Shown: positions 1 to 64,000 of the stretch, piece by piece
Layout: the number at the start of each line of letters is the position of its first letter
Position numbering within the stretch: position 1 is the first letter of the stretch
NCBI GenBank assembly: GCA_963804645.1
Contig: CAWDRG010000011.1
Coordinates: 96,001 to 160,000 of the forward strand
DNA length: 64,000 bases
Reading direction: 5' to 3'
DNA from: an uncultured Bacillota bacterium
GTDB lineage: Bacteria; Sysuimicrobiota; Sysuimicrobiia; Sysuimicrobiales; Segetimicrobiaceae
The notes under the pieces: model-generated
Seen by the model: only the letters and a program-made list of their open reading frames with translations
What the model was told of the DNA's origin: nothing
Databases searched by the model: none
Made by a program: the position numbers and the translations under genes

Positions 1-1
1 C

Positions 2-586
2 GATGAGGTGATCAGTTTCCGCCTCGACTACCACGGCGCGCAGGCACGCTACGGCGTCCGCCCCGACCTGACCGTGCTTGGCAAGATCATCGGCGGGGGG
101 CTGCCCGTGGGCGCGTTCGGCGGCCGCGAGGAGATCATGGCGCTGTATGACCCGCGGCACCCGAGCGGGCTCGCCCACGGGGGCACGTTCAACGCCAACG
201 CCCTGACGGTCGCGGCCGGCGTGGCCGGGCTCGCGCTCCTCACCGCGCCCGAGATCGACCGGCTCAACGCCGAGGGCGACGAGCTGCGCGCACGCCTGCA
301 GGCTCTCTTCGACGCCTCCCCCGTCCCCGCGCGGGTCAGCGGCGTCGGATCCCTCTTGCAGGTGCACTTCACGGGCGGCGATGTCGCCGACTACCGGGAC
401 GGGGCGCGGGGCGACGTCGCCCTGTCGACCGCGTTCCATCTCGCGCTCTTGCTCGAGGGTGCGTTCGTCGCCCCGCGCGGCATGATGGCGCTCAGCCTGC
501 CGATGCGGAACGCGGAACTCGACGAGGCCGTCGGCACGGCCGGACGCGCGCTCGCCCGCCTCGTGGACGCCGGCGCGCCGCGCTGA
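2..586 (+). CDS. Class III aminotransferase (glutamate-1-semialdehyde aminomutase-like), 5'-truncated by window edge
   Basis: DEVISFR...PDLTVLGKIIGGGLPVGAFGG (PLP Lys motif) and HGGTFNAN; frame is open to the window start. Confidence 0.85.
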   Translation, partial: DEVISFRLDYHGAQARYGVRPDLTVLGKIIGGGLPVGAFGGREEIMALYDPRHPSGLAHGGTFNANALTVAAGVAGLALLTAPEIDRLNAEGDELRARLQALFDASPVPARVSGVGSLLQVHFTGGDVADYRDGARGDVALSTAFHLALLLEGAFVAPRGMMALSLPMRNAELDEAVGTAGRALARLVDAGAPR

Positions 587-783
587 CGACCGGCCCCGAC
601 GCCTGCGGTCGGGCTGAGTTCTGGAAGGGTGCGGCCGCCGCGCGGCCGAACCCTTCGGGCGTTCCCGGAGACGCCGGGCTCCACCCTTCCAACACGGTAT
701 GCCGCCGGCGTGGGGCAGTATCCCAGCGCGCACAGCACCCGCGGGCCAGCCGCTTCGGCCCGCGGGTTCGGGGAGGCGCCATC

Positions 784-1770
784 GTGAGCACGCCAGGGCA
801 CCCGCTCTCGATCTTTGTCACGGCGCCCGGCGCGTCGAGCGCGTCGGGCGCGCCGGGCGCCGTCGATGAGCGCGTCGCCAAGATCCAGGCCGCGGTCCCC
901 GGCGTTGAGTGCCGGGCATTCCGTCAGGCGGCCGAGATGGCCCCGTACATCCAGGACGCCGATGTGATCCTCGGGTTCGTCGGCGAGGAACTCCTGCCGC
1001 GGGCCACGCGACTGCGGTGGGTCCATTCGCCCGCCGCGGGCCCCGACGACCTCCTGTACCCGGACATGGTCGCGAGCGAGGTCGTCGTGACGTGCTCGAA
1101 AGGCAACGGCGCCGTCCCGCTGGCGGAATACGCCATCATGATGATGCTCATGCTCAGCCGCAGCGCGGTGCGCGCGGTGCATGCCCACGACGAGCATCGC
1201 TGGGACCGCTTCGCCCACCCCGAACTCAACGGCCAGACCTGCGGGATCATCGGCCTCGGCTACTCGGGGCTCGATCTGGCGCTCAAGGCCAAGGCGTTCC
1301 ACATGCGCGTCCTCGGCGTCCGCCGGACGGATCGGCCCGCGCCGAACGTCGACGCGCTGTTCCCGAGGGCGCGGCTGCGGGCATTCCTGAGCCAGTCGGA
1401 TTTCGTCGTCGTGACGGCGCCCCGCACCCCGGAGACGATCGGGATGCTCGGCGAGGCGGAGTTCCGCGCGATGAAGCGCTCCGCCTACTACATCTGCTTC
1501 TCCCGGGGGGGCATCGCCGACGACGCGGCGCTGCTGCGCGCCCTCACGGAGGGATGGATCGCCGGCGCCGGGCTGGACGCGCACAGCGAGGAACCGCTCC
1601 CGCCCGACAGCCCGTTTTGGACGGCCCCGAACACGCTCGTCACGCCCCACAACGGCGCGACGAGCTTCGCGACCCCGGAGCGCGGGCTGGAGATTTTCAT
1701 CGACAACCTGAGGCGCTACCTCGCCGGCCAGCCCCTCCGCAACGTCGTCGACAAGCGCGCCGGCTACTGA
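784..1770 (+). CDS. D-2-hydroxyacid dehydrogenase family protein
   Basis: GIIGLGYSG Rossmann motif, SRGG, GAGLDAHSEEPL, TPHNG, C-terminal NVVDKRAGY. Confidence 0.9.
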   Translation: MSTPGHPLSIFVTAPGASSASGAPGAVDERVAKIQAAVPGVECRAFRQAAEMAPYIQDADVILGFVGEELLPRATRLRWVHSPAAGPDDLLYPDMVASEVVVTCSKGNGAVPLAEYAIMMMLMLSRSAVRAVHAHDEHRWDRFAHPELNGQTCGIIGLGYSGLDLALKAKAFHMRVLGVRRTDRPAPNVDALFPRARLRAFLSQSDFVVVTAPRTPETIGMLGEAEFRAMKRSAYYICFSRGGIADDAALLRALTEGWIAGAGLDAHSEEPLPPDSPFWTAPNTLVTPHNGATSFATPERGLEIFIDNLRRYLAGQPLRNVVDKRAGY

Positions 1771-1795
1771 AACCCCCGGCCCGGGAGGCTCCCCG

Positions 1796-3004
1796 ATGCG
1801 GATCACTGATCTCAGGGCCACGGTCGTGAAGGTATCCCGGTCGGAGTCGCTGTTTTCGGGCGGCGCCGGCGTGCGGGGCGTGGCGCGCCGCGCCCCCGAC
1901 TCGTCGTATCAGATCATCGACCCGTATCCGACCGTGTACTCGACGATGATCGAGACGCTGCTGATCTCCGTCGAGACCGACGCCGGCGTCACCGGCATCG
2001 GCGAAGGACAGTGTCCGGTCGCCCCCGAGGCCGGAGCGGTGCTGGCGGAGCGGCTCCTCCGCCCGCTCCTACTCGGCGAGGATCCCCTCCAGCGGGAGCA
2101 TCTCTACGGGCGGCTGTACTCGTCGATGCGCTGCCGGGGCCACGGCACGGGGTTCTTCGTGGACGTGGTCGCTGCGGTCGACAACGCGCTCTGGGACCTC
2201 GCCGGCCAGGCCGCGGACCAGCCCTGCTGGCATCTGCTCGGCGGCCGCGCGCGCGACCGGATCCCGGCGTACGTCTCGGGCCTCGTCGGCGAGACCCGCG
2301 ACGCCCGGGTGCGCGAGGCGCTGGGGTACCGGGATCAGGGGTTCCACGCGCTGAAGATCTTCGGGGGACACGGCGCGGACGAGGATCTCGCGGAAGCTGC
2401 GGCGCTGCGGGAGGCGCTCGGACCCGACGTCGCTCTGTGCGTCGACCCGCAGTGGATGTACGACCCCCCGACGGCGATCCGGCTCGGCCGGGCCCTCGAG
2501 CGCCTGGGCGTGCTGTTCTTCGAGACCCCGGTCGCGCCCGAGGACGTGCGCGGCACCGCGGCGGTGGCGCGCGCGCTCGACGTGCCCGTCGCCGGGGGCG
2601 AGTGCGAGCGCACGCGCTACCAGTTTCTGCCGTGGCTGGAGGCGGACGCGCTCGATATCGTGCAGATCGACGTCGGGCGCTGCGGCACCACGGAGGCGAG
2701 GAACATCGCGCTGCTCGCGGGTGCGTACCAGCGGCCGATCACCCTGCATCTCGGGGTCGGCCTGTTCGGCTACATCGCGGCGTCGCTGCAGCTCGCGGCC
2801 TGGGCGCCGAACCTGCTGCTGGTGGAATACCAGCCGCAGATGGTCGCGCTCGCCTCCACGCTGCTCGAGGAGCCGTTCACCATCGAGGCGGGCGCGTTCG
2901 TCGTCCCGCCGAGGCCCGGCATCGGCGTGCGGGTGAACCAGGACGCGCTCGAGCCCCACATCGTCCGGCCGCGCGGAGGCCGATGGCGGGACGTGACCGA
3001 GTGA
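1796..3004 (+). CDS. Mandelate racemase/muconate lactonizing enzyme (enolase superfamily)
   Basis: VETDAGVTGIGE, AVDNALWDLAG, metal-ligand D/E/E pattern (VDPQ, FETP, GGE), C-terminal PGIGV. Confidence 0.9.
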   Translation: MRITDLRATVVKVSRSESLFSGGAGVRGVARRAPDSSYQIIDPYPTVYSTMIETLLISVETDAGVTGIGEGQCPVAPEAGAVLAERLLRPLLLGEDPLQREHLYGRLYSSMRCRGHGTGFFVDVVAAVDNALWDLAGQAADQPCWHLLGGRARDRIPAYVSGLVGETRDARVREALGYRDQGFHALKIFGGHGADEDLAEAAALREALGPDVALCVDPQWMYDPPTAIRLGRALERLGVLFFETPVAPEDVRGTAAVARALDVPVAGGECERTRYQFLPWLEADALDIVQIDVGRCGTTEARNIALLAGAYQRPITLHLGVGLFGYIAASLQLAAWAPNLLLVEYQPQMVALASTLLEEPFTIEAGAFVVPPRPGIGVRVNQDALEPHIVRPRGGRWRDVTE

Positions 3005-3042
3005 CCGGCGGAACAGATCCGAGCATCCGGGAGGCGAGATCG

Positions 3043-3915
3043 ATGTCGGAATCGCTGCGCGATCGCGCAGTACGAGAGTACCGCTACGACGCCCTGACGT
3101 GGCAGGAGATCAACGAAGCGGTCGAGCTCAAGAAGGTATTGATTCTCCCGATCGGCGCCACGGAACAGCACGGGCACCATCTCCCGCTGGAGACCGACAC
3201 GAAGCAGGCGACCGCGTTCGCGCTCGAAGCCGGACGCCGCTCCCCGGAAGACCTGCTCGTCCTCCCCGCGGTGGCCTACGGGTACACGCACCACGTCATG
3301 GATTTTCCGGGCACGGTGACGGTCGAACCGAGCACCTTCATCCGACTGCTCCTCGACATCGGCCGCTCGGTCGCGTACCACGGGTTCAAGCGCATCATCA
3401 TGCTCAACGGGCACGGCTCGAATCAGCCGCTGGTCGAGGCCGCGGCGCGGCAGGTCACGCTGCAGACCGACGCGGTCTGCATGTCGCTCGGGTGGTGGCA
3501 GCTCGGCGGCGCGTACTGGAACACGATCCGCACCTCCGGCATGGGCGGGAGCGCGCATGCGTGCGAGATGGAAACATCCGTGCTCTGGCACGTGGACCCG
3601 GACGCGGTGCGCACCGACCGGATCGCCGGCCAGATCCCGGGGTACATGACGCTGCCCGGGGCCGACCGGTGGCACTACCGCGATATCACGCTCGGCTCGG
3701 GTCCGGCGGGCCTGATGGACTGGACCTCGTCGTTCTCGGAAACCGGGTCCAACGGCCTACCGCAGCACGCCACGCCCGAGAAAGGACGCCTCCTGTTCGA
3801 GCACATCGTGGGCCAGCTGATCGAGCTCGTCCGGTGGTTCAGGACGCGGCCCGAGCTGACACGCGTCGACCACCACACGCGCACGCCGACGTTCGGACTG
3901 CCGTTCGACTTCTGA
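3043..3915 (+). CDS. Creatininase family protein
   Basis: LPIGATEQHGHHLPLETD, NGHGSN, HACEMETS; ATG 3043 after GGGAGG. The upstream part of the 2011 ORF is spurious. Confidence 0.9.
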   Translation: MSESLRDRAVREYRYDALTWQEINEAVELKKVLILPIGATEQHGHHLPLETDTKQATAFALEAGRRSPEDLLVLPAVAYGYTHHVMDFPGTVTVEPSTFIRLLLDIGRSVAYHGFKRIIMLNGHGSNQPLVEAAARQVTLQTDAVCMSLGWWQLGGAYWNTIRTSGMGGSAHACEMETSVLWHVDPDAVRTDRIAGQIPGYMTLPGADRWHYRDITLGSGPAGLMDWTSSFSETGSNGLPQHATPEKGRLLFEHIVGQLIELVRWFRTRPELTRVDHHTRTPTFGLPFDF

Positions 3916-3946
3916 GCGCGCCGCGGGAGCGTCGGGCGCGCCCGCG

Positions 3947-4669
3947 TCACCGCAGCGCCGCGCCGACGCCGAGCACGCCGACGACGGCGAGAAAGCCGAG
4001 GACCAGCCGCTCGAACCCTCGGTCCGACAGGCGGTGCGCCAGGAGCAGGCCCCCGGCGAATCCGACCGCGAGCGCCGGGAGCAGGCGTGCGGCAAACCGG
4101 ACGGTGGCCCCGTCGATCGTGCCCCCGAGCGCGAGCAGCACGACGCTCGTGAGGCTGGACAGAAAGACGTACACGACCATGTTGCTTCGAAATCCGCCTT
4201 TGGTCAGTCCCCGCGCGACGAGATACAGCGCGACCGGCGGGCCGCTCAGGCTGGTGCTGGTCGCCAGCACGCCGCTGAGCGCGCCGACGACCGCGGTCTG
4301 CGCGAAGCTCGTCCCCAGGCGCGGGCGCACGTTGGCAAGCATCGCCACCGCAAACGCCGCCGTGAGCCCCGCGATCGCGGCCTTGAGGGCCTGCGGGCGT
4401 CCCCACCACAGCAGTACCAGGCCGATCGGCATCCCGCACAGGCTCGAGAGATAGAGCGGGCGGACGACGGCCCAATCGACCGTTCGGCGGACCGCCGGCT
4501 GGAGCGTGAGCAGGCCGCTCGCGCAGACGCCGAGCAGTAGCGTCAACACCACCACCCGGGGCGCCGGATACAAGAAGGTCAGCAGCGGCGCGCTCAGCAG
4601 GTTGAACCCGAATCCCGTGGACGCGGCGGCGGCCGCGGCGAGCGCGATGACCAGCGCGGGCACGGTCAC
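3947..4669 (-). CDS. Sulfite exporter TauE/SafE family membrane protein
   Basis: TGFGFNLLSAPLL, SLSGPP motif, ~8 hydrophobic segments; GTG start approximate. Confidence 0.8.
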   Translation of the reverse strand: MTVPALVIALAAAAAASTGFGFNLLSAPLLTFLYPAPRVVVLTLLLGVCASGLLTLQPAVRRTVDWAVVRPLYLSSLCGMPIGLVLLWWGRPQALKAAIAGLTAAFAVAMLANVRPRLGTSFAQTAVVGALSGVLATSTSLSGPPVALYLVARGLTKGGFRSNMVVYVFLSSLTSVVLLALGGTIDGATVRFAARLLPALAVGFAGGLLLAHRLSDRGFERLVLGFLAVVGVLGVGAALR

Positions 4670-4709
4670 GCCCGGCACCCGAACGCCGCCGGGCCCGGGC
4701 GCGGCGCGG

Positions 4710-5633
4710 TCACGCGGGGGGCGGCGCGGGCAGAAGGTCCGCGGCGCCGATGAGCCGGCGAAAGGTCCGCGCCGTCTGCTCGTCCCACCCGCTCCGAATC
4801 GGCCCGCGGACGAACGGGGACCGGATCGTCCCGCGGAGCACGAGCAGCTCCTTGACCGCGCGCTGACCGCCGAGATGCGTCTCGAACGCGATGAGCGGCA
4901 GGTACCGCGCCAGGACATCCGCGGCCTCCCGCACGTCGCCCGCGCGGTAGCGGTCGAGCACGCGCACGAACACTTCCGGGAGCAGGCTGCTCGGCATCGT
5001 CCCGGCGGCCCCCTGCTCGAGCTCTTCGAGAAACACAATGCCGCCCGTCCCGCCAAAGATGCTCTGCACCGCGCCCGCGCCCAACCGCCGCATCTGACCG
5101 ATCTTGACCGGCGCCCGCATCGACTCGACCTTGAAGCAGGTGAGCCGGTCCACGGTCCGGGCGAGATCCACTAGAAACGGGGCGGGCATCGTAATCCCGC
5201 TGAGCGGATGATCCTGGAGGATCAAAGGGACGGTGGTCGCGCGCGCGAGGGCCTCACTGTGCCGGCGGATCCCCTCGAGATCCGACAGCCACTGCCCGAA
5301 GAACGGCGGGAGAAACATCACCGCGGCGGCCCCAAGATCCTCCGCCTCGCGCGCGTACCGCACCGCCCCGACGGTGCTCGGATGGTTGCACGTCGCCACC
5401 ACCGGGACGCGTCCCGCGGCATGCCTGACCACCGACGCGATGACGCGGGTGCGCTCCCCGTCGGACAGCGCGTACCCTTCGCTGGCGTTGGCCAGCACCA
5501 CCAGCCCGTGAACGCCCGCCCGAAGCAGCGCATCGATTGTGTCGAGCTGCCCCGCCTCGTCGAGCTCCCCGCGATCGTCGAAAATCGTGGGGACGATCGG
5601 GAAGATACCGTCCAGGGCGCGTGCGTTCAGCAT
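4710..5633 (-). CDS. DapA/DHDPS-family lyase, L-2-keto-3-deoxyarabonate dehydratase (AraD)-like
   Basis: GIFPIVPTIFD, LANASEGY in place of GTTGE, ILQDHP, Schiff-base Lys in FKVES. Confidence 0.8.
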   Translation of the reverse strand: MLNARALDGIFPIVPTIFDDRGELDEAGQLDTIDALLRAGVHGLVVLANASEGYALSDGERTRVIASVVRHAAGRVPVVATCNHPSTVGAVRYAREAEDLGAAAVMFLPPFFGQWLSDLEGIRRHSEALARATTVPLILQDHPLSGITMPAPFLVDLARTVDRLTCFKVESMRAPVKIGQMRRLGAGAVQSIFGGTGGIVFLEELEQGAAGTMPSSLLPEVFVRVLDRYRAGDVREAADVLARYLPLIAFETHLGGQRAVKELLVLRGTIRSPFVRGPIRSGWDEQTARTFRRLIGAADLLPAPPPA

Positions 5634-5783
5634 CGAGGTTCCATGCTTCTCCCCGCCGCCACCCTTCCCCCTGGTGCAACTTTTTCTCGCGCCGTGACGC
5701 TTAGGAGTGGCGGTCCCGGCTCAACGCGCCATCCATCGACGGCCAATCTATCGAATATTCTCTAGAACCGCCGGTAAAGGATA

Positions 5784-5801
5784 CCTTAGGAGGCCCTAAG
5801 G
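5784..5801. promoter_or_regulatory. Palindromic TTAGG-N4-CCTAA operator (DtxR/MntR-family-like), copy 1
   Basis: CCTTAGG-AGGC-CCTAAGG upstream of the FTR1 permease gene. Confidence 0.55.
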
Positions 5802-5848
5802 CACGGCCCGCCTGGCCGTGCGCAATCAAGAATACAGTGCCGGGCTGA

Positions 5849-5876
5849 TTGACGCGATGGGAGGATTGAATACAAT
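5849..5876 (+). promoter_or_regulatory. Sigma70-type promoter for the FTR1 gene
   Basis: TTGACG (5849-54), 16 nt spacer, TACAAT (5871-76) in an AT-rich intergenic region. Confidence 0.5.
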
Positions 5877-5902
5877 TGTTGAGAAATTTGGTATACAATC
5901 GA

Positions 5903-5916
5903 TTAGGTGGCCCTAA
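5903..5916. promoter_or_regulatory. Palindromic TTAGG-N4-CCTAA operator, copy 2
   Basis: TTAGG-TGGC-CCTAA between the promoter and the start codon. Confidence 0.55.
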
Positions 5917-5972
5917 CGAAAGGCCGCCGAGACCGGGGGCCGGGGGCTCAGGCATGGCGTGGCAGCGCCTAA

Positions 5973-6920
5973 ATGCGAGGTCGGTATTTATCGCGACTGG
6001 CTTCGCTGCTGGTCGTCGGGCTCTTCGTCTGGCAGGGGCTGACGGCCCATGGGAATCCGGACCCGACGAACAAGCACCTCACCCCGCTCGCGGCCGTGGT
6101 CGATACCGGCATCTTGGTATTCCGGGAGGGCCTCGAGTCGATTCTCGTGCTGTCCGCCATCACTGCGAGCCTGTCTCGGACCGACCGGCGGTGGGGCCAG
6201 CCGGTCGCGGCGGGAGCCGGGCTGGCGTTTCTCACGACGATCGCGACGTGGTTTGTGGTCGTCGCGATCCTCGCCGATGTGAACGCCCCCGAGCTGGACC
6301 TGCAGGCCGCGACCGGCCTGCTCGCGGTCGTCGTGCTGCTCGTGATCATGAACTGGTTCTTCCATAAAGTTTACTGGAAGGGGTGGATCACCCAGCACAC
6401 CCGGACGGAACGCGCGCTGCTCGACAACCCGTCCACGCCGGGCTCGGTGATCTTCCGGGGGCTCCTGCTGCTTGGGTTCGCCTCGGTCTACCGTGAGGGG
6501 TTCGAAGTGGTGCTGTTCCTCCAAAGCCTGCGGCTCCAGGTCGGGACGCACATCGTGCTGCTCGGCAGCGTGATCGGCGTGGCGCTGACCCTGGTCGTCG
6601 CCACGGTGAACTTCGTCTACCACCACCGCCTCCCGTACCGCAAGATGCTGATTCTGACCGGCATCCTGCTCGGCGGCGTGCTGCTCGTCATGGTCGGCGA
6701 GACCGTTCAGGAGATGCAGCAGGCGGGCTGGATCGCCACCACCAAGCTCCTGCACTTCGAACTGCCGGACTGGATGAACGTCTGGTTCTCCCTGTACAAC
6801 AGCCGCGAGAGCATCACGGCGCAGCTGTTGGCGTTCCTCTTCGTCGTCGGATCGTATCTGATGGCGACCCGCACGCGGGTCGGCCGGGCCGCTCGCGAGG
6901 CCGTCGCGCGCCCCAACTAG
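5973..6920 (+). CDS. FTR1/EfeU family iron permease
   Basis: Two RExxE motifs (FREGLE, YREGFE) and multiple TM helices. Confidence 0.9.
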   Translation: MRGRYLSRLASLLVVGLFVWQGLTAHGNPDPTNKHLTPLAAVVDTGILVFREGLESILVLSAITASLSRTDRRWGQPVAAGAGLAFLTTIATWFVVVAILADVNAPELDLQAATGLLAVVVLLVIMNWFFHKVYWKGWITQHTRTERALLDNPSTPGSVIFRGLLLLGFASVYREGFEVVLFLQSLRLQVGTHIVLLGSVIGVALTLVVATVNFVYHHRLPYRKMLILTGILLGGVLLVMVGETVQEMQQAGWIATTKLLHFELPDWMNVWFSLYNSRESITAQLLAFLFVVGSYLMATRTRVGRAAREAVARPN

Positions 6921-7112
6921 GCCGCAGGCGGCCGGGCTCCGGCGCGCGCAGTGCCACGTGATTAGTCACGCCCGCGTTGGCCCGTGGCCTCATCGAGTGC
7001 AGACGCTCTGCTTGGCCGCAACCACCCAGGGACAGGAACGACAGTCAAGAACGGGGAAAATGCGCGCTGCAGGGTGCCGTGCTGCCGTAGCGTCACACTC
7101 CGCGGGGGCCGA

Positions 7113-7901
7113 ATGAGCACCGTTCGAATCGCACTCGCCAACATCCGCTTCCCGTCGACTCCCGAGGAGTCGGTGGCGTTGGCCGAAGAGGCCATCGGCG
7201 ACGCGGCCAGTGAGCGTGCCGACCTGATCTGCTTTCCCGAATGCTACATTCCGGGCTACCGCGCCATGGGGAAGCAGATACCGCCACCCGATCCTGGGTT
7301 CCTCGAACGAGCCTGGTCCGCCATCGCCGCGGCCGCGGCGAAGCACTCTCTCGCCGTGGTGCTCGGCACCGAACGCGTCGTGGATCGCGCCTTGTTGATC
7401 ACTGCGCTGGTCATCGCTCGAGACGGGACCATGGTCGGGTTCCAAGATAAAGAGCAACTCGACCCCTCCGAGGAGGCCGTCTATGCGCCCGGGTCTGGGA
7501 GGCGGGTGTTCCAATCCGGTCCGCTGACATTCGGGATCGCGATCTGCCACGAGGGGTGGCGCTACCCGGAAACGGTCCGCTGGGCCGCCCGGCGCGGAGC
7601 ACACATCGTGTTCCACCCGCATTTCCACGAAGCCGAGCCCGGCGGGTACGTGCCATCGACCTTCGCCGATCCGGCGAACTCATTCCATGAAAAGGCGGTG
7701 TTGTGCCGCGCCGCCGAGAATACCTGCTACGTTGCGAGCGTGAACTGTGCAAGTGCTGGGTCGCCGACCACGTCGGCGGTGGTGCGGCCCGACGGGACGC
7801 TGCTCAGCTACCAGCCCTACGGGAAACACGGGCTGCTCATCGCCGACATCGACACCACTGCGGCCACGGGACTTCTCGCGGCCCGCTGCAAATCGGCCTA
7901 G
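7113..7901 (+). CDS. Carbon-nitrogen hydrolase (nitrilase superfamily)
   Basis: E-K-C triad: CFPEC, QDKEQL, IAICHE; also RAAENT. Confidence 0.9.
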   Translation: MSTVRIALANIRFPSTPEESVALAEEAIGDAASERADLICFPECYIPGYRAMGKQIPPPDPGFLERAWSAIAAAAAKHSLAVVLGTERVVDRALLITALVIARDGTMVGFQDKEQLDPSEEAVYAPGSGRRVFQSGPLTFGIAICHEGWRYPETVRWAARRGAHIVFHPHFHEAEPGGYVPSTFADPANSFHEKAVLCRAAENTCYVASVNCASAGSPTTSAVVRPDGTLLSYQPYGKHGLLIADIDTTAATGLLAARCKSA

Positions 7902-8083
7902 AGGCTCCCCCGCCTCCGACCCATTCGCGACGGCCGCCATCGCCGTGCCGCGGCCACCGGCAACGCCCTGCCGACCCACCCGAGTTGGAGCGACTCGGCC
8001 GGCACTGGAGCCTGGTCACCACAGTCGTCGTGATGAACCCACCGGCGACGTCCAACGTGCGCGGGCGCGAGGGCCGTCACGGC

Positions 8084-8626
8084 CTACGGCGCGTCCCAGA
8101 TGTGGTGAAACTCGCGCGCATACGCCTGGGCGACGGATGCGCTGTCAATGATCACCAGATTCTCCCAGTTCCGATCCTCGGCGCTGTACGTCCAATTGAA
8201 GCTCCCGGTGAGCACCCGGGCCTCGTCGACGACGGCAAACTTGTCGTGCAAGATCCCCGAGGCACCGCCGATACCGGCACGAATGCGCGCGTGGCTGCCG
8301 AAGATCTGCGCCATGCGGTAGCTTTGACTCCCCCGATCGTGCGATACACTCTGATCCATCAGCAACCACACGTCAACGTGGCGCTGCGAGGCGGCGACGA
8401 GGGCGTCCGCGATCTGCGTCTCCGTAAACTCGTAGATGGCAACGAGGATCTCGCGCCGCGCCGACGTAAACGCCCGCACGACGGCGTCCCCGGGCCGATC
8501 CTGAGGACTGAAGTACACCGTGATGGAGCCCGTCGCCGTGGACGACTGCCCGAGCGCCGGCGGCACGCCCGCCAGCATCAGCAGCACGAACACGATCGTG
8601 CACCCGCGGCAGGCGGTGCGCATCAC
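8084..8626 (-). CDS. Secreted PLD-family (Nuc-like) nuclease with a single HKD motif
   Basis: Signal peptide, YFSP, ILHDKFAVVD, TGSFNWT, NWENL. Confidence 0.85.
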   Translation of the reverse strand: MMRTACRGCTIVFVLLMLAGVPPALGQSSTATGSITVYFSPQDRPGDAVVRAFTSARREILVAIYEFTETQIADALVAASQRHVDVWLLMDQSVSHDRGSQSYRMAQIFGSHARIRAGIGGASGILHDKFAVVDEARVLTGSFNWTYSAEDRNWENLVIIDSASVAQAYAREFHHIWDAP

Positions 8627-8952
8627 GTGATCACTCCCTCATGCGCACGGCATCGGTGCGCGGACGGATGGTTCGGTTGAGATCGGCGAACCGGGCAGGG
8701 GCACAGATGAGGCACCCCGGCTGAGCCTGCGCAGGGTTACGCGCCTGACGGGCGGCACCCCTGCTTTCCGGGACGCACGGACCGGGCTCCCCATGCGCAC
8801 GCGACGGAGGAGACCGCGTGACGCGCATCGCAATCCACTACAGACAACTGGCGGCAGCACGGGTGGGAGGGCGTGATGGCGAAGACACGTGGTCACAAGG
8901 GTCCACGATTCGGTGTTGACGCGGACGGGAGCACGTCCCGCGGAGCGGCACG

Positions 8953-9726
8953 ATGACCACCAACCAGGCCAAGGCGAAACTCCGCGACGGCGGGACCGCG
9001 CTCGGGACGATGGTCTCGGAGATGCGCGATGAAGAAGTGGCGTATGTGCTGGCGGCCGCGGGCTTCGACTTCTTCGTGATCGACACCGAACACGGATCGG
9101 CCAACATGGAGACGGTCCAGCGGCTCTCCCGCGCGGCGCGCAGCGCCGGCATCGCGCCGCTCGTTCGCGTGACGGAGATCGGCTACTCGTTTATCGCGAG
9201 GACGTTGGATGCCGGCGCGATGGGCCTCATGGTCCCGCATGTCGAAACGGCCGACGACGCCCGAACGATCGTGCGGTACGCGAAGTTCCCGCCGGTTGGC
9301 GAGCGGGGGTTCGGGTTGAGAAGCGCCGTGACCGACTACTCGGGCGCGTCGGTCCCGGACGCGATCGCCTGGTCCAACGCGGAAACGATGGTGATGGCGC
9401 AAGTGGAAAGCCAGCGCTGCCTCGACAATTTGGAGGAGATCGCGGCGGTGCCGGGCATTGACGTTCTCCTCATCGGCCCGACCGATCTCAGCATCGCGCT
9501 CGGCGTGCCGGGGCAGCTGCTGCACCCGAAGATGGAGGACGCCTACCGGCGCGTGGCCGATGTCGCGACTCGCCACCACATCGCCGGAGGGGTCCATCCC
9601 GCCGACATCAAGGTCGTGCAGCGCGGCCGGGACCTCGGGCTGCGGTGTCTCATGTACTCCGCCGACATCCGTCTCTTATGGGTGGCCGCGCGGGATGCGG
9701 TGCAAGCTCTGCGTCCGCGATCGTGA
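8953..9726 (+). CDS. HpcH/HpaI aldolase family protein
   Basis: FDFFVIDTEHG, LDAGAMG, FPPVGERG, QVES, IGPTDLS. Confidence 0.9.
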   Translation: MTTNQAKAKLRDGGTALGTMVSEMRDEEVAYVLAAAGFDFFVIDTEHGSANMETVQRLSRAARSAGIAPLVRVTEIGYSFIARTLDAGAMGLMVPHVETADDARTIVRYAKFPPVGERGFGLRSAVTDYSGASVPDAIAWSNAETMVMAQVESQRCLDNLEEIAAVPGIDVLLIGPTDLSIALGVPGQLLHPKMEDAYRRVADVATRHHIAGGVHPADIKVVQRGRDLGLRCLMYSADIRLLWVAARDAVQALRPRS

Positions 9727-9776
9727 CGAGTGGGGCGGAGGCACAACCGTAGCGCGCGGGTCCCGCTCCCCGCGAG

Positions 9777-10535
9777 TCAGCCCATGTAGCTTCCGCCGTT
9801 GACGTCGATCGTCACACCGGTCAGGTACGAGGAGTCGGGACCGGCCAAAAACCCGACGACGCGCGCCACGTCCTCGGCCGTGCCAAACCGTCCCAGGGGG
9901 ATGCGCGCGATAAAGCTCTGACGAAGCTCGGCGGACCAGTGGCGGGTCATCTCCGTCGCGATCGGCCCCGGCGCGACCGCGTTGACCCTGATCCCGCTGG
10001 GGCCGTAGTGCCTGGCCAGGGTCCGGGTCACCCCGACGATCCCGGCCTTACTCGCGGCGTAGTCGACGCCGGTGGCGATCCCCCCGACTCTCGCGGCGAT
10101 CGACGAGATGTTCACGATCGCCCCGTGCCCGCGGCGCACCATCCCCGGCAGGACGGCCTGCGTCACAAAGACGACGGTCTTCAAGTTGATGCCGACGGTG
10201 CGGTCCCACTGCTCCTCCGTCAGTTCCGGCGTCGGGACCTCGCTGATCACCCCGGCATTATTCACGAGAATGTCGAGCTGGCCGAACGCCGCGATCGCGG
10301 CCTCGACCATCGGCCCGACATTCCGAAGCTCCGAGAGATCGACCGCAAGGGCGACGGCCCTCCCGCCGGCGGCCTGCACAGCCCGTGCCGCGGCCTCCGC
10401 TTCCTGCGCGAGGCGATCCGCGATCACCACCGCGGCGCCGGCGCCGCTCAACAGATCCGCACACGCGCGCCCGATCCCGCGGGCCCCCCCGGTCACCAGC
10501 GCGACCTGCCCCGTCAACGCGCCGTCTGGAGCCAC
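9777..10535 (-). CDS. SDR family oxidoreductase (FabG-like)
   Basis: TGGARGIG, NNAG, YAASK, VNAVAPG; GTG after GAGGGGAGGG. Confidence 0.9.
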   Translation of the reverse strand: MAPDGALTGQVALVTGGARGIGRACADLLSGAGAAVVIADRLAQEAEAAARAVQAAGGRAVALAVDLSELRNVGPMVEAAIAAFGQLDILVNNAGVISEVPTPELTEEQWDRTVGINLKTVVFVTQAVLPGMVRRGHGAIVNISSIAARVGGIATGVDYAASKAGIVGVTRTLARHYGPSGIRVNAVAPGPIATEMTRHWSAELRQSFIARIPLGRFGTAEDVARVVGFLAGPDSSYLTGVTIDVNGGSYMG

Positions 10536-10703
10536 GCGGTCCCTCCCCTCGCCGTCCTGTCCCGCACGCACACGCCCGGTGCTCGACCGGAGCCGATCCA
10601 TTCGACCCCACGTCGGGACACCGGAGGATCGCTTCGCCGGCGCCACGAAACGTCCTGGAGCAGAGCCGCCGTCAAGGCCGCTCCGTCGTGAAGGGGGCGC
10701 GCC

Positions 10704-11744
10704 ATTTCCCGTCTTGAGTTTGGATTCTGCGTGCCGCTGTTTGCCAATCCCGGGGCGGCATTTTTCCGCACCCCGGCGTGGACTGCGCTCGACCCGGTCG
10801 CGGCGGTCGACGCCGCCGTCGCGGCGGAGCGTCTCGGGTACGACTCGGTGTGGGTCGCCGACCATTTGATGCACGGTCACGACGGCGGCATCCTGGAAGG
10901 CTGGACGACGCTGTCGGTCATCGCCGGTCGCACGAGCCGCGTGAAGCTCGGCCCGATTCACCTGGCCCAGCCGTTTCGCGCCCCCGCCCTCGCCGCCAAG
11001 ATGGCCGCCACGCTCGACGCGCTCTCCGGCGGCCGGCTCATCTTCTTCTACGACTGCGGCTGGCAGGAACCGGAGGTGCGCGCGTACGGCCTGCCGTGGC
11101 CGTCCGAGGAGGAGCGCATCGACCGGATGGAGGAAGGCCTTCGGCTGATCGATGCGCTCTGGCGCGCCGACGAGCCGCTCAACTTTGCCGGCACGTACTT
11201 TTCGACCGCGGGCGCGATCTGCCGCCCCCACCCGCTCCAGCAACCGCGGCCGCCGGTCTGGCTCGGCGAAGCCCGAACCGACCGCTGGCTCGACGCCATC
11301 TGCCGCCACGCCGACGGCTGGAACAGCACGCCGGCAAGCCTCCCCCGGCTCGAGGACAAGCTCGGCAAACTCCGGGCCGCCTGCGGCCGTGCCGGCCGGG
11401 ACCCCGCCGCACTCACGATCTCGCTCGAAACGCAGGTGCTGATCGCCCCCACCGAAGCGGACCTGCGGGCGCAGGCACGGGCGATCGCCGCGCTCCCGCC
11501 ATCGCCGCGCGGGGCCGTCCGCACCGACCTCGTGACGGCGCTGCACGGGAACGACCCGCGCCCGATGACCGAGCTCATGGACGGCTGGGTCGCCGGGACG
11601 CCCGAGCAGGTCGTCCAGCGGCTGCGCGCCTACGCCGGTCTCGGCGTGTCGCACTTCATGCTGTGGTTCTTGGACTTCCCGTCCCGCGCGGGGATGCAGC
11701 TGTTCGCCGAGCAGGTGATGCCGGCGCTGCGGACCGGCGCATGA
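10704..11744 (+). CDS. LLM-class flavin-dependent oxidoreductase; probable start ATT 10704, alternative GTG 10731
   Basis: EFGFCVP, AERLGYDSVWVADH, AKMAATLDALSGGR, PLQQPRPPVW, GTPEQV. Confidence 0.85.
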   Translation: MSRLEFGFCVPLFANPGAAFFRTPAWTALDPVAAVDAAVAAERLGYDSVWVADHLMHGHDGGILEGWTTLSVIAGRTSRVKLGPIHLAQPFRAPALAAKMAATLDALSGGRLIFFYDCGWQEPEVRAYGLPWPSEEERIDRMEEGLRLIDALWRADEPLNFAGTYFSTAGAICRPHPLQQPRPPVWLGEARTDRWLDAICRHADGWNSTPASLPRLEDKLGKLRAACGRAGRDPAALTISLETQVLIAPTEADLRAQARAIAALPPSPRGAVRTDLVTALHGNDPRPMTELMDGWVAGTPEQVVQRLRAYAGLGVSHFMLWFLDFPSRAGMQLFAEQVMPALRTGA

Positions 11745-12826
11745 GCGGGCGTCCGCGGGTCGTCTTGTGCTGCAATGCGACCGTGCGGGAGGAGTATGCC
11801 ACCGGCGAGGGCGTGGCCCGGCTCGAGGCCCTCGCCGACTGGGACTGGATCCGCTCCGAGGGCGTGTGCACGCGGCCGGGTGTCTGGGGGGGACCGTCCG
11901 AGGACCCGGCGGACGCGCAGCGGCTCAAGGAGCGCATCGGGGAGTGCGACGCCCTGATCGTGTGCCACGGGTCGCCGATGATCGACGCCGCGATGCTCGA
12001 CGCGGCGCCCCGGCTGCGGTTCATCGGCGAGCTCGAGGGCGACCGCTTCGCAAACCGGATCGATGTCGAGGCGGCCGCCGCGCGCGGCGTGCGCGTCGTG
12101 GACACCACCCACGGCTCGTCGCTGCCGGTTGCCGAATGGGCCCTCGGGCTGATGCTGCTCGGCCTGCGCAACGCGGCCGAGCACTACCGCCGTCTCATCG
12201 GGGGCGAGGAGTACCGCCGCGCGCGCACCGACTCGGGCTTTCGCAAGGGGGAGCTGACCGGCAGCACGGTCGGCCTCATCGGGCTCGGGCACATCGGGCG
12301 CCGCCTGCTCGAGCTGCTCGCGCCGTTCCGCTGCCGCGTGCTGGTGCACGATCCGTACGTGCCGAAAGAGCTCGCGCTCGCCGTCGGGGCCCAGCTCACC
12401 TCACTCGATCATGTGATGGCCGACGCCGAGGTCGTCGTCTGCTGCGCGCCGCTCACACCCGGGACCCGGCGCATGATCGGCGCCCGCGAGCTCGACCTGC
12501 TCCGGCCGGACGCCGTCTTCGTCAACGTCTCGCGCGGTCCGATCGTCGACCCCGACGCCCTCATCGCCCGGGCGCGGCTCGGGGACATCCGGGTCGCCCT
12601 CGACGTCTTCGATCCGGAGCCGATTCCAGCGGGGAGCGCGATCCGGACGCTGCCGAACGTCTTCCTCAGCCCGCACATCGCCGGCGTGACGGCGGAGTGC
12701 CGGCCGCGCTTCTTCAGCTTTATGGTGGACGAACTGGAGCGCTTCTTCGCCGGCCACGAAACGATGTTCGATCTCACGCCGCGCGTGCTCGCGAACCGCC
12801 GCGGCGGCCCGTCCCCGTCGTCGTAG
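11741..12826 (+). CDS. D-isomer-specific 2-hydroxyacid dehydrogenase family protein
   Basis: GLIGLGHIG, NVSRG, LDVFDPEP, SPHIAG; ATGA overlap with the upstream stop. Confidence 0.9.
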   Translation: MSGRPRVVLCCNATVREEYATGEGVARLEALADWDWIRSEGVCTRPGVWGGPSEDPADAQRLKERIGECDALIVCHGSPMIDAAMLDAAPRLRFIGELEGDRFANRIDVEAAAARGVRVVDTTHGSSLPVAEWALGLMLLGLRNAAEHYRRLIGGEEYRRARTDSGFRKGELTGSTVGLIGLGHIGRRLLELLAPFRCRVLVHDPYVPKELALAVGAQLTSLDHVMADAEVVVCCAPLTPGTRRMIGARELDLLRPDAVFVNVSRGPIVDPDALIARARLGDIRVALDVFDPEPIPAGSAIRTLPNVFLSPHIAGVTAECRPRFFSFMVDELERFFAGHETMFDLTPRVLANRRGGPSPSS

Positions 12827-12862
12827 CGGGCCGGGTCCGCGCCGCTCCCTCCTCGACCCGCG

Positions 12863-13693
12863 TCAGCCCTTCAGTCCGGTCATCGTCACGCCTTCCACGA
12901 AGAACCGCTGCCCGAACGCGTACAGGAGAAAGATCGGCAGCAGGGACAGCGCGACCGCGGCCATGAGGATGTGCAGCTCCGAGTTCATCTGTCCGGAGAG
13001 CTCGGCAATCACGAGGGTCACGGGCCGGAGCTCCTGCGACTGGATGACGATCAGCGGCCACAGGTACATGTTCCAGGCGGTCAGCGCGGTGATCACGCTG
13101 TACGCCGTCAGCGCCGGCTTGGACAGCGGCAGGTAGAGCTGCCAGTACACCCGGAACGGGCTCGCGCCGTCGACCGTCGCGGCGTCGGCGAGGTCCTCCG
13201 GAATCGTCAAGAAGAACTGGCGGAACAGGAACGTCCCGAACGCGCCGTTCGCGAGGATCGGTACGATCAGCCCCGGATAGGTGTCCTGCCAGTGGAGCCG
13301 CACCACGATCAGGAACGTCGGGATCATCGTGACGACGAAGGGGATCATCATCGTCCCGAGATATGTGAGAAACAGCAGGTCGCGGCCGGGGAACCGCAGC
13401 CGGGCGAACGCGAACCCCCCCATCGTAGTCACGAGGCCTTGGCCGACCACCACGGTCCCCGCGAAGATGGCCGAGTTCAGAAACGACCGCAGCGTCAGCC
13501 GGTCCAGCGCGTCGGGATAGTTGGACCACATGATCGGGTTGGGAATCCAGCGCGGCGGGTACAGGAACACCTGTGAGGCGGGTTTCAGCGACATCGACAG
13601 CATGTACAGGAGCGGGACGACCATGAGAAACGCACCGGCCACCAGCACCGCGTACAAGAGGCCCCTGCCCCCGCGCGCCCGCAGTGCTTCCAT
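12863..13693 (-). CDS. Carbohydrate ABC transporter permease (MalG-like)
   Basis: FLFRQFFLTIPEDLADAATVDGAS EAA-type loop, WNMYLWP. Confidence 0.92.
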   Translation of the reverse strand: MEALRARGGRGLLYAVLVAGAFLMVVPLLYMLSMSLKPASQVFLYPPRWIPNPIMWSNYPDALDRLTLRSFLNSAIFAGTVVVGQGLVTTMGGFAFARLRFPGRDLLFLTYLGTMMIPFVVTMIPTFLIVVRLHWQDTYPGLIVPILANGAFGTFLFRQFFLTIPEDLADAATVDGASPFRVYWQLYLPLSKPALTAYSVITALTAWNMYLWPLIVIQSQELRPVTLVIAELSGQMNSELHILMAAVALSLLPIFLLYAFGQRFFVEGVTMTGLKG

Positions 13694-14613
13694 CAGTAGT
13701 GCACCCAATAGCGCTGCAGCGCCCACAGCCCGGCCGTGAAGCTCAGCACCACGACGAACAGCACGTAGGCCATCGCGGACGCGTACCCCATCTGGAAGTA
13801 CACAAACGCGGTGCGCCAGATATTGTACACCATGACGTTGGAACTCTCGAGCGGGCCGCCTTGGGTCATCACGCTCACCATGTCGAACGTCCCCAAGAGC
13901 AGGTTGATCGCGGTCACGATGAGGACGAAGAACGTCGTCGGCGTCACGAGCGGCCACACGATGTGCCGGAACACGGCCCAGGCACCGGCCCCGTCGATCC
14001 GCGCCGCCTCGTACAGCGTCCGGGGGACGCTTTGGAGCGCGGCCAGATAGAAGATCGTGTTGAGCGGCACGCGGTTCCAGATCGCGGTCAGGATCAGGGA
14101 CGGCATCACGAGCCGCTGATTGAACAGCCAATCCTGCGGCGACACCCCGAAGAGGCCGACCACCTCGTTGAACGCGCCGAACTGCTTCGCGAACGCCCAC
14201 TTGAAAATCGTCGCGGTCACCACCGCCGAGGTCACGAGCGGCAGGAAGTAGAGGCTCCGGAACCATCCCATCCCGCGCAGCGGCGCGTTCAGCAGCACGG
14301 CCAGCCCCAGCGGCAGCAGGACGGTGACCGGCAGCGTCCCGGCGACAAAATACGCCGAGTTACCCACCACTTTGGGCGTCAGGGGGTCGGTGAACAGAAA
14401 ATGCGAGTAGTTCCCGAGGCCGATGAACTTCGGCGGCTCGATCATGTTCCAGTTGAAGAAGCTGGCCCCCAACCCGAACAGGACGGGGAAAAACATGAAG
14501 CCCAGGCACAGCAGGAGGTTCGGCCCGAGGAACACCAGCGCCCACAGCCACTCGCGCCGCCGCCGCCCGGACGCGGGCCGTGCCCGTACCCGGACGACGG
14601 TTGCCTCTACCAT
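13693..14613 (-). CDS. Carbohydrate ABC transporter permease (MalF-like)
   Basis: FIGLGNY, LYEAARIDGAG, GGPLES, MGYASA. Confidence 0.92.
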   Translation of the reverse strand: MVEATVVRVRARPASGRRRREWLWALVFLGPNLLLCLGFMFFPVLFGLGASFFNWNMIEPPKFIGLGNYSHFLFTDPLTPKVVGNSAYFVAGTLPVTVLLPLGLAVLLNAPLRGMGWFRSLYFLPLVTSAVVTATIFKWAFAKQFGAFNEVVGLFGVSPQDWLFNQRLVMPSLILTAIWNRVPLNTIFYLAALQSVPRTLYEAARIDGAGAWAVFRHIVWPLVTPTTFFVLIVTAINLLLGTFDMVSVMTQGGPLESSNVMVYNIWRTAFVYFQMGYASAMAYVLFVVVLSFTAGLWALQRYWVHY

Positions 14614-14648
14614 GTCAGCCGCTCTCGTGGCCCGCGACCCTGCGATGG

Positions 14649-16061
14649 CTAGCTTGGTTTCAGGGTCTTCAGGACGTTGTTCAGCGCGGTGTTGATGCTT
14701 CCGGCCACCTGTTCCGGCGTCGCCTGGTTGAGCGTGATCGCCGTCAGCCCGTTGGTCACCGCCTCGCGGAACTCGCCGGTCGAATAGAACGGCAGCCGCG
14801 GCGGCGTGATCCCGTACTTGAACGAATCGACGAACACGGCGTTGTCGTACGGAGGACCCGGAAGATCCCGCCAGAACGGGCTGTTGTAATAGCGCTTCTC
14901 CGCCGGGACGGTGCCGTAGGACGCGGTCATGATCCGCATCCCCTGGTCGCCGTACATGAACTCCAAGAACGCCCACGCGGCGTCTGGGTTCTTGGCCTTG
15001 GTCGTGAGCGCGTAGCCGACGGTGCCCTCGCCGGTCACCCGGCGCACCCGCCCCTTCGGGAAGTGCATGACGTCGAAGTCGTCCTTGAGGTCGGCCCGCA
15101 GCGTCGTGCACCAGAGCCGCTGGAGGGGACAGATCGCCGCCCGGCCCGCCGCAAACACGGTGCCCGAGTTTGACATCGTCTGGAGGACCGTCAGCGGCGC
15201 CCACCACCCGGCCTTGATCGGATCGGTGAGCTTCCGGATCGCCTCGATCCCCTCGGGGGTGTCGATCTCGGAGTGGGACAGATCGCGCGACACGATGTTG
15301 CCGCCCTCGGAGACGATCATCGGCACGTACGTGTACCATTGGTCGACGGACATGGCGGCCCCATACACCGCGACGTTGTCCTTGTCGAACCCGGCCTCAT
15401 CGCCACGCCGGCCCTTGGTGTCGACGGTGAGACGTCGGCACATCGCCAGATACTCGTCCCACGTCCACTTGTTGGGCTCCTTCGAGGGATCGAAATGCGG
15501 CACCGTCACGCCGCCTTCTTTCGCCATCCGCAAGTTCACGTACGGGACGATGATGTCGCCTTCTTTCGGGAGCATGTGCAGCTGGCCGTCCACCATGCCG
15601 AGATTGAGGAAGGTGGGATCGAAGTCCAGGTACGGGAACCCCGTCTTCTTGGCGAACGGGATCATGTCGCGCGTGATGCCGGCCCGCTTGAACGGCGCCG
15701 CAAAGTTGTCGTTGGTCTGGACGATGTCCGGCAGCGTCCCGGCGACCAGGTAGGTCAGCAGCTTCTGGTCGTACGCCACGTTCGATTCGGCGGTGATCTT
15801 CACGGTGATGTTGGGATTGGACTCGGTAAACCGCGACCCCAGTGCCTGGTAAATCTTGACGTCGGCTGGGTTGGTTTGGGTCGTCAGGAACGTCACCTCG
15901 TACTTTTGACCCGCGGGCACCGGCGAACTGGACGCGGCGGCCAGCTTGGTCTGACCGCTGGCGGACCTCCTCGGCCACGTCGACAGCACGGCTCCTGCGG
16001 CACCCGCAAGACCGGCCTTCAGCACCTTTCTACGGCTCAACACGGAGCGCGATCGGCGCAT
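14649..16061 (-). CDS. Sugar ABC transporter substrate-binding protein, Tat-exported
   Basis: SRRKVLK twin-arginine signal, LPDIV, WTWDEY, KNPDAAWAFLEF. Confidence 0.88.
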   Translation of the reverse strand: MRRSRSVLSRRKVLKAGLAGAAGAVLSTWPRRSASGQTKLAAASSSPVPAGQKYEVTFLTTQTNPADVKIYQALGSRFTESNPNITVKITAESNVAYDQKLLTYLVAGTLPDIVQTNDNFAAPFKRAGITRDMIPFAKKTGFPYLDFDPTFLNLGMVDGQLHMLPKEGDIIVPYVNLRMAKEGGVTVPHFDPSKEPNKWTWDEYLAMCRRLTVDTKGRRGDEAGFDKDNVAVYGAAMSVDQWYTYVPMIVSEGGNIVSRDLSHSEIDTPEGIEAIRKLTDPIKAGWWAPLTVLQTMSNSGTVFAAGRAAICPLQRLWCTTLRADLKDDFDVMHFPKGRVRRVTGEGTVGYALTTKAKNPDAAWAFLEFMYGDQGMRIMTASYGTVPAEKRYYNSPFWRDLPGPPYDNAVFVDSFKYGITPPRLPFYSTGEFREAVTNGLTAITLNQATPEQVAGSINTALNNVLKTLKPS

Positions 16062-16238
16062 ACCAGCCCTCCCATGGCGCGTCTAGGCACAGGGCGGCGG
16101 ATTCTTCAGTTCGGAAGGAACCTCCTGCACGCCCAACTGGGCACCCCTCCGGGCGGGGCCGCGGCGAGAGGTGCTGGAGGAGTGCGCAACGAGGGCAACG
16201 CATTCTCAGGTAGCCGTTCCACGACGCGGAGGAACCGG

Positions 16239-17543
16239 ATGGAGCAGATCGATCTGGCGATCGTCGGCTGCGGAGGCATGGGCACGCGGCACCTCTACGG
16301 GGTCACGGAGCACGGGGCGACCGCGGGCGCGCTGCGCAGCATCCCGGCGTTCCGGATCGCGGCGCTGTGCGACCCCAACGAGCGCAACGCGAACCTCTTG
16401 GCCGAAACCGCCGCGGCTGAACTGGGCACGCGGCCGCGCGTGTACCCGACCCTCGATGCACTGCTTGAGGGATCCCCGGAGGTGGCGGCCGTCGACATCA
16501 CGACCGAGCCGCACCTCCACCATCCGCTCGTCTGTCGGGCGCTCGACGCCGGCAAGCACGTCCTGGTCGAAAAGCCCCTCGCGCTCACCGTCACCGGCTG
16601 CAATCAGATGATCGACGCCGCCGCCCGCGCAGGACGCGTGCTGGCGGTGGCAGAGAACTACCGGCGCGACCCGCTGGTCCGGCTGACACGCGCCCTGCTC
16701 GACGCCGGTGCCGTCGGCGATCCGTGGATGCTGGTCGATGCCAGCGTCGGGAACGGGGGCCAGATCGTGATCACCCCGTGGAGACACCGCCGGGCCCGGG
16801 GCTGCACGCTGCTGGACGTGGGCGTCCACAACGTCGACCTGATGCTGTACTACTTTGGCCCGATCCAGCGCGTGTACGCGGAACTGGCCCAGTTCGACCG
16901 GGTGCGCCGCCGCGACACGGGCTCCGGGGGCGGCGACGGTGGCGACCGGGGCAGCATCCGCGCGATCTACGCCGCCACCAGCCCGGACATGCCGGCCGAG
17001 GTCACCCCGGACGTCGAGGACAGCGCCGTCGCCTCGCTGCGCTTCCACAACGGCGCCGTGGGAGACTGGATGCTCAGCCACGCCGGCCACGGGCAGAGCT
17101 GGCGCAAGAAGGCGCTGTACGGGAGCCGCGGGTCGATTGAGCCCGCGCCGCCGCGCAGCGGGCGCGGACCGAAGGTGTTCGTGGACGGCCGCCGCGAGGC
17201 GCTGCCGGACGAGGAGCTCCTCGCGATTGCGAAGGGGTTCGCGGTCGACGAGGGCACGGCCCACCTCTTCGGCGGCACCCGCCTGACCCAGTACACGTTC
17301 GAGTACGCCGCGATCGATCGCAAGATCACCGCGACGGTCCTCGGCGACTTCGCCCGCGCGATCGCCGCCGGGACCCCGCCGGAGGTGGGCGGCGCGGAAG
17401 CCCGCCACGGCGTCGCCGTGGTCAACGCGTTGTTTGAGTCGGCCGCGCTCCGCCGACCGGTCCTGGTGGCCGACGTCGAGCGCGGCGACCCCGCGGTGTC
17501 GTCGTGGCAGCGCGATCTGGATCGCGAACTGGGCCGGGCGTAG
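16239..17543 (+). CDS. Gfo/Idh/MocA family oxidoreductase
   Basis: IVGCGGMG, GKHVLVEKP, DVGVH; ATG after GGAGG. Confidence 0.9.
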   Translation: MEQIDLAIVGCGGMGTRHLYGVTEHGATAGALRSIPAFRIAALCDPNERNANLLAETAAAELGTRPRVYPTLDALLEGSPEVAAVDITTEPHLHHPLVCRALDAGKHVLVEKPLALTVTGCNQMIDAAARAGRVLAVAENYRRDPLVRLTRALLDAGAVGDPWMLVDASVGNGGQIVITPWRHRRARGCTLLDVGVHNVDLMLYYFGPIQRVYAELAQFDRVRRRDTGSGGGDGGDRGSIRAIYAATSPDMPAEVTPDVEDSAVASLRFHNGAVGDWMLSHAGHGQSWRKKALYGSRGSIEPAPPRSGRGPKVFVDGRREALPDEELLAIAKGFAVDEGTAHLFGGTRLTQYTFEYAAIDRKITATVLGDFARAIAAGTPPEVGGAEARHGVAVVNALFESAALRRPVLVADVERGDPAVSSWQRDLDRELGRA

Positions 17544-17546
17544 GCG

Positions 17547-18419
17547 ATGACCCCGCCGGTGATGCGTCTCGGCTTCAGCGCCTGGGCGATGCAGGAGCGG
17601 CCCGTGGCCGAGCAGATCGAGATCGTCCGGACGACGGGGTACGCGAGCATCACGCTCGTCTCGGGTGCCGACCTGGGGCTCGACGCACTGACCGCGAATG
17701 CGGGGGAGCGGCGCCGCATCCGCGAGCGCCTCGACCGCGCGGCGCTCGAACTGTCGGCGATTACCGGCCACGCGGACCCGCTCGCGGCGGAGCCGGCACG
17801 CCGGGAGGCCAGCCGGACACGCATCCGCGCGACGATCGATCTCGCCGCGGACCTCGCCGGCCCTGGCGGCCCGCCCTGCGTCGTCACCATGGGGCGCGGC
17901 ACACCGGAGCAGTACGCGCAGGAGCGGGGCGCCCTGGCGGACGCGTTCGGGGAGCTGGCGGCCCACGCGCGCACCCGCGGCGTGGTGGTCGCGCTCGAGC
18001 CGCACGTCGGGCAGATGATCGACCGGCCCGAGCGGGTCGCCTGGCTCGTGGAGGCGGTCAGCTCCCCGCATTTTCGCTTGAACTTCGACAACAGTCACTT
18101 CGAAGTGATGGGATACGACCTGGCCGACTATCTCCCGCAGCTCCTGCCCTACGCCGTGCACACGGAACTGAAGGACCAGCGCGGCCGCTTTCCGGCACAC
18201 GAGTTTCTCGTCCCGGGCGAGGGCGAATTTGACTACGCCCGGTACCTCGGCGCGATGGAGCGCGCGGGCTATCGGGGCTGCATCACGGTGGAGATCAGCA
18301 AGATGGTCCAGCGCCGGCCGGGCTACGACCCGCGCGAGGTGGCGGCGCGCTCGTTCCGGACGCTGACCGACGCCGCGGCCCGCGCCGGAGTCTCCCTGAT
18401 CACAGGCCAGGCGGCGTGA
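17547..18419 (+). CDS. Sugar phosphate isomerase/epimerase (xylose isomerase-like TIM barrel)
   Basis: ALEPH, NFDNSH, HTELKD, PGEG, ITVE metal motifs. Confidence 0.88.
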   Translation: MTPPVMRLGFSAWAMQERPVAEQIEIVRTTGYASITLVSGADLGLDALTANAGERRRIRERLDRAALELSAITGHADPLAAEPARREASRTRIRATIDLAADLAGPGGPPCVVTMGRGTPEQYAQERGALADAFGELAAHARTRGVVVALEPHVGQMIDRPERVAWLVEAVSSPHFRLNFDNSHFEVMGYDLADYLPQLLPYAVHTELKDQRGRFPAHEFLVPGEGEFDYARYLGAMERAGYRGCITVEISKMVQRRPGYDPREVAARSFRTLTDAAARAGVSLITGQAA

Positions 18420-18482
18420 GCCGCGCCGCCCCGCCCGGCACCGACGGCGTCGCGCCCGGTCTGCAGTGCGCCCGCGGCCGAG

Positions 18483-19328
18483 CTAGGTGACCACGCCCGA
18501 CCGCGCGCGCGGATCGAGCACCTCCCGCGCCCCGTCCCCGACAAGATTTGCCGCCAGCACCGTCAGCATGATCGCCAGGCCGGGAAACGTCGCGAGCCAC
18601 CACGCGGTCGCGAGGTAGTCGCGTCCCTCGCTCAGCATCCCGCCCCAACTGGGCGCCGGGGGCTGCACGCCGAGCCCGAGAAAGCTCAGCGCCGCCTCGA
18701 AGATGATCATCAGCCCAACCTCCAGCGTGGCCACGACGATGATCGGGGAGAGCACGTTCGGCAGGAGATGCCGGACGAGGATCCGGCCGTCGCTCGCGCC
18801 GAGCGCGCGCTCAGCGTGGACGAACTCCTGCTCCCGCACCGCGAGCGTCTGCGCGTACGTCACGCGGGCGTAGCGCGGCCACCGGGTGCACCCGAGGACC
18901 AAGATCAAGTTGGTGAAGCTCGGGCCGAGGACAGCGACGGTCGCGATCGCCAGCAGCAGAAACGGCACCGACAGGATCACGTCGGCGAGACGCATCAGCA
19001 CCGCATCCACCACGCCCCGATAGTACGCGCTCAGCACGCCGGCGAGCACGCCGGTGAGCCCGGCCATCCCGACGGCGACGAACGCGACCGTGAGCGACAC
19101 GCGCGCCCCGTAGATGATGCGGGAGAGTACGTCGCGGCCGAGCGAGTCCGTGCCGAGCAGAAAGGTGGCGCCGTGGGCGGCGGTCCCCGGCGGCATCAAA
19201 CGCCGCAGCAGGTCCTGGTGGAGGGGATCGTGCGGCGCAAGGAGCGGCGCGGCGATCGCGCTCAGGCCGACCGCCGCCAACAGGAGGGCCCCGCCGAGGC
19301 CCTGGACGCGCAGCGGACGCCGCGGCAT
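18483..19328 (-). CDS. Peptide/nickel ABC permease (DppC-like)
   Basis: [23 protein letters not shown]. Confidence 0.92.
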   Translation of the reverse strand: MPRRPLRVQGLGGALLLAAVGLSAIAAPLLAPHDPLHQDLLRRLMPPGTAAHGATFLLGTDSLGRDVLSRIIYGARVSLTVAFVAVGMAGLTGVLAGVLSAYYRGVVDAVLMRLADVILSVPFLLLAIATVAVLGPSFTNLILVLGCTRWPRYARVTYAQTLAVREQEFVHAERALGASDGRILVRHLLPNVLSPIIVVATLEVGLMIIFEAALSFLGLGVQPPAPSWGGMLSEGRDYLATAWWLATFPGLAIMLTVLAANLVGDGAREVLDPRARSGVVT

Positions 19329-19335
19329 CGGCCCC

Positions 19336-20253
19336 TTACCCCAACTGGATCCGGGGATCGGCGACACTGTACAGTACGTCCGCGAGAAGGCTCGCGAGGA
19401 CGAACACGACGGAACCGACCAGGACCGCGGCCTGGACGAGCGTGTAGTCGCGTGCCGCGATCGCGTCGAGCAGGAGCCGCCCGAGCCCCGGCCACGCGAA
19501 GACGCTCTCCGTGATCACCGCCCCGCCGAGCAGGTTGGCCACCTCGATGGCGACCACCGTGATCACGGGGATCGCGGCGTTGCGGAGGAGGTGCCGCACG
19601 GTGACCCGGCCGCGCGAGGCGCCCTTCGCGCGCGCGGTGCGCACGTAGTCCTTCGTCGTTTCCTCGAGCACCGCCGCCCGGACCATGCGCGCAAACGTGG
19701 CGGCCGGCAGCGCCGCGAGCGTCACCGCCGGCAGCACGAGGTGCGACCAGCCGCCGGTGCCCGAGGGGGGCAGCCAGCGGAACTGGACCGCGAACAGCAT
19801 GATGAGGAGGAGCCCGAGCCAGAAGGCCGGCATCGCCTGGCCGAGCAGGGTCATCGCCAGCACGGCCCGGTCGAAACCGCCGCCGCGCGCGAGCGCCGCC
19901 GGAATCCCAATGCCGAGCCCGACCGCCAGCGCGACCACGAGCGCGGTGCCCGCGAGTTCGGCCGTCGCGGGGAACCGCTGCGCGATGACCGTCATCGCGG
20001 GCTCATCCTGCCAGAGCGAGTCTCCGAGATCCCCGTGCGCCAGGTGCCACACGAACGCGCCGTACTGGACCGGCAGCGGGCGGTCGAACCCGAGCTGGTG
20101 GCGGAGGCGCACGATCGCGGACAGGGGCGCGCCCTGGGGCACCATCAGCAGCGTGGGATCCCCGGACAGATGCAGCACCACGAACACCAGGCTCGCGACG
20201 CCCCACACCACGAGCACCGCCTGCGCGAGGCGCAGCAGCAGAAAACGCAGCAT
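19336..20253 (-). CDS. Peptide/nickel ABC permease (DppB-like)
   Basis: DYVRTARAKG, GGAVITESVFAWPGLG, DPRI. Confidence 0.92.
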   Translation of the reverse strand: MLRFLLLRLAQAVLVVWGVASLVFVVLHLSGDPTLLMVPQGAPLSAIVRLRHQLGFDRPLPVQYGAFVWHLAHGDLGDSLWQDEPAMTVIAQRFPATAELAGTALVVALAVGLGIGIPAALARGGGFDRAVLAMTLLGQAMPAFWLGLLLIMLFAVQFRWLPPSGTGGWSHLVLPAVTLAALPAATFARMVRAAVLEETTKDYVRTARAKGASRGRVTVRHLLRNAAIPVITVVAIEVANLLGGAVITESVFAWPGLGRLLLDAIAARDYTLVQAAVLVGSVVFVLASLLADVLYSVADPRIQLG

Positions 20254-20275
20254 GGACCCCGCTACGCGGGCCGGG

Positions 20276-21802
20276 TCACTTGGCCAGATGCATGTCGAAG
20301 ATGAACATCTGCTCGTCCGGCGTCGGCTTCCACACGAGATCCTTGCGCGCCCCGTAGAGGTCGTACACCTGCCACAGGGCGACCGCCGGCACGTCGGTCT
20401 GAACGATCATCTGCGCCTCGGCGTACAGCTTCGTGCGCGCCTTCGCATCGAGCGTGACCCGCGCGTCGTCCACCGCCGTGTCGAACGCCGGGTTCGAGTA
20501 GCTGGCCCAGATCGACCCGGTGTGGAACAGCGGATACAGCACCCCGTCGGCGTCGAGGCAGGCGCACGACCACTGCCCGAAGCGGATGTCGCCCCAGTCG
20601 TGCTGCGGTCCCTGGATCCGGCGCAGGTAGGTGGCGAAGTCGTAACTCTGGAGCTTGGCGTTGATCCCCGACTCGGACAGCTCGCCCTGGATCGCCTGGA
20701 CGATGCGCTGGTCGTACTGCGGCGACGTCGTGAACGTCAGCGTGACACCCGAGGGGTAACCCGCCTCGGCGAGCAGCGCCTTCGCTTTGGCGGGATCGTA
20801 CGCGAATCCGGGAAGGTTCGGATCGTAGCCGAGGTGCTGCGGGGTCAGCAGGCCGTTCAGCTTCCGCGCCTGGCCGGCCAGCAGGGCCGTGATCAACTCG
20901 CGATCGTTGAGCGCATACGCGATCGCCTGCCGGACCTCCCGCTTCTGCGTCGGGCCGCCGCCGAGCGCGTTGAACGCGAGGTAGGCGACCCGCTCGGTCG
21001 GGCCGCTCAGCACCGCGAGCGCCGCGTTGCTTTTGATCTGCGCCACGCTGTCCGGGGTCAGTCCGACGATGAGGTCGGAGGTCCCCGCCTCGAGATCTGC
21101 GATCCGGGTCGCGGGCTCAGGGACCGAGTGGAACCGGACCGTGTCGAAGAACGGCTTGCCCCGCCAGTACGACGGATTCGCACGCAGCGTGATGAGGTCG
21201 CCCTTGGCCCAACTCACGAAGACGTACGGCCCGCTACCGAGGGGCTGGAGGTTGAACGCCGCGTTTCCCTTCTCCTTCACATAGGTCGCCGGCACGATGC
21301 TCAGGTTGACGAGCTGCGCGAGCAGCGCCGGGTAGGGTTTCGCGGTGATGATCTGGACAGTCAGCGGCGCGGTCGCCCGGACCTCCTGGATCGCGCTGTA
21401 GTTCCCGTACTGCGGACTCTTGAAGTTCTGGTCGAGGATGCGGTCGAGGCTCGCCTTCACGTCCGCCGACGTCAGCGGGTCGCCGTTCTGGAACTTGATC
21501 CCCGGCTGCACCGTGAACTCCCACGTCGTCGGCGTGATCGCTCTCCAGCTCTTCGCCACGCGCCCCGTAATCTGGCCGGTGGCCGGGTCGCGGGACAGCA
21601 GCGTGTCGAAGATGTTCCGGTACACATCGTAGCTGTTCGGGTCATACTGCAGTCCCGGATCGAGCGTCGCGGCGTCGTTCCCCTGGTCGATCGTGATCTG
21701 ACCGGGGACCGCACCCACCGCGGATCCGCCCGAGACGACGAGCCCGCCGAGCAGCGCGGCGAGCGCGACTGCCGAAGCGGCGTGCGCTGTGAGCGAACGC
21801 AT
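20276..21802 (-). CDS. Peptide/nickel ABC substrate-binding protein (family 5)
   Basis: Signal peptide, TLDP, KFQNGDPLTSADV, GSGPY, VRQAIAYA. Confidence 0.92.
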   Translation of the reverse strand: MRSLTAHAASAVALAALLGGLVVSGGSAVGAVPGQITIDQGNDAATLDPGLQYDPNSYDVYRNIFDTLLSRDPATGQITGRVAKSWRAITPTTWEFTVQPGIKFQNGDPLTSADVKASLDRILDQNFKSPQYGNYSAIQEVRATAPLTVQIITAKPYPALLAQLVNLSIVPATYVKEKGNAAFNLQPLGSGPYVFVSWAKGDLITLRANPSYWRGKPFFDTVRFHSVPEPATRIADLEAGTSDLIVGLTPDSVAQIKSNAALAVLSGPTERVAYLAFNALGGGPTQKREVRQAIAYALNDRELITALLAGQARKLNGLLTPQHLGYDPNLPGFAYDPAKAKALLAEAGYPSGVTLTFTTSPQYDQRIVQAIQGELSESGINAKLQSYDFATYLRRIQGPQHDWGDIRFGQWSCACLDADGVLYPLFHTGSIWASYSNPAFDTAVDDARVTLDAKARTKLYAEAQMIVQTDVPAVALWQVYDLYGARKDLVWKPTPDEQMFIFDMHLAK

Positions 21803-21951
21803 TCATTCCCTCCAGGGTCTGGCATGGTCGCCTGCGAGACGCGTGACGCGGCCTCAACAGCCGCCGCGACCGGTGGCGGAGTATTTGTCGCCACCGTCGC
21901 GAAACTCCTGTCCGCCAGCGCGAGCGCACCAGGGACGCCGGCACGGCGCCA

Positions 21952-22908
21952 TCACCTCGAGGACGAGCGGCGGGCGCGGTCGATCTGCTCATGATCCGGA
22001 GGATCGGCACCGGCACGGGTGCACGTGAGGGTCGCCGCGGTGATCGCAAACTCCAGGGCATCTCGGATCGCCTGCGCCGGCGCCCCGACGAGCGCTGATC
22101 GAGATGTGCATCCCAGTTCCGACAGCCGCAGGAGCAGTCCCGACGCGAACGCATCCCCGGCGCCGACCGTGTCCACCACGGTGACGGGCGGCGCCGGCAG
22201 GTGAAACTCCGCGGCGGCGGTTCGCGCGTAGCACCCGCCCCCGCCGAGAGTCACCACCGTCAGCGCGGGACCCTCGGCCACGAACCGGGCGGCGGCCTGC
22301 TGCACCGATCCGCCGGGCTTCCACCACGCCAGATCGTCCGCGCTCAATTTCAGGACGTCGGTGATCGCCAGCGCCCGCGCCAGCACGGCACGGTAGGACT
22401 CGGGCTCCCGCACCAACGTGGGACGGATGTTGGGATCGAAGGAAAGCAGACAGCGGCCGCGCAGGCGGTCCGCTAGCGACATCACCGTCTCGGAGGTCGG
22501 CGGGGTCAGCAGACTGATCGACCCGAAGTGCAGGACCTCCGCGTCGTTGATCGCCGACGGCAGCTCGTCAAGCTCAAGCAGCGTATGCGCCGGATCGGTG
22601 CCGTAGAACGCGTACGTCGGCGGGGTACGTTCGGGCATGACGAACGCGAGCGCGCTCGGGGCCGCGGAACGGACGAGAAAGCGCGTCCCCACCCCCTCCC
22701 GCTCGAGCGCGCGGGCGAGAAACCGCCCGAAATAGTCGGTCGAGATCTTCCCGGCGAACTCCGTGCGTGCGCCGCAGCGAGACAGCCCGATCGCGACGTT
22801 GCAGGGAGATCCTCCCAGGTGCATGCGAAAGCCGGCAGGGCCCCCCGGCCCGTCGCACGGCGTGAAGTCGACCAAGATCTCCCCGATGGTCGTGAACAGT
22901 GTGCTCAT
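21952..22908 (-). CDS. PfkB-family carbohydrate kinase (fructokinase-like)
   Basis: IGEILVD, GGSPCNVA, DPNIR, DTVGAGDAF. Confidence 0.92.
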   Translation of the reverse strand: MSTLFTTIGEILVDFTPCDGPGGPAGFRMHLGGSPCNVAIGLSRCGARTEFAGKISTDYFGRFLARALEREGVGTRFLVRSAAPSALAFVMPERTPPTYAFYGTDPAHTLLELDELPSAINDAEVLHFGSISLLTPPTSETVMSLADRLRGRCLLSFDPNIRPTLVREPESYRAVLARALAITDVLKLSADDLAWWKPGGSVQQAAARFVAEGPALTVVTLGGGGCYARTAAAEFHLPAPPVTVVDTVGAGDAFASGLLLRLSELGCTSRSALVGAPAQAIRDALEFAITAATLTCTRAGADPPDHEQIDRARRSSSR

Positions 22909-23065
22909 CCCGCGAAGCGCCGCCGGCGGTACAGTATCGTGCCCCGCACGCCGGTTCGGCCCGCTGCATCGTTCACCCGCGGAGCTCGATCGTCCCGGCG
23001 GCGCGGCCGGGCATCCAATCGGTCACGCACGCGTCGGATCCGCGAGGCAACCGGGGATTCGTCTT

Positions 23066-24541
23066 CTACGGCATGCCTTTCGACGTCGCAGTGGGTGGCG
23101 CGGCGCCTCCTGTCTTGCCGGTCGGGCCAACTGACGGTTGAACGACTGGAGTCGCGGGGCCTGTCTTACCCGACCCGCCTCGAGCGGTCGAGGATCCCGA
23201 AGAGCCGCCGCTCAACCACCAGCCCGTATAATTGCTTCCGTTCCCCGGCTGAGCGTTGGCGTCCCCACCTTTGTCGCCGATCGGTGTGCCTTGCACGGTG
23301 CAGACAGGAGCGATTGGTGTCGCCCCGTCCTGGCCGCGATCGCCCCCGGTGGCTGTCGCGTTGCCCCCATTCTTCCCGCCACCCGGACCGCCAACACCTC
23401 CCAACGCCTTCGCGGCGCCGCCAGTGCCGCCCACGCCGGCCACGACATTCGCGGGTGTATTGGGATCACACTGGGCGTTTGTGAATATCACGGTTCCACC
23501 GGTGCCTCCCACGCCACCTTTCGCGGTCCCGTTGCCTCCAACCCACGAGCCCGACAACCCACCTGATGGACCCGGCCCGCCCGCCGCGTCCGCGCCGCCC
23601 GCCGCATCCGTTGGCGCGGCGACTGCGCTGCCATTCCCGCCTCGCAACTCGCCTGGACCTATCAGCGTGATCGGGGTGCCACTCAGGCCGTTTACGTAGA
23701 CGTCGCCAGCCGCGTTTCCAGGCTCACCCTCGGCATACCCGTCGGCCCCGTTGGCGGCTGTCGCGTCAGCCCTTCCGTTCAGCCCGCTGTCACCACCGGC
23801 GATCGATCCGGTGACGATAACGTTCTCAGCGCAGCACAGCACCACGTCACCGCCCCAGCCCGCTTGTCCGCCAACGGCGGTCGCGCAGCCACCGAACAGT
23901 CCGGTCGCGTCGCTCGTGGCAGTCGCCGATCCGCCATTTCCTCCCTGCTGCCCCTGCACCATACCAGCAATCGTGATTCCACTCGCTGCCGTCAGAGCGA
24001 CCGTCCCGCCGGGCTGCCCGGCACCGCCCTGTGCCCGAACGTACTTGCCTGTCGGTTCAACATCGGATTGACCGTATGCGGCCTGGGCGGCGTAACCGGA
24101 CCCAGCCCCGACCACGCCGTGAACGACGATCGTGCCCCCGGACACAAGCGTAATCCCGGGAGACGGGTCGGTGCCGTTCCACTCGTTCGTCGAGGCGTCC
24201 GGCATTAAGAGGTCCCCGTCGATCTGGATAAGCGCATTGGCGACCAAGGTCAGTTGATCGTTCTGCTTCAACTGGAGCGTCACGCCCGCGTCAAGATAGA
24301 TCATGTCGTATGCGTAGGTCGTATCGGTCGGGTCGGTGGGCAGGAGGTGGTAGGATCCGGATCCGGACGGTGCCGACTGGGGGGGCGGGCACCTCGGCGC
24401 AGTCTTCTGCCCAGGTGAATTCGGTGAGACCGGCGCACAATTCGCCTTCTTCCCCGTAATCACCGAGTAAGCGGCGGCGGCGAGGGCGACAAGAGCCAGA
24501 ACGACCACGAGCTTTACGACCCACGCCAATGTTGTCCCCAT
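23066..24541 (-). CDS. Glycine-rich exported or membrane-anchored hypothetical protein
   Basis: N-terminal hydrophobic helix after MGTT, then repeated GGxGG/GGNGG blocks alternating with short beta-strand-like segments; start uncertain. Confidence 0.6.
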   Translation of the reverse strand: MGTTLAWVVKLVVVLALVALAAAAYSVITGKKANCAPVSPNSPGQKTAPRCPPPQSAPSGSGSYHLLPTDPTDTTYAYDMIYLDAGVTLQLKQNDQLTLVANALIQIDGDLLMPDASTNEWNGTDPSPGITLVSGGTIVVHGVVGAGSGYAAQAAYGQSDVEPTGKYVRAQGGAGQPGGTVALTAASGITIAGMVQGQQGGNGGSATATSDATGLFGGCATAVGGQAGWGGDVVLCCAENVIVTGSIAGGDSGLNGRADATAANGADGYAEGEPGNAAGDVYVNGLSGTPITLIGPGELRGGNGSAVAAPTDAAGGADAAGGPGPSGGLSGSWVGGNGTAKGGVGGTGGTVIFTNAQCDPNTPANVVAGVGGTGGAAKALGGVGGPGGGKNGGNATATGGDRGQDGATPIAPVCTVQGTPIGDKGGDANAQPGNGSNYTGWWLSGGSSGSSTARGGSGKTGPATPVVQPSVGPTGKTGGAAPPTATSKGMP

Positions 24542-24851
24542 CACGAGCGGAACACTCACGCTCACACCAACACCCCCCGGGGGCCACCGTGTCACGGTGC
24601 TTATTGCTCCGTGCGGAGATGCGTGAGACACGTTCAGCGGTGCCGGCGACTCTCCCTTCGTTCCGCACTTCGGTTCGATGACGTCATGTTCGCCCCAAGG
24701 TAGGGGTAAGACGTTGCGCGTACGTGGCCCCGACCTGAGGTGACCCGACACTGCAAGAGCTGGCCGCAAGGCGCCATCACTCGGCCGATATTCGAGAGTG
24801 AGAGCGGCTACGTGCTGTCCCGAACCCAGCACGATCGCCACACGTGGGTCC

Positions 24852-25259
24852 CTAAGAGCGAGATGGCCCTAGGGTTCTTACAAAATCAGCGGGCCGAACG
24901 ATAGGAATGCCGGCGTATTGCTTCAACCGCAGCAAATGTCGGTCTCCCGACACGATGAGATCCGCTCGCCCCAACTCCGCACACTCCAGTACCTGGTTGT
25001 CCGCATCGTCGCGGAGTAGGCGGACCGCCCGATTCGGCCGCACAATTTCTCCAATTCGGCCATTCTGCCGAACGTACGCAAGGATCTCTGCTTCCGGAGT
25101 GTGAAACTTTGCGCGAAGCGTCGTGGCGAGCTCCGCGAGGATGATCGGAGATACGATGAGCACGCACCGCCGCTCCAGAACCGTCTGGTACGCCTCCTCG
25201 GGAAACCCTCCGAAAAGCGCCGAGATGAACACGTTGGTATCGAAGACGGTCCGGAGCAC
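24852..25259 (-). CDS. PIN-domain toxin (VapC-like)
   Basis: VFDTNVFISA, DDADNQVLECA, IVSGDRHLL. Confidence 0.9.
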   Translation of the reverse strand: MLRTVFDTNVFISALFGGFPEEAYQTVLERRCVLIVSPIILAELATTLRAKFHTPEAEILAYVRQNGRIGEIVRPNRAVRLLRDDADNQVLECAELGRADLIVSGDRHLLRLKQYAGIPIVRPADFVRTLGPSRS

Positions 25260-25262
25260 CGA

Positions 25263-25511
25263 TCACCGCCCGTGCAGAATCCGATCCACGTCATCCTCGG
25301 TGCGAATGACAAGGCCTGCTTCCCGGGCAGCTCGATTAGCCGACCGACTAATTCGGGAGAATTCGGCTTTCTCCCGACTAATAAGATACGCTTCCCACAT
25401 AGCTCTGAGCAACTCACTCTTAGTCTTTTGTTCCTTCCTCGCCGTCTGCTCGATCTGTCGTGCAATCCCCGGGGGAACAGAAAAGGCGAGGATCTTGGTC
25501 GATCGTCCCAT
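25263..25511 (-). CDS. Ribbon-helix-helix (CopG-like) antitoxin
   Basis: ILAFSVP...TKSELLR pattern; 82 aa directly upstream of the PIN gene. Confidence 0.8.
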   Translation of the reverse strand: MGRSTKILAFSVPPGIARQIEQTARKEQKTKSELLRAMWEAYLISREKAEFSRISRSANRAAREAGLVIRTEDDVDRILHGR

Positions 25512-25541
25512 AGGACACCGCCTCTAACAATTGATTGAGTC

Positions 25542-25577
25542 ATACTTAGTATAACTTGCTGTTGGAGTGGGCGTCAA
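25542..25577 (-). promoter_or_regulatory. TA operon promoter with overlapping palindromic operator
   Basis: Minus-strand TTGACG-18nt-TATACT; inverted repeat ATACT-T-AGTAT (25542-25552) overlaps the -10. Confidence 0.55.
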
Positions 25578-25844
25578 ACAAAGACAGACGGGAGACCGCA
25601 CTCGACGTTGACCTAGGGAGTTCACTCTGTGGCCAACCTCGGGAACTCCTGAAACGGATCAGTACTTGGTAGCTGGTTTGCGAGGCCCCGGAGGCCGGGT
25701 GGACACATCGTCGCAAACCTTACCGGCCACGTTCGCGAAAACATCATCGCCCCACGCGGAACGCCCGGCAGATGTCGGCAAAGCAGGCATTGCAGGACAA
25801 TCGTCACGATACGACCTGACGGCTCTCAAAACCCAAGCATTATG

Positions 25845-25884
25845 TGGCGCGCCCGGAGGGATTCGAACCCCCGACTCGCTGCTT
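25845..25884 (-). repeat. att site: displaced 3' half of tRNA-Arg
   Basis: 36/40 identical direct repeat of 35915-35954, ends in CCA, stops at the anticodon loop. Confidence 0.85.
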
Positions 25885-26205
25885 ACAAAGGTAGGTCCTC
25901 GGCGACGGCGGCCGCCGACCAGCCACGACCCGGGCAGATTCTGCGAGGGTTCTTGCGAGCTGCAACCGACTCCACCAGACCCCCGGCACCTCCCGGTGGG
26001 AACCGCGCATTTGCGAGGCATTTGCAGACCTGGAGACCTCGCTGTAGCGCCACTCACCCAGACGCGGGCACCTGAGATGACGTGAACCCGCACGGTGAGC
26101 GGGTCCAGATGACCGACTCCACGGCCGAGCCAGGCAGGAGGCAGCGCCCGATCAACTCAACGAATCTGCTCACAAGCTTGCCGGTTTTGCCTCTCGCTGC
26201 GGTGT

Positions 26206-26630
26206 CTATTCTCCGAACGCGGCGAACCAAGCCCGCGCTTCTTGCATGAGCGTCCGCGATCGCAGGATTCGGACGCCCTCCCCCGGCCGGTAGTGACGGA
26301 TGTTGTGGGTGATGAGAAGGCCCGCTCCGCCGCCGATCGCCGCCGCCAGGATGGGGATGTCCTTCACATCAGCGAGACCGCGCGCGCGTTCGATGTCATG
26401 CGCGGTCGGACGATAGATTCGGACGGCGACAGTACGCGGAAACTCGTCGAAAAATGGTACGCGCCGAGCAATTTGAGAGACAGGGTTCGTCGAACCTCCC
26501 CGACGGCGGCTTCCGGCAATATGCGATTGAGGAGGCCGATCTCGCCGAGGACCAGAATCGCGTGGCTCGCCCGCGGCGCGAGAAGAGGTCCGCGATCAGG
26601 ACGTCGGCATCAAGACAGACCGAAACAGGC
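26206..26630 (-). pseudogene. PIN-domain toxin pseudogene with two frameshifts
   Basis: VCLDADVLIA / ASHAILVLGEIG...EVRR / KDIPILAAA...LITHNIRHY segments are separated by frameshifts near 26570 and 26455. Confidence 0.75.
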
Positions 26631-26870
26631 TCAGTCTTCGCGGTCAGGACCACCCAACTCTTTCAGCGAGAGCTCTCGCCCCCGGCGCAGCCGCTCCATC
26701 TCGGCGGCCAAGCGCGGCACGAGAAGCAATCGCTGGCTGAGGAGCACCGCCCCATCGAGATCGACGACAGTCAACGGATCTCCCTCGTCGAGGCGATACT
26801 TCTTGCGAAGAGCGGCCGGAAGCGTTAGGGTCCCGCGGCCACGGATTTGTATGGTTGTAGTCCGGATCAT
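26631..26870 (-). CDS. AbrB/MazE/SpoVT family DNA-binding antitoxin
   Basis: IRGRGTLTLPAALRKKYRLDEGD motif. Confidence 0.85.
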   Translation of the reverse strand: MIRTTTIQIRGRGTLTLPAALRKKYRLDEGDPLTVVDLDGAVLLSQRLLLVPRLAAEMERLRRGRELSLKELGGPDRED

Positions 26871-26951
26871 CCTGAAAGTCAGTATAGTAGAATTTCCGAG
26901 ATCTTGCCAACCAACAAAAGCGGGCTTGCCGCGGGTCGCGCGTTAGGCCGC

Positions 26952-26980
26952 TTGTCAACGAAAGTGCCTCCTGGTAACAT
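26952..26980 (+). promoter_or_regulatory. Sigma70 promoter of the T-box/aspS unit
   Basis: TTGTCA-17nt-TAACAT with a TG extended -10. Confidence 0.7.
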
Positions 26981-26986
26981 CATCGC

Positions 26987-27240
26987 AAAGTGATGACGGA
27001 GACGAGTCGCGTGAACGTGCCGGAGTCAAGAGAGCTGCCGACGGTGTGAGGGCAGTCTCCGGGGCGCGAAGACACTCCATCAGCTGCGGGGAAGAACGGC
27101 GCCACTGCTCAGTAGGCCCCGACGGTACTCCGCCGTTAGCAGAGTCGAGGTCGCTGCGAGCAATGTGACGGAGCGACGAAGTTCGGTGGCACCACGATGA
27201 CCCCCCGTCCGAATGCGCGGGGGACTTTCGTTGTCGGGGT
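26987..27240 (+). ncRNA. T-box riboswitch with Asp (GAC) specifier
   Basis: Stem I with AGAGA and GGTGTGA motifs, specifier GAA-GAC-A (GAC 27071-73), AGTA, F-box CCGTTA, T-box GGTGGCACCACG (27185-96), C6/G5 hairpin followed by a T-rich tract. Confidence 0.85.
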
Positions 27241-27246
27241 GCCACC

Positions 27247-28549
27247 GTGAACGCGTGTTTGGACAACGCAAATCGATCAACACATCGGCCGTCGCATTCG
27301 CCTCGCCGGCTGGCTTCACCAATGGCGACGGCTTGCCCACGTCGGGTTTCTGATCCTTCGGGATGGCAAGGGTCTAGCCCAGATAGTGGTCGAGGACGCC
27401 GAGCTTTCGGACCGGCTTGATAGGTGCCACCGCGAGTCGGTGCTTCGGATCGAGGGTGTCGCACGGGGAAACCCCCAGGCACCCGGCGGCATCGAGGTCA
27501 GCGAGCCGTCTGTGGAGATCATGGCAGCGACCGCGAGCGCGCCTCCACTCGACCTCAGTCGACCGACCGTCAAGGCCGCGTTGCCTTCCATCCTTGACCA
27601 TGCCGCCGTTGCCCTGCGGCATCCCCGACTTCGCGCCCCGTTCGACATCGCGGCCGCGTCGATGGCAGGGTTCCGGGCGGTTCTGCGTGCCGCAGATTTT
27701 GTTGAGATACAGACCCCGAAGATCGTCGGATCGGCTACCGAGAGCGGTGCGAGCGTGTTCGCGGTCGAGTACTTCGGCGGTCGGGCGTTCCTAGCGCAGA
27801 GTCCGCAACTGTACAAGCAGGTCATGGTTGGTGTGTTCGAGCGTGTCTTCGAGATCGGTCCGGTCTTCCGCGCGGAGGCTCACGACACCCCGCGCCATCT
27901 CAATGAGTATGTCTCGATGGACATGGAGATGGGCTTCATAGACGATCACACCACGGTCATGAGCATGCTCACGCGGGTCATCGCTGGGATGGTCCGTGCC
28001 ATCCGCGAGCAGGCGCCTGACTCGTTGGCCCGACTCGATGTCACTCTCCCGGATGTCCCACAGACGATCCCGACGCTGCACTTCACCGAGGCCCTCGCGT
28101 TAGTCGAGCGGGATAGTGGAGCGCCTCCGGAAAGCGACGTCGACCTCACGCCGCAACACGAGCGCTGGCTCGGGCGATGGGCGCGGGAGACGCACGCGTC
28201 TGACTATCTCTTCGTTGTGGGCTACCCAATGGCCAAGCGTCCCTTCTACACGCATCCCGACCACTCCCGCCCAGGGTACGCCAACGGCTTCGACCTCCTG
28301 TTCCGAGGGACTGAGCTCGTGACGGGCGGTCAACGTCTCCACCGCTATGACGACTATATGCTCGCGCTAAGCGAGCGTGGTCTGTCGCCCGAGCCGCTGA
28401 CAGGGTATCTTGAGGCGTTCAAGCACGGGATGCCGCCCCATGGTGGCTTCGCGATCGGGCTCGAGCGATGGGTCGCGGGCGTGGTCGGCGCATCAAACAT
28501 TCGTGAGGTGACGCTGTTTCCACGCGACCAGCGTCGAGTCACGCCCTGA
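27247..28549 (+). CDS. aspS: Archaeal-type non-discriminating aspartyl-tRNA synthetase; start codon anomalous
   Basis: Open frame from 27251: RVWT..AGWLH..FLILRDG OB fold, QAPGG loop, LAQSPQLYKQ, GPVFRAE, PPHGGFAIGLER; no GAD insert. Confidence 0.88.
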
Positions 28550-28570
28550 GAGACGGATAATTATTGCGCG

Positions 28571-28843
28571 TCACTGTATCCGCAACCGCTCTATCGCCCC
28601 TACCCGACGGTGCGCCCGACGAAGGTCTGCGCCCACGAGGCTGCTATACCGCAGGGTAGTGCTCAGACTCTCATGCCCGAGGAGTCGGCGCACCTCGTCA
28701 AGACCGGCACCGCCGCGCAGCCAACTCGTCGCGGCGAAGTGGCGCAGGGCGTGCGGGTGCAAACGTCTATTCAGGGGCAAACCAGCCTTGGCGCTCAGCC
28801 GGTGTAGAACCTGGACAAAGTGCCGATACTTGAGCGGCCGGCC
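28571..28843 (-). pseudogene. C-terminal fragment of a tyrosine recombinase (duplicate of ~31600-31869)
   Basis: HPHALRHF, LLGHE, TTLRY; N-terminal part absent. Confidence 0.85.
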
Positions 28844-29575
28844 AGTAACTGGGGGTTTCCTCCCCGCAGAACGTTCTCGGCAGTAAATGTGCCAGAAAAT
28901 AGCATAGGTGTTCCGCGGAGGAGCACAGCCCTTCGCCTCAGTGGTGACCGTCAGGAGCTACGCGGTTGCCTCCTCGACCTCGACGATCTCACACCTAGTC
29001 ACGGACACACCGCGCCGAGAAGGCTACGGCGCGGGACGCCAACCGGCACCGTCATTGCGGATTTCTTCTGGCCCTTCTTGGCGCGTCCTCGTCGCGTCCG
29101 GAATCGAAACCCCAGCATCCCGGTCATCGCGGTTCCCAGCAGCACGAGACTCGAAGGTTCGGGTGCGGGGACAATCGTGCTGTCGAAAGTCAGGCCGCTC
29201 GTAAAGCTTTGGCCTCCGAAGCTCCCGGTAATTGGCCCATTCTTCGACTGCGCGTAGAACGTGTAATCGAGGTTGTTACCGCCGGCGGCAATAGGACCGA
29301 GGTTACTCACGTTGGTGAACAGAAAGGAGTTGCCGAAACTGAATCCGGTCTTCGTACCGCCATCACAACCCGCCCCCGCCGTATCCGCGCAATCGTCCAC
29401 ACCCGCCGAGGTGAAGTTTCCGTTGGTGAGAACACCAAAATTGAGTGTGGGATCAAAGGTGTCGAAATTATTGATGCCGTTGAAATAACTCACGTTAAGA
29501 GCGGCGGTCTGCGCACTGTTTGGAAGCAGTGTGAAGTCATACAGATACGTATAGATACCGTTGTTGAGAAAGGCC

Positions 29576-30944
29576 GAGCTAAAGTCGAGAGGTGTGGAAA
29601 TTCAAGTGGCGTACCCTTTCCGAGATCCACCCACATCGGAACCTCCCTTGCCGGGGAGGGGAAAGGAGTACGCCAGTGTCAGCATATCAGCCACAACGGG
29701 GGTTGGACAAGGAGGAAGTCCGCTCGACTTTGGACGTGCTCGCGCGTGAAGGCGCGCAGCGCATGCTGATTGGCGCCTTGGAGCAAGAAGTCGAGGAGTT
29801 CCTCGGCCGGGCTCGCTATGAGCGTGGCGGGGCTCGACGGCGTGGGTACCGGAACGGCGCGGGGAAGCCGCGCAAGATCGCGGTCGGCTGCGGGACGCTC
29901 GAGGTCCGCCCACCGCGGGTACGGGACACTGAGGAGGGGTTTCAGTCCCAGCTGCTGCCGCGGTATCAGCGGTCGAGCAATGCGGTCCGGGCGTTGCTGC
30001 CGGAGCTCTACCTGCAAGGCTTGGCCACTGGCGACTTTGAGCCGGCCCTCCGCACCTTGCTCGGGGAGGCCGCGCCCCTGAGTCAGACGTCGATCGTCCG
30101 CTTGAAGGCGAGCTGGCAGGCCGAATACGACACCTGGGCCCACCGCCGGCTGGCCGCCCGCTACGTCTATTGTTGGGCCGACGGCCTCTACTTAAAGGCG
30201 GGGCCCGCCGATGAGAAGACGGCCGTGCTGATCATCATCGGGGTGACGGAAGACGGCCACAAAGAGCTTCTCACGATGATCGAAGGCTACCGTGAATCCC
30301 GTGAGAGCTGGCGGGATGTATTGCGGGACCTGCGCCGGCGTGGCCTCAAAGACGTCCGGGTGTTCACCGGGGACGGCGGTCTCGGGCTCTGGGCCGCGGT
30401 TGGCGAAGTCTATCCAGAGGCGCGGCAGCAGCTGTGCTGGTGCCACAAGATGCTCAACGTGTTGGACAAGCTGCCGCAGCGCCTCCAGCCGGAGGCGCGG
30501 ACCTTGATGCGCGACGTTTACACCGCGCCCACGCGCGAGGAGGCCGACGCCCGGATCAAGAAATTCGCGCTGCGGTTCGAGCGGGACTATCCGCGCGCGG
30601 TGGCATCCCTCACCGATCACCAGGCCGAGTTGCTTACGTACTACGATTTCCCGCGGGAGCACTGGAAGAGTCTCCGGACGTCCAACCCGATCGAATCGGT
30701 CTTTGATCCGGTGCGCCTGCGAACGCGCGCGACACGCCGGATGCGCAGAGCACAAACTGGACTGCATCTGGTCTTCCAATTAATCCGTCGGGCAGAGCAG
30801 CGATGGCGTCGAATCGACGCACCGCACTTGGTCGCCAAGGTGCTTGAGGGTGTTCAGTTCGTCGATGGTGTGGAAGTGCTTGCGTCAGCGAAGAAAAGGA
30901 AGGGCGCCGCTTGATGCAATTTCCACACCTCTTGACTTTAGCTC
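29576..30944 (+). mobile_element. IS256-family insertion sequence
   Basis: 27-bp IRs (29576-29602 / 30918-30944, 26/27 match); 8-bp TSD GAAAGGCC (29568-75, 30945-52). Confidence 0.95.
29676..30914 (+). CDS. IS256 family (mutator-type) transposase, apparently intact
   Basis: YRNG, PRVRD, WADG, GDGGLG, QLCWCH, TSNPIES; GTG after AAGGAG. Confidence 0.93.
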   Translation: MSAYQPQRGLDKEEVRSTLDVLAREGAQRMLIGALEQEVEEFLGRARYERGGARRRGYRNGAGKPRKIAVGCGTLEVRPPRVRDTEEGFQSQLLPRYQRSSNAVRALLPELYLQGLATGDFEPALRTLLGEAAPLSQTSIVRLKASWQAEYDTWAHRRLAARYVYCWADGLYLKAGPADEKTAVLIIIGVTEDGHKELLTMIEGYRESRESWRDVLRDLRRRGLKDVRVFTGDGGLGLWAAVGEVYPEARQQLCWCHKMLNVLDKLPQRLQPEARTLMRDVYTAPTREEADARIKKFALRFERDYPRAVASLTDHQAELLTYYDFPREHWKSLRTSNPIESVFDPVRLRTRATRRMRRAQTGLHLVFQLIRRAEQRWRRIDAPHLVAKVLEGVQFVDGVEVLASAKKRKGAA

Positions 30945-31522
30945 GAAAGGCCGCAGCTGTGAGACTTCCACTCCAATCGGTTCCGGTGATCGCTGTGGTT
31001 AACGGCGCTCCGGCCGCTGCGCCGAACCCGCAGCCCGCTGCGGTCGCAGCGGCGCAGTCGACGTCGCCCGCGAAGGCCGGTACGGGCCCCATCGCAAGCA
31101 AACAAAGCGACACACACGCAATACCGATGTAGATCGCCGGGATGTGGCCCAGGTGTGCGAACATAGACCTCAAGGCGACAGCGAACCTTCCCGCCTCATG
31201 ACTATTGCGGTACATGCGCCCGGACATGACGACCTCCTTCGCGGCCCTCGCCGAATCGCAGGGAGTTCCACTCCCGGGCGAGTGGCTGCATGTGCGATAG
31301 CCGCACGAGTACGGCATCAACCGTGGTCGAGTTCACGTGACATGTCAACCCTCGCTAACCTTGCACGCAGGTGATGCCGTCCAACGCGTTGGTGGGCGTT
31401 ACCCGCGATGCGCTACCGCACCACAAGCCATGGTCGCAGACACCCCAAGATCGCCCCTTTGTGCGGCCTCGCGTTTCGTTTTTCACCTCGACTATTTAGC
31501 TCTTTTGCGCCAGCTCCTTCGT

Positions 31523-32470
31523 TCATGCGAAGGCTTTACGCGGCTCAGTAGGTATGGCGAACAGCAGGTCGCTCATATTCTTCCGTTGATCTGACCAATA
31601 TTCCAGCCGCAGCCGTTCAGTCGCTCCGGCTCGGCGGTGTGCCCGCCGAAGGTCGGCGCCCACGAGACTGCTATACCGGAGCGTGGTCGTGAGGCTCTCG
31701 TGGCCAAGGAGCCGCCGTACCTCGTCGAGACCGGCGCCGCTCCGCAGCCAGCTCGTCGCGGCGAAGTGGCGCAAGGCGTGCGGGTGAGGCGCCTATTCGC
31801 CGGCAGACCGGCCTTGGTGCTCAGCCGATGGAGCACCTGGACGAGGTGACGATACTTCAGCGGCCGGCCCGCGCGGTCGCAGAATAGGAACGCCTCGGAC
31901 GACGGCGCCGGGTGACGTGCGAGCCACGCCTTGAGGGCCCGCGCCGTTGTGGGGCCGACGAACGCCACCCGATCCTTCCGGCCCTTACCGGCACGCACGA
32001 ACAGACCGCGGTCCGCCGGCCGCCAGTCCTCGACCAAGAGGTGCAGGACCTCATTCGCTCGCAGGCCGCTGTCGGCGAGCACGAGTAACAGGGTGCGGTT
32101 GCGCGCACCCTCCAGCGTCTCCGGGCAAACGGCGAGCACGGTCCGCAGCTCGTCTTCGGTGGGAACGTCCGGCAGCGTCTTCGGGGTGCGCATCGTAAAC
32201 CCACGCAGCGGTGTCTCAGCAAGGGCGCCCGTCTCGACACACCAGCGAAAGAACGTCTTGAGCGTGCGATACGCTTGGTGCTGGTGAGACGCGCTGCGCT
32301 GCTGCAGGCCCACGAAGAACGTGCGCAACCCAAGCGGCGTCACCTCGGGGACCTCGGCCGTGAGGCGCCTAACCCACCATCCGTAAATCCGCATCGTCGC
32401 GGCCGTGCAGCCAGCGACACGCTTGGTCACTAGGAACGCCTCCGCAGCGTCCGCGAGCGGGTGAGCATTG
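31523..32470 (-). pseudogene. Tyrosine recombinase/integrase (Xer-like), frameshifted
   Basis: DSGLRANE, GKGRKDR; 1-nt deletion near 31787 before HPHALRH; LGH and TTLRY in the next frame; no clean start for the N-terminal LADAAEAFL segment. Confidence 0.85.
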
Positions 32471-32541
32471 GCTTTTCGGCGGGTTCCAACGAGGTCGAAG
32501 CGTCGGAAACGCTTGCTACACGCCCCGTCCTCCAGCCTGAG

Positions 32542-33352
32542 GTCGGGTAGCAGGGTGGCGCGCCGGTCAGGTTACCGTTAAGGAGCCTGACCACGGTTCC
32601 ACCCCGCCCCCTATCAACCGGATAGCGGGTTTTCCCCAATCCGGCTGGAAGAGCACGCGCTCAGTTGCAGCGTTCCCGATCCTTCCCAGCCTGTACCTGG
32701 GGAGCGATTGGTTTGCTGCAGCCTACAGCGTCGGTCCGGATCTTGGCGGTAGCCCGAGCGCGTTATCAGCACCCGCACCCTCTCCTTCTCCAACGCTGGC
32801 CTGCTCCCAGAGGCCCTTTGCTCCCGCTCCTTGTTATCGGAGCGATCATCGCTCCTACGGCCTCATGCGCCAGACTCTCCCCCACCAGTGAACTTCCCGA
32901 GTGAAGTCGGTTATATCACTGGCCTCACGGGTGAGAGCCCTTCCCCGCTTTGACCATCCACCCTTTGGATGTTGCCGCCACCCCTACGCCGGAGGGCTGG
33001 TTGCGTGCACACGCCCAGCTTCTTCCGCAACCACACTGGCCTTCGTCCCCTATGTAGAAACTTGGCACCCTCATTCCCACTGTGGCGCTGAGCACTCCGT
33101 TACCGGAGCTCTGAGTGGGCCTGAATAACGACGCTGCAGTGTTCACTTCATGTTGCGGCCCCATCCATCGCTCGTCTCCTGGGCCACCGACCTCGGCCTT
33201 TATATCTCTGCCGGGCCGCCGAGACTTGTACGTCCGGGCTTCCGTCTCGCGAGTCACCTCCTTCGAGACGCCGGACAACACTACCGCGGCAAGTTGGGCG
33301 ACTCCGCGGGTCGGACTCTCACCGACTGAGTGTATGGCTTTACGGGCTGCAC
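32542..33352 (-). ncRNA. ORF-less group II intron (~811 nt)
   Basis: 5' GTGCAG; domain V CAGCCGGATTGGGGAAAACCCGCTATCCGGTTG (32615-47) with AGC triad; domain VI with bulged A (32548); 3' end CCCGAC; EBS1 ACATAGG matches the 5' exon. Confidence 0.85.
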
Positions 33353-33416
33353 ACATAGGTAACAGGTTGTACCGGACACATGGGTAACACTTCCTCCCCT
33401 AAAGGGGGGGACGCGG

Positions 33417-34368
33417 ATGCCCTGGAGGGAGTGTTCGGTGATGGACGAACGAATGCAGTTTGTCGCGCGGCGACTCGCCGGTGAGTCGATGGCGGAACTG
33501 TGCCGAGAGTTTGGGATTTCCCGCAAGACCGGTTACAAGCTCTTCGATCGGTATCAGGAATGCGGCATCCACGGGCTCACGGACCGCAGCCGGCGTCCGT
33601 ATCGCTACGCCAACCAACTGCCCGTTCAAGTCGAGAACTACATCCTCACTGTGAAGCGCGAACACGCCAGCTGGGGGGCGCGGAAGATCCGCGAGCGCTT
33701 GACGCGCCGGTTCGCAGGGATTCCCATCCCCGCGAAGAGCACGATCCATGCGGTGCTGGATCGCCACGGCCTGGTGGAGCGTCGGCCTCCCGGCCAACAT
33801 CCGCAGCGACAACGGCGTCCCGTTCGCGTCCGCGCACGCCCTCTTCAACTTGAGCCGACTGGCGGTCTGGTGGGTACGCCTCGGCATTGGCATCGAACGC
33901 ATCCAGCCCGGCCATCCCCAGCAGAACGGCCGTCATGAACGGATGCACCTCACGTTGAAGAAAGAAGCCACCAAGCCCGCCGCGGCCAATCTCCTGCAGC
34001 AGCAGGCCCGGTTTGACAAATTTATCGACACCTTCAACAACGAACGCCCGCACGAAGCCCTGGACATGCAGTGTCCGGCGCAAGTCTACCGCCCTTCCCC
34101 ACGTCCCTACACGGGCTTGCCGGAGATCGATTATCCGCTCCACGACAAGACCGTCGTGGTCACGCAGTGCGGTCGCATCTGTCTAGGCAACCATAAGATC
34201 AACTTCAGCCAAGTCTTCGCGGGACAAGCCGTCGGCATCAAAGAAGTGTATGATGACATCTGGCTGGTCAGCTTTATGGATGATGACTTGGGGTACTTTG
34301 ATCTGGAGACACGAGTGCTCGAACCGCTCGAAAATCCGTTCGGCCCGAAAGTGTTACCCATGTCTTAG
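33417..34368 (+). pseudogene. IS481-family transposase with internal deletion and frameshift
   Basis: MPWRE..HTH..WGARKI..STIHAVL jumps near 33783 to another frame (IRSDNG..PQQNGRHERMH..NNERPH); segment with the first DDE Asp is missing. Confidence 0.88.
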
Positions 34369-34371
34369 GTA

Positions 34372-35863
34372 CAGCGCCACTAAGATAATTTGACATGGAC
34401 GTCGAATAGGCCCCTCGCACGGGTTCGATCGCAGCCATCGTCGCAGCAACAATCGCAGCAGCGAGGTGAGCTTCCATGGCCGCAGCGTCCGCCACGCCGC
34501 CCGCCGTGCCCTCGGTCAATCTGGCTCAAATCATCAAGCTCCTGCACACGCATCTCACGGCAGCCTTATGTAACACGGTGTTCCAGCGGGTCCGGAATCG
34601 GGAACGCCAACGCCGCTGGTCTTTGGCCGCCCTGGCTCAGTTTTGGCTCACCGTGCTCCTCACGGGCCCCCGTTCGCTGACCCAGGCGTTGCGAGAAACG
34701 GGCATCATGTTCCCCCACCTGGGGCCGGCGGCGCGCACCTCTCCGGAGGCCTTTTTCCAACGCGCCGAGCGGCTGCGGCCCGACTTCTTCCGCGTCCTTT
34801 ACGACGAGTATGTCGCGCACCTGGTGCCGGAGGCCCGCACGACCTACGCCGCCGCCGTGGCGGGGGTGCGCGAGCGCTTCTCCGAGGTCTGGATCCTGGA
34901 CGGCACGCGCCTGGATGCGGTGGCCCATCGGCTCAAGCTCACCTGGGATGTCCGCTCGCCGTTGTTGCCGGGGTGCCTGCTGGTGTGCTACGACCTGTTC
35001 CGCGGCTTCCCCCGGCGCCTCTCGTTCTGCGCCGATGCCGGCCGGAGCGAACTGCAACACGCGCTCGAGCAGCTCCCCACCATTCCCCAAGAGACGCTGC
35101 TCATTGCGGATCGACTGTTTGCCTCGGTCAAGCTGGTGGCGGCACTCACGCACGGGAAGGGATGGCTCCTCTGCCGCCGGAATCGTCGGCTCACCCTGCG
35201 CCATCAGCGCTGGCTGCGCCGCGGCCAGTTCAAGGGCGGCACGCTGATGGAGCGCCTCGTCCTCGTCGGGTCGGGGCAAGGCACCCCGCCCCAGCTGATG
35301 CGGCAGATCCGCTATACCCAACATCGACTGACCATTGATCTCTTGACGTCGGTGCTGGACCCTCGGCGCCTCCCCGCAAAAGACGCGCTGGCATGTTACC
35401 GATTGCGCTGGCAAGTGGAACGGCTGTTTTCGGATCTCAAGGGCGTGCTGGATCTCCATCACTTCTACCTCGCCAGCCCGCGCGGGGTGGCCCAACAAGT
35501 CTATGTCGCGGCCATGGTGTATGCCGCGATGCGCGTGGCGCAAGCCCGCATTGCCGGGGAGCATGACCTGACGCCGGAGGAGTTGTCGCCCACCAAGCTC
35601 TTCCCGCGCCTTGCCCGGGCCTCGCTCACCTTCGTGCTCGGGGACCTGCATTTTGAGGCGACGCAACAGGTGAATCCCCGCGTGCGTTTAATCAAGCCGG
35701 ATTGGTCGGAGCTCCCTCCCATGCAGGTCGCGCTGCCGGATCTCCTCGTCGAACCTCGTCGCGGCAAACGCCGCAAGCGTCGGTTCTGCGCGAGCCGGCA
35801 CCGGTGGAAATCGTTCGCGCATGTGCGCGGCGCACGTAAGTTCGAATTATGTTAGCGGCGATG
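34372..35863 (+). mobile_element. IS4-family insertion sequence
   Basis: IRs CAGCGCCACTAAGATAATT / CATCGCCGCTAACATAATT (16/19); 11-bp TSD TGTCTTAGGTA (34361-71, 35864-74). Confidence 0.92.
34476..35855 (+). CDS. IS4 family transposase
   Basis: ILDGT, IADRLF, YRLRWQVERLFSDLK (YREK motif). Confidence 0.92.
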   Translation: MAAASATPPAVPSVNLAQIIKLLHTHLTAALCNTVFQRVRNRERQRRWSLAALAQFWLTVLLTGPRSLTQALRETGIMFPHLGPAARTSPEAFFQRAERLRPDFFRVLYDEYVAHLVPEARTTYAAAVAGVRERFSEVWILDGTRLDAVAHRLKLTWDVRSPLLPGCLLVCYDLFRGFPRRLSFCADAGRSELQHALEQLPTIPQETLLIADRLFASVKLVAALTHGKGWLLCRRNRRLTLRHQRWLRRGQFKGGTLMERLVLVGSGQGTPPQLMRQIRYTQHRLTIDLLTSVLDPRRLPAKDALACYRLRWQVERLFSDLKGVLDLHHFYLASPRGVAQQVYVAAMVYAAMRVAQARIAGEHDLTPEELSPTKLFPRLARASLTFVLGDLHFEATQQVNPRVRLIKPDWSELPPMQVALPDLLVEPRRGKRRKRRFCASRHRWKSFAHVRGARKFELC

Positions 35864-35914
35864 TGTCTTAGGTACGAACTGTCACCTATGTCTCCGGGTT
35901 GGACCCGTAAGGAC

Positions 35915-35990
35915 TGGCGCGCCCGGAAGGATTTGAACCTCCGACCCGCTGCTTCGAAGGCAGCTGCTCTATCCCCTGAGCTACGGGCGC
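35915..35990 (-). tRNA. tRNA-Arg, anticodon TCG
   Basis: 76-nt cloverleaf GCGCCCG..GCTGC-CTTCGAA-GCAGC..GGAGG-TTCAAAT-CCTTC-CGGGCGC-G-CCA. Confidence 0.95.
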
Positions 35991-36299
35991 CCGACGTCGA
36001 GAGCGTAACACGGGACCTTAATTGAAACAAGGCCGAACGAAGCGCCCCGGCGGTGCGCCGCCAAGATCACCGTGTCACGGCGGATGAGCTACTCTCAGGG
36101 TTCACCGCTCCATGCCCGAATCTCGATCCAATGTCTGAGCGCTCACGGCACGCCGGACTCGGGCCGACGCACCCGCACCGGTCGCCGCCGCGCGTCGGGC
36201 ATGCGTCGTCCGGGATGGCGATCCGGAGGCGCATCGCAGGATTCTCAGTAACGTTGGTGTATGTTCCGCGGGGAAACTTGTCAGCGACGGGGTGAAACC

Positions 36300-37583
36300 A
36301 TGATGAGAACAGTGATGAAGTTCGGTGCCGCGGCGACGGCACTCGTGATGGCGCTCACCTGCGGCACGGGCGTGGCGCAAACGCTGGGATCAGACGTAAA
36401 CCTGACCGTCAAGTACGGCGTGCTCGTCTCCCTGACGGGCACGAGCGGGGCATCGGGGCAGCTCTGGAATCAGGCCACAATCGTGGGCGTCGCCTACATC
36501 AACAAGACCCTGGCGCAGATGGGGCTGGGAAGCCACATCAACGCCCAGTTGGTCGACTCCCAGGACAGCCAGAGCGACGCGGCCTCGGGCGTGGAAGCGG
36601 CTCGGAAGCTCGTGTCCATCGATAACGTCAACGTGGTCATGGGGGACATCCTGAGCTCCGTGACAGCCGCCGTGGCGACGTCGGTCACCATCCCCGACCA
36701 TGTCGTGGAGTTCACGGGGGGCACCGCGACCTCGCTGCCCCAGATTAACCCGAAGGGGATCCCTCCCCTGCTCTATCAGCCGCCGGCTTCCAACGCTTTA
36801 GAGGGCGCCGTCCTCTCGCAGATCATCGCCGCCGCGCTCGGTAGGAAAGCGGCCATCAACGTGGCCGCGGAAAACGACGCCTACGGCGCGGGGTTGGCCG
36901 CCGACTTCAAGACCGCGTGGACGGCGGGCGGCGGAACCATTCCCGAATACGTTCTGTACAACGAGAACCAGCCGACCCTGGATACCGCCGCGCAGCAACT
37001 GGTGCAGGGCTCCCCCACTGGGTGGCTGATCATTGACTTTTGTACCAACCTGCCCAAGCTGACCGATCCCCTGCAGCGGACCGGCCAGTGGAACCCGCAG
37101 AAGACGTTCGGTGGTGACACCCTGTCCGACTGCAAATCGCAGGGCCAACGGGCGATCCCGGGCATGCGCGTGGCGAAGCCGTACGTCGGCGGCGGCAGCA
37201 CCCTGCCTCAATACCAGGCGTACTACCAGCAGACAGCCAAGGGCGGCGGCACATTCCAAGGGTGGACCGCGGAGGCGTTCGACAGCGTGATCGTGTCGTT
37301 TCTTGCCGCGCTCGAGGCGAGGTCCTCGGACCCCGCCAAGTTCGCACAGTACATTGTCCCGCTGACCAATGCCCCCGGCACCAAGTACACGTTCGTCCAG
37401 CTCGATAAGGCAATCACGGCGATTTTGAAGGGCGAGAAAGTACAGTACGAAGGGGTGTCGGGCCCGCTGAACTTCCTCAGCAACGGGGCCACGGGCGCGC
37501 CCGCATTTCAGATTTTCGAGATTCAGCCTGACGGCACCAGCCGCGTCGTCAAGGAGATGATCGTCAAGGCCCCGGCACCCTAG
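36300..37583 (+). CDS. Branched-chain amino acid-type ABC substrate-binding protein (LivJ/K family)
   Basis: Signal peptide, YGVLVSLTG, DSQSD, NDAYGAG, YEGVSGPLNF. Confidence 0.88.
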   Translation: MMRTVMKFGAAATALVMALTCGTGVAQTLGSDVNLTVKYGVLVSLTGTSGASGQLWNQATIVGVAYINKTLAQMGLGSHINAQLVDSQDSQSDAASGVEAARKLVSIDNVNVVMGDILSSVTAAVATSVTIPDHVVEFTGGTATSLPQINPKGIPPLLYQPPASNALEGAVLSQIIAAALGRKAAINVAAENDAYGAGLAADFKTAWTAGGGTIPEYVLYNENQPTLDTAAQQLVQGSPTGWLIIDFCTNLPKLTDPLQRTGQWNPQKTFGGDTLSDCKSQGQRAIPGMRVAKPYVGGGSTLPQYQAYYQQTAKGGGTFQGWTAEAFDSVIVSFLAALEARSSDPAKFAQYIVPLTNAPGTKYTFVQLDKAITAILKGEKVQYEGVSGPLNFLSNGATGAPAFQIFEIQPDGTSRVVKEMIVKAPAP

Positions 37584-37602
37584 GTTCCGAGGCCGAGCCA
37601 CT

Positions 37603-39498
37603 ATGCAGCCGGGGCCAGTCGACAATACACACAGCCGGTTTGCGACGCTCACGACCCTACCGTTCGGCTCGGCGGTCCTGACCGACGGCGTGCTGTCCCG
37701 CCGGCAGGAGGTGAGCCGTGAGCGGTCGCTGTGGCATGGCCTGCGCATGCTCCACGCGGCCGGCAACTTTGAGAACCTCCGATACGCGGCCGCCGGCGGC
37801 GGCACCTACCGCGGCCCGTATTTCATGGACTCGGACGTGTACAAGTGGCTGGAAGCCGTCGGCTGGGAGCTCGGCCGGCGCCCCAACCCTGATCTGGAGC
37901 GCGAGGCGGAGCACGCGATTACGATCGTGGCGGCGGCCCAGCAGCCTGACGGATATCTCGACTCCTACTATCAGGTCGCGGAACCGGGTCGGCGCTGGAC
38001 GGACCTGACCCAGGGCCACGAACTCTACTGCCTCGGACACATGGCGCAGGCCGCGGTCGCGCTCTCCCGGGCGTGCGGTAACAACCGGCTGCTCGAGGTG
38101 ACCGAGCGGGCCTTCGCCCACGTCGACGCCGTCTTCGGCGAGGACAAGCGCATCGGTCTCGACGGCCATGCGGAGGTCGAGACGGCGCTCGTCGAGCTGT
38201 ACCGCCACACACGCAAGCCGGAATACCTGCGGCTCGCCGCGTTCTTCCTGAACCATCGTGGAGAGGGACTGCTCGGCGGCGGACGGCTGAGAGATCCCGG
38301 CTACTATCAGGACCGGGTCCCGATTCGGGAGGCCGAGATCATCGAGGGGCACGCCGTGCGCGGCACGTACCTGCTGTCGGGCATCGTCGACGCGTACCTG
38401 GAAACGGGGGATCCAGCGCTGCTCGCGTCGTCGCGCCGCCAGTGGCACGACATGGTGGAGCACAAGCAGTATCTGACCGGCGGCATCGGCTCGCGGCGCT
38501 ACAGCGAGGGATTCGGCAAGGCCTACGAACTGCCGGCGGACGCGGGGTACGCCGAGACCTGCGCCGGCATTGGCTCCTTCTTCTGGAACTGGCGGATGCT
38601 GCTCGCGACCGGGGACGGGAGCTACGCGGATCTCATGGAGCTGACGCTCTACAACGGGATCCTCTCCGGCATGGGGCTCGACGGCACCCACTACTTCTAC
38701 GAAAACCCGCTGTCGAGCGACGGCACGCACGTGCGCCAGGAATGGTACCGCGTCGCGTGCTGTCCGCCGAATCTCATGCGGCTGCTGGCGTCGATCGGCC
38801 ACTACCTGGCAACCGCCACCTCCCAGGGCATCCAGCTCCACCTCTACGACTCCTACCGGGTGGCCGCGCCAATCGCGGGCGGCCAGGTCGACCTGGAAGT
38901 TAGGTCGAACTATCCCTGGCAGGGCGAGGTCCTCGTTCGCGTCGCCGGCACGCCGGATCGGCCCTGGGAACTCGCCCTCCGTCTGCCGCAGTGGTGTCGA
39001 ACGCCGAGCCTCCGCATGAACGGGCGGGAGTTGCCGCACACCGTGCGCGACGGCTATGCGACCGTCTCGCGGACGTGGAAGCCCGACGACGTCGTCGCGC
39101 TCGACCTGCCTATGACGCCCACCCTCGTCGCAGCCCATCCGTACGTCGAGTCGGCGCGCCACGCGGCGGCGATCACGCGCGGGCCGCTCGTCTACTGCGT
39201 CGAGCGGTGCGATCAAGACGCCGGCGTCGATCCCAAGGCGGTCGCGATCGACGTGACCGGCGCGCTTCGAAGCGAGTGGGACCCCGCGCTCTTGGGCGGC
39301 GTGGTGACGATTACGGCGCCGGGCTCGGCGTCGGACGTCACCGGCTGGACTCAGCTGTACCGCCGGTTGGACGACGTGCCGGCGACTCCGCGGCCGGCGC
39401 AGCTGACGGCCGTCCCGTACTGCCTCTGGGGGAACCGAGACCCCGGAGGCATGTCCGTGTGGTTACCCGTCCAGCAGGGGCCGGGCCGCGGACGATAG
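37603..39498 (+). CDS. GH127 beta-L-arabinofuranosidase-like glycosidase
   Basis: FMDSDVYKWLEA, HELYCLGH, GHAVR, YAETCA, ACCPPN (Zn/Cys nucleophile motifs). Confidence 0.92.
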   Translation: MQPGPVDNTHSRFATLTTLPFGSAVLTDGVLSRRQEVSRERSLWHGLRMLHAAGNFENLRYAAAGGGTYRGPYFMDSDVYKWLEAVGWELGRRPNPDLEREAEHAITIVAAAQQPDGYLDSYYQVAEPGRRWTDLTQGHELYCLGHMAQAAVALSRACGNNRLLEVTERAFAHVDAVFGEDKRIGLDGHAEVETALVELYRHTRKPEYLRLAAFFLNHRGEGLLGGGRLRDPGYYQDRVPIREAEIIEGHAVRGTYLLSGIVDAYLETGDPALLASSRRQWHDMVEHKQYLTGGIGSRRYSEGFGKAYELPADAGYAETCAGIGSFFWNWRMLLATGDGSYADLMELTLYNGILSGMGLDGTHYFYENPLSSDGTHVRQEWYRVACCPPNLMRLLASIGHYLATATSQGIQLHLYDSYRVAAPIAGGQVDLEVRSNYPWQGEVLVRVAGTPDRPWELALRLPQWCRTPSLRMNGRELPHTVRDGYATVSRTWKPDDVVALDLPMTPTLVAAHPYVESARHAAAITRGPLVYCVERCDQDAGVDPKAVAIDVTGALRSEWDPALLGGVVTITAPGSASDVTGWTQLYRRLDDVPATPRPAQLTAVPYCLWGNRDPGGMSVWLPVQQGPGRGR

Positions 39499-39513
39499 TC
39501 CGCGCGCATCCCC

Positions 39514-40971
39514 GTGACCACGCCGTTCGAATCAGTGCGCACCGAAGTCCTGGTGGTCGGGGGTGGTCCGGCGGGGATGGCCGCGGCGCTCGCGGCCTCT
39601 CAGGCAGGGGCCCGCGTGACCCTGGTCGACGAACGCCCCACCCTCGGGGGGCAGGTCTACAAACAGAGCAGTCCCGCGTTCGGGCTGACCCACGCGGCGC
39701 GCCGCGGCGCGCACTACCGTCGCGGCCAGCAGCTCATCGCCGCCGTCGCGGCCAGTCCCATCGACACGCTCACGGACACGGTGGTGTGGGCGATTTGGGG
39801 CCGCGACGCGTTCGTGTGCCGCCAGGACCGCGAGGTGCGCCGCATCGCGGCGGAGGCGATCATCATCGCGACGGGCGCGTACGACCGGCCCGTGCCGTTT
39901 CCCGGCTGGACGCTGCCGGGCGTGATCACGGCCGGCGGCGCGCACTCACTCGTGAAGGTGTTCCGGGTCTCTCCCGGGCGCCGCATTCTCATGGCGGGAT
40001 CCGGACCGCTGTCGCTGTCGTTCGCCGCCGAGCTTCGGCAATACGGGGCTAATGTCGTCATGCTGACGGAAGCCTGCCCGCGTCCGACGGCGGCCGCGGC
40101 CCTTCGCCTGCTGGGCGCCGCGCCCGGCAACACGTCGAGCCTCGCGGAGGGGCTCAGGTACCTCTGGAGTCTCCGCCGTCAGCGAGTCCCGGTGCGCTGG
40201 TCGACCATGATCAGCCGGGCCGAGGGTGACGACCGCGTCGAGCGCGCGGTGATCACGCGGGTCGACCGGGATTGGCGGCCGCTTCCCGGGTCCGAGGAGG
40301 TCCTGGACGTGGACGCGATCTGCCTCGGATACGGCTTGCTGCCGTCGAACGAGCTGACGAGACTGTGCGGCTGCGCGCATGACTACGATGAGCAGCGGGG
40401 CGGCATGATCGCGAGGCATGACGCGTGGATGCGGTCGTCCGTACCGGGCATCCTCGTCGCCGGAGACGGCGCGGGCGTCTCGGGGGCGGCGACGGCGATT
40501 GAACAAGGGCGCGTGGCCGGTCTGGCGGCCGCCGTCGACACCGGCCACCTGAGCGCCGCGCAGGCCGCCGCCTTGGCGACGCGCGCCCGTGCGCGGCTCC
40601 GGCGGCAGCGTCGATTCCGCGAGGCGCTCGACCGGATGTACCCCGTGGGCCCCGGCGTGTACGAGCTCGCGAACGACCGCACCATCGTCTGCCGCTGCGA
40701 AGAGGTCACGCTGGGCGACATCAGGGCCGCGCTCGGCAGGTGTCCGGCGGACCCCCAAGGCGTCAAGGACTTCACCCGGGCCGGCATGGGCCTCTGCCAG
40801 GGCAGGATGTGCGGCCGCCAAGTCGCCGCCGAGGTCGCGCGCGCGACCGGCGTGTCGATCGGGGACGTCGACCCGGCCTCCGTCAGGCCGCCGGTGAAGC
40901 CGATCCCGATCGCGGCGGTGGCCGCGGAGATGCCCGAACGGCGGCGTCCGATCGTGGAGCTCAAGTCCTGA
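39514..40971 (+). CDS. FAD/NAD(P)-dependent oxidoreductase with BFD-like 2Fe-2S domain (OoxA/HcnB-like large subunit)
   Basis: GGGPAG, ATGAYDRPVPFPGWTLPGV, CRCEEV, GMGLCQGRMC. Confidence 0.88.
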   Translation: MTTPFESVRTEVLVVGGGPAGMAAALAASQAGARVTLVDERPTLGGQVYKQSSPAFGLTHAARRGAHYRRGQQLIAAVAASPIDTLTDTVVWAIWGRDAFVCRQDREVRRIAAEAIIIATGAYDRPVPFPGWTLPGVITAGGAHSLVKVFRVSPGRRILMAGSGPLSLSFAAELRQYGANVVMLTEACPRPTAAAALRLLGAAPGNTSSLAEGLRYLWSLRRQRVPVRWSTMISRAEGDDRVERAVITRVDRDWRPLPGSEEVLDVDAICLGYGLLPSNELTRLCGCAHDYDEQRGGMIARHDAWMRSSVPGILVAGDGAGVSGAATAIEQGRVAGLAAAVDTGHLSAAQAAALATRARARLRRQRRFREALDRMYPVGPGVYELANDRTIVCRCEEVTLGDIRAALGRCPADPQGVKDFTRAGMGLCQGRMCGRQVAAEVARATGVSIGDVDPASVRPPVKPIPIAAVAAEMPERRRPIVELKS

Positions 40972-42150
40972 ATGCACACGAACAGCCCGCCGGCGCCCGC
41001 GGACACCGACGTGGCCATCATCGGCGGCGGCCTCCTCGGCTGCGCGCTCGCCTTCCACCTCGCGAGGGCCGGCGTCGAGACCATGATGTTGGAGCGCGGC
41101 GAACTCAACCGGGAAGCCTCGGGCACGAACGCGGGCAGCCTGCACATTCAACTGCTGCGACCGCCGGGCATGGATGAAACGTGGTTCGAGCACTTCAGAC
41201 CGCTGGTGCGGCTGCACGCGGAATCCGCCAGCGCCTGGCGGCGGCTCGAGCGGGAGGCGGAGATCGACGCCGGACTCCGGATGCACGGAGGGCTGCTCGT
41301 CGCCGAAACCTCCGACCAGCTGCGGATGCTCGAGCATAAGGTGGCGCTTGAGCGGGCCGAAGGCCTGGATACGGAGCTGATCAGCGGGGCCGAAGCGCGC
41401 GCGATGTGCCCGCTGCTCTCGGAGTCGGTGATCGGCGCCGACTACTGCGCCGACGACGGCGCGGCGAACTCCCTGCTCGTCGCGCCGGCGCTCGCGGGCC
41501 GGGCGGCCGAACGCGGGGCGCGTATCGCCACGCACCATGAGGTGCTCCGCATCGACGTCGCGGGATCCAGAGATTTCGTCTTGGCGACACCGGGCGGTCC
41601 CATCCGCGCGCGGCGGGTGGTGGTGGCGGCGGGCCCCTGGACCGGGCGGGTCGCCGAGATGGTGGGCGTCCACCTCCCGATCGGTCCCAACGTCCTCAGC
41701 ATGAACGTGACGGAGGCGCAGCCGCCCGAGCTGAAGCTCCTGATTCAGCACGCCGGACACCGTCTCACGCTCAAGCAGACCCGCAGCGGCACGTACATCA
41801 TCGGCGGCGGCTGGCCGGGCGAGTACGTCACGTCCGAAAACCGCAAGCTCACGTCGTTCGACAGTCTGGCGGGCAACATGTGGGTCGCGGTGTCGGTCGT
41901 CCCGCGGCTCGCACGTCTTCGCGTGATCAGAACCTGGGCGGGCCTGGGCTCCAACACCCCCGACTGGCAACCGATCATCGGCGAATGCCCGCAGGTGCCC
42001 GGCTTCCACGTCCTGTTCGCCGGCCTGGGGTTCACGCTCGGCCTGGTCTGCGCGCAGATGATGGCGGACCTGCTGTCCGAGCGCACGGCGGCGGGCAGCG
42101 CGCTCGACGCGTTTGCGCCGAGTCGATACGCTGGGGCCGCGACTTCATAG
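40972..42150 (+). CDS. DAO-family FAD oxidoreductase (OoxB/HcnC/LhpB-like catalytic subunit)
   Basis: IIGGGLLG, ASGTNAG, RTWAG, PDWQPIIG, GFTLG. Confidence 0.88.
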   Translation: MHTNSPPAPADTDVAIIGGGLLGCALAFHLARAGVETMMLERGELNREASGTNAGSLHIQLLRPPGMDETWFEHFRPLVRLHAESASAWRRLEREAEIDAGLRMHGGLLVAETSDQLRMLEHKVALERAEGLDTELISGAEARAMCPLLSESVIGADYCADDGAANSLLVAPALAGRAAERGARIATHHEVLRIDVAGSRDFVLATPGGPIRARRVVVAAGPWTGRVAEMVGVHLPIGPNVLSMNVTEAQPPELKLLIQHAGHRLTLKQTRSGTYIIGGGWPGEYVTSENRKLTSFDSLAGNMWVAVSVVPRLARLRVIRTWAGLGSNTPDWQPIIGECPQVPGFHVLFAGLGFTLGLVCAQMMADLLSERTAAGSALDAFAPSRYAGAATS

Positions 42151-42173
42151 GCACGCAGGGGGGATCGCACGGC

Positions 42174-43061
42174 ATGGCGAGTCTGCTCCTCCAACTCATC
42201 TACAACGGTCTGGTCGTCGGGGCGATTCTGGCGCTGGCCGGCCTCGGCGCGACCCTCGTGTTCGGGATCCAGCGGGTCGCCAATTTCGCGCACGGCGATT
42301 ACATGACGGTCGGAGCCTACGCCGCCCTGCTGCTCGACGTCACGTGGTCCACCAACCTCGTCGTCGCCGCCGTCGGCGCGATCGTCGCCACGGCCGCGCT
42401 CGCGGTGGGACTCCATCTGGTGCTGCTCCGGCCGCTGCGCGGCCGCGGGCTGGTCGCGCTGTCGCTCATCACGGTGGGCCTCGGCCTCGTGCTGCGCGAC
42501 GCGCTGTTCCTCATCGAAGGGTCGCAGGCGCGCCAGTACGCGTTCAATCAGGCGGCGGTGCTCAACCTCGGCTTCGTCCGCATCGCCCCCGGCGAGCTGT
42601 GGGCCGGCGCCGCGGCGGTCGTGGTGGTCCCTGCGGTCGCAGCGATGCTGGCGTGGACGTCGATCGGGAAGTCCATGCGGGCGGTGGCCGACAACCGCGA
42701 TCTGGCAGAGATCTCGGGCATCGACACCGATCGGATCGGCCTGTATGTGTGGCTCGTGGCGGGCGCCCTCGCCGGGCTCGGCGGGACCATGCTGGGCCTC
42801 GTGCAGGGCGTGTTCGATCCCAACCTCGGATTCAACGTGCTGTTCCTGGTGCTGACCGTCGTGGTCCTCGGCGGCATCGGCAACGCGTTCGGCGCCCTGC
42901 TCGCCGGGTTTGCCCTCGGGCTGGTCATGGAAGTATCGACGTGGCCGCTGTTCTTTGGCGGCGTCCCAACCCAGTACCAGCCGGTCGTGGGGTTCATCGT
43001 CCTCATCCTGCTTCTGATGTTCAGGCCCCAGGGACTGCTCGGGAAGGCGCAAGTGCTGTGA
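42174..43061 (+). CDS. Branched-chain amino acid ABC permease (LivH-like)
   Basis: ANFAHGD, GKSMRAVADN, VVLGGIG, RPQGLLG. Confidence 0.92.
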   Translation: MASLLLQLIYNGLVVGAILALAGLGATLVFGIQRVANFAHGDYMTVGAYAALLLDVTWSTNLVVAAVGAIVATAALAVGLHLVLLRPLRGRGLVALSLITVGLGLVLRDALFLIEGSQARQYAFNQAAVLNLGFVRIAPGELWAGAAAVVVVPAVAAMLAWTSIGKSMRAVADNRDLAEISGIDTDRIGLYVWLVAGALAGLGGTMLGLVQGVFDPNLGFNVLFLVLTVVVLGGIGNAFGALLAGFALGLVMEVSTWPLFFGGVPTQYQPVVGFIVLILLLMFRPQGLLGKAQVL

Positions 43062-43068
43062 GGGGGCG

Positions 43069-44049
43069 ATGATGCATCTCCTGAACCCGCAGTTCTGGAC
43101 GTTCGTCGGGGTGGTCGCCGGAATCTACGGGCTGCTCGCGCTTGCGCTCTACGTGCAGTTCTCGATGGCGGGACTCCCGAACTTCGGCCACGTCGCGTTT
43201 ATGGCCGTGGCGGCCTACACGATGGCGCTGCTCGTGATCCGCGCGCACGTGGCGCTCGGGTGGGCCAGCCTGGCGGGCATCGCCGCCGCGGTGGCGCTGG
43301 GGTTCGTGCTGGGGATCCCCTCTCTGCGGCTGCGGGCGAACTATCTCGCGATTGTCACGGTCGCGGGCAGCGAGATGATCCGGTACCTGGCGACCAACCT
43401 CAGCGTCACCGGCGGCCCGGTCGGCTCCATGGGCATGTTGGGCCCGACGCAGTTCGCGACCTACACCACGTCCTGGCAGCCCTTCATCAACGGCGTCACG
43501 GCGACGCTGTCGCGATGGGTGGGCGGGGTCGCGACCAACGACTTCAGCATGCTGTGTCTCGTGTGGACGCTGCTGGCGCTGCTGCTGCTGCTCTTCCGAC
43601 GGCTGGAGAAGTCGCCGTGGGGCCGGGTGATGAAGTCGATTCGCGAGGACGAAGAGGCGGCCGCCTCCCTCGGCAAAAACGTCTACGCGTTCAAGCTGCA
43701 GGCGCTGACCCTCGGGGGCATCCTGGCGGGCGTGGCCGGCATCCTCTGGGCCCTCGAGATCGGGGTGTTCGCCCCCGATGATTTTCAACCGACCCTCACG
43801 TTCTACGCGTACCTGATCTTGATCCTCGGCGGCATGAATCGCGTCTGGGCAATTCCGGCGGGTGCCGTGCTGTTCGGCGCGCTGTACTCGGGTACGCGGT
43901 TTCTCAACTTCTACCCGCTCTCGCTCGTGGACTCCGGCGACCGCGCGTACCTCCGCCTCCTGATCGTCGGCGTCGTCCTGGTCCTGCTGATGGCCGTGCG
44001 GCCGGAGGGGCTGTTCGGCAAGCGCCAGGAGCTCCTCCTCGAAAAATGA
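43069..44049 (+). CDS. Branched-chain amino acid ABC permease (LivM-like)
   Basis: NFGHVAF, LRLRANYLAI, IREDEEAA, RPEGLFG. Confidence 0.92.
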   Translation: MMHLLNPQFWTFVGVVAGIYGLLALALYVQFSMAGLPNFGHVAFMAVAAYTMALLVIRAHVALGWASLAGIAAAVALGFVLGIPSLRLRANYLAIVTVAGSEMIRYLATNLSVTGGPVGSMGMLGPTQFATYTTSWQPFINGVTATLSRWVGGVATNDFSMLCLVWTLLALLLLLFRRLEKSPWGRVMKSIREDEEAAASLGKNVYAFKLQALTLGGILAGVAGILWALEIGVFAPDDFQPTLTFYAYLILILGGMNRVWAIPAGAVLFGALYSGTRFLNFYPLSLVDSGDRAYLRLLIVGVVLVLLMAVRPEGLFGKRQELLLEK

Positions 44050-44858
44050 CGGGCGCCCTCTTGGTCGTCACCGAGGTCTCGCGCCGCTTCGGAGGGGTGC
44101 GCGCCGTCGACGGCGCCAGCTTCACGGTGCAGCCGGGATCGATCACCGCCCTGATCGGCCCGAACGGCGCGGGGAAAACCACGCTGTTCAACATCGTCTC
44201 CGGGTTCCTCCGCGCCGACGCCGGCGCCGTGACCTTCGGCGGCCGCCGGCTCGAGAGACTGCCGGCGCACCGGGTGGCTCGAGCCGGCCTCGTGCGCACG
44301 TTCCAGGCGCCCCGCATTCTGACGCGGATGTCCGTCCTCGAGAACCTCATGCTCGGCAGTCTGGATCAGCCGGGAGAGCATCTGGGACGCGCCTGGCTCC
44401 ACGGACCCACGTCGAGCCGCGAACGTGAAGTGCGGGCGGAGGCGATGGCGACGCTCGAGCTGCTGCGCCTCACCCCGCTCGTCCACGCGTATGCCGGGAC
44501 GCTCTCCGGGGGGCAGCGCAAACTGCTCGAGCTGGGGCGCGCCCTAATGGCGACCCCCCGGCTGCTCCTGCTCGACGAACCTCTGGCGGGCGTCGCGCCG
44601 GCGCTCGCCGCCCAACTGCTCGATCACATCACCACTCTCCGCCGCGACCGCGGCATGACCTTTCTGATCATCGAACATGATATGGAGTCGGTGATGTCGA
44701 TCTGCGACTGGGTCGTCGCGATGGACCGGGGGCAGGTGCTCGCGGCCGGGACGCCCGCGGAGATTCAAGCGAACGAGAGCGTGATCGAGTCGTACCTCGG
44801 ACGCGTCCAGTCCGACGACGGCGCGCCCCACGCGCCCCGGCAGTCGGAGGACCGCTGA
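44046..44858 (+). CDS. ABC ATP-binding protein (LivG-like)
   Basis: GPNGAGKT, LSGGQ, LLLDEP, IEHD. Confidence 0.93.
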   Translation: MTGALLVVTEVSRRFGGVRAVDGASFTVQPGSITALIGPNGAGKTTLFNIVSGFLRADAGAVTFGGRRLERLPAHRVARAGLVRTFQAPRILTRMSVLENLMLGSLDQPGEHLGRAWLHGPTSSREREVRAEAMATLELLRLTPLVHAYAGTLSGGQRKLLELGRALMATPRLLLLDEPLAGVAPALAAQLLDHITTLRRDRGMTFLIIEHDMESVMSICDWVVAMDRGQVLAAGTPAEIQANESVIESYLGRVQSDDGAPHAPRQSEDR

Positions 44859-44860
44859 GG

Positions 44861-45610
44861 GTGGCGGACTACATTCTCAGCGTCTCCGACCTCACGGCCC
44901 GCTACGGGGACGAGGACATCCTGAAGGGCGTCTCCATCACCGTCCCGCGGGGGTCGATCGTCGCGCTGCTCGGGCCCAACGGATCGGGAAAATCCACCCT
45001 CCTCAAGGCGATCTACGGACTCGTCGTCAAGCGCACCGGCACCGTCCACTTCCATTCGAGGACCGGCCAGACCGTCGATCTGATGCGCCTGAAGCCGAAC
45101 GAGGTCACCGCTCACGGCGTCAACATGGTGCCCCAGCTCGCCAATGTCTTCCCGGAGCTGTCGGTGTACGAGAACCTGGAGATCGGCGTCATTCGGGAAC
45201 GGACGCGGACCGCGGAGCGCATGGAGCGCGTCCTCGGCGCGCTGCCGCTGCTCCGCGCCCTGCTGCGGCGCCGGGCGGCCACCCTGTCCGGCGGCCAACG
45301 GCAGGCCCTGGGCATCGCCCGCGCGCTGATGTCCAATCCTGAACTTCTGATCCTCGACGAACCGTCCGCCGGACTGGCGCCGCAGGTCGTGGACGAGGTG
45401 TTCCAGCAGGTGCGCGCGATCAATCAGAACGGCGTGAGCATCCTCGTCGTCGAGCAGAAGGCCCGCCAATGTCTGGCGGTCGCCGACTACGGCTACGTGC
45501 TCGACCAGGGCCGCAATCAGATCGATGGTCCGAGCGCCCAATTGCTGGCCGACCCCGAGATGGTGCGCCTGTACTTGGGCGCCCGGCGCCGCCGGACGGA
45601 CGCCACGTGA
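44861..45610 (+). CDS. ABC ATP-binding protein (LivF-like)
   Basis: GPNGSGKS, LSGGQ, LDEPSAGLAP, VEQ. Confidence 0.93.
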   Translation: MADYILSVSDLTARYGDEDILKGVSITVPRGSIVALLGPNGSGKSTLLKAIYGLVVKRTGTVHFHSRTGQTVDLMRLKPNEVTAHGVNMVPQLANVFPELSVYENLEIGVIRERTRTAERMERVLGALPLLRALLRRRAATLSGGQRQALGIARALMSNPELLILDEPSAGLAPQVVDEVFQQVRAINQNGVSILVVEQKARQCLAVADYGYVLDQGRNQIDGPSAQLLADPEMVRLYLGARRRRTDAT

Positions 45611-45647
45611 TGCACGGGGCGCGCGCGACGACCTGCGGAGGACGCGT

Positions 45648-45992
45648 GTGACGCCTTCCAACGAGACCGCGGCGCCCTTGCGCCTGGAGGGGGACGTCCG
45701 ACGCGGTCGGAAAATCACCATCACGGTGAACGATCGGCCCGTGACCGCCTATCTGGGTGAGTCGGTGGCGGCCGCGCTCATCGCGGAAGGATGCCGCGCG
45801 TTTCGGCGGACGGCGCGGACTGGCGAGCCCCGGGGCCTATTCTGCGGCATGGGAGTCTGTTACGACTGCCTCGTGGTGATCGACGGCCTCCCGGGCCGCA
45901 GGGCGTGCATGACCGACGTGCGCGACGGCATGCGGGTGGCGCTCCAGGAAGGCTGGGGCGAGCCCGAACTCGGCCCAAGTTCGAACCGGTAG
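45648..45992 (+). CDS. (2Fe-2S)-binding small subunit (HcnA-like)
   Basis: GESVAAAL, FCGMGVCYDC, RAC; GTG after GGAGG. Confidence 0.88.
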   Translation: MTPSNETAAPLRLEGDVRRGRKITITVNDRPVTAYLGESVAAALIAEGCRAFRRTARTGEPRGLFCGMGVCYDCLVVIDGLPGRRACMTDVRDGMRVALQEGWGEPELGPSSNR

Positions 45993-46110
45993 CCTGCGCG
46001 AAGACCACCCGCCCTCGACCGCTGTCCGCCGCCCTCACGCCGGCGCCGGGACGCGGGGGCGGCCGGGGCACTCCCCGACCGCCGCCGCGCCGCGCGCGTC
46101 CCGCGCCATT

Positions 46111-47097
46111 CTAGGAGCGTGCGACCGACTGCAGCATCGGCTGCGGCACGCCCGCCGCCCGAAGCAGCCGGAACACCTCGTCGTGCTCCTCCGCGCTCAA
46201 GTTCTTGAACGGCGGCCTGACCGTACCGCCCGTCAGCCCCACGTACTCGAGAGCGGTCTTCATCACGGTGATCGCCGAAAACGCCTCGTTCGAGCCGGGA
46301 TCCGACCCGTGGTGGAACCGTTCGACGAACGGGAAGAGACGGCCGTGATGACGCTCCGCCTCAAGGTATTTCCCGGCCTGAAGGAGATCCCAGTACTCCA
46401 ACTCATACTCCGGCCACCACGGGGCGATGCCGCTGATGAACCCCGCCGCGCCGTGCATGTGCGCCGTCGTCGCGGCGTAGCCGGCGGAACTGTCGATGTA
46501 GGCGATGCGGTCGTGATACCGGTCGAGAATCGTGTACTCGTCGATCAGCCGCACCAAACCGCTGTGCTTCATCGACACCACGTTCCGGATCTCGACCAAC
46601 CGGCTCATGCAGTGCGTCGTGATGCATGAGTTGACGAACTGGCCGCGCCACGCCTGATCGTACACCATAATGCCGATGTCGACGGTGCGTGCCAGACGCG
46701 TGTACCAATCGACGATCGCGTCCTCGTTGAGCGGATAGTAGAAGGGCGGCGGGCACATCGTGGCGATCGCGCCGGCGGCGCGGGCGTTCTCGGCCAGCAG
46801 CGCGGCGACCCGATAGTCGTTCGTGGCGATGCCTGCCACGACCGGGACGGCGCCGTCCGACCCGCGCACCACCGCTTTCACGACTTCCAGGTGCTCCTCC
46901 GGCGACAGGGCCACGTACTCGCCGTCACCGCACGGCGCGATCAGAAACCCGGACCGCTTCCCGATGCCGCGCTCCACCATGAAGCGCACGTTGCGCTCGA
47001 TCGTGGCCGCATTCAGGGAGTAGTCGTCGCGGAAGGTCGATGCCACGAGCGCGGCGGGACCGCGCAGTTTGGACCGTACCTCGTTCATATCCAGCAT
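46111..47097 (-). CDS. DapA/DHDPS-family lyase
   Basis: GDGEY, VPVVAG, PPFY, IMVYD, Schiff-base Lys in SMKHS, VRPP. Confidence 0.88.
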   Translation of the reverse strand: MLDMNEVRSKLRGPAALVASTFRDDYSLNAATIERNVRFMVERGIGKRSGFLIAPCGDGEYVALSPEEHLEVVKAVVRGSDGAVPVVAGIATNDYRVAALLAENARAAGAIATMCPPPFYYPLNEDAIVDWYTRLARTVDIGIMVYDQAWRGQFVNSCITTHCMSRLVEIRNVVSMKHSGLVRLIDEYTILDRYHDRIAYIDSSAGYAATTAHMHGAAGFISGIAPWWPEYELEYWDLLQAGKYLEAERHHGRLFPFVERFHHGSDPGSNEAFSAITVMKTALEYVGLTGGTVRPPFKNLSAEEHDEVFRLLRAAGVPQPMLQSVARS

Positions 47098-47415
47098 GTC
47101 GTCCGTCCTTTCCGGAGAGGAAATACACCGCTGGGGACATCCATCCGATCACGATGCAGCGCCCCGACACCAGCGCCGCAAGCGATTTAGACTTTGGAGT
47201 CCGGAAACCCTCCCGCGCGACGCCATCGGATGCGCGGTCACGCGGAGGAGCGGGCAGACCTCTCGAGGAATAGCAGGCGTCGCGCGGATCATGATGGGGA
47301 TCGTTGCGACCGCCCCGATCGCGGCCGCCCGCCGTGACCGTCACGCCGCCCGTCCCGAACGGACGCCCTGTTCCATCAGCACCGGCACAGCCAGCATGGG
47401 TCTCGAGGAGGATGC

Positions 47416-49746
47416 ATGCCCCGCGGCAGCGAGAGGTGGGTGGCAGATCGCGACGGCCCGACGCGTACGCTCTCCGCGTCCCCCGTGGCCGTCAGCGTCA
47501 CCCTCTGCACGGCGCGCATCGTGCGCGTGCGGATCGGCCGGCACGAGCCGCACACGAACGCCTCGTACGTGCCCGCCCGGACGTGGCCCGGCGCGGCGTG
47601 CACCGAGACGTCCGGGCCCTCGGCCTCCATCGATACCGGCGCGCTCGTGGTGCGTGTCACCGCGGATCCGGCGAGTGTGACCTTCTGCGATGGGGTCGGC
47701 CGCGCACGCCTCAGCCTGCCGCTCACCGACCTGCGCGGAGCACCGAGCCCGCGGGTGCGGCTCGAGCTGGCAAGTGTCCAGCATTTCTACGGACTCGGTG
47801 GGGGCGGGCAGCAGTTCGACCGGCTCGGGACCACGAGACGCTTCTGGACGAACCACGCGAACCACGGCCACGGGGCGGACGTCCCGATCCCGCTCCTGCT
47901 GTCGCACCTCGGATACGGGCTGTTCTTCGACCACGCGGGCCCCGCCGACATCACCGTGGGCGGGGCCGAGGCGGGCCGGTGGGTCGAGTATCGCAGCGCG
48001 CAGGCACCGCTCGACCTCTACTACCTTGGCGGGAGCGATCTGCGCGAGGTACTGGGCGAGGTCGCAACGCTGCTGGGACCGGCACCGATGCCCCCCCGCT
48101 GGGCGCTCGGCTATCTGCAGTCGACGCGCCACTTCGAGAACCCCGAGGAGTGGCAGCGGCTCCCGGCCACGATGCGCGACAAGCGGCTCCCGTGCGACGG
48201 TCTCATCTTTCTATCCACGTACGGTGACTTCTTGGGCTGGAACCGGGGGGTCGGGCATTTGGAGTGTGACCTGCGATCGCTGCCCGAGCCGGCCGCGTAC
48301 TTCGCGCAGCTGCACGCGCAGCACTTTCACGTCGTGACGCACGAGTATCCGGTGCTGCACTCCGCGTCGCCCCTCTACGCGGAAGCCTCCGCGCGGGGGT
48401 ATCTGCTCGACGCAGGGTATCCGCACGCGGCCGCCCTCGAGCGCCCGACGGACAACTACCGTGAAGGCCAGCGCTATCTTGATTTCTCCAATCCGGAAGT
48501 CCGGGCATGGTGGTGGCAGCAGCACCGCCCGCTCGCCGAACTGGGGGTGGACGGGTGGTGGCTCGACGGCGGCGAAGGGCCCGCCGCGGACACCCGGCTC
48601 TACGCTGGAACCGGTGCCGACGTCCACAACCGGTACGACCTAATGCGGCAAGAGGGGTTCGCCGACGGCGAGGCGGCGGACCGCCCGGATCGTCGCGTCT
48701 TTCTCCTCTGCCGATCCGGGGGCGCCGGCATGCAGCGCTTCGGCGCGACCTGCTGGTCGGGCGACATCGACGCGACGTTCTCCACGCTCGAGGAGCAGCC
48801 GGCCATCGGCTTGAACGTTGGACTGTCGGGCGTGCCGTATTGGGGCACCGACGTCGGTGGATTCTATCAAGTGGGCCCGGACCGCGCGGAACTGTACGTC
48901 CGGTGGTTCCAATTCGGGGTGTTTACGCCGATCTTGCGCGCACATGGGCGCGTGTGGCGCGACCACGTGCCCTGGGCGCACGGCCCCGAAGTGGAAGCCA
49001 TCTGCCGGCGGTATCTCGAACTGCGCTACCGGCTCCTCCCGTACACGTACAGCCTCGCCTGGCAGGCGCACCGCCACGGGCTCCCGCTGATGCGGCCCCT
49101 GATCCTGAACTATCCCGATGATGTCCGGGTGTGGAATCGAGCCACCGAATACCTCTGGGGTGACGATCTGCTCGTCGCCCCCGTGACGCGCGCGGGCGCG
49201 ACGCACTGGCCCGTCTACCTGCCGGCTGGCACGTGGTACGACTTCTGGACGCACGAGCGGTACGAAGGGCCGGGCGGCATCACCGTCGCGGCGCCGCTTG
49301 ACCGGCTGCCGCTCTTCGTGCGCGCCGGCGCGATCCTGCCGCTCGGACCAATCGTGCAGTATCACGACGAACGGCCGCTGACCGACATCGACTTGCTCGT
49401 CTACGGCGGACGGAACGGTGCGTTCACGCTGTATGAAGACGACGGCACCACGACAGCGTACCGTCGGGACCGATACGCGCTTACCACATTCGAGAGCGCC
49501 TCCACCGAACGGACGCTGACCGTACGCATCGCCGGCCCCGCGGGGGAAGCCGGGCTCATCCCGGCGGACCGCGCCTACTCGGTGCGCATGTGCGCGCCCG
49601 TGAGGCCGCGCCGCGTCCGGCTCTCCGGGTTCGGCGAACTCCCCGAACGGCCTCACGCGGGCGCTCCGGGATGGTGGTATGAAGACGGACGATTTGTCTG
49701 TGTTCGCGTGCCGTCTCACCCGGCCGTCGTCGACCTCGACTGGTAA
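47416..49746 (+). CDS. GH31 alpha-glycosidase
   Basis: PPRWALG, DFSNP, GWWLDGGE, WSGD, GTDVGG, RWFQFG, YEDDG. Confidence 0.92.
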   Translation: MPRGSERWVADRDGPTRTLSASPVAVSVTLCTARIVRVRIGRHEPHTNASYVPARTWPGAACTETSGPSASIDTGALVVRVTADPASVTFCDGVGRARLSLPLTDLRGAPSPRVRLELASVQHFYGLGGGGQQFDRLGTTRRFWTNHANHGHGADVPIPLLLSHLGYGLFFDHAGPADITVGGAEAGRWVEYRSAQAPLDLYYLGGSDLREVLGEVATLLGPAPMPPRWALGYLQSTRHFENPEEWQRLPATMRDKRLPCDGLIFLSTYGDFLGWNRGVGHLECDLRSLPEPAAYFAQLHAQHFHVVTHEYPVLHSASPLYAEASARGYLLDAGYPHAAALERPTDNYREGQRYLDFSNPEVRAWWWQQHRPLAELGVDGWWLDGGEGPAADTRLYAGTGADVHNRYDLMRQEGFADGEAADRPDRRVFLLCRSGGAGMQRFGATCWSGDIDATFSTLEEQPAIGLNVGLSGVPYWGTDVGGFYQVGPDRAELYVRWFQFGVFTPILRAHGRVWRDHVPWAHGPEVEAICRRYLELRYRLLPYTYSLAWQAHRHGLPLMRPLILNYPDDVRVWNRATEYLWGDDLLVAPVTRAGATHWPVYLPAGTWYDFWTHERYEGPGGITVAAPLDRLPLFVRAGAILPLGPIVQYHDERPLTDIDLLVYGGRNGAFTLYEDDGTTTAYRRDRYALTTFESASTERTLTVRIAGPAGEAGLIPADRAYSVRMCAPVRPRRVRLSGFGELPERPHAGAPGWWYEDGRFVCVRVPSHPAVVDLDW

Positions 49747-50382
49747 CGAGCCGCACACGTCCACGAGAGGCGCGCTCGCAGGGGCCACGTGAAACCTTGC
49801 GCGCACCCGCGGGGGCCGAGCGACCGCGGGCGCCCGCCGACCGGCACGCCGGGCGGGGCGGCGCTCAGCCGCCGAACTGCGGATTGCCCTGGTCGCCCTC
49901 CACGGGCGCCCCGGCCCGAAACCTGCAATTCGCCCGCCCTTTTGAGACGTCCGACGAGTTCGTCTCGCGTTGGAGCCACGCTCCCTCCGCTTCGCCGCAG
50001 ATAAGACGTCGAATCATCCGACATGCTGCCCGCCGCCAGATGCACGCCGCGCCGGGGACACGGGCGGTCATCGCGTACCGGAAACACTTCATTTCGGCGG
50101 TTCGTGTTTAAATTAACGTGAAATTTCCAGTTTGGCGCCTGCGCTCCTCCCTCCGTGGAACCGCTACTATCAGGCTAGCGATGCGCATCACGAACCGCAT
50201 CTATCCACGGTAGCGCCCAGGGATCGATCTTGTCTCTCGCCGAAGGCCTCGCCGCGGCTCCCCCTACTGGTGGGCGCGTTGGGCGCCCCCGTGCCGATAT
50301 GGTATTAAGGATACGGGACCATGATATGGCGCGGGGTACGAAGGCAGACCGCGGCCGGGGGTCGTGGCGTTCGGGAGGGGAC

Positions 50383-51027
50383 ATGACGGAACTCTTTATG
50401 AGGGCGAAGACTTGGCTGGCGGCGGCACTGGTGGCGGTCCCGCTGCTCGCGCTCCCCGCAGCGGCGGCACCCTCCGCGTCCGAGATCCTCGCGCGCGTGG
50501 CGGCGGCGAACGGGTCGCCCCCAAACATGACGGCGGACGTGCTCTTCAAACTGTGGAAAGGCAAGCCGGTGGGCGACCCCTACTGCGTATTTGCCGGCAC
50601 GATGGCGGTGCAGGACGGTCACCCCGCGATACAGATGTCGCGCGGCGGCACCAGCCTGCTCTGCGGGGCCATGGACCACTATGTCGTCGGCAGGCTGTTC
50701 GACGCGAGTGAGCCGATGGCGTCGTTTCTCAACCGCTTCGATTTCACCGTCGCAGGCGAGAAACAGGTGGGACCCGATACCTATTACGACATCGAGGGCG
50801 TATCCCGCGACCCCAAAAACAACCCTCACGGCATGGGCGCGTGGGTCGATTACAATACCGGCCTCATCACGGACGGCACCCTCCGGTACGATTGGGGAAC
50901 CGTAAACATTCAGCAGCAGTATACGAACCTGAATAACGTCTGGGTGATGACGATGCAAGATGTGCGGTCCAGCAAGTACGCCGCGACGCTTCAGGTCGTC
51001 TACAGCAACTTCCGCGTGTCTCCCTAA
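50383..51027 (+). CDS. Secreted hypothetical protein (beta-rich)
   Basis: Signal peptide ending AAA, coding-like composition, GGAGG RBS. Confidence 0.7.
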   Translation: MTELFMRAKTWLAAALVAVPLLALPAAAAPSASEILARVAAANGSPPNMTADVLFKLWKGKPVGDPYCVFAGTMAVQDGHPAIQMSRGGTSLLCGAMDHYVVGRLFDASEPMASFLNRFDFTVAGEKQVGPDTYYDIEGVSRDPKNNPHGMGAWVDYNTGLITDGTLRYDWGTVNIQQQYTNLNNVWVMTMQDVRSSKYAATLQVVYSNFRVSP

Positions 51028-51154
51028 CGGCGCGCTGGGAATACCGGCCGCCGCGGCTTGCCGCCATCCGGGCCTCCCGATCCTGATCGGCGCGACCGCC
51101 TTCACGCGCGTGGGTGGCGGAGTGGAGGATCGCCCGACAGGGTCTAGGCGTCGG

Positions 51155-51730
51155 CTATGTCGGCGCCGGCGGGCTCGAGGGACGCGAGCCTCCACCCCGG
51201 GAGACGTCCTCCAGGTCGACCGCGAGCGGCCCGATGAGGGCCGCGCAGAAATGATACCAGGCCACCGTAACGGCGAGATCGATCACGCTTTGCGGCGAGA
51301 GGTGCCGGAGCAGAGTGGACATCGTCGCGTCGTCGATCGTCCGGGAGCGCGCGACCTGGTCGGCGTACGCCATCGCGGCGCGTTCCGCGGGCGTATAGGC
51401 GTCGCTGCCGCGCCACGCCCCGATCTCCGCGAGTTTCGTTTCCGAGACGCCGGCCTTGCGGGCCGCGGCGCGATGATGCACCCGCTCATACTCCACGTTC
51501 AGGACGTCGGCCGTGACCAGGATCGCGAGTTCGCGCAGCTGCGGAGGCAACGAGCTGTCTTCTCGGATGTACCGCGACATAGACATGAACGCGCGCAGCG
51601 CCGGTGGCTGGTTCGCCAAGATCCGGTAGAGGTTGACGAGTCCTCCCCGCAGCTGGATGATCTCGTCGTAAATCGCTCGGGCGTCTCCCGCCGCTCCCTC
51701 CGACTCCATCACATACTCGAGCCGCGCCAT
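51155..51730 (-). CDS. Carboxymuconolactone decarboxylase/AhpD-like protein
   Basis: LPPQLRELAIL, YERVHH, ERAAMAYAD. Confidence 0.85.
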   Translation of the reverse strand: MARLEYVMESEGAAGDARAIYDEIIQLRGGLVNLYRILANQPPALRAFMSMSRYIREDSSLPPQLRELAILVTADVLNVEYERVHHRAAARKAGVSETKLAEIGAWRGSDAYTPAERAAMAYADQVARSRTIDDATMSTLLRHLSPQSVIDLAVTVAWYHFCAALIGPLAVDLEDVSRGGGSRPSSPPAPT

Positions 51731-51846
51731 CCGCATCCTCCCTCTCTGCGCACTCATGATCCCGCTCCGGTCGGTCGGCGTCGGCCGCCAGACTCTGATC
51801 GAGCACCTGGAGCGCAGGGCACGTCAGACAAGCACGGACCGTGGCG

Positions 51847-53073
51847 TCAGGCGAGGACGCTGTTGGCGAGGTCGACGCCCGTGAAGTCGTCGAGCTCGCG
51901 CGCGGCCACCCGCAGCTGCCTCGCGAGATCTTGGATTTCGGCAGCGTACCCGGGCTGACCGCCCTGCCCATCGCCCGCGCTCTGGTATAGATTGTGCTGC
52001 TCCTCGGGGTCCGCGGTCAGATGATACAGCGAGTTCGGCCCGCCGCGGCTCAGGATCAGCTTCCACTCGTCGGTCCGCACGCATCGCTGCACGTACTCGC
52101 TGCGGTCCGTGACGGTCTCGATGTAGTACGCGTCCCGCCACGCCGGGGCCTGCCCCTCGAACCAGGGGCGGATACTGCGTCCCTGCGCATACGCCGGGAC
52201 GGGGCCACCCGCCCAATCGAGGACGGTCGGCAGCACGTCCTGCAGCCCGACGACGGCGTCGACCGTGAGCCCGGTCCGGATCCGCCCCGGACACCGCGCG
52301 ATCATCGGAATGCGGATCGCCTCGTCGAAACAGACCGCGTTGTGCCCGCCTTCCTCGCGGGAGAAGAACGTGTCCCCGTGGTCGGTGAAATACATGATCA
52401 CGGTATTCTCGGCCAGTCCGAGATCGTCGATCGCCTCTACGATACGGCCGGTGTTGAAGTCGATGTTGCTCACAGCCGCATAGTATCCGGGAAACGGCAC
52501 GCCGCGCCCCCGGTACGGCGCGTAGAAAGGCTCGGGCGCGGTGTACGGATCGTGGGGCGGATAGTACCCCTGCACCATCACGAACGGCTGCCGGCCGCGT
52601 GCGGCCCCCCGAAGAAACTCGAGGCAGTGATCCGTCTGCACGTCCGGCTTGTAGCGGCGGTCCGCCCCGACCTGGACCCAGTGGCCCCCGCGCGAGTTGA
52701 AAGCGTCCCACACGTCGAAACTGCCGGGGTTGCGGTGGCCGAGGCCCCACTTGCCGAAGTACGCGGTGAGGTAGCCGGCCGCCTTGAGGAGATCAAACAC
52801 GGTCGTCGACACCTGTGCCACCGAGTGCAGCGCGTCGTCGACGCGGGGCACGTTCTTCGTGATGCCGTGCGCGTGCGGGTAGACCCCGGTCCACATCGTC
52901 GCGCGCGACGGCGAGCACACCGGCCAGGGGGTGAACCCGGCCGTGCACCGCGCGCCCTCGGCCGCGAGCCGATCGAGGCAGGGGGTCTCGACGAAGCGGT
53001 TGCCGTTGCACCCGAGGGAGTCGTAGCGCTGCTGATCGGACACGATCAGCACGAAGTTCGGTCGAGACGCCAC
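51847..53073 (-). CDS. Cys-type sulfatase
   Basis: [15 protein letters not shown] formylglycine motif, GKW, TDHG. Confidence 0.92.
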
Positions 53074-53164
53074 GCCGCACCCCCGAGCGTCGACACGCAT
53101 TTGGCGTGCCCGACGACGTTTGATACCATTATACGGTTCCCCAACCGGACAAGGGAGCGTGGCA

Positions 53165-54964
53165 TTGTCCACCGCATTTCGCAACATTGCGATCATCGCG
53201 CACGTCGACCACGGCAAGACGACGCTGGTCGACGGCATGCTGCGGCAGAGCGGCACGTTTCGTGCGAACGAAGCGGTCGTCGACCGCGTCATGGATTCGA
53301 ATGAGTTGGAGCGGGAGCGCGGCATCACCATCCTCGCGAAGAACACCGCGATCTTCTATCGCGACACCAAGATCAACATCGTGGACACCCCCGGCCACAG
53401 CGACTTCGGCGGCGAGGTCGAGCGCGCGCTGACGATGGTGGACGGGGTGATGCTGCTCGTGGACGCGAGCGAAGGCCCCCTGCCCCAGACCCGGTACGTG
53501 CTCAGCAAAGCGCTGGAGCGCGGCCTGCCGCCGATCGTGGTCATCAACAAGATCGACCGCGGCGACGCGCGCCCGGCGCAGGTGCTCAACGAGATTTACG
53601 ACCTGTTTATCGATCTGGACGCGAAGGAGGACCAACTCGAGTTCCCGGTCCTGTACACGAACGCCAAAACCGGCACCGCCTCGCCCGCCGCGGACGTGCC
53701 GGGCACCGACCTCCAGCCCCTGTTCGACGCGATCGTCGCCACGGTGCCCCCGCCGGCGGGGCGGGCCGACGCGCCGCTGCAGGTGCTGGTGGCCAACCTC
53801 GACTACAGCGATTTTCTCGGGCGCATCGCCATCGCGCGCGTCTTCAACGGCACGCTGGTGGCCGGCAAGGACGTGGGGATCGCGAAACTCGACGGCTCGC
53901 TCGTGAAGACGCGCATCACCAAACTGTTCACGTTCAGCGGGCTCCGGCGCACCGAGGTGGCGGCCGCGGAGGTGGGCGACATCATCGCCGTCGCCGGGGT
54001 CGAGGGCATTACGATCGGCGAGACGATCACGGACGCGGAGACGCCGGCGCCGCTGCGGCGCATCGCGGTCGACGAACCGACGATCGCCATGCAGTTCAAT
54101 GTCAACACGTCCCCCCTCGCGGGCCGCGAGGGGGACTACGTGACGTCCCGCAACCTGCGCGAGCGCCTCGAGAAGGAGCTGCTGACCAACGTCTCGCTGC
54201 GCGTCGAGCCGACGGGCACCGCCGACGCGTTCAAGGTGATGGGGCGGGGCGCCCTGCAGCTCGCGATCCTCGTCGAGACGATGCGCCGGGAAGGGTACGA
54301 GCTCATGGTCGGCAAGCCCGAGATCGTGACCAAGACGGTCGACGGCACGGTGATGGAGCCGATGGAACAGCTGACGATCGACGTCCCCGAGAATTTTGTC
54401 GGGGTCGTCGTCGAGAAGCTGGGCCCCCGCAAGGGGCAGATGACCAACATGCACAATCACGGCTTCGGCCGGGTGCGCCTCGAGTTCCGGATCCCAAGCC
54501 GCGGCCTCATCGGGCTCCGCAGCGAGCTGCTCACCGACACCCGCGGGACCGTCGTCATGAACGCGCTGTTCGACGGCTACACCGAATGGGCCGGGGAGAT
54601 CCCGCGGCGTCCGACCGGGGCGCTCGTCGCCGACCGACCCGGGATGACGACCTCGTACGCCCTCTACAACCTGCAGGAGCGCGGCGAGCTGTTTGTGGGG
54701 CCCGGCACCGAGGTATACGAGGGCATGCTGATCGGCGAGAACGCGCGCGACAACGATCTCGATGTGAACGCGGTGCGCGAGAAGAAATTGACGAACATGC
54801 GCGCGTCGACGGCAGACCTGGCGATCCGGTTGGTCCCCCACCGCGTCCTGAACTTGGAGCAGGCGATCGAGTTTATCGCGGACGACGAATTCGTCGAGGT
54901 CACCCCGGGGTCACTGCGGCTCAGAAAGCGAGTCCTGCCGGCCGTGCGCCGGCACAACAGGTAG
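53165..54964 (+). CDS. typA: Translational GTPase TypA/BipA
   Basis: [54 protein letters not shown] start after AAGGGAG. Confidence 0.97.
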
Positions 54965-55126
54965 CCGCGGCGACCCGCCGAGCGTCCGGACCCCGTCCGG
55001 TCCACCTCCGCACGACTCCGCGCGCTGCAGCGAGAAAGGGCCGCGTCCGCGCTGCGCGGAAGCACACTTAGCGCCCCACCGCCAGCATCCCCGGACCGCC
55101 GTGTCCGCGATACGAGGAGGACCGCG

Positions 55127-56005
55127 ATGCCCAGCCCGGCCCGTGACGCCGTTGCCCGCGAGTACCGCTACGAGCTGCTGACCTGGCCCGAGATCAACGA
55201 AGCCGTCGCCCTCAACAAGGTGGTCATCCTGCCCGTCGGGTCGACCGAACAGCACGGCCCCCACCTGCCCCTCGACGTCGACGCGAAGCTCAGTTCGGCG
55301 GTGGTCTACGAGGCCGCGCGCCGCGCGCCGACAGAAATGTTGGTGCTGCCCCCCGTCGCCTACGGCTACTGCCATCACGTGATGGACTACCCCGGGACGA
55401 TCAACATCGAGCCGACGACGTTCGTGAAGTTCCTGCTCGACATCACACGCTCGGTCGCGTACCACGGCTTCAAGCGCCTCGTCATCGTCAACGGCCACGG
55501 CTCGAACCACCCGCTCGTGGAGGAGGTCGGCCGGCAGACCACCCTCCAGACGGACGCCCTGTGCGTCACCCTCAGCTGGTGGCAGCTCATCGGGCAGTTT
55601 TGGAACGCGGAGCTGCGCACCTCGGTCATCCCGGGCGGGTGCTCGCACGCGTGCGAACTGGAGACGTCGATGTATCTGACCGTGGACCGGCCGCACGTCC
55701 GGGAGGCCCTGATCGAGAGCCACCTGCCCGAGTTTCAGAAGATCCCGGGTGAAATGGAATGGCACTTCACGGACCTGGCGGGACCCAGCAGCCCCGCGAC
55801 GCTCGTCGAGTGGACGTCGTCCTTCTCACCGACCGGGGTCATCGGCGAGGCGGCCAAAGCCACGGAGGAAAAAGGCCGCCGGGTGTTCGATCAGGCCGCG
55901 TTCCGCCTCGTCGAGATGGTCCGGTGGCTGCGCGCCCGGCCCGCCCCACCCCGCAGGGATCATCACGAGGTGCCGCCGACCTTCGCGCTGCCGTTCGGGT
56001 GGTAG
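55127..56005 (+). CDS. Creatininase family protein
   Basis: STEQHGPHLPLDVD, NGHGSN, HACELETS. Confidence 0.9.
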   Translation: MPSPARDAVAREYRYELLTWPEINEAVALNKVVILPVGSTEQHGPHLPLDVDAKLSSAVVYEAARRAPTEMLVLPPVAYGYCHHVMDYPGTINIEPTTFVKFLLDITRSVAYHGFKRLVIVNGHGSNHPLVEEVGRQTTLQTDALCVTLSWWQLIGQFWNAELRTSVIPGGCSHACELETSMYLTVDRPHVREALIESHLPEFQKIPGEMEWHFTDLAGPSSPATLVEWTSSFSPTGVIGEAAKATEEKGRRVFDQAAFRLVEMVRWLRARPAPPRRDHHEVPPTFALPFGW

Positions 56006-56045
56006 GCACGCGCCGAGGCGGGGCGGTCGTCGGCGCGCGGTCTCG

Positions 56046-56903
56046 CTAGGTCTTCGCGATCCAGAGCGGCTGCGTCGGCGCCACCTGGTGCGGCACGCGC
56101 GCCTTGATCGGCCGGGCCCGGAGCTCGCGGCAGATCTCCACCAGCTCACGGCCGCCGGCCTCGATGACATGCTGACCTTTGGCCTTGGTGGCCTTGGTCG
56201 GATCGCCCTTGACGCCGTTGCGCGTGTCCATGCTCCAGTACTCGGTCATCGAGACCGGGTTCTTGAAGGACGGGTCGGGCTTGCGCCCGGCGAGATCGCC
56301 CCAGAAATGCGGCGACATCTGATAGGTGGCGTCCGGCGCCGCGCGGTCCATCTTCACGCGCGCCTCGTCGACCGCGAGGTACACCGACGTCTCGATCTCG
56401 CAGGCGTGCGAGGTGATATTGGACTCCCGCTCGGCATTGAACACCTGGCGCACGTCGTGCAGGTCCCACCACGACGTGAACGCGCAGTGCACGTCGGGCC
56501 GCTCGACGACGGTCAGGCGCGCCGCCATCTCCAGCACGGGACGGTTGCTCCCGTGGCCGTTCACGATCAGAATCTTGCGAAAGCCGTGGTGGGCGAGGCT
56601 GCGGGTGATGTCCAGCACGTACTCGACGAACGTGGACCAGCGGATCGTGAGCGTCCCGGGGAAATCGATGTGATGCGGGCTGTAGCCGATCCGCACGCAC
56701 GGCAGGAGCGTGATCTCCTCGGGCGCCAGCTGCGCGGCCCGCTCGCAGATCGCCGAGGCGATCACGATGTCGGTATCCACGGGCAGGTGCGGCCCGTGGT
56801 CCTCGATCGTGGCGGCCGGGATCATGGCCACCCGGCCGGCGCGGACCGCGTCGTTGATGTCTTCCCACGTCATGTGCTCGTACAGGTACGGCAGTTTCGC
56901 CAT
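56046..56903 (-). CDS. Creatininase family protein
   Basis: [37 protein letters not shown]. Confidence 0.9.
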
Positions 56904-56934
56904 AGTGCCCCCCCTCGATGTCTCGATCGTGCCG

Positions 56935-57825
56935 TTACAGGATGCGGATGCGCGGATCCAGCAGGTCGCGGAGGCCGTCTCCGAGCAGGTTGAACCCCAG
57001 CACCGTTACCGCGATCGCGCAGCCCGGCAGCACGGCGATCCACGGGTCGATGAGCATATACTGCCGGGCGTCGCTCAGCATCAGCCCCCACGACGGGGTC
57101 GGCGGCTGCGTGCCCAGCCCGAGGAAGCTCAGCGCGGCCTCGGTCAGGATCGCCGTGGACAGCGACACCGTCGTCTGCACGAGGAGCGGCGCGGACACGT
57201 TCGGCACCACGTGGCGCAGCACGATCGCGGGGGTCGAAGCGCCGATCGCCCGCGCCGCCTCGATATACGGCAGGCGGACGACCGCGAGCGTCGGCCCGCG
57301 GGCGATCCGGGCGAAGGTCGGCGCGTACACGATTCCGATCGCGAGCATCACGTTCGTGAGGCTGGGGCCGAGGATGGCGGTGATCGCGATCGCGAGCACC
57401 AGCGCGGGCAGCGAGAATAGCACGTCCATCACGCGCATCGCCACGTTATCCAGCCAGCCCCCGAAGAATCCGGCGGCGACGCCGGTGGTCCCGCCGATGC
57501 CCAGCGCGACCGCCACCGCGAGCACGCCGACGTACAGGGACACGCGGGCGCCGAAAATCAGCCGGTTCAGCTCGTCGCGGCCCAGCTGGTCGGTGCCGGC
57601 GATGAAGGTCTTGCCGGGCGACAGGAGCGGCGTCGCGATCTGCGCGCTCGGCCCGACGGGCGCGAGCACGGGGGCCAGCAGCGCGATCAGCACGATGCAC
57701 GCGATCGTGACGGCGCCGATCAGGGCGACCGGGGTGCGGCGAAGCGCCCGCAGCCACCGCGCCGCGGCCCGGCGCCGGCCCGCGGCGCCGGGCGACGGCG
57801 CGACGATCGGGAGTGGCTCGCTCAT
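56935..57825 (-). CDS. Peptide/nickel ABC permease (DppC-like)
   Basis: [26 protein letters not shown]. Confidence 0.92.
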
Positions 57826-57826
57826 G

Positions 57827-58774
57827 TCACTCGTACCGGATCCTGGGGTCGAGGTAGGTGTACGCGAGATCGACCGCGAGGTTCACGACCACAAACGTGG
57901 CCGCAAACAGCATGACCGTGCCCTGGACCACCGGGTAGTCGCGCTGGTACACGCCGTTGAGCAGCATCCAGCCCAGCCCGGGCAGCCCGAAAATCTGCTC
58001 CGTGATCACGACCCCGCCGAGCAGGTAGCCGACCTGGAGCCCGAGCACGGTGATGATGGGGATCAGGGCGTTTCTGAGGGCGTGGCGCAGCAGCACCCCG
58101 AAGGGAGGGACGCCCTTGGCCTGGGCGACCTTCACGAACTCCTGGCTCAGCACCTCGAGCATCGACGACCGCGTCATCCGGACGACGACGGCGACGAGGC
58201 CTAAGCTGAGCGACAGCACCGGCAGAAACATCTGCTGCAGGTTCACCCACGGCTGCGACCACACCGGGACGTAGATCAGCGCCGGCAGCCAATGAAACTG
58301 GTAGGAGGCAAAGATGATCAGCAGCACGGCGATCCAGAAGTTCGGCACGGACAGGCCGAGCAGCCCGACGATCTGGACCAGCGTTTTCACCCGCACGCTG
58401 CGCGATACGCTCGCCAGGATGCCGAGCGGGATGCCGACGATCGCGACGCCCACGACGCACAGGAGCGCCAGCTCGATCGTGATCGGCAGCCGAGACACGA
58501 GCAGATCGCCGACCGGCTGGCCCGATCGAAACGACACACCGAAGTTGCCGTGCGCCATGCTCACCAGCCAAAGCCCGTACTGCACGGGCACCGGCCGGTC
58601 GAGGCCGAACTCGTGCATCACCGCCGCCTTTTGGTCGGCGCTCAACTGGCCCTCGGTACCGGTGAGGATGTCGACGATCGTCCCCGGGAGCAGGCGGACG
58701 AGGACGAAGATCAGCACCGAGACGCCGAGTAGCGCGGCGATCGTCCAGAGGGAGCGTCGGACCAGATAGCGCAT
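57827..58774 (-). CDS. Peptide/nickel ABC permease (DppB-like)
   Basis: GLDRP, AQAKG, RDYPVVQG, DPRI. Confidence 0.92.
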   Translation of the reverse strand: MRYLVRRSLWTIAALLGVSVLIFVLVRLLPGTIVDILTGTEGQLSADQKAAVMHEFGLDRPVPVQYGLWLVSMAHGNFGVSFRSGQPVGDLLVSRLPITIELALLCVVGVAIVGIPLGILASVSRSVRVKTLVQIVGLLGLSVPNFWIAVLLIIFASYQFHWLPALIYVPVWSQPWVNLQQMFLPVLSLSLGLVAVVVRMTRSSMLEVLSQEFVKVAQAKGVPPFGVLLRHALRNALIPIITVLGLQVGYLLGGVVITEQIFGLPGLGWMLLNGVYQRDYPVVQGTVMLFAATFVVVNLAVDLAYTYLDPRIRYE

Positions 58775-59011
58775 GCGGTGGGGTGTCGCCCGGCCTCAGG
58801 CCTCGGTCCGGGGCGCGGCCCGCGGAACCGTGCGCGCCCCGCCGCGCCCTTCCCGACGGGGACAGGGCACGACCCGGGGGCGCGCGCGCACCACCCACCA
58901 GCCCGACCGTGCCATGCGTCACCCCCGGGACGTCGCCTCGCGTGCGGTGTTCATTCCATGCAGGGCGGCGAACCCCCTGTGTGCACCGCGAGACGGCGCG
59001 CGGTCGACCGC

Positions 59012-59902
59012 CTAGGAGTAGCGGAGCCGGGGATCCAGAAAGTCGCGCAGCCCGTCCCCGAGCAGGTTCAGGCTGAGCACGCTCAGGATGATCGCGGCGC
59101 CCGGAAAGATGCTGATCCAGGGCGCCTGTCGCAGATACTCCTGCCCCCCGCTGATAATGCCGCCCCACGTGGGGATCGTGGGAGGAATGCCGACGCCGAG
59201 AAAACTCAGCGCTGCCTCCCCGAGCATGGCGTACGCGGTGATGAACGTCGCCTGCACGATCACCGGCGACGCGCAGTTGACCAAGATATGCCGCACGAGG
59301 ATGCGCGCCCGGCGGGCCCCGATCGCGTGCGCCGCGTCGATGTACTCGAGGGACGCGATCACCAGCACGGACCCGCGCACCACCCGCGCGACGCGCGGGG
59401 TGTAGACAAAGCTCAACGCCAGCACGACGTTCCGGGCGCTCGGTCCCAGCGAGGCCATCAGCGCGATCGCGAGCAGAATGTCGGGAAACGCCATCACGCC
59501 GTCCATGATGCGCATCAGAATCTTGTCAGCGCCGCGATTCGTGCCGGCGATCAGCCCCACGACGATCCCCGCGGCGGTCGACAGCAGCGTGACGACCAGC
59601 CCGACGGTCAGGGAGAGCCGCGCTCCGTACAGCGTCCGGCTGAGGATGTCCCGGCCGTATTCGTCCGTCCCGAACGGGTGCGCCGCTTCCGGCGCGTGGA
59701 GACGCGCCGGCACGTCGATCGTGTTCGGATTGGTGGGCGCGAGCAGCGGCGCCGCCACCGCGGCGGCGGCCACCGCGAGGAGGATCAGGACGCCGATGCC
59801 GATGATGCGGCGCCGGCGCACCATCTTCCACAGCGTCGAGACGATCCCGGGCCGGCCCGGCACCCTCGCGGGAACGCGCACGGCCGCCGCCTGCTGGACC
59901 AC
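59012..59902 (-). CDS. Peptide/nickel ABC permease (DppC-like)
   Basis: [27 protein letters not shown]; start GTG 59902 or ATG 59824. Confidence 0.9.
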   Translation of the reverse strand: MVQQAAAVRVPARVPGRPGIVSTLWKMVRRRRIIGIGVLILLAVAAAAVAAPLLAPTNPNTIDVPARLHAPEAAHPFGTDEYGRDILSRTLYGARLSLTVGLVVTLLSTAAGIVVGLIAGTNRGADKILMRIMDGVMAFPDILLAIALMASLGPSARNVVLALSFVYTPRVARVVRGSVLVIASLEYIDAAHAIGARRARILVRHILVNCASPVIVQATFITAYAMLGEAALSFLGVGIPPTIPTWGGIISGGQEYLRQAPWISIFPGAAIILSVLSLNLLGDGLRDFLDPRLRYS

Positions 59903-59904
59903 GA

Positions 59905-60846
59905 TCAGTACCTCACGCGGGGATCCACCGCGAAGTACAGCAGGTCCACAACCAGGTTGATGATGACGTAGGCGGTCGCGACCGTCAGCGTCACGCCCTG
60001 GATCACCGGGTAATCCCGACGCAGCACCGAGGACACCACCAGCTGGCCGATGCCCGGCAGGCTGAAGACCGTCTCGGTCACGACCGCCCCGCCCATCAGC
60101 GCGGCAAACGTCAGGCCGACCACAGTCAGGATCGGCACGAGCGCATTGCGCAGCGCGTGCCGGAAGATGACGGCGCGCCCACGCAGTCCCTTGGCCCGCG
60201 CGGTCCGGATGTAGTCGTTGCCCAGCACGTCGAGCAGGCTGCTGCGCGTAAACCGGATGATCAGCGACGAATTCGGGACGCCGAGCGCCAGCGCGGGCAG
60301 CACGAGGTACTGCAGGCTCTGCCGCAGGCCGTTGCTCGGCGACTGATATCCGGACGAGGGCAGCCATCCGAAATCCACCGCAAACAGGACGATCAGCGAC
60401 AGCCCGAGCCAGAAGCTCGGCACCGCGGCGCCGAGCAGGGCGAGCCCCAGGCTCGCCTGATCGAGCCAGGAGTTCCGGAACACCGCGGACACGATGCCGA
60501 CGGGGATGCCGATCACGAGGGCCACCGTCATCCCGAGCGCCGAGAGCGTCGCGGTGGGGCCGAGGTGCAGCGCGATGTCCCGGCTCACCGGGATGTGCAG
60601 AAACAGCGATTCGCCAAGGTCGCCGCGCAGCGCGCGCCCGATCCACAGCACGAACTGCACCGGAAGCGGCCGGTCGAGCCCGAGGTCGTGGCGCAGGGTC
60701 GCGACCTGCGCCTCCGTGGCATCCTCCCCCAGCATCACGCGCGCCGGATCGCCGGGCGTCACGTGCACCACCATGAAGACGACGACTGCCACGACCGCCA
60801 GCACGGGCAGCAGCGCGAACAGTCGTCCGGTCAGGTAAGACAGCAC
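59905..60846 (-). CDS. Peptide/nickel ABC permease (DppB-like)
   Basis: PGDPA, DYIRTARAKG, RDYPVIQG. Confidence 0.92.
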   Translation of the reverse strand: MLSYLTGRLFALLPVLAVVAVVVFMVVHVTPGDPARVMLGEDATEAQVATLRHDLGLDRPLPVQFVLWIGRALRGDLGESLFLHIPVSRDIALHLGPTATLSALGMTVALVIGIPVGIVSAVFRNSWLDQASLGLALLGAAVPSFWLGLSLIVLFAVDFGWLPSSGYQSPSNGLRQSLQYLVLPALALGVPNSSLIIRFTRSSLLDVLGNDYIRTARAKGLRGRAVIFRHALRNALVPILTVVGLTFAALMGGAVVTETVFSLPGIGQLVVSSVLRRDYPVIQGVTLTVATAYVIINLVVDLLYFAVDPRVRY

Positions 60847-61109
60847 TCGATCGCCAGTCTCCCGTGAGCGGCTACGTGACGGCCTGCGCGTTCCGGGGCC
60901 CGGTGCCGGCTGGCGCGACGCCCCGCCGGTGTGGCCGCCGCATCGATGCGGAGCCGCGCATCGTCAACCGTCCCGACCTCGCCCGCCCGCGTCCATCCGC
61001 GACCTCCGCCATCCGATTGTCCGCGTGATTCCGCGCCGCGCCGCCGGGTCCCTCTCCCGGCGCGGCACCAAGGACGATCCGCCCGAATCGCCGCAGCCCC
61101 ATGGTCCCG

Positions 61110-62705
61110 CTAGCGCACGGCTTCGACGTTCCACACGACCATGCCGAGCCTCGGCGTGAACCCCGGCAGGTTCTTGCGGCTCAACATCAAGCTGAACGCC
61201 GTCCCGGGCCGCACGATCGGGACCTCCTCGTACATCAACGCCTGCAGCTTTCCCCATAACTCAACGCGCTTGCGCGGGTCGGGCTCGGCGTTGAACTGCG
61301 CGAACAGCGCATCCTTGGTCGGTGTGTCCCACCACCCCGGGTACGCCGAGCTGAAGGGCAGCGCCAGCGCGGGGTCGGGCACAAACCCGAACGTCGTCAC
61401 AAACACGTCCCAGTCGGCCGGCCGGGCGCGATGGTCGAGCACCGTTGCCCAATCCAAGACCTGCATGTCGACCTGAAATCCGGCCAGCCGGAGCTGCGAC
61501 GCCGCCACAACCGTGCTCTTGAACGCCCAATCGTACTGCTGCGTCGTGAGCCACCGGATCGGCTGCCCGCCATACCCCGCCGACTGGGCGAGCTCCCGCG
61601 CGCGGTCGACGTTGTGAACATCGTACAGGCTGGCGCCGACAGTGGTGTACCAGGGCGTGCCCTTCGGGAACAGACTGGGATCGAGCGCGTACAGGTCGGG
61701 GTTGCCGTAGGTCGCGCGCAGGATCGACTCCATATCGAGCGCGGCGGCGACCGCCTGGCGCAGCTTCTGGTTCGTCATCAGACCCTGCTTCTCGTTGAAG
61801 AAGAATGCGAGGAACGATCCGGGACGGATCAGCCCGACGTCGACCCGCGGATCCGCCTTCAACGCGCTGTAGGCGTCCTGGTTGATCTGATCGGCGATGT
61901 CGTAGTCACCGCTCTGCACGCCCGCGATCCGCGCCTCGACCTGCGCCACCGGGTAGTAGTAGATATCGGTGGCGAGCGCGTCTTTGCGCCCCGCGTAGCC
62001 GCTCGGCGGCTCCGTCCTGGGCGGATACTGATCAAAGCGCGTCAGGTGCACGTACCGGTCCGGCGCCCACTCCACGAAGCGGTACGGTCCCGTCCCGACG
62101 AACTGCCGGAGCGGCTGCGTCCCGGCAGCGTCGGCGATCTCCTTCGGCATGATCACCGCGGGACCGCTCGACAGCGCCAGGAACGCCAGCAGGGGGGCGA
62201 CCGGCGTCTTGAGCTTCATGACCACTGTGTCCGTCCCGGTGGCGCTCACGGATTCCACGTTCCGGTAGACCGACGGGCCGTACGCGCTCACCTTGCCCCA
62301 GCGGTTGAGCGAGGCCACCACGTCGTCGGCGCCCATCGTCGCGCCATTGTGAAACGGCACGTTGCCCCGCAGTGTAAACGTGTACGTCAGACTGTCCCGG
62401 CTCACGGTGTACGCGGACACGAGGACCGGCTGAATCCGCCAGCGGTCGTCAAAGGCGAACAGCCCCTCGTAGACCGGCAGCATGATCGTCGAGGTCAGCC
62501 CCGCGGTCGTCGCCACGGTGTCGAGCGTCAGCGGCTCGCCGACCTCGGCGATCCGGAGCGTGCCACCCCGCCGCGCCGGCGCCGCGAACGCGGCGGGCAG
62601 GGACGCCGCCCCGATCCCGCACGCGCCCGCGGCGGCCGAGAGCCCGCCCGCCGCGGCGGTCGTGAGGAACCCACGCCGGGTGATCCGGCGGCCGGCGGCC
62701 ATCAT
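61110..62705 (-). CDS. Family 5 ABC substrate-binding protein, Tat-exported
   Basis: TRRGFL twin-arginine signal, FHNG, GTGPY, LRQAV. Confidence 0.9.
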   Translation of the reverse strand: MMAAGRRITRRGFLTTAAAGGLSAAAGACGIGAASLPAAFAAPARRGGTLRIAEVGEPLTLDTVATTAGLTSTIMLPVYEGLFAFDDRWRIQPVLVSAYTVSRDSLTYTFTLRGNVPFHNGATMGADDVVASLNRWGKVSAYGPSVYRNVESVSATGTDTVVMKLKTPVAPLLAFLALSSGPAVIMPKEIADAAGTQPLRQFVGTGPYRFVEWAPDRYVHLTRFDQYPPRTEPPSGYAGRKDALATDIYYYPVAQVEARIAGVQSGDYDIADQINQDAYSALKADPRVDVGLIRPGSFLAFFFNEKQGLMTNQKLRQAVAAALDMESILRATYGNPDLYALDPSLFPKGTPWYTTVGASLYDVHNVDRARELAQSAGYGGQPIRWLTTQQYDWAFKSTVVAASQLRLAGFQVDMQVLDWATVLDHRARPADWDVFVTTFGFVPDPALALPFSSAYPGWWDTPTKDALFAQFNAEPDPRKRVELWGKLQALMYEEVPIVRPGTAFSLMLSRKNLPGFTPRLGMVVWNVEAVR

Positions 62706-63697
62706 GGGCGCCTCCTCAGCCCGCCTCCGGCTCGCCGCGCGCCGCCACGGCGCAGATCGAGTTCGCCGGCACGGACGGTCCGGAGATGGCGCATTACCCA
62801 CACCGTTCCCGCGTGGGGCGCGGCGACGACCGCGGCCGTGTCGCCGAACTGGGTGAGCACGCGCACGAGCGGCTCGCCGGAGGTGACCTCGTCGCCGAGA
62901 TCGTGCAACGGCTGGGCGAACCCGTCCGCCGGCGCGTTGAGCTCGGTGATGCGCCGGAACGGTCCCGCGATCTCCGGGGCCGGCCGGTCCCGGAGCACCC
63001 GGAGCCAGCGCAGCAGGTTCAGGACGCCCGCGTGATCCGCCGCGATATCGGCCTCCAGCGCGCCGCCCGCACCGGTCATTTCCACGCCGACCGTCGGGAT
63101 GCCGAGGCGCGCGGTCTCGGCGTTGAACGTCCCCCGGTGATCCTTGAGCTCCCACAGCGTCGACAGACCGAACGCGCGGGCCGCCGCCCGCGAGCGCGCC
63201 TCATCCCCCAACCCCCGTCGGACGCCGACGACCGGATGATACCGCGCGCGGGTGCTGCCGCTGTGCAGATCCAGAAACAGCGCCGGCCGGAGCCGGACGA
63301 TGCACGCCAGCAGCGCTGCGGCGAGGCGCTGCGTCGGCGTCCCGTCCGCGTCCCCCGGAAAGGTTCGGGCCAGGTTGACGCCGTCGATCGCCTCGGGGGT
63401 CTCACGGATCCCCGCCGCGGCCGCCCACGGGTTGCAGATCGGCATCGCGACGAGGGTCCCGTGCATCTCGTCGGGGCGCAGGTCCGCGATCGCGCGCCAC
63501 AGCGCCTGAGGGCCCTCGTATTCGTCCCCGTGCACCCCCGCCACCGCGATGAACACGGGCCCGGGATGCCGACCCACCACCGCCACGATCGGAAGATCCG
63601 CGACCGGGTCGTCCACCGCCCGCGCGAGAATCCGCGTGGTCCCCGGACCGCAGCGCCCCGGGTCGAACTCCGCGAGCGTCATCCGCTGCTCCGGCAT
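62702..63697 (-). CDS. Succinylglutamate desuccinylase/aspartoacylase family (M14-like) hydrolase
   Basis: AGVHGDEYEG, NLARTFPG, DLHSG, VE. Confidence 0.88.
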   Translation of the reverse strand: MPEQRMTLAEFDPGRCGPGTTRILARAVDDPVADLPIVAVVGRHPGPVFIAVAGVHGDEYEGPQALWRAIADLRPDEMHGTLVAMPICNPWAAAAGIRETPEAIDGVNLARTFPGDADGTPTQRLAAALLACIVRLRPALFLDLHSGSTRARYHPVVGVRRGLGDEARSRAAARAFGLSTLWELKDHRGTFNAETARLGIPTVGVEMTGAGGALEADIAADHAGVLNLLRWLRVLRDRPAPEIAGPFRRITELNAPADGFAQPLHDLGDEVTSGEPLVRVLTQFGDTAAVVAAPHAGTVWVMRHLRTVRAGELDLRRGGARRAGGGLRRRP

Positions 63698-63898
63698 ACC
63701 GCCTCCCCCAACGCAAGATCGCGGCATCTGCGTTCCCCTGGGCCCCGGCGCATTCCTGCGCCGGGGGCGCGCCGCCCGCGCGCGGCCGGAAACGCGGCGG
63801 TAGCCGCCGGAATCGGTGCCGATCGTCATCAAATTCTTATACAATTGCCATACCCTAGGGACCAAACGACCGCGAACGATGGGGGTGGCAGGCTACCA

Positions 63899-64000
63899 AT
63901 GCGCACCGTGGCGGCGCCAGAACAGACGACCGTGCTGCTCGTCGACGATGATCATAAGATCATCTCGTTGGTCCGCATGTATCTGGAGCGCGAAGGGTTC
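63899..64000 (+). CDS. Response regulator receiver domain (OmpR-like), truncated by window end
   Basis: VLLVDDDHKIISLVRMYLEREGF. Confidence 0.8.
   Translation, partial: MRTVAAPEQTTVLLVDDDHKIISLVRMYLEREGF

Follow-up and report, generated by a model that had tools for sequence, protein, structure and literature searches.

An ORF-less group II intron in the left terminal inverted repeat of an IS481-family element

According to a review of group II introns, their catalytic triad is AGC or CGC and their boundaries follow GUGYG...AY, and ORF-less forms are rare and short-lived in bacteria (PMC4424553). RmInt2 of Sinorhizobium meliloti GR4, a class D intron of type IIB with an endonuclease-less IEP, is described as residing, in every copy, in an inverted repeat of the insertion sequence ISRm17, reading its target through EBS1, EBS2 and EBS3 with four paired EBS2 positions being enough, favouring the lagging-strand template in retrohoming, and making head-to-tail copies (PMC4615759). 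Thermosynechococcus elongatus is reported to carry 17 ORF-less TeI3 introns, which proliferate, have good EBS/IBS pairings, are mobilised in trans by the IEPs of related introns, and have diverged in target specificity into families, one of which (F4) occupies a conserved site in ISEL1 of the IS200 family while another forms twintrons inside other introns (Mohr, Ghanem and Lambowitz 2010, PMC2882425).

The intron described here lies in a 64,000-nt stretch of an uncultured Bacillota bacterium (contig CAWDRG010000011.1 of assembly GCA_963804645.1, positions 96,001 to 160,000), the whole of which is referred to as the window. It resembles RmInt2 in its location in an IS inverted repeat, in the three exon-binding elements with which its target appears to be read, in an EBS2 pairing of four positions, in the strand apparently favoured and in the tandem copies, which also occur in its family. 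It differs from RmInt2 as reported in that the latter encodes its own RT/maturase and the present intron encodes none, in that both ISRm17 repeats are potential targets whereas only the left repeat is filled here (5/5 vs. 0/5), and in that the host IS of RmInt2 belongs to another family than IS481 (PMC4615759). With the TeI3 introns it shares the ORF-less state, good pairings, diverged target specificity, a location in an IS and, within its family, copies inside other introns; mobilisation in trans would be a further likeness. The TeI3 introns, however, are described as having recognisable ORF remnants and close RT-bearing siblings (TeI4), neither of which was found here, and a thermophilic host, whereas the hosts of the present family are soil and peat bacteria and its target is the terminal inverted repeat of an IS481-family element (PMC2882425). 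The present intron combines two known habits, the ORF-less state and the IS inverted-repeat target. An earlier note on this DNA had overrated its novelty, given that RmInt2 homes into IS inverted repeats (PMC4615759) and that ORF-less Thermosynechococcus introns are mobilised in trans (PMC2882425). A limited search of the literature returned no ORF-less intron in an IS481 repeat.

HYER ribozymes are also compact, ORF-less group II ribozymes that recognise DNA with a short guide, but they are described as IIC elements of 0.4–0.6 kb with recognition of ~7 bp and without EBS2, in contrast to the 811 nt, the D1D4-4 match and the EBS1–3 of the present intron (PMC11754743). IStrons likewise join a self-splicing ribozyme physically to an IS; theirs, however, is reported to be a group I ribozyme within the transposing unit of an IS200/IS605 element (PMC4227781). 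Unlike IStrons, the present group II intron is a mobile element in its own right that invades the end of the IS. The locus constitutes a clean natural case of RNA-guided targeting by a protein-less mobile intron, and it is internally controlled, as left repeats that are filled, right repeats that have the same IBS1 and are empty, and a retargeted paralog occur together in a single genome. Its diversified family suggests that ORF-less introns are commoner in soil bacteria than the review holds (PMC4424553). The family also supplies natural covariation data on the first and penultimate nucleotides, γ–γ' and EBS3, plus a variant of the domain V triad.

Structure of the intron and pairing with its target

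The element in the window, 811 nt long, forms a complete group II (IIB-like) ribozyme and lacks a reverse-transcriptase gene. The coordinates in the earlier note all held on re-examination (Table 1), and its claim of a group II ribozyme was borne out by a domain I–IV model match and a fold of six domains backed by covariation. The Rfam model group-II-D1D4-4 (RF02003, gathering score 49 bits) matched positions 33148-33328 of the minus strand with 58.4 bits (E 2.9e-10) over model positions 1–138 of 138. The RNAalifold consensus of 18 relatives comprised six domains and 194 pairs, of which 101 showed compensatory changes on both sides, and domains I, II, III, V and VI were delimited in it. The Rfam model of domains V–VI (RF00029, Intron_gpII), on which the earlier note had in part staked its reading, gave no match on the intron even at E ≤ 10. 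The same model scored just above its threshold of 40 bits in two introns of this genome that carry an RT (41.6 and 48.6 bits); because these are barely detected too, the miss was read as low sensitivity of the model for such a domain VI, and it is outweighed by the covariation of domains V and VI across the 18 relatives. The architecture of HYER ribozymes and class IIC was not found: EBS2 covaries, domain I extends over ~400 nt, and the target sites lack preceding terminator hairpins. The absence of an RT ORF, as first claimed, stood, the longest ORF overlapping the intron having 143 aa and a blastx comparison of the window intron with six of the genome's RT proteins giving E 1.6 at best. When 21 family members were searched by blastx for RT remnants, nothing significant appeared among the matches listed (best there E 0.073).

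Table 1. Features of the intron and its host elements, in window coordinates (a slash marks the insertion point).
Feature	Position	Strand	Remarks
ORF-less group II (IIB-like) intron	32542-33352	minus	811 nt, 5' GUGCAG ... CCCGAC 3'
IBS1 CCTATGT	33353-33359	minus	last 7 nt of 5' exon, within IS481 left inverted repeat; pairs with EBS1
IBS2 candidate CCTG	33363-33366	minus	exon -14 to -11; pairs with EBS2 CAGG
Domain I	32944-33346	minus	RNAalifold; encloses Rfam D1D4-4 match; ~400 nt
EBS2 CAGG	33120-33123	minus	tracks exon across family
EBS1 ACATAGG	33049-33055	minus	9-nt loop of hairpin 33045-33061, inside domain I
EBS3 candidate G	32984	minus	pairs with first 3'-exon base; column in internal loop 3' of EBS1 arm
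Domain II	32869-32943	minus	RNAalifold consensus
γ G (J2/3)	32868	minus	partner is last intron base, γ'
Domain III	32810-32864	minus	RNAalifold consensus
Domain IV region	32663-32796	minus	two hairpins, without ORF
Domain V	32615-32647	minus	AGC triad 32644-32646; 2-nt bulge 32624-32625
Extended domain VI	32549-32608	minus	~60 nt, much above usual length
Bulged branch-point A	32548	minus	position -7, seventh from intron 3' end
3' exon CTCAGGCTGGAGG	32529-32541	minus	outermost 13 nt of IS481 left inverted repeat; IBS3 is C at 32541
IS481-family element body	33353-34372	plus	transposase gene broken by 222-bp internal deletion relative to intact copy
IS4-like element	34373-35865	plus	459-aa DDE_Tnp_1 transposase; inserted in IS481 right inverted repeat
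IS481 right inverted repeat, outer part	35866-35905	plus	unoccupied site ACCTATGT/CTCCGG at 35884-35897
Target duplication CGT	32526-32528 and 35906-35908		flanks element tip to tip

On the minus strand the intron reads 5' GTGCAG...CTACCCGAC 3', so that its boundaries, GUGCA...AC, depart from the GUGYG...AY norm at the fifth base, which is A and not G. An alternative 5' boundary with the canonical GUGUG (ACCTAT/GTGTG) was rejected, as three diverged relatives start with (G/T)TGCAG and the EBS1 loops of the relatives pair with seven bases that end exactly at the (G/T)TGCAG junction. Both splice sites are considered fixed because EBS1/IBS1, EBS3, γ–γ' and the first and penultimate nucleotides all covary. 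At the start of domain IV a small hairpin precedes GGAGAAGGAGAGGGUG, which is similar to the ribosome-binding site and start region of an RT-bearing relative; by this likeness, the hairpin and GGAGAAGGAGAGGGUG may correspond to the IEP-binding DIVa.

The covariation alignment consisted of 18 sequences from the same genome, a sister genome (G006) and soil and peat metagenome contigs. When metagenomes were scanned with a 21-nt pattern from domain III, 36 distinct loci on soil and peat contigs were obtained, all with relatives of the intron, and 25 of the 36 held at least one uninterrupted full-length copy (760–815 nt), the others being cut by contig ends or nested. Pairing between the columns of the EBS1 loop and the final seven bases of the exon was seen in 92.1% of the cells of the alignment. 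Shuffled controls were paired in 46.5% (0/500 reaching the observed value) and registers slid by 1–3 columns in 35–55%; because both fall far below the observed value, the 7-nt complementarity goes beyond chance. The guide pairing of ACATAGG with CCTATGT that had been claimed from the window alone is thereby strengthened, since changes on both sides were observed at 7/7 pairs. The exceptions were one member (L160) whose loop matches another site and two (L174 and L175) in tandem or odd contexts, whose loops mismatch the upstream sequence. As the earlier note had proposed to check, domain I could be folded with ACATAGG in a hairpin loop inside it, and both EBS2 and an EBS3 candidate were placed.

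Over 25 distinct intron/site pairs, the EBS2/IBS2 helix had a mean of 5.36 bp for cognate and 4.09 bp for non-cognate combinations, and the observed mean was reached in 0/2000 permutations; the window copy has 4 bp only (CAGG/CCTG). The EBS3 column was Watson-Crick to exon position +1 in 15/18 sequences, with G-C, C-G and U-A pairs. The γ–γ' interaction was Watson-Crick in 17/18 and formed in 18/18 when G-U was counted, and the first nucleotide (G or U) tracked the penultimate one (A or G) in 17/18, the exception being L174 with its tandem context. These covariations support a choice of site that would be read by EBS1, EBS2 and EBS3.

Copies, host elements and independent movement

Searching the host genome (22 contigs, 5.3 Mb) gave five copies of the intron, 99.6–100% identical and spread on three contigs, together with a paralog of 75% identity on contig C4 and a fragment of 240 nt. 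Pairing elements and catalytic motifs are intact in all five copies, and all five occupy the site ...ACCTATGT/intron/CTCAGG (longer 5' exon ...GTTACCTATGT). This single shared site agrees with the specificity for the IS481 terminal repeat that had been claimed, and further copies at the same site, which the earlier note had suggested looking for, thus exist. The proposed location needed one adjustment: the intron does sit in the IS481 terminal repeat, but at a point 13 nt inside the tip of the left terminal inverted repeat, so that the CTC that follows it is part of the repeat.

Elsewhere the genome has an intact copy of the IS, whose transposase of 393 aa contains rve, rve_3, HTH_32 and LZ_Tnp_IS481 domains. 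The inverted repeats measure ~55 bp, with CCTCCAGCCTGAG at the left tip and ...CTCCGGGTTGGACC at the right end, and the repeat extends 13 nt past the intron. Target duplications of 3 bp were present at all three complete elements (CGT in the window, TGA and ATC), and the IS4-like insertion is flanked by a 10-bp duplication, TCTTAGGTAC. An unoccupied counterpart of the spliced site at the other end of the IS, as originally reported, was recovered as ACCTATGTCTC at 35884-35894. The orientation of the IS is fixed, its right end lying 9–14 nt past the 3' end of tRNA genes. Among 94 genomes of the class, the IS was present in 20 (E ≤ 1e-10) and the intron family in three, in one of them as a 53-nt fragment only. 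In the genome studied, the intron splits the terminal repeat at every left end of this IS481-family element, and we infer that it may limit the spread of the IS.

Three host IS copies, those of the window, C19:15331 and C19:55960, are 98.8–100% identical (the C19 copies 98.8–99.8% to that of the window), and 3-bp duplications (CGT, TGA and ATC) adjoin both tips of these elements. An intron that had entered one IS copy once and had since multiplied as a passenger, by transposition of the intron-bearing unit, would leave this picture, and the 13-nt tip retained beyond the intron in all copies would fit as well. The three near-identical copies are uninformative on mobility because co-transposition with the IS could account for them too. 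The remaining two copies stand in another IS subfamily (ends 91–94%, body 91–92%), and their introns differ by only 1–2 bases in 811. The copy at C11:11634 is 99.75% identical to the window intron (2 differences/811), whereas its IS end matches at 94% over 52 nt and the attached IS body at only 91–92%; the copy at C15:243070 is 99.88% identical (1 difference/811), with 35 nt of IS end remaining at 91%. In addition, the left ends of the same IS are uninterrupted in five related genomes that have no copy of the intron (...CCTGAG/ACATAGGTAACAGG..., 6/6), and IBS1 and IBS2 are perfect at three of these six ends.

We conclude that the intron invades the left-repeat site on its own, because near-identical introns sit in diverged IS ends and relatives hold empty left ends. 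Carriage as a passenger is therefore unlikely. It would also leave aside the guide loops, which follow each member's own site across the family as retrohoming predicts. Furthermore, an insertion of 811 bp between the tip and the rest of a repeat should hinder the use of that end by a DDE transposase. Gene conversion could, as a minor alternative, have caused the likeness of the copies. A single low-depth peat DNA contig in which ...CTCCAGCCTGAA is joined directly to an IS left end was considered too thin to count as an empty site.

Contigs from three metatranscriptome runs (two studies) cover 560–765 nt of the intron at 98–100% identity, and two of these RNA-library contigs cross the 5' junction and include 13 and 46 nt of 5' exon. 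In none of the three runs was the 3' part of the intron (32542-32633) covered, although contigs cannot show absence. The spliced-exon joint was not seen among the RNA-library contigs, and as such libraries can hold DNA, they amount to a weak hint of intron expression. A sigma-70 promoter scan of the intron strand over 32300-34000 returned 0 sites, a result that is uninformative for a G+C-rich organism and leaves other promoter types uncovered. The missing joint, along with the damage by deletion, nested insertions or truncation in 4/5 host IS copies, might be taken to mean that the introns are inactive relics, kept alike by gene conversion and no longer splicing or moving. We regard this as quite improbable: intact pairing elements and catalytic motifs in all five copies argue against it, and recent insertion explains more easily the identity of 99.6–100% among copies on three contigs, one copy having just 35 nt of IS attached. 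The element is apparently mobile and a real "parasite of a parasite".

Candidate helper proteins, strand bias and the proposed route of insertion

The need for a maturase/RT in trans, pointed out in the earlier note, could be served from within the genome, in which RT/maturase genes are available (12 RVT_1 and 11 GIIM matches in open frames of 406–465 aa); an endonuclease domain is absent from all twelve. A profile of the ORF-less family matched three introns with a 460-aa RT over domains I–III (E 4e-18 to 2e-17), and the match stopped at the start of their ORF. The 460-aa RT carries RVT_1 and GIIM without an endonuclease domain, and its introns have the same extended domain VI with the GGCGCGCC motif. 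An RT-encoding sibling was thus found only at the level of profile relatives, as blastn of the intron against the RT-bearing introns of the genome gave trivial matches only and no close sibling. The best candidate for the helper would be the endonuclease-less 460-aa RT of these structurally closest introns; this choice is a guess, because the ribozyme likeness is at profile level only and the intron contains no RT remnant.

The lack of both a close RT-bearing sibling and an ORF remnant, and the absence of ORFs from all 25 metagenome loci where a full-length copy is uninterrupted, would also be expected of an intron that is independent of protein and cuts or reverse-splices into DNA alone, as HYER ribozymes or the P.li.LSU.I2 derivative do. 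Reverse transcription would still be required, however, to fix such an insertion as DNA. Both genomes with intact members hold several group II RTs, those of the sister genome being at best 48% identical, and among the metagenome members one is inserted in domain II of an RT-bearing intron whose own domain III is near-identical to that of the family. The intron, moreover, has EBS2 and a long domain I and is not of class IIC. Protein independence is therefore highly improbable, and dependence on a helper RT is retained in what follows.

The left repeat is filled in 5/5 elements, whereas the right repeat is empty at 5/5 right ends in the genome, a one-sidedness that the earlier note had not anticipated. 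The right repeat, GTCACCTATGT/CTCCGG, has the same IBS1 and the same bases at +1 to +3 as the left and loses one EBS2 pair (ACTG for CCTG). Pairing alone explains the asymmetry poorly because just this one pair is dropped. The strand offers a stronger candidate. The sense strand of the intron is the G-rich strand for 6/6 ORF-less copies and 12/12 RT-bearing introns (18/18 in total), as called from flanks of up to 20–100 kb per side for the ORF-less copies and of 50 kb for the RT-bearing introns, and the right-repeat site lies on the opposite strand in all five elements. The endonuclease-less introns RmInt1 and RmInt2 are reported to insert mainly into the lagging-strand template (PMC4615759; PMC8914252). 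The bias of the five copies is not independent evidence, because the orientation of the IS beside tRNA genes is itself fixed; independent evidence is provided by the C4 paralog and the RT-bearing introns. Strand bias may thus explain the empty right repeat better than the EBS2 difference does.

The element is probably a non-autonomous IIB intron that spreads by retrohoming into one site in the left repeat of the IS481-family element, with RT supplied in trans. In the mechanism that we infer, the site would be chosen by pairing (EBS1 ACAUAGG with CCTATGT, EBS2 CAGG with CCTG and EBS3 G with C at +1), and an RT/maturase encoded by a different group II intron of this genome would assist splicing in vivo and carry out reverse transcription. 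Priming would be by nascent DNA at replication forks, which is probable because the candidate RTs have no endonuclease domain. Such priming would limit insertion to the strand that templates lagging-strand synthesis, and under this limit left repeats would be filled (5/5) while the near-identical right site would stay empty (0/5).

Relatives and their target sites

Elsewhere in the family, the guide loops match other sites. The paralog on C4 lies at ...GACCGACTCTAA/GTGCAG, a site unrelated to that in IS481, and its loop TTAGAGT is the exact complement of its own exon; it has been retargeted to the end of another IS. A 73% relative in the sister genome lies at another unrelated site, ...GGCTTTCTGC/TTGCAG, with the loop GCAGAAA again exactly complementary to its own exon. 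Tandem copies and copies inside other introns also occur in the family, and divergence among its members reaches ~27%. One copy on a 202-kb contig (L188), which breaks off where domain IV begins, was considered as a possible RT-bearing member and dismissed as a truncated copy because no ORF of at least 400 aa lies downstream. A scan of genome contigs with a 15-nt pattern gave 119 stretches, none of which matched the family profile; these were attributed to chance, the pattern being too short.

The absence of RT remnants, the divergence of ~27%, the occurrence in at least two genomes and 36 metagenome contigs and the lack of ORFs at loci with a full-length copy (0/25) led us to consider that the clade may be an old, self-perpetuating, SINE-like ORF-less lineage instead of a short-lived deletion derivative. 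We hold this view only tentatively, and it is with the same reserve that such a lineage could be pictured as specialised in transposon termini and sibling introns.

In 11/18 family sequences the domain V triad is AAC and not AGC, and in 7/18 the ends are 5' U...G-Y 3' in place of G...A-Y. Some members seem to be still mobile despite such a non-canonical catalytic core. Should these forms prove catalytically competent, two of the positions most strongly conserved in group II and spliceosomal catalysis would have natural exceptions. As a speculation, insertion a few bases from IS tips might exploit DNA ends made by the transposase or replication started there; among the sites targeted by the family is the end of a second IS, on both strands.

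Placement of the introns at element ends and within other introns

The paralog of the window intron on contig C4 of the source genome (L006; see the table) is separated by approximately 7 nt from the terminus of a different repeated element; an HTH_33 ORF is located upstream, and a homologous element end without an intron is present on contig C15 (C15:464391-464510). A different intron lineage from metagenomes occupies the same element end as the C4 paralog, on the opposite strand and approximately 32 nt from the tip. The loci compared for this element end were L006, C15:464391-464510, L157, L158, L173, and L187. Targeting of IS termini thus recurs within the intron family. A third family member on C4, a fragment (L007), carries its own EBS1 loop, TTTACGGAG. 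A tRNA-like sequence was observed approximately 150 nt before this fragment.

Family copies were also found nested and in tandem (loci L156, L159, L161, L171, L182, L186, L189, L169, L174, and L178). One lineage interrupts the domain V GAAA loop of sibling introns (junction ...CCGGGGAAAT/GTGCGG), another sits in domain III, immediately after ...GGTGATAAC, and further copies form head-to-tail pairs. On the metagenome contig of L177 (L177:1-1200), an RT-bearing intron contains an ORF-less family member within its domain II, and the domain III of this host intron (GGGAGCAAAGGAGCCC) is close to that of the family. The RT ORF of this host intron starts approximately 150 nt downstream, within a frame that is open from 124 nt after the inserted intron. 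The source genome has 18 group II introns (12 RT-bearing and 6 ORF-less), and in every case the sense strand is the G-rich strand of the contig.

Coordinates and loci of the features described
Feature	Location	Description
Paralog (L006)	C4:158167-158962	ORF-less intron family; 75% identical
Third family member (L007)	C4:142244-142483	Fragment, 240 nt, 83% identical, domain I only
Domain V triad, AGC form	window 32644-32646	Window intron copy
U-first/G-penultimate members	L031, L157, L160, L164, L170, L173, L190	Alignment A2
IS4-like element	window 34373-35865	459-aa DDE_Tnp_1 transposase; terminal repeats CGCCACTAAG.../...CTTAGCGGCG
IS256-family gene (Transposase_mut) and tyrosine-recombinase gene (Phage_integrase)	window 29592-30914 and 31573-32430	

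Variation in domain V and at the intron ends

Alignment of 18 family members (A2) showed that the domain V triad is AAC, replacing AGC, in 11 of them (columns 757-759 and 784-788). In the review PMC4424553, AGC and CGC are the only domain V triads named. The base facing the AAC triad is A (C in L184), and most AAC-type members have one additional G on the 3' strand of domain V. The EBS1/IBS1 pairing of these members is a perfect 7 bp, and two different host introns carry one of them within the loop of domain V; on both grounds, the AAC-type members look mobile.

The first intron base is U (UUGCAG) rather than G in 7/18 members (column 13), and in every one of these seven the penultimate base is G rather than A (..CCCGGY; column 863). 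This U/G combination of the ends represents a natural covariation in the contact between the first and penultimate nucleotides. The first intron base also followed, in 17 of the 18 members, a bulge base of domain V (C or A; column 778), a pattern indistinguishable from shared descent.

Mobile elements and tRNA genes around the IS481-family element

The region around the IS481-family element of the window is a mobile-element pile-up. Its right repeat is interrupted by the IS4-like element, flanked by a 10-bp duplication (TCTTAGGTAC), and other copies or pieces of the latter occur on four contigs (C9, C13, C19, and C22). Because 222 bp present in the IS481 copies of C19 are missing from the window copy (33776 region), its transposase frame is broken into ORFs at 33417-33938 and 33748-34368. 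The IS256-family and tyrosine-recombinase genes lie directly past the left tip of the element.

In 6 of the 13 right ends examined, namely that of the window (35866-35990) and those of 5 of 12 other loci (L191, L193, L194, L216, and L217), the 3' end of a tRNA-Arg gene is followed, after 9–14 nt, by the right end of the IS481-family element. The anticodons of these genes are TCG, TCT, and CCG, and the orientation of the element relative to the gene is constant. Five further right ends are preceded by tRNA-like 3' halves ending in ...CCA, which were not called by ARAGORN. Together with the spacing past the tRNA-Arg genes, these halves suggest a target specificity of the IS481-family element for the flank of tRNA genes.
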